In this document: positions 1 through 24,196 of the stretch, in pieces
Layout of the letters: every line of letters starts with the position of its first letter
Numbering within the stretch: position 1 is the stretch's first letter
Assembly: GCA_946403735.1 (NCBI GenBank)
Contig: CAMJAZ010000001.1
Span: 1 to 24,196 of the forward strand
DNA length: 24,196 nucleotides
Reading direction: 5' to 3'
Origin: an uncultured Selenomonadales bacterium
GTDB lineage: Bacteria; Bacillota; Negativicutes; Selenomonadales; Selenomonadaceae
Notes under the pieces: model-generated
Told to the model about the DNA's origin: nothing
Database searches by the model: none
What the model saw: the letters and a program-made list of their open reading frames with translations, nothing else
Translations under genes and position numbers: made by a program

Positions 1-37
1 CGCCTTGAGTGTTCCGAAAGTTATGATCTGAGAGACT

Positions 38-448
38 TTGTCCCTGCCGTATTTGGGCGAAGACCGCGCAGAAGCTCAATATCCAATGAAGTCTTTCTTC
101 GACGCAGGCGTCGTAGTCACTCAAGCTTGCGACTATCCTGTTACAACAGTTCCAACTCCGCTTTTAGCCATTCAAACTGGCGTTATTCGTCAACTTCCTA
201 ATCAACCTGAAACTGTACTTTGGGCAAATGAACGCGTCACAGTAGAGCAGATGATTGAGGCGGCGACGTTGAACGGTGCATATGAATTGAAGTGTGAAGA
301 CAAGTTTGGAAGTATAACCGTTGGCAAGCAGGCTGACATTGTCGTAATTGATTCTGACATTACCGCTTGCAATCCCGAACATATTGCCGAATCAAAAGTT
401 TTGCGTACAATGATAGGTGGCGAATGGGTTTACTCTTGCACGGAGTAA
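38..448 (+). CDS. Amidohydrolase family 3 (YtcJ-like) metal-dependent hydrolase, C-terminal part; the gene begins before the window
   Basis: Motifs YPMKSFFDAGVVVTQACDYPV, T.NGAY....E...GSITVGKQADIVVID and VLRTMIGGEWVY are typical of amidohydrolase_3 C-termini. The same frame has a TGA at 29-31, so the upstream part may be interrupted. Confidence 0.85.
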   Translation: MSLPYLGEDRAEAQYPMKSFFDAGVVVTQACDYPVTTVPTPLLAIQTGVIRQLPNQPETVLWANERVTVEQMIEAATLNGAYELKCEDKFGSITVGKQADIVVIDSDITACNPEHIAESKVLRTMIGGEWVYSCTE

Positions 449-466
449 AAATTTTAATTAACGATT

Positions 467-1102
467 ATGAAAAAAAGAAATTTTACCAGATTATTTGATA
501 GCCGAAAAAGCCGTCTTGATTCGCGTATAAGACGTGATTATATTGATAATGGAATTGCAACGTTGCGTTGTTGTATTTCAAGCTACAACGATGTAATAAG
601 TACATACAGCGCCAAAGACCAAGAAAGTTTGAATTTAGATTTTGTTGAATTTCTTCAAAATTCAGCTGGACCAATTCCCGATGAATATCCACTTGTTTTG
701 AATATCGTTGGGAATTGCTTATCAGAAGAGGAGAAAGATACAATCGAAGAAATTATCCGTGATGATTTTTCTTATAGGCTCGGCATTGTTGAACAGGAAC
801 AAAACAGAGAATTTAAATTATTCATATCAATGATAATCGGATTAATAGTTAGCGGAATTCTCCTGTGGCTGACATCTTCACTTGACGAAGTACCGCGCGA
901 AATTTTTATTGTCTTTTTTTGGTTTTTCGGCGATAGAATGTTCGAATACATTTTTATAACAGGGTATGAACTTAGAAAGGAAAGGCGTCTCGCAGGACGA
1001 TTAGCAAGTATCAAAGTTATTTTTTCGGACAAATATGAAAAAATTCATTATACGGAAGATGAAATTAACAAGTTGTACGCCGAACTTGATTTGGATCAAT
1101 AA
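467..1102 (+). CDS. Hypothetical membrane protein with two predicted C-terminal TM helices
   Basis: 211-aa ORF, ATG start 18 nt after the previous stop. Hydrophobic stretches FKLFISMIIGLIVSGILLWLT and EIFIVFFWFFG..MFEYIFITG. No family recognised. Confidence 0.75.
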   Translation: MKKRNFTRLFDSRKSRLDSRIRRDYIDNGIATLRCCISSYNDVISTYSAKDQESLNLDFVEFLQNSAGPIPDEYPLVLNIVGNCLSEEEKDTIEEIIRDDFSYRLGIVEQEQNREFKLFISMIIGLIVSGILLWLTSSLDEVPREIFIVFFWFFGDRMFEYIFITGYELRKERRLAGRLASIKVIFSDKYEKIHYTEDEINKLYAELDLDQ

Positions 1103-1157
1103 TCTGCTACAGTCGAAAATTTTACAACATACTCTAAAAATGAAAGGATGATTTATT

Positions 1158-2627
1158 GTGTTGGAAAATTTGAATATTAAAACTCGTTACGGAACGTTTA
1201 ACGGTTTTGTTAATGAAAACGGCGTTAGTACTTGGCTGGGCATTCCCTACGCTCAACCGCCTGTAGGTAAACTTCGTTGGCAAGCTCCACAACCTTTGCA
1301 ACCTTCCGACAAAACTTTTGACGCTAAAAAATTTGGCGCGGCGGCTGTGCAAGCCGTCGACCCTACGGAAGACGCATCTTCATATTCCGTACAAAGTGAA
1401 GACTGCTTGACGCTGAATATTTGGAAAAAAAGCGACAAGAAAAATTTGCCTGTAATGGTTTTCATTCACGGCGGCGGCTTTAGTGTCGGCGGTTCAGTTG
1501 ATTCACTTTATAATGGTAGTAATTTTGCGGCGGCGCATGATGTTATTATTGTCACGTTGAATTATCGTTTGAATGTTTTCGGCTTTATGAACTTTGCAAG
1601 CCTTGACGCAAATTTTGAAGACAGCGGATATCTCGGCATTAAAGATCAAACTGCGGCGTTGACTTGGATTAAAGAAAATATTTCAAACTTCGGCGGAAAT
1701 CCCGATAATATAACGATTTTTGGACAAAGTGCTGGTTCCATTTCTTGTATGTTACTTTCCGTTACTCCTGCCGCAAAAAATCTTTTCAATAAAGCAATTC
1801 CGCAGTCAGCTACTTTGAATTTTTATAATACTCCTGAAGATTCGGCAAAAACTGCAGAAAAATTTATGAATAACAGCGGCGTTAAAACTGTTAGCGATTT
1901 GATGAAAAAAACTACCGACGAAATTTTAAATATTTATTTAAAAGTCAGCGTCGGCGGTATTGGTGAAAATCCATCTGAATATTTGCCGACTTGCGACGGT
2001 AAATTTTTGCCTAAAAATCCTTTGCAAGCGTTAAAAGACGGTGCGGCTAGCGGAATTAAATTTTTAACAGGTAATGTTGCTGATGAATGGCGACTTTGGT
2101 TGCAATTTGATGAAAACTTTTTCAAAAAAGTTCGTAGCAATCATAAAAAATTTTCGCCTATTCTTTCAAGATACAACGAAAAAACGCCAGAGGAAGTTTA
2201 TCAATCGTGGCTGAAAAATCGTAATGACAGTGAAGATACTTACAGCGAATTTGCAACGCAGTTGGATTGGCGCGTAGGTCAAGAGTTGACGGCTGAATAT
2301 CAATCGAAGTTCGAAGATGTATATTTTTATGTTTTCACTCATCAGTTAAATGAAATAGTGCGTGCGTGTCACGATAGCGATTTGCCGTATACCTTCAACG
2401 CACTGGATGAATTACCTAATGCCGCGCCGAATCTTTCAAAACAAATTCAAGCGTCGTGGGCGGCATTTGCAACGACAGGTAACCCCGATAATGAACTTAT
2501 TCTGCATTGGGAAAAATATTCCGCCGACAATCGCCAGACAATGGAATTAAACTCAAAAAGCTGTGCCTTACACAAAGATTTGAACACAGAAAATTTAAAC
2601 GCTCTGCGCTACGTCTACGAAAACTAA
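1158..2627 (+). CDS. Type-B carboxylesterase/lipase (COesterase, PnbA-like), apparently intact
   Basis: WLGIPYAQPPVGKLRW, SEDCLTLNIW, oxyanion FIHGGGF, nucleophile elbow FGQSAG, acid in GNVADEW, His in ACHDSDLPY. GTG start preceded by GAAAGGA at 1142-1148. Confidence 0.95.
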   Translation: MLENLNIKTRYGTFNGFVNENGVSTWLGIPYAQPPVGKLRWQAPQPLQPSDKTFDAKKFGAAAVQAVDPTEDASSYSVQSEDCLTLNIWKKSDKKNLPVMVFIHGGGFSVGGSVDSLYNGSNFAAAHDVIIVTLNYRLNVFGFMNFASLDANFEDSGYLGIKDQTAALTWIKENISNFGGNPDNITIFGQSAGSISCMLLSVTPAAKNLFNKAIPQSATLNFYNTPEDSAKTAEKFMNNSGVKTVSDLMKKTTDEILNIYLKVSVGGIGENPSEYLPTCDGKFLPKNPLQALKDGAASGIKFLTGNVADEWRLWLQFDENFFKKVRSNHKKFSPILSRYNEKTPEEVYQSWLKNRNDSEDTYSEFATQLDWRVGQELTAEYQSKFEDVYFYVFTHQLNEIVRACHDSDLPYTFNALDELPNAAPNLSKQIQASWAAFATTGNPDNELILHWEKYSADNRQTMELNSKSCALHKDLNTENLNALRYVYEN

Positions 2628-2630
2628 AGA

Positions 2631-3060
2631 TTATCCCAGATGAACGCATTCACATTTTAAACAACTAAAGTAGTTTTCAACAACGGCGTTCCCTTTAATC
2701 ATATTAAATGACAGCAAAATTTTCTGACATTAAAAAATTAGGTAAAATATGTTTATAGGATTTAGCGCGTAGTGAATTTTCATAAGCTGATGAATTCTTG
2801 CGCGACTGACTCAATATTTTGGATTCGATAATTCGGATTGCAACCTATCCTTTATTTTAACATTTTTGTCCGTCAAAACGAGAACGAGTGCAGATTTATA
2901 GACGCGCATAAAAATAGCGGCGTGTACTTGACAGATTTTTGTAATAGGGTAAAGGAAAAAAGGCGTCATTGTTTAATGGAGAGCCTGCACTAACAGTTGA
3001 AGTCGCGTAAAGATTTTTTTGAAGAAACGGCGTTTATTGCTTGCAGTTAGCTTGTTCCAT
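2631..3060 (-). pseudogene. Heavily degraded IS3-family transposase remnant
   Basis: The minus strand at 2696-2631 reads KGNAVVENYFSCLKCECVHL, resembling the IS3 integrase-core motif DNAVAE(N/S)FFS.LK.E. Upstream fragments in shifting frames (PITKICQV, STRRYFYARL, SRARIHQLMKIH) resemble the IS3 OrfB N-terminus. Many stops and frameshifts; ends not identified. Confidence 0.5.
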
Positions 3061-3459
3061 CGCGTTCGGCTGGTTGACTTCAGCTCTGCAAAATGCAACA
3101 TTGAAATTCCCAGCTACGTCTCAAAATATGTTTATTTAACTTCACAGGCGATTATTGCGAAAGGATGCAACTAGTTATAATAATAACGATTTTTAGCGAT
3201 GTCAACGGAAACAAATATTGTAATTATATATTGCCAAAAGAAGAATTGAATAATGAAAGCAAAAAAAGTTTGACCGTACCTTCGACGCAAGCCACTAAAC
3301 AAAGTGACGGCATTCTTACCATAAACAAAATTTTTTTCGGAGAATCTAAAATTATCGTAAAGATAAAGTTTACAGACGGTAGAAAATTTTTGACATGTAC
3401 AAAAAAATTCAGTTTCCTTTTTGTAAGTATCAAAAATTCTTCTGTCGTCTGGAAGTTAC

Positions 3460-4207
3460 CGAAGACGCGCCACGAAAGCCCTTTAGCTGTGGGGATGAAA
3501 CGCTGGAGGTGATTAAATGAAGACCTTTCGTTTTAAATTATATAAATCTGAACGAAATGAAAAATTGAATAATAAAATAAACGCGGCAGGTCTCATTTAT
3601 AATCATTGTATTGCCCTACATAAAAGATACTACAAGATTTTCGGCAAATACTTAAATAAAAATCACCTGCAGAAACATCTTATTAAGCTTAAGAAAATAC
3701 CTAAATTCAGTTAAGTGAGGAAGTATAAGTCATTCACGCTAAATTTCCAATCACGAAGAATAAGCGGTAAAGTCAAAACGGTAACGCGAACAGGTAAAAG
3801 CGTCGGTTTCGACTTCGGCTTGCAAAAATCTTTCACGAATCACGACTTCCATTTCAAATTAGCGCGTCAACTTTGTTTGGAATACGAAACCATTTGCATA
3901 GAAGATTTAAATATAAAAGGAATGCAAAGGTTGTACGGCAAGAAAATCGGCGATTTAGCCTTCAGTGAATTTGTAAACATTTTAAAATACACGGCGACAA
4001 AGTTTGATGTGTTAAGGATTTAAATGTACGTGAATGGATATGTACGAACTGCGAAACAGAACAGGATAGAGACAGAAACGCCGCGATAAACATTTTGAAT
4101 TTTGGGTTGGGATATCGACCCATGCAGTAGACCGAGTAAGACTTAATTTTTTAAGCATCGATTGTTGATAGCACAATCCCCCGCCTTTAGGCTCGGAAGT
4201 ATGTCAA
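3460..4207 (+). mobile_element. IS200/IS605-family (tnpB-only, IS1341/IS608-like) element, internally deleted and non-autonomous, 748 bp
   Basis: Preceded by TTAC (3456-3459). AAAG at +16..+19 (3475-3478) is followed by a damaged left hairpin ccctttagctgtgggg. Right hairpin tcccccgcctttaggctcggaa, terminal TCAA at 4204-4207, tnpB remnant inside. TTAC/AAAG/TCAA are the established ISHp608 cleavage and guide tetranucleotides. Confidence 0.85.
3517..4130 (+). pseudogene. tnpB: TnpB (IS605 OrfB, RNA-guided endonuclease family) pseudogene with several internal deletions
   Basis: RBS GGAGGT at 3505-3510. N-terminal MKTFRFKLY...IYNHCIALHKRYY, RuvC-I GFDFGL, RuvC-II ICIEDLNIKGM, and in a shifted frame WICTNC...[10 protein letters not shown] (second Zn-finger half and RuvC-III). 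Stop at 3712-3714 and frameshift near 4011-4020. Confidence 0.9.
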
Positions 4208-4225
4208 AACATATTATGGAAACGG
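4085..4225 (+). ncRNA. Putative TnpB omegaRNA (right-end RNA) with flank-derived guide aacatattatggaaacgg; boundaries approximate
   Basis: Established: TnpB omegaRNAs derive from the tnpB 3' end and the right end plus the downstream flank. Seen: the tnpB 3' end and right-end hairpin are retained. Expression not shown. Confidence 0.4.
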
Positions 4226-4256
4226 AATAATGTTTTAAATTCATTACCGTCAAGAC

Positions 4257-4385
4257 ATGTTAAAAATTCGCCAGCTGATATTGGGGCATGCGTCGCAAGA
4301 TATAACTAGCCGCGTTTATACGCATAAAATTTTTCAACAACTTTCGGATGCGATAAGTTTAAAATTTTTTAAAAAATTTTTATGA
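4257..4385 (+). pseudogene. C-terminal stub of a tyrosine recombinase/phage-type integrase
   Basis: Translates to MLKIRQLILGHASQDITSRVYTHKIFQQLSDAISL, matching the box II LGH...IT..VYTH motif with the catalytic Tyr. The upstream part is missing (in-frame TAA at 4236-4238). Confidence 0.75.
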
Positions 4386-4457
4386 ATTCTTAATAATTTT
4401 AATTTGGTACGTATAAGGAGTGAAAATAAAAAAATTAAAAGAAAGGCGGTCATAAAA

Positions 4458-4703
4458 ATGACGACACAAGAAAAAATTGAACAAACTAAAGGACTTTTTG
4501 AGGACAAAGAATTTATCGAAAAGTTTTCACAGGTTGCAACGGTAGCTGAGGCGCAGGCACTCTTCAAAAGTTACAGAATAGAAATTTCTGCAGAAGAATT
4601 TAAAATGATTGGCGAAATTGCGCAGGGCATTAAAAGCGGCGAACTTGAAGAAGGTGAACTTCCCGACGATTTGGCAGAAAAAGTTGCAGGCGGTGCAGCA
4701 TGA
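4458..4703 (+). CDS. Nif11-like leader peptide RiPP/bacteriocin precursor (leader + GG + AA, then UGA)
   Basis: ATG at 4458 after GAAAGGCGGT. MTTQEKIEQTKGLFEDKEFIEKF...AEAQALFKSYRIEISAEEF...GELPDDLAEKVAGG matches the Firmicute Nif11-type leader ending in a double-glycine motif. Confidence 0.8.
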   Translation: MTTQEKIEQTKGLFEDKEFIEKFSQVATVAEAQALFKSYRIEISAEEFKMIGEIAQGIKSGELEEGELPDDLAEKVAGGAA

Positions 4704-4895
4704 GTAGGCGACTACATCAAAGGTTTTGCAGCAATCTTGTATGGATTCGCTGGCATAATCGACCAAGTTATCAAGTTGTTCAAAGGTGAAAAGATTGAAA
4801 ACAATCCTCTTGAACAAAATAATTCTCAATCTACCACCAACACCACCACCAACACTACCACGAAAACTTCCCAAAAAACTACTAAAGAAGATTAA
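4704..4895 (+). other. In-frame continuation of the Nif11 precursor beyond UGA (probable core peptide plus Thr/Asn-rich tail)
   Basis: The frame stays open for 63 codons: VGDYIKGFAAILYGFAGIIDQVIKLFKGEKIENNPLEQNNSQSTTNTTTNTTTKTSQKTTKED, ending in TAA at 4893-4895. Confidence 0.7.
4833..4862 (+). repeat. Short 12-bp tandem repeat (accaccaacacc x ~2.5) encoding TTNT
   Basis: accaccaacacc / accaccaacact / accacg read directly from the sequence. Confidence 0.6.
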
Positions 4896-4908
4896 TTGAA
4901 AAAATTAT

Positions 4909-5307
4909 CGAAAAGCGGCGTAATACCCCCTAGCTTTAGCTATGGGGATATAAGCCGCAATTATTGACTTTAGAAATAACATAGCTTAAAATTTAATCAG
5001 CGGTTAGCCTTCCGCTTTATCAAAAACGTGTAAAAAATCAACGGCTCGTGTCTTGCAAACAATGAAGTCGTTTTGGAGTGGGGGCATCCCGTACACTAAC
5101 CCGCACTGTAGCGCGACACTTAGCGATTTTTCGCCAGATTGAGTGAACTTAAAGAAGTGTGTTACAAATAAAAAAAGCAGGCATTTTAGCAGAAAAAGTA
5201 AGCTGAAACCTTCGGGTAACAGTGTAGTGGTAACTTGGCATTGCCTTTGAGAATAAGAACTTAGTTCAAACTTCTCATCAATCCTTCATAAGCGTGGGGA
5301 GTGTCAA
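4909..5307 (+). mobile_element. ORF-less IS200/IS605 derivative (PATE/MITE-like), 399 bp
   Basis: Preceded by TTAT (4905-4908). Left hairpin cccctagctttagctatgggg (4927-4947) is nearly identical to the IS608-type left palindrome, with an outer stem gcggc/gccgc (4915-4919/4954-4958). Degenerate right hairpin tccttcataagcgtgggga, terminal TCAA at 5304-5307. No ORF of 60 aa or more inside. Confidence 0.8.
4964..4992 (+). promoter_or_regulatory. Sigma70/SigA-type promoter inside the mini-IS left end
   Basis: TTGACT (4964-4969), 17-nt spacer, TAAAAT (4987-4992). Predicted TSS near 4999. Confidence 0.7.
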
Positions 5308-5330
5308 AAGCTGAAATATAAACAGAAAAT
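4999..5330 (+). ncRNA. Candidate structured RNA (omegaRNA-like) transcribed from the mini-IS, with flank-derived 3' segment
   Basis: Hand-found pairings: agcgg/ccgct (4999-5003/5012-5016), cacta/tagtg (5094-5098/5225-5229), cactgt/acagtg (5104-5109/5219-5224), gcga-tttt-tcgc (5123-5134), tttagc/gctgaa (5185-5190/5202-5207), acc-TTCG-ggt (5208-5217), tgagaa/ttctca (5248-5253/5272-5277) with inner gaac/gttc. Confidence 0.5.
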
Positions 5331-5332
5331 CT

Positions 5333-5366
5333 GCGCGGCGATTCTTAAATAGAATTTCCGCGCTTT
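5333..5366 (+). terminator. Hairpin, probable (weak) intrinsic terminator
   Basis: gcgcgg/ccgcgc (5333-5338/5358-5363) with inner attct/agaat, followed by only TTT. Confidence 0.5.
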
Positions 5367-5395
5367 AACGTTTATAACCTAAGGAGGAAATAAAT

Positions 5396-5825
5396 TTGAA
5401 TAAAAAAGCTGAAAGTTTTAAAAACTTTATTGATGAAAAAACACCCTAACATTTTTGATGTGGAAGAAATTCCAAATGACGAACAAAATACAACGGTTTT
5501 TCGGTCGTCAATCACAATCGCAGGACAGCGTTTGTTGGCAATGGTAATAATTGACGACAGCATTTTTACAATCCTTCGTGTACAAATTTTGCCGCAAGCC
5601 GTTACTGAAGAAAATAAAGCGGCACTTTTGGATTTAATCAATGAACAGAATAAAGGTTACAAGCCATTTAAACTTTATCTCAACGATAACAAAGATTTAA
5701 TGCTTGATACTTGCCTTACCGTTACGACAGATGAACTTGACGGCGAAGTTGTTTATACTTTGTTCGACGTGATAATAACTTACTTGAATAATTCTTACCG
5801 TAAAATTATGAAAGTCGTTTGGTAA
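5396..5825 (+). pseudogene. YbjN-like / type III secretion chaperone-fold small cytoplasmic protein (possibly LktC-like), +1 frameshift in an A6 tract
   Basis: Strong RBS AAGGAGG (5381-5387) and TTG at 5396. MNKKAESFKNFIDEK joins HPNIFDVEEIP...TVFRSSITIAGQRL..MVIIDDSIFTILRV...LLDLINEQNKGYKPFKLYL...LMLDTC if one A is removed from A6 (5436-5441), giving ~142 aa. The fold assignment is from pattern recognition only. Confidence 0.65.
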
Positions 5826-5831
5826 AAATTT

Positions 5832-7472
5832 ATGAAAAAAATTATCTTTGCAATGACGGTCGTATTAAGTTTTGTTTCAGTAGGTCAAGCCGCGCCCATT
5901 GCTGGTGACGCCGATGTTCAGATGAACGATACTTTGAAATAACTTGAACGCCAGAGAATACAGCGGCAGATTGAGGAAGATTTGCAACGTCGCGAAGAAA
6001 ATGTAACTGATGAACGCGATCAAGATGTCACGACAACTAAACCTGAAGACAAAATTTTTTTGAGTTACGCGATATAACGATTGATTCTTCGGAAATAATC
6101 AGCGCTGAAACGCTTGACGAAATTAAAAGCCCATATCTTAATCGTGAAGTTACTTTAGATGATATTTTCGATATTATTCAAAAGATTAATGACATTTATG
6201 AACAAGGCGGCTTTATGACTTGTCGAGCTTACTTGAAACCACAGCCCATAAAGGGCGGCGTTGTTCACATAAATTTAAACGAAGGTACGGCGGGGGAAGT
6301 AAATCTTTCGGGCAATAATTCTACAAGAGAATCCTACGTAAGAGATCGCATTTCCCTTGACGGAGGAGAAATTCCCAACATAAAAAAAATTGACCGTGAC
6401 ATTACCTGTTTTAATGCAACCAATGACGCGCAGTTACGAATTGTGATGAAGACTGGTAAAGATTTTGGCACTACAGATTTTGAAATAATTTTGGTTGAGC
6501 CGCAACGTTCAACCGTAAGCGTAATTGTCGATAATACAGGGCAAGAATCTACTGGTGAATGGCGCGAAGGCATTTTTTATAATTTCCGTAGCCTTGCTGG
6601 CGTACGTGATTTATTTTCAATCGGCTATACCCACACAATCGGTTCAGACGCACTTAATTTAAGCTATGAAATTCCTATTACCACTTTAGGTACAAAATTT
6701 CGGCTTGATTATTCAACCAACGGAACTGAAGTTAAAAGCGGCGCTTACAAAAATTTGATTCGTTCACACGCTACCTATTATGGCGCAACGATAACGCATC
6801 CTTTATCAGTAAGCTTGACTAATCGGTCGGAATGGTCATTATCCCTTTCAAATCAAAAATCTGTAAGTACTTTTGAAGATGTCGGCAATTTCTCGGAAAA
6901 TAAAAATCTTGGCGCTGAACTTGCCTTTTCACAATTTAATTATGACGTTGGGTCAATTCTTTATCAGCGCCACGCCTACCGTATCGGCAAGTACAAAAAC
7001 TTAATCGACGATACCAAAGATAATTTTGGGCTTTATAAATTCAGCGGTTTTGTACGGAAAGTGCAACCGCATGGACAATCTTTGTACGGAAGAATCGATG
7101 CGCAACTTTCTTCTAAAAAAGACTTGCCGTCATCCGAACAATATTATTTAGGTGGTTTTTATAGTGTTCGCGGCTACAAAGAAAAAATAGTTGAAGGCAA
7201 TGACGGTTTCAGTTTCAGTTTAGAATATGCGGCTCCGCTGAATAGCAAAAAAAAATTTATCTGCCTTTGCATTTCTTGACGGCGGCAAAATTATAAATTC
7301 GCCTGAATATGCTGAAAATCCATTTTTATTATCAACAGGATTCGGCTTTAAATATTCGCCGCTAAAAAATATTTCAGCCAACGTAACTTTAGGATTTCCG
7401 TTGAAACGTAATATCAGCGGACAAACTGTAAACAAATCGCGTATAAATTTTTCATTTAGTGGCGCGTTTTAA
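5832..7472 (+). pseudogene. TpsB (ShlB/FhaC/HecB family) two-partner secretion outer-membrane transporter, disrupted
   Basis: Signal peptide MKKIIFAMTVVLSFVSVGQA, POTRA-like segment (YLNREVTLDDIFDIIQKINDIYEQGGFMTCRAYLKPQ), loop-6 motif YYLGGFYSVRGY, terminal Phe (...FSFSGAF). Lesions: TAA at 5940-5942, -1 in T7 (6055-6061), +1 in A9 (7247-7255). Confidence 0.92.
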
Positions 7473-7494
7473 GCAAAGGGGGAGGTTTGCGGCA

Positions 7495-10400
7495 ATGAGT
7501 ACATTCCAAAAAAAATTTCGACGCGCAAATTTAGGGGTAAAAAAATTTATTTCAATGCTGACTACTGCCGCATTATTTGCCGCTCCAGCTATTGTAAATG
7601 CGCAGGAAATTACTAAAACTGATTCGGCAAATGCAGGCACTATTACGACAAACGGTAATGTCACGAACATTTTAGCCGATAGAATGGTGAACGATACCAC
7701 CGCTATTAACCAATTTTCAAAATTTGATTTGGACGCGAATAATATTGCCCATATGCACTTCGGCACGAATATTAATTCTACTAACGCCGATACACTTGTA
7801 AATTTTGTTGACAGTCAAGCAAATATCAATGGCATTGTCAACGCCGTACAAAACGGACAAGTGGGCGGCAATTTGTATTTCATAAGTTCCGAAGGAATTG
7901 CAGTTGGCAGTTCAGGCGTTATCAATGCGGGCAAAGTTGGTCTCATCTCGCCTACCAATCAAGCGTACCAAGATTTATTAGACAATGCGCAGAATATTAC
8001 TGACTCCACTTTCAACGCGGAAAATATTCAAAACGGTTTGATTCCGCTGAACTACACGGGTTCAATTACGGTTGAAGGCAATATTAACGCTACAAACGGA
8101 ATAACGCTTGCCGCCGCTAATATCGACATTAAAAGCGGCACTACTCTTGTAAATAGCTCGACTATAGATTATTCTAGTATCGTCAACGTGACTGACGCGC
8201 AGGGAAATGTTCTTGTCGATTCGGGATTAAATCGCAACAATATGGCGGTTACAAAAGATTCAGAAGGAAATTTAACAATCGTTGCCAGGTTAGACAATAA
8301 TTCTGTTAAATCTCAAGGAAGTCTTACTGACACGTTGGGAGTTAATCTTTCTACGGACATTGAGCCTTTAACTGCAAAAATCAATATCGAAAAAGACGCG
8401 AAAATAATTTCTGACAGCGACGTTGATATTAAAAGTGATTTTAACCGCGCAGAAGGTAGAATTGCCGATTCAATTAACCGATCCTTTAAAGCTAATGTTT
8501 CAATCGACGGCGAAGTTAGCGGCAAGAACGTCAACATTTCCGCGAACGTTTTGGACGATTACAAATTCACCAGTCAAGTCAACACAGTTAATACAAATTC
8601 TGATGACGAAGAAAATACCAATAACAAAGAAGTTATTGAATCAGTCGCCCAATATCTAAACGTTCCGTCCCTTCTTGAAATGGCGCACGTTTCCAACGCA
8701 ATGGTTTTGCGTAACGATTCGGCTGAAGTCAATATCGGTGAAAATGCCGCAGTAAAGGGGCATGATTTGAACGTTGCCGCTGAAAGTACTTTCAACGCAA
8801 ATTTAAATTCCAATGCCGCAGTGGGAAAATCTTCCGCCTCTGCCGTAACCGTCAACTATTCGCAAAATAATTCCAACGTCAACATAAGTAGTCAACTTAA
8901 CGCTACTGGCAATATGTCTGTAGTTTCAAACGCCGTTGCAAATTTAAATTCCTCCTCTGCCGTTGACTTGACGCAAAAAGAATCTTCCGCCATAGCAATA
9001 GCTGGCAATGTTGCTCTTACTTAAAATGCCGCCGCGTTGAATTTAAATTCTACGTCTAGGCTCAATGCGAACGGCAATTTAAATATATCTTCAAAAAGTG
9101 AAACACCCACCGACATTTCAAATAACGTCGACACGGTTGGTGACGGTTTAACGGCAATTGGCGCTAACTTTTTACGGCAAACAAACTCTTCCAACATTAA
9201 AGTTGACGGCGATTTAAACGGTTACAATGTTTCTGTCACGTCTGAAAACTTATTGCCGACTTACAAAGTCAATTCGCACATTGAGACTGTAAATTTAGAC
9301 GACATAAACAAAGATGATAAAGATAATAAATCGCAGGGAAGTTTCATAGCGTTCAACACCAACATAGCGTCGCCTGAAAATTCTTCCCACATTGAAATTG
9401 CAGACAACGCGAACATTACGGCTAAGGGAGATTTGAAAGTTACTTCAAACATAGTTATGGATGACCCGCAGATTGGCGCACTTATCGTGACTAATACCGA
9501 TAATAGCGGCGGCGAATCTCTTTCAATCAATCCTGCTGTTTCGACTGCGCAAATTAAAAATGATTCGTCCATTATTACGACTGCCGCTAATCTTCAAGGC
9601 TCAACCGTAACGATAAATTCCAATGTCAATGTTGATAATGCACGGTTAAAGAAACTTAAACAAGACGTTCAAGACCTTTATGTCGACGTTAAAAATTATT
9701 TGGGCGATAGTGAATAACTTAAAAACTTTTTTAATTCGTTGACTGATACTGATTCAGACGAAAATATTTTGACGCAAGCGACGACTGCTGCTGATATTAT
9801 TGAACAATTAAAAGCCAAAAGCGGCGCTGGCGAACTTGTAGACCGCGCAGAAAAACTTTTTGACACGGTCACTAGCGCACATAAAATCGCCAACTACTAC
9901 GCCGATAAAGAACAAATTGCGGGTAGCACTTCAAAAGATAATAAAAAATCTTCCTCATCTTTGTCAATGACGACGGTTGTTGAGAATTTGGACAATACCT
10001 CTCAAGTCTTTATCGGCAAGAATACTGAAATTACAAGCGACAATGACGCTGAAATTTCTTCAACTATTAACCAAGTTGACATTGCAGTAAGCGGACATAT
10101 CAAGCCTTCAAATGAGTCAACGTCGACGGTTGATGCGGTCGTCAATTACTTTACCGCCAATGCGGACAATATTGTTGCGGTTGCTGAAGGTGCCAAGATT
10201 ACGGCGGGTAAAAAACTTGACGTTAAAGCAAATAACAACATCAACCACATAATTTTGAATGACGGTTCTGGCAAGGAGTCTGGAAATTCTGTACACGCGG
10301 CTGGAACTGTTAGTTATGCAAATGGCGAATCGCTTGCGCTGGTTTCCATTGACGACGAAACGAATTTGAATGTAAGCGGCGCTTTAAATGTTAATGCGAA

Positions 10401-13400
10401 TAACAATACCAATCTTTTAAATGCGGCGGGCGGTCTTGCCGTATCAAGCGGCGCGGCTGGTATAGGTGCAAGTGTTGCCGTTAATAATTTTGACGTAAAA
10501 ACTTTAGCGAAGGTCGGCAATAATGACATCGGCGAAAGTTCTGAATTGGTTTCACTGCTCCATTCAAAAATTGATTCGCCAGAAAAATTTTTTTGCACTG
10601 CTGAAACAACCACTTCTAAACTTCTTAACGCAAAATCTATATGCGTTAAAGCCGTGACGGATGGCGCAATAAATTCTTTGAGTATCGCGGGCGGTCTTGC
10701 TACTTCGGAAGATAATAAAAATTCCTCCGAATCTTTGGGCAACAACGCCGCGCAGTCTTCAGGTACAGGATCTAAGATTTCCTCCGCTATGGACACTTTC
10801 AGAAACTATTTCACGTCTGATGAAAGCGGTGAAGACGGCGGCATTTTCAAAAACACGCTGAATAAATTTATCAAAAGTGAAAATGAAGATACTGGCGGCG
10901 AAAAGCCTTCAAACACTTCCATTCCTAAAATTTCTGAACTGGCGAATATTTTCAATTCGGAAAGTGCTGACCTTGAAAGCGGTTCAAATTCCGAATCGCA
11001 GTCATTTAAATTTACTTTTGACGGCGCGGGTTCTGCGTCAATAAATCTCGGTAACAATCGCACGGAAAGCGGCATTGAAAATACTAACGTCACTTCTCAA
11101 GGCGACATTAACGTTAAAGCTACCGATGACGGTTTTATAGGTGCATGGAGCGGCGCGGGAGCATTGAATTTCCGCAAACAACAAGGCAACGCCTCCAATA
11201 ACTCGTCAACTTCCGTCGGTATGACTGGCGCCGTTGCGTTGAATAAAATTGAAAACGCCGTTATTTCTGGGCTTAGAAATAATACCATAAACGCAAATTA
11301 TAATTCACTTACAAATACTGCTGAAAAGACGGGTGCTTTAATTGCCGCTGCACCTTCGCTTAGTGTTCAAGCGTCTGGCGGTGAAGGTAAGAAAAACTTT
11401 TCTGGCGCGGCATCGGCGTCGGTGTCCATTGCTCAAAATACGGTCGGCGCTGAACTCGTCAACAATAATACTCAAAGATTATCATCTTTAATTAACAAAG
11501 CTGAAAATCGTGATACGCAAATAGTCGGCGGAATAAATCTTTCCATTGCAACTGGCGGCAATAAAGGTACAGCAGTCGGCGGCTCGGCAAGTTTTGCGCA
11601 TTTGAGAAACGATATTCACGCGACGATTGACAAAGGATATTACCAAGTTTCAGGTGATTTTGCCAATACCGCAACGACTTCAACCAATCAGATAGTCGGT
11701 TCAGTCGGTGTATCAGTTGCAACGGGTACTGAATCAAGCTACGGTTTTCAAGGCGTGCTTGCTTACAACCGCGTTGAAAATAAAGACTACGCTACGATTA
11801 AAGGTGCTACTATTAATGCAAGCGGAAAATTTGACAACCTAGCGCAGGATTTCAAAGTTGAAGGCGATAAAAAGCACGACGCCTTCTTAACAAAAGCTGG
11901 CTTAGATGTAAACGGTCAAAGTTATGCTGACGAATCGTCCGTTTCAAAGACTGATGAAACTTTGAACGTTGCGAAAAATCAAACTTCAAATGAAAGTGAC
12001 GCTCAAACTTTTGACGCTGAAAGTTCCGAAAATAAAACAAACACTTCACATTACGGAAATAAAATTATCACGGCGGCATTAGCCGTTTCTGCAAGCGGCG
12101 ACGGTTCTGGTATGGCGTCATTGGCTATAAGTGACGTTGACAACGATTTTGAATCCGTCATTGAAGGCAGTGAAATAAGCGGCGGCGATACTCCTAAAAA
12201 TATTCACGCTGAATCAAATACGCTCGATATAAACGCGGCGGCTGGTGCGGCGGTAAGTTCTAAAGGTTTTGGCGCTGGCGGTTCAATAAGTTGGCAGACA
12301 ACTGACAATACCGTTAAAGCGGGTATAGATTCTACCGTAGGAAGAAATTCTGGTCTTTACATAAACTCCTTGTCAAATGCTTTTGAAGTAAACGTCGCTG
12401 GTCAACTTTCTGGCGGCAAGGGAACAGCTGTAGGTTTGGCATTGGCTTACAACGCCTTGAATGATTCGACTGACGCTTTCATTAGAAACGTTGACTTTAC
12501 AAAAGGCAATTTTGGTAGCGGCAACATTAACGTCAACGCCGAAAGTAAGGGCGCAGTTTATGCAGTCGGTGCAGGGGTCGGCGTATCGACAAATAGCGCG
12601 GCTCTAGGCGGTTCAATAGCCATAAATCGCGGTCACAATTCAACCAACGCCTTTATCGACAATGTAAACTTGGTTGACAATTCCCGTAACACGAATATAA
12701 ATGTAAATGCACGTGACAATATAAACAAGCTGGCAGTAGTCGGCAACTTGCAAGTTAGTGGAGGCAGTGCGGCAGTTGGTGGCGCTGTTGCTTATAATGA
12801 CGTTGGAATTTCAAATTCTCGACAAACTACCAATGCTGAAATTAAAAATTCAAATCTGCAAGGACTTAAAAGTTTGTCCGTCGCCGCTGATGACAATTCG
12901 GAATTAACGACAATAGGCGTTGGCGTAGGTGCGGCGTCGAAAGGTGCGGCAGTTCAAGGCGCGGTAGCTGTTGCCACAATCAATAAAGATGTTGATTCGT
13001 TAATCAGCAATTCAACTATCAACGCGGATGGCTTGACGAAAATAAATTCTGCAACGTCTGAAGATATTACTACTTCTGCAGATGTACTTGCCTTGAATTT
13101 AGGAACAGGAGCGGCAATAGGCGCTGGCGTTTCGATAAACAATGACGATACAAAAACTTCCTCCAATGTAAAATCTTCAAGCGTAACTGGCAACGGCTTA
13201 GAAGTGCTTGCGGCTAACAATTCCGCAATTTTGAATGTCGGTATAGGCGGTTCAGCTGGCGGTACAGGTGCGGCAGTTACAGGTTCAGTTGCAGTCAATA
13301 ACATTTCAGGTAAAACGTCCTCAATCGTTGACGATTCGCAGATAAATTCTACTGGCAATAATAATGTCGTGGTTGACGCGCAGAGCGATGAAAGAATTTC

Positions 13401-16400
13401 CAACTACGCAGGAAGTATTTCATTTACAGGTACAGGCGGCGCAGTTGGCGTATCTGTTTCACGCAATAATATTACGTCGGAAACAAATGCCGAAATTACG
13501 GGCGCAAATTCTTCTGTAACAATTAACCGCAATGGGGACGACTACAAAGAAACTTCCTTGAAAAATTTTGTAGACGACAGCGCGATTGTTAATGAAGATT
13601 TTGCGAAAAAACTTTTTGATACAAAAAATAATGTTTCCGATAAAGACGACAGCGCAAAAAAAGATGCGGCGCAAAAAGATTCTGAAGGCATTGGCAGTGT
13701 ATTCAGAGCTAGGACGGGGCTTTCAGATTCAAGACAGGCTACAAATTATCGCGGCGTAGTTGTTTCTGCAAGTGGCACGCATACTTTAAAATCGTTGATG
13801 ATAAACGGCGGCGCGGCAGGTACAGGCGCGGCAGTCAACGGTACAGTCAACATTAACAAAATAGGCGGCTCAACTAATGCTGTTATTGACGGCGCAGAAA
13901 TTTCAGCATCAAGTGATGACGTAAATGTTGTAGCTCACGACTACACAAACAGTATTGGCTTAGTTGGTACGGCTAATGTTGCAGGTACAGGCGCGGCGGT
14001 AGGTCTCGGCAATGACAGTGAAGATATTACACGCGCGGTAAATTCTTCCGTCACGGGACAAAATAGAAATAATGGCGATATTTACGTAAATAATCTTAAC
14101 GTCGAATCAAAAGGGCGGCAGGGTATAACATCTTTAGTCGCTGGAATTTCAGGAGCAGGTGTTGGCGCGGGATTGTCAAATTCAACTGGCGTTTATCTGC
14201 TTGACGCAAAAACTACAGCCGCTCTCAACAATGCCAACGTTAAAAATAATTACCTTAGCGTACTTGCTGACCACGATTCAAAAATCAACACGTTAGGCGC
14301 GGCTATAGGTTTCAGTGCAGTAGGTGCAGGAACTGGTTTAGGCGTCGAAGTTTTAAAGGAAACGGATAAAACGTCCTCCGAAGTGAAAAATTCCAATGTC
14401 AACTATTTAAATTCAACGAATAATCTTGACATTAAAGCCGTCAACAATACTAAGCTGAATTATGAAATTTTTGACGTAGGTGTTGGAGTCATCGGCGTTG
14501 GAGCGGCGGGAAGTGTCGGCGTTGCCAATGTGCAGAATAATGTTTTGACGAACGTTGAAAATTCCACGTTCAGCAACATCAATTCTGTCAACATTAGCGC
14601 GGAAAATAATTTAGACTTCGACAATTTTGCATTTACTGGCGCGGCAGGACTTGGAGGAATTGGCGTTGGTGTTGCAGTCAATACCGTTGATTCGCTGATA
14701 AAAACTAACATTGACAATACATCCATTCAAGCAGAATCAATTTCTGTAAGTTCAACAGAAAATCGTGACTTCAACTAAAAGGCGGCGGCTATTGGTGCTG
14801 GCGGTGTTGCGGCGTCTGCCAACGTTATGGTCACGAATATCGGCACGGAATTAGCGGACAACTACGAATCAGCGGCAAATGCTGGTTCTAGCGATAAAGA
14901 CGGCGCGCAAGTCAACATAAATGAAAAACTTTCAACCGCTAATGATGCAACTTCCAAAAACAAATTAAGCGGCAATTTTGGCACAGATAATCCTGCTAAC
15001 GGCTTGAATGTTTCAACGTCGGAAGTTACAGCCACAAAAGGCGGCAGTGCAGAAAGTTTGACTTCGGGCATTGAAACGACGATAACAAATTCCAATTTTA
15101 AAGCAAATACCGTAGACATCAACAACAGCGCTGTAAATGAAGTGGTAATGGACGGCAGAAGCGGTGCAGTTGGCGCAGTTAGCTTGAATGGCGCAGTAGG
15201 CATTTTGAACGTAAGCAAAAATTCCGCCTTGAATGTAACCAACACGAATATAGCTTCAGCGAATGATATTTCCATAAGAAATTCTGTAAGCGGTACAACG
15301 GAACTTAATATAACGCAGGGCAGTGCAGGAGCTTTCGCGGCAAATGTATCTTACGCGGCGCTTAATTCAAGCGGCGTCGATAAAGTTAATATAAGCGGCG
15401 GCAATTTCACGGCTGGCAGTTTCATTAACGTTATTAACGCTGATAATTCCCAAAACAACGTTAATTCTGTTGGCGTAGCATTAGGAGCTGGTGCCGCAGG
15501 TGTTTTGATTGCCGAAGGTAAAGTTGACAGTTCAAACAGCATAGTTATTAATAATAGCGCGTCGTTTACTACTACTGGAAAGGAAATTACGCTTGACGAT
15601 GGCGAAACTTACATAGACAGTAGCATTAACATTCAAGATATTAACGGCACGCCATTAAAAGTTGAGGCGCAGGCAGTAACTGGCGGTACACTTTTCGCGG
15701 GAACTGGTATTGCGGCAACGGCAAGTACAAACGGTTCTGCAAACGTTGAGATTGGCGACGGTGTTAAATTCAATTCTAAAAGTCTTAGCATCAACGCAAT
15801 GAACTTTTTGGACACGAACGCCATAACTTCAACAACATCAGGCAGTATGCTTTACAGCTCATCACTTACTGGCGTTAAAAATCAAATTGGAAGTTCCGCA
15901 GATAATCCCTCTGGCACAAATATTAAAATAAATGATAATGTTTTCCTCAACGCTGATGAAGTCAACATTTCTGGACTTGTAATGGCGAGACAAAATTTAG
16001 ATATGACTTCATTTAGCGCAGGAGCGAATGCCAAAGGGAGCAAGTGAAGGTAATTTAAATTCTTATGTAAACTCCAATGTTGAAATTGACACTGTAAATT
16101 TCAAGGAAAATAGTTCAATCAAAATAGATTCGCAAGCAAATGTTTCACCTGAAGCAAAACTGCGCGGCTTAACTGTTGGATTCGTGGCAAAAGGCAATGA
16201 AGTTTTAAACTCTAACAGAAATGTTTCTTCCAATGTAACATTAATCGGAAATAATTCATCGGATCGACCTAATGACATTTCAGTTAATGCGCAAACATCT
16301 TCTACGCCTATGTTTTCAGTAAACGGTGACGGCGGTGGATTAGTTTCAGTAAGTCCTAACGCGGCAGTACTCAAAGATAATTCTACAATGTCTGCTACTG

Positions 16401-19400
16401 TAAATCTTGGCGGTAACTTGTCGGCGGCAGATACTTTTAACGTCAAAGCCATAAATTTTGACGGCGGAATTTTAAATGCAAATGCGGCTGGAGCGGCAGT
16501 TGTTGGAGCAAGTGCTGTACAACTTAATCGAACTCAAGACGCCTCCGCGCAGATTAACCTTGACGCAGGAACGCAGATAAAAACTGGCGGCAAGCAAAAT
16601 TATACGGCTGAAAATCAAATTGAACTTAATGAAGAATTAACAGCAGGCGGATTCGGTGGACTTTCTGGCACGGGCTCTGCTATGACATCTAATTCAACTT
16701 ACAGGGCTAACGTCAATATCGGTACAGAAAATGGCGATCAAGTTGTAATGTCAACCAGCGGCGACAATTCATCTATTTCAATCGACGCCCAAACTACTGG
16801 CAGTATTGAAACCAAAAATAAACTTGACGCTACAGGAGTTGTGGCACTGGTCATAGCTGGCAGTGGCTTTAACACCAACATTGAAAATAATATCAACGTC
16901 AACAATGCAACTTTGCAGACGAACGGGAAAAATTCTGATATTTCTTTCGGCGCAAGCGAAAATGTTAAACTGCGTTTCTTGACTGCCGCAAATCTTAACG
17001 GCGGACTTGGCGGCGTTACATATGCCGATACACAAAACATATTAAATCGCACGAACAAAATTAATGTAAATAACGGCGCGAACATTAACAGCAGTCGTGA
17101 CGTAAACTTTTACGCGGACGCCGATTCTTCAGGCAACGATACGAATTTAAATTTAAGCGTATTATCAGACGCCTACAACAAAACTATTGTTCCACTTACC
17201 ACTAAGCCCGTACTGAAAAATTCCATGACTGAAAACAATCAAGTCATTGTCAACAGTGGCGCGACAGTCAATAGTACTCGTGATATAAACTTTAGGGCGA
17301 CAATCGGTGATGAAACAATCGTTGAATCTGCGCGGGAATATAACAGTTACACGGGCGTCAGCGGCAACGGCTCACTTGTATCAACTGCGCTCGGTGAAAA
17401 AAGTTCCAGTGAGACTATCAACAACTTTGTCGAACTTAACGGCAACCTTACTGCTGGCGACCACAACGAATTAGATATTGTCATTTCAAATCAAAATGGT
17501 GTTGACACTTCCAAAGCCTCAAATGTCGTGAATATGAAACCAGTTGTAAGCGTCAACAAAGGAGCGGAATGGTTTTCAGCAGACCAAGTCAATGGCGGCA
17601 ATAACAGCACGATAAAAAATCCTTTCCTTGAAGATTATCAAGCCGCTATTTCTGCCATGCAAAATTATCTGCCTTCATCTGATTCTTACAAGGCATTGAA
17701 AGCACAAGCTGATAATCTTGCTGAATTGATGGTGCAATATGGATTCGCTGAAAAAGGTTCACACAATGACTACAGGATTTATGAAAGCGCAATGCTTGCA
17801 ACTGTCAGCGTACCAAAAATTGCATTGGGCGGAGGTTCAATCAACGTCGAAAGTTCCCAACTCAAAGGTACTGGCAACCTTAAAGCGCGTTCAGCTGTCG
17901 GCGTCAATATAAAAAATGAAACGCCACTTACTCTTGATATTCAAGGTATAACAATGTCGGGAAAAGGCGGAGGAATTATTTTCAACGGCGGCAGTGTCAG
18001 CAAAGACGGTACAAACTTCAAGACTATTGACAGCGATTTAACGGGCAAACTTCCCGTCGTCAATATTGAACATACTGGCAAAAAAGTTTCCGAACTTAAA
18101 CCCGATGTTTTAATCTCTGGCAACATTACCAATACAACCAGCAATGTAAAAATTTCCACTGATAACGGCTCTGTTGATGTTATGAGCAATATCGTTGCAG
18201 GTAGCGGCGTGGAAATACTTGCTCCTAACGGCGGATTTATGCTTAACGATTCAAAGGGACTTTATAACGTCGGTAGCGATCCTATAACTATGTTCACTTT
18301 CGGCAATAAAAAAGTTTCTGATGAATTTGAAAAAGCTATCGGAATGAGCGTAAATAATACAAGTTGGAACACCTACGACGAATACTTAAGATTTATTTTC
18401 GGCAAGTTGGATAACGCAACTAAACAAGAAACAGGTTCGTCAACAGACTACAACACGTGGAGCAACAATATTAAATCAAAATACGGTCCGCGCAGTTCAA
18501 CAGATGAACCGCGTGCAAGTATCGTCGTCAATGGACCTGTCAGTATTGTTGCAAAAGATATTAACGTGAACGGCTTGATTCAAAGTGGATTCGCAAATTA
18601 CAACGGAAAAATTGACAGCAATAAATTTTCTTCTAGTACAAATTCCCTCAACTTAAACTATCAAATCAATAAAGTTCTTTTTGAAAAAGACCTCCAAACA
18701 TACGCCAAAGCTTATGCTAGTTATTCCTTTATGTCTTTTATAACCGAACAACAATTTATCAGAGATTTTCAGTCAAAAATAAAAACTTACAGTCCCACTC
18801 AAATGGCAGACTGGATAAGCCAACAAATTGGCGACCGTTCATATCAAGCAAGTAGACTTCTTTCAAATGCGAAGAGTCAAATTGACACTGTCACAACTAA
18901 AGTTACGCAATCAAATACGCTGAAAGATTCTGAAGTAATTGGCAATGAAAAATATCTTGTCAGTTCCGCAAATGATAAGACGTGGAATTCAAACATTAAA
19001 GCTTACGACGGCAATATAAATATTTATTACAATCCTTCGACAAAACATTTTCTTACCGATGAACTCAACGTAAGCGGCGGAATTGTCTATCTTAAAGGCA
19101 ACATCATTTCAACTGGCGGCGGAAGTATTGTTGCGGCTAAAGGCGCGGCAGGTATTAACATTGACACGAGCGGTAATAATTCAGATTTATATCTTGGCGC
19201 GATTAACAATTCAGACCGCGCAGGACGTATAACAATTACCGATACCGCCAAAAATTCGCTGAATACAATTTTCAACAATAACGACGAAGCTAGAAACGGT
19301 TACAATCCCACTAGAAATTCTGCGTACAGTTGGACGGGCGGCATAAGCTATACTACTGCCGTTTCAAAACAATATTCGGACGACTCCACACTTTGGGGAG

Positions 19401-21748
19401 CTATCGACACGGGTAGCACGGCAACATTTATAAGAGCCGTAGGAAATAAGGCTAAAACTCTTGAGACGCGCAGTTCAAGCGGCGACGTTTTACCCAATGG
19501 CGTATTCTTAACGAATAAATCTATAAACGGCGTATTTGGCACAGAAACTAGGTTAGTCACTTCAAGCGGCTGGACGCCTTCTTCTATTTCAACAAGCACA
19601 GATTATCATGGATTTTTATGGGCAAATAAGACCGTCACTTATCGTTGGACAGAAACTCAAGGGCGATCCAACACGACAAATTACTATATCCCAGCTGATA
19701 AAAATATTCGCACGAGCTTTATTACTGGCGACGGAAATATCAACGTTACAAGCGGCGGCAACCTTTACATAAACGGCAACATTCAAAACGCTGGTGCAGG
19801 ACGTTCCTTCGGCGCAGTCAATTTAACTTCAACAAACGGCGAAATTGCAACCAGCAATGATAAACGAATCATTACGGACGAAATCAGCTTAAATGCGGCT
19901 CAAGGCATTAACATTATGCATAACGGCATTTCTGATTTGTCAAGGTTGAACGCGACTACAAATTCAGGCAACATTGCAATAGAATCTACAAGCGGCTTGC
20001 GAATTGGAAATATAACTACAAATAACGGCAATGTTGATATACACGCCTACAGAGATATTGTTGGAGTTGACAGAAACAATTTAATCTCGGCGCAACGAAT
20101 TGATTTAACGTCGACAACTGGAAGTATAGGTACGTCAAGCTCTCCAATAAATGTCAACGTCATTGAAGGCGATATGCCAAACGGCGACACCATGTCCCGC
20201 AGTCTTAACGCGAAATCTAACGGCAACATTTATCTTGAAGAAACTGAAGGCGATATGCGGATAGGTTACATTGAAAGTAAGACGGGCGATGTTGAACTTA
20301 CTTCGCCTGGCAAAATTATTGACGTAACCAACCAGGAGTACACCTTATCAGATAGCGATGATAAAGTTCAAAATTGGATTGACTTGGGAATTATCAACGG
20401 CGACGCGGCGGCAGATTCAAGCGCGGAAATTGCTACAACTGAAAAGCAAAGTTTAATTACTTCCATTGAACAACGCGCCCGTGCATTAGCTGAAGGTTCA
20501 GAAGAACGCCTTGCCGAATATCTGCAAATGGCAAACGCCTTTGCAAAATCTCGTGAAATGCAAAATGCAAAATTTTTCTATACCCACTACGTAAGCACGG
20601 CGAAAGATGATGCGGCGCGTGCATCAGCGCAGAGGGACTATGACAGAAGAATTAAAGCATTTTTCAATGGCATGGGCTTTTCAACAGATGAAATTTCTAT
20701 AATTGTTGCTTACTCTGGCATCAAAGATTCTAACGCCTTCGGGTTCAGCAAGAATCAGTTGCTTTACGCGATTAACGACAGCATTTTGAACAGCCCAGCA
20801 GGACAAACTGTTAATGTTGAGACGCCGAACATTATCGCAAACAATCTCAAAATTTCTGCTGCTGGTGGTATTGGCGATGATGATACAACGCCTACCGTCA
20901 TTAACGCCGCAGATTTAACCAACGTTGAGAACTTGAAAATTTTGTCGAATGTCAAAGCTGGCGATTTGACTTGGAGTAACAATAAAGACACTGTCACGAT
21001 TAAACGCCAAAATCCTGTTTCAATTCAACTGCGCAATAACGGCGAAAATACTGGCGGCAACCTTGAAATTGATTCTGGCAAGCATACATACCTTGTCGGT
21101 GCTAACAACACGACTTTCAATTTCAAAAATTCTTTAGGCAACAGAGATTATGATCCGCGTTGGGGCATCACCACTGATTACAATGTACGATTGATGACGG
21201 ATAACGGAATTAAATTCAACGATAGCAATAACCGTATAACTGCAAAAGATGTCATTTTGTACGGCGGCACTGGCAATATCGGCGGTAAAAGATCAAGTGA
21301 AAGTATGGGATTGGATATGACAGGGACGCTTGAGTCAAATTCAGCAAAATCAGTCTATTTGCACGGCGAACGAAGTTATCCGCTGACAATTCAAGCTATA
21401 ACGGCAGGTGAAAATATTGGTATAGTCGGCGATAACTCAATAATGATGAGTACGGAAACTGGCAAGGATACGGGAAGACTTACGGGCGCTGGCATTAACA
21501 TAAGAGCCGAAAAAAATATTGGTGTCGTAGGAAACGGCTTGCGCATAACCAACAACGGCGCTAACTTGACTTTGTACACAAACGCTGGTGATGTTTTTGT
21601 TCATGGTATCGGAAGTGGAAGTTTAAATTTCAGAAGCATTAGTACTCACAACTATAAATTTGGCTTTATAACTGACGGAACGGCAACTGGTTTGAACTCA
21701 AAATTCTACAATCTTGAAAATCTTAGACGAATTTACTACGGGCAATAA
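7495..21748 (+). pseudogene. Giant TpsA exoprotein, leukotoxin LktA-type filamentous adhesin/haemagglutinin (~4750 aa when repaired), disrupted
   Basis: RBS GGAGGT (7481-7486), signal peptide ending ...AAPAIVNA, TPS-like domain (AINQFSKFDL...LVNFVDSQANINGIVN...GGNLYFISSEGIAVGSSGVINAG), and many Gly/Ala/Ser/Asn beta-helical repeats (GAAVGVSVS.N.I type). ORF pieces 7495-9024, 9037-9717, 9739-14778 and 14827-16047 share one frame, separated by TAA at 9022, 9715 and 14776. Piece 16028-21748 joins via a +1 G in GGG at 16036-16038. Confidence 0.9.
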
Positions 21749-21819
21749 TTTTCGTTAAGTCGCAACTGTTGCAAAGATTTAAACGTTTGACCTAAAAATT
21801 TTTCCCTTCCTCAACGTAT

Positions 21820-21864
21820 AAAAAAACCTAAGACAAAGTTTAATCTATGTCTTAGGTTTTTTTT
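21820..21864. terminator. Bidirectional intrinsic terminator between the convergent tpsA and metH
   Basis: Perfect inverted repeat aaaaaaacctaagaca (21820-21835) / tgtcttaggttttttt (21848-21863), 12-nt loop, with A and T tracts on the two sides. Confidence 0.85.
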
Positions 21865-21888
21865 ATATAAAGAAGTATCGTTTAAAAT

Positions 21889-22080
21889 TTATTTTTTATA
21901 GAAAGTGGAAACAACAAGTGTATCTTGAATAAATGAACTATTTGTCGTTGAATTTTCAATTTGCCCAACAGAATAATTTGTTTCAGTGACGTTAAAAATT
22001 TCATCAAGTTCAAGTTCGTCCGTCACAAAGTTGCTGTCATACAAAAGGTAATAGTTTGTCCTTTGCCGCCAGTAATGCAA
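21889..22080 (-). pseudogene. Small ORF, possibly the orphan C-terminal remnant of a large secreted protein
   Basis: 63 codons starting directly after the metH stop, with no RBS. Acidic Asn/Ser/Thr-rich sequence LYDSNFVTDELELDEIFNVTETNYSVGQIEN...TFYKK with gene-like codon use, ending just before the terminator. Confidence 0.35.
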
Positions 22081-24196
22081 TTACGACAATAATTTTTTTG
22101 CAAGTTTGACAGCTGCAACGCCGTCTTTTGCGTAAGCATCAGCGCCGGCGGAATCGGCGTATTCTTGAGTTAAAGCCGCGCCGCCGACCATAACTTTTGC
22201 TGTTGAACCTGCCGACTTCAATTCAGCGATAACTTTATCAATTTGAATCATCGTTGTCGTCATCAACGCGCAAAGTCCGACAATATCCGCGTCATTTTCA
22301 ATCGCCGCACGTACAATTTCTGCCGAGTCAACATCTTTTCCCAAGTCAATCAATTTAAAGCCGCTATTTTCAATCAACGCGCCGACAATATTTTTGCCCA
22401 AGTCGTGAACGTCACCTTTCACCGTCGCAATTACAAAAGTTCCCTGCGTCGACGTTTCTTGATTCGGAAAAAGTTTTTTCAATTCGTCGAAGGCAATTTT
22501 CATCGTTTCTGCTGAAAGTAAAACTTGCGGCAAAAAAATTTTCCCAGCGCCAAAATCTTCGCCCAAATCATTCATCGCGGCAGTTAAAGCTTTTTCAGTA
22601 ATTTCATTCGCGTCGTGACCTTCATTAATTGCTTGCTTAATCTGCGCGGCAACTTCATCTTTCGCACCAGTCATCACGGAATTTTTAATTGCCGTAATAA
22701 TATTTTCGCTGACCGTGACTGATAAATTTTCATTCCGAATTACGCATTGCGAATTACTCATTGAATAAGCTAACCCATTAGCATCGTGACCTAAAAGCGC
22801 GGCGCTTGCCTTCAAAACATTTTGCATTGGCTCACTGTAAGGATTCATAATCGGCGCGTCAAGTCCTGCGGCAAGGCACATTGCAAAGAAAGTTGAATTT
22901 ATCAGCGGACGATTAGGCAAGCCGAATGAAATGTTACTCAAACCGATTGTCGACGGGTAGCCAAATTTTTCACGGTAAAATTTCAACGTCTTTAAAACTT
23001 CGTGGCAAGCGTCTTTTTCAGCGGAAATTGTCATAACCAATCCGTCCAATAAAAAGTCGCCGTCACGCAGTCCAAACTTTTTAGCGGCGTCAATAATTTT
23101 ACCTGCAACTTCGACGCGCTCTTCAGCAGTCTTCGGTACGCCTTTTTCAGTCACGGGCAAAATTAAAATTGCCGCGCCGTACTTTTTAGCAAGCGGTAAA
23201 AATTTTTCCAGCCGCGCAGGTTCATAGCTAACGGAATTTATAAGCGCACGTCCAGGAAAATTTTTAAGTGCAACTTCAAGCGCTTTTTCATTGCCCGTAT
23301 CAATGGCAAGTGGCGCATCAGTAATTTGTGAAATTTCTTGCACGGCTTTTTTCATCATCGCAACTTCATCAATGCCGCCGACGCCCATATTAACATCAAG
23401 AATTTGCGCACCAGCTTTAACTTGATTGACGGCATCTTTTTTTACGCCGAGAAGTGAACCTTCGCGAATTTCAGCGGCAAGTTTTTTTCTGCCAGTAGGA
23501 TTAATTCTTTCACCGATTAAAACGGTAGGCAAATTTTTATCAATCGTGACAGTTTTACTACGACTAGCAAGCGTCAATCTGCGCGGAAAATTTTCATTAC
23601 GAATTACGCATTGCGAATTACGAATTGAATCAGCAAGCGCTTTAATATGAGCAGGAGTCGTGCCGCAACAACCGCCGATAAAAGTTGCGCCAGCCTCTAC
23701 AAGTTTTGCGCCATAACTGCCGAAAGTTTCAGCGTCCATAGGAAATTTTGTCACGCCGTCTTCAAGGTACGGCATTCCAGCGTTTGGTTGAACGCTAATG
23801 GGTACGCTGGAATTTTCCGCCAAAATTTTCACGATTGGAACTAACTGCGCGGGACCAAGTGAACAATTTACGCCAATAACCGACGCACCCATTGCATCTA
23901 AAATTACGGCGGCAGTTTTCGCATCAGTACCCGTGACAGTTCGTCCGCCTTCGCTGTAGGAAAGTTGACAAATTACGGGCAAGTTGCAAACATCGTGGCA
24001 AGCTAAAAGCGCCGCCCGCATTTCTTGAATATCAATGCACGTTTCGACGATTAAATAATCTGCGCCAGCGTCAGCTAAACTTTCAGCTTGTTCACGAAAA
24101 ATTTTGTAGGCGTCTTCAAAATCTAAATCGCCCAGCGGATAAATAAATTTACCAGTTGGACCGATTGAACCAGCAACTTTAACTTGTGAACCAGCG
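22081..24196 (-). CDS. metH: Cobalamin-dependent methionine synthase (homocysteine-binding, pterin-binding, cap and B12-binding domains), 5'-partial, no C-terminal AdoMet reactivation domain
   Basis: The frame is open from the window end (AGSQVKVAGSIGPTG...ETCIDIQEMRAA). Zn ligands GVNCS and GGCCGT, IGERINPTGRK, B12 motif ATVKGDVHDLGKNIV...GLCALMTTT...VMVGGA. The protein ends at KKLLS*. Confidence 0.93.
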   Translation of the reverse strand, partial: AGSQVKVAGSIGPTGKFIYPLGDLDFEDAYKIFREQAESLADAGADYLIVETCIDIQEMRAALLACHDVCNLPVICQLSYSEGGRTVTGTDAKTAAVILDAMGASVIGVNCSLGPAQLVPIVKILAENSSVPISVQPNAGMPYLEDGVTKFPMDAETFGSYGAKLVEAGATFIGGCCGTTPAHIKALADSIRNSQCVIRNENFPRRLTLASRSKTVTIDKNLPTVLIGERINPTGRKKLAAEIREGSLLGVKKDAVNQVKAGAQILDVNMGVGGIDEVAMMKKAVQEISQITDAPLAIDTGNEKALEVALKNFPGRALINSVSYEPARLEKFLPLAKKYGAAILILPVTEKGVPKTAEERVEVAGKIIDAAKKFGLRDGDFLLDGLVMTISAEKDACHEVLKTLKFYREKFGYPSTIGLSNISFGLPNRPLINSTFFAMCLAAGLDAPIMNPYSEPMQNVLKASAALLGHDANGLAYSMSNSQCVIRNENLSVTVSENIITAIKNSVMTGAKDEVAAQIKQAINEGHDANEITEKALTAAMNDLGEDFGAGKIFLPQVLLSAETMKIAFDELKKLFPNQETSTQGTFVIATVKGDVHDLGKNIVGALIENSGFKLIDLGKDVDSAEIVRAAIENDADIVGLCALMTTTMIQIDKVIAELKSAGSTAKVMVGGAALTQEYADSAGADAYAKDGVAAVKLAKKLLS
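22724..22764. repeat. Heptamer tandem repeat (GAATTAC-like x5), copy 1, in the MetH pterin-to-cap linker
   Basis: tcattcc gaattac gcattgc gaattac tcattga (22730-22764); encodes MSNSQCVIRNEN on the minus strand. Confidence 0.8.
23588..23628. repeat. Heptamer tandem repeat (GAATTAC-like x5), copy 2, in the MetH Hcy-to-pterin linker
   Basis: tcattac gaattac gcattgc gaattac gaattga (23594-23628). Positions 23588-23621 match 22724-22757 at 33 of 34 nt. Confidence 0.8.

Follow-up and report, generated by a model that had tools for sequence, protein, structure and literature searches.

What kind of element is a stretch of DNA that carries transposon ends, a promoter and several RNA stems without a protein gene, and which role could its RNA play? 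This question is raised by positions 4909-5366 of the window, i.e., the whole stretch of 24,196 nucleotides that was analysed, which belongs to an uncultured bacterium of the Selenomonadaceae (2.1-Mb MAG, 401 contigs, 70% complete). A first-pass annotation, which was made from the letters alone, had described the region as a protein-free IS605 derivative arranged as a stand-alone guide-RNA expression cassette. The locus is identified here as a non-autonomous, gene-less IS200/IS605 mini-transposon, whose lineage is common in rumen Selenomonadaceae.

Boundaries and surroundings of the element

The element comprises the 399 bases of 4909-5307. It is a protein-free IS200/IS605 derivative (PATE), inserted 3′ of TTAT without target duplication. 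In 4909-5366 no ORF longer than 35 amino acids was found, and the longest one, with 35 amino acids, is not conserved among the copies. The left end, folding into an inner hairpin within an outer stem (Table 1), was confirmed as intact, and its type, here called A, also precedes intact tnpB genes of congeners (L047, L054, L045). About 300 nt without coding potential follow the promoter up to the 3′ terminus, the previously noted TCAA at 5304-5307. The tip of this right end is common to the element and to tnpB elements. The classification as a protein-free IS605 derivative is therefore borne out, both by the absence of longer ORFs and by ends that are shared with tnpB-bearing elements.

The boundaries were likewise borne out, as TTAT precedes every copy and an orthologous site without the element exists. 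In the congener G075 (locus L098), whose flanks are 81% identical, the stop codon of the upstream precursor gene is followed by TTAC and then by the sequence that lies 3′ of the right end in the window. Since this empty site joins TTAC directly to the right-end flank sequence, the element can be delimited as 4909-5307. The hairpin which starts 25 bases past the right end (fold of -17.9 kcal/mol, z = -4.1) had been regarded as the terminator of the cassette. It is the host's own, because G075 has it conserved despite lacking the element, and it represents the intrinsic terminator of the upstream precursor gene.

Table 1. Features of the gene-less element and its flanks, given in positions of the window.
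Feature	Position	Strand	Remarks
TTAT target tetranucleotide	4905..4908	+	precedes every copy, both left-end types
Left end, type A	4909..4963	+	inner hairpin 4926-4947; outer GCGGC/GCCGC stem 4915-4919/4954-4958
Sigma-70-type promoter TTGACT-17-TAAAAT	4964..4992	+	near-consensus match, reads toward right end
Leader ("MID" module), 195 nt	5000..5194	+	H1, A-rich GUGUA stretch, H2, variable 3′ part
Leader hairpin H1	5000-5015	+	stem compensatory between copies
Leader hairpin H2	5040-5046/5066-5072	+	positions 5-6 vary, compensatory
omegaRNA-type scaffold, 113 nt	5195..5307	+	homology to tnpB 3′ ends and right end; covariation
Scaffold stem 1	5203-5205/5220-5222	+	UUCG-capped tip at 5209-5216
Scaffold stem 2	5229-5233/5241-5245	+	
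Scaffold P3	5248-5253/5272-5277	+	encloses small hairpin 5257-5267
Degraded right-end hairpin	5283-5299	+	belongs to scaffold too
Putative 16-20-nt guide flank	5308..5327	+	directly 3′ of right end
Host intrinsic-terminator hairpin of upstream precursor gene	5333..5363	+	outside element; conserved in G075

Further upstream, the window contains a decayed, tnpB-only element of the IS605 family (3460-4207), which belongs to a second tnpB family. Its TTAC is followed by a type-A-like left-end hairpin (about 3478-3496) and by an ATG at 3517, which opens an intact N-terminus of 65 amino acids. The gene shows internal deletions as well as two in-frame TGA stops in the Zn-ribbon region (3909-4094), and the right end reads ...GTATGTCAA at 4207. 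Intact relatives of 369-372 amino acids are encoded by congeners (L042, L043, L045, L047). The gene-less element agrees with this second tnpB family in left-end type A and in the final ~35 nt of the right end, whereas the scaffold of that family differs, and the remnant was accordingly rejected as the donor of the scaffold described below. Between both IS605-type elements lies a double-glycine-leader precursor-like ORF (4404-4895) with an in-frame TGA (4701-4703). TGA recoding, which was considered on account of the broken frames in 3093-4895, was rejected because two ORFs of 1679 and 1906 amino acids have no internal TGA.

Scaffold, promoter and leader

The right part of the element (5195-5307) shows homology to the terminal ~75 nt of tnpB together with the right end (L069, C168, C6, and others). 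In locus L069 of the congener G017, an intact TnpB ORF of 424 amino acids ends inside such a sequence, which continues to the right end, and the tnpB stop codon lies within the same scaffold in L069, C6, C115, C168, C211, L101, and L103 as well. The similarity to the 3′ ends of intact tnpB elements that was anticipated for an omegaRNA could hence be located in this part. A seed alignment of 21 sequences, gene-less and tnpB-linked, resolved three helices plus an inner hairpin, with 9 of the 18 pairs being compensatory, and the covariance model R1 was built from it. The scaffold of the window reaches a score of 103.5 bits, which is mid-range. In the alignment of 48 R1 matches, 95.9% of the cells are paired, compared to 78.6% after shuffling and 36-50% when the partners are slid; 13 of the 18 pairs are compensatory with both sides changed, and none of the shuffled alignments of these 48 sequences attains the observed pairing score. 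The single-sequence fold of the whole RNA is not more stable than its shuffles (z = -0.55). Covarying structure, the second property expected of a guide-RNA scaffold, was thus recovered for 5195-5307.

The C(UUCG)G tetraloop was correctly recognised in the first-pass annotation; it is located at 5210-5215 and caps stem 1. The tip of this stem is longer and protein-coding in tnpB-linked copies, and is formed by short UUCG- or GAAA-capped stems in gene-less copies. This replacement points to selection on the RNA, and because of it and of the compensatory changes, the RNA of the lineage is considered to have been under selection. The long-range helix 5094-5109/5219-5229 had to be dropped, as it overlaps the 3′ strand of the covarying stem 1 (5220-5222) and is not kept in L013.

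Upstream of these RNA structures, the consensus promoter TTGACT-17-TAAAAT is present as annotated. A transcription start near 4999-5001 is predicted, and the transcript would have a length of roughly 310-365 nt, running through the right end into the flank and ending at the host terminator. In 14 of 20 mini-elements, a promoter match of at least 10/12 was found 33-66 nt downstream of TTAT. For tnpB-bearing relatives, the best promoter-like matches ahead of the gene have the same location and are mostly weaker than the promoters of the mini-elements.

With a near-consensus promoter directed outward through its right end, the element would also suit the role of a mobile promoter or 5′-UTR donor, which sustains downstream expression after insertion and for which the guide RNA is secondary. 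Several copies indeed abut the RBS of a co-oriented gene; the right end of the mini-element on C178, for instance, lies directly next to the RBS and the GTG start of a solute-binding-protein gene. Furthermore, mini-elements without a scaffold retain the promoter. Two scaffold-less loci of the window's genome (C178:3400-3710 and C123:5640-5815; L002, L003, G000) consist of a leader with H1 and H2 and a right-end hairpin without the omegaRNA stems. The one on C178 keeps left end and promoter, the one on C123 has a left end without hairpin and no promoter. However, the right end of the present copy is separated from the next gene by a strong host terminator. Within 120 nt, only about one quarter to one third of 42 flanks contain a convincing co-oriented start, and several point toward convergent genes. 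The covariation of the scaffold would also be left unexplained, so that a role as promoter donor is considered unlikely. A general bias toward sites upstream of co-oriented genes was considered as well, but was not supported, owing to the noise of the mechanical ORF count.

According to the first-pass annotation, a deletion of tnpB placed the promoter beside the omegaRNA. This is too simple, as a leader of 195 nt, which is unlike tnpB and occurs throughout the lineage, lies between the two. Its hairpin H1 is formed by the stem variants GCGG/CCGC, GUGG/CCAC, and GCAG/CUGC. In other copies the leader has a length of 76-229 nt and combines variable hairpins with a conserved A-rich GUGUA stretch. 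Mini-elements with either left-end type (A, as in the window, or B), in several genera and in a second family of the class, have it in common, and it is absent from tnpB-bearing relatives. In MAFFT alignments of the leader, the H1 arms of types A and B do not fall into the same register. A gene-less copy in a different family of the class (L105, G149:C6:1282250-1282742) has the H1 loop UUAGUCUU and the leader motif GCCGCAGCG...AUGACGGGUA; the leader-bearing lineage is therefore not limited to one genus.

An origin of the leader from eroded tnpB coding sequence was rejected, as no similarity was obtained with blastn, with blastx or with a profile (nhmmer) of the 3′ coding region of tnpB. In addition, no Rfam match was obtained at the gathering score or at E<=1 for the window and ten sister loci, on which grounds a known RNA was rejected for leader and scaffold, including an IStron or known ribozyme in the leader. 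Apart from the conserved leader, the element fits a known element type. A more far-reaching reading, for which the odds are rather low, takes this leader as a functional RNA domain special to gene-less elements, which might load, stabilise or process the omegaRNA without the context of a tnpB mRNA, or might be a separate small-RNA cargo. The PATEs would then be an independently evolving RNA-only lineage that parasitises TnpB. If true, such a lineage would span two left-end types and several genera and would survive where the cognate TnpB is gone.

Copies, cognate TnpB and the putative guide

In the window's genome, related gene-less copies are located on the contigs C55, C178, C123, C286, C4, and C169, while C208 carries an isolated left end. 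The gene-less copies all begin directly after TTAT, nearly all of them carry the promoter at an equal distance, and their 3′ termini read ...GAGTGTCAA or ...GTTCAA. Within the genome, the copies diverge by 10-17%, which argues that the activity of the element is not recent. Searches with R1 gave a genomic count of 10-11 scaffold copies.

In the genus, the element family was detected by blastn in 18 of 24 sampled genomes, the scaffold (R1) in 38 of 60 other genomes and the cognate TnpB in 19 of 60. Beyond the genus, the scaffold was found in further genera and two additional families of the class, where it is mostly linked to tnpB and in one case gene-less with leader motifs. Among the congeners, 11 scaffolds were counted in G013 (92% complete) and five in G007 (99% complete), both with no cognate TnpB; together with G048 and G063, these two genomes form a set with 5-17 scaffolds each, in which the cognate TnpB is absent or a fragment, assembly gaps being possible. 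The RNA elements thus seem to outnumber and outlast their effector, a comparison weakened by gaps in the MAGs.

Heptamer-type repeat arrays (AATTCCT/GAATTAA-like and TACAAGC-like) were observed beside or inside IS605 ends and inside decayed tnpB genes, namely at C298:2880-2930 and C208:4120-4170 of the window's genome (G000), on C289 and C242, at L069:520-610, and in the guide flank on C168. The TACAAGC-type repeat has about 40 sites across the MAG within two mismatches. These repeats may be the same as those in the window's MetH.

It had been suggested that the RNA programs a TnpB encoded elsewhere, and pieces of a cognate tnpB were found in the window's genome. The contigs C298 and C160 end in a left end and the N-terminus of the gene, whereas the contig ends of C6, C115, C168, and C211 hold its C-terminus and the right end; C289 and C242 contain decayed copies. 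An intact cognate tnpB was not assembled in the 70%-complete MAG. As the N- and C-terminal pieces sit at contig ends, the sequences suggest that the cognate gene is present in multiple copies and broken up by assembly. The cognate TnpB comprises the Pfam domains OrfB_IS605 and TNB. It reads IVCGYN at the position of the canonical RuvC-II glutamate and NADVN in RuvC-III, and it keeps the RuvC-I Asp and the alternative Glu region. This matches the description of TnpB clades with a glycine-for-glutamate, "rearranged" RuvC-II (PMC10691335). A comparison with PDB sequences gave no match, and close relatives occur in MAGs of Selenomonadaceae from the ruminant gut, including one named Quinella sp. 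The tnpB genes on C340, C73, and C10 were ruled out as cognates by their differing right ends.

The guide of a TnpB omegaRNA lies directly 3′ of the right end. For the element of the window, this position is taken by the putative guide flank (Table 1), and TTAT would be the TAM of the empty site. The 16-mer guide has no other TTAT-flanked site in the genome within two mismatches, and the guides of the other mini-elements and tnpB copies in the genome likewise have no distant one. Because the guides match their own flanks only, the design fits homing on the own empty site and not the regulation of distant genes. Of the roles proposed earlier, the targeting of the own empty site is consistent with the geometry of guide and TAM, whereas the role with a TnpB-derived regulator has no distant guide match in its favour.

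Taken together, the element is a gene-less PATE whose promoter and scaffold probably serve the TnpB made by other copies. In this mechanism, TnpB of the glycine-for-glutamate RuvC-II type would bind the scaffold and trim the RNA. It would then use 16-20 bases of the flank as a guide against TTAT plus flank, i.e., the element's own empty site, and a lost copy would be restored by recombination. TldR systems, which also use TnpB-type guide RNAs (PMC10705468), offer an alternative, in which the guide RNA would direct a nuclease-dead, TnpB-like repressor to a distant gene and so regulate it. This is highly improbable here: in addition to the exclusive match of all guides to their own flanks, the cognate protein keeps its RuvC-I Asp, alternative Glu region and NADVN (PMC10691335), and the transposon ends are retained.

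State of the present copy

The present copy has an intact left end, promoter, H1, H2, and all three covarying scaffold helices. Its right-end hairpin has lost the 5′ arm and reads CCTTCATAAGCGTGGGG instead of the CCCCCGCC...GGCGTGGGG of other copies; the hairpin is present in the sister copies C55, C178, and L013. A DNA hairpin at the right end is the expected recognition structure of TnpA, as established for IS608. Because of the lost 5′ arm, the present copy is probably fixed in place and immobile. A Y1 TnpA (PF01797) was not found in the MAG (70% complete) and occurs only rarely within the genus (8 of 60 genomes). The mobilisation of this copy by a TnpA in trans, as proposed before, is thus doubtful in view of the degraded hairpin and the missing Y1 TnpA.

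These observations would also agree with an inert relic, i.e., a decaying mini-element which is neither mobile nor used by TnpB and whose promoter and stems are just not yet eroded. The divergence of the copies, the decayed tnpB element 700 bp upstream, and the congeners that hold scaffolds without a cognate TnpB are in line with such a decay. By contrast, promoter, left end, H1, H2 and the three covarying scaffold stems are intact in the present copy and its R1 score is mid-range, the compensatory changes and the tetraloop replacement throughout the lineage indicate that the RNA was under past selection, and pieces of the cognate tnpB reside in the same genome. A relic is therefore a possible but less likely explanation, and the use of the RNA by a TnpB made in trans is the preferred reading.

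The locus offers a well-resolved bacterial example of an omegaRNA-only transposon, for which sharp boundaries, an empty site and a covariance model are available, as well as a cognate TnpB of the little-studied clade with rearranged RuvC-II. It also illustrates the changes that accompany a scaffold freed from coding, namely tetraloop-capped stems, a stronger promoter and an added leader. This helps with the annotation of such repeats in rumen genomes and with the selection of TnpB/omegaRNA pairs for testing.

The underlying principle is not new, as PATEs that encode omegaRNAs and stand-alone omegaRNAs that act in trans have already been published (PMC10055086, PMC10691335). PATEs were defined in Haloquadratum (PMC3119063), and according to Meers et al. 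they "often encode omegaRNAs", on which TnpB from other elements would act in trans (PMC10055086). The closest counterparts are the PATE-like elements of the IS605-family ISGst in Geobacillus stearothermophilus (Meers et al., PMC10055086). They likewise lack a protein gene, share their ends with tnpB-bearing elements and encode an omegaRNA that needs a TnpB made elsewhere, and mobilisation by TnpA in trans is presumed for both. In contrast to them, the present lineage has its own near-consensus promoter and a structured leader of 76-229 nt, its cognate TnpB is of the rearranged RuvC-II type, and its hosts are rumen Selenomonadaceae.

Stand-alone, mobilised omegaRNAs working in trans were described by Altae-Tran et al. 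2021, as summarised in PMC10691335. These OMEGA RNAs also occur without effector or transposase in genomes that hold effector-bearing loci. They were shown to work in trans, whereas such a function is predicted here, and several of the present congeners hold the RNA without a detectable cognate effector. The PATEs of Haloquadratum walsbyi, e.g., HqIRS71 (Dyall-Smith et al., PMC3119063), are archaeal, predate the known guide-RNA role and were described without a promoter or leader. Finally, the guide RNAs of TldR (Wiegand et al., PMC10705468) also consist of a TnpB-type scaffold followed by a guide, but the TldR loci no longer possess transposon ends and are directed at distant promoters, whereas the present element keeps its ends and matches its own flank.
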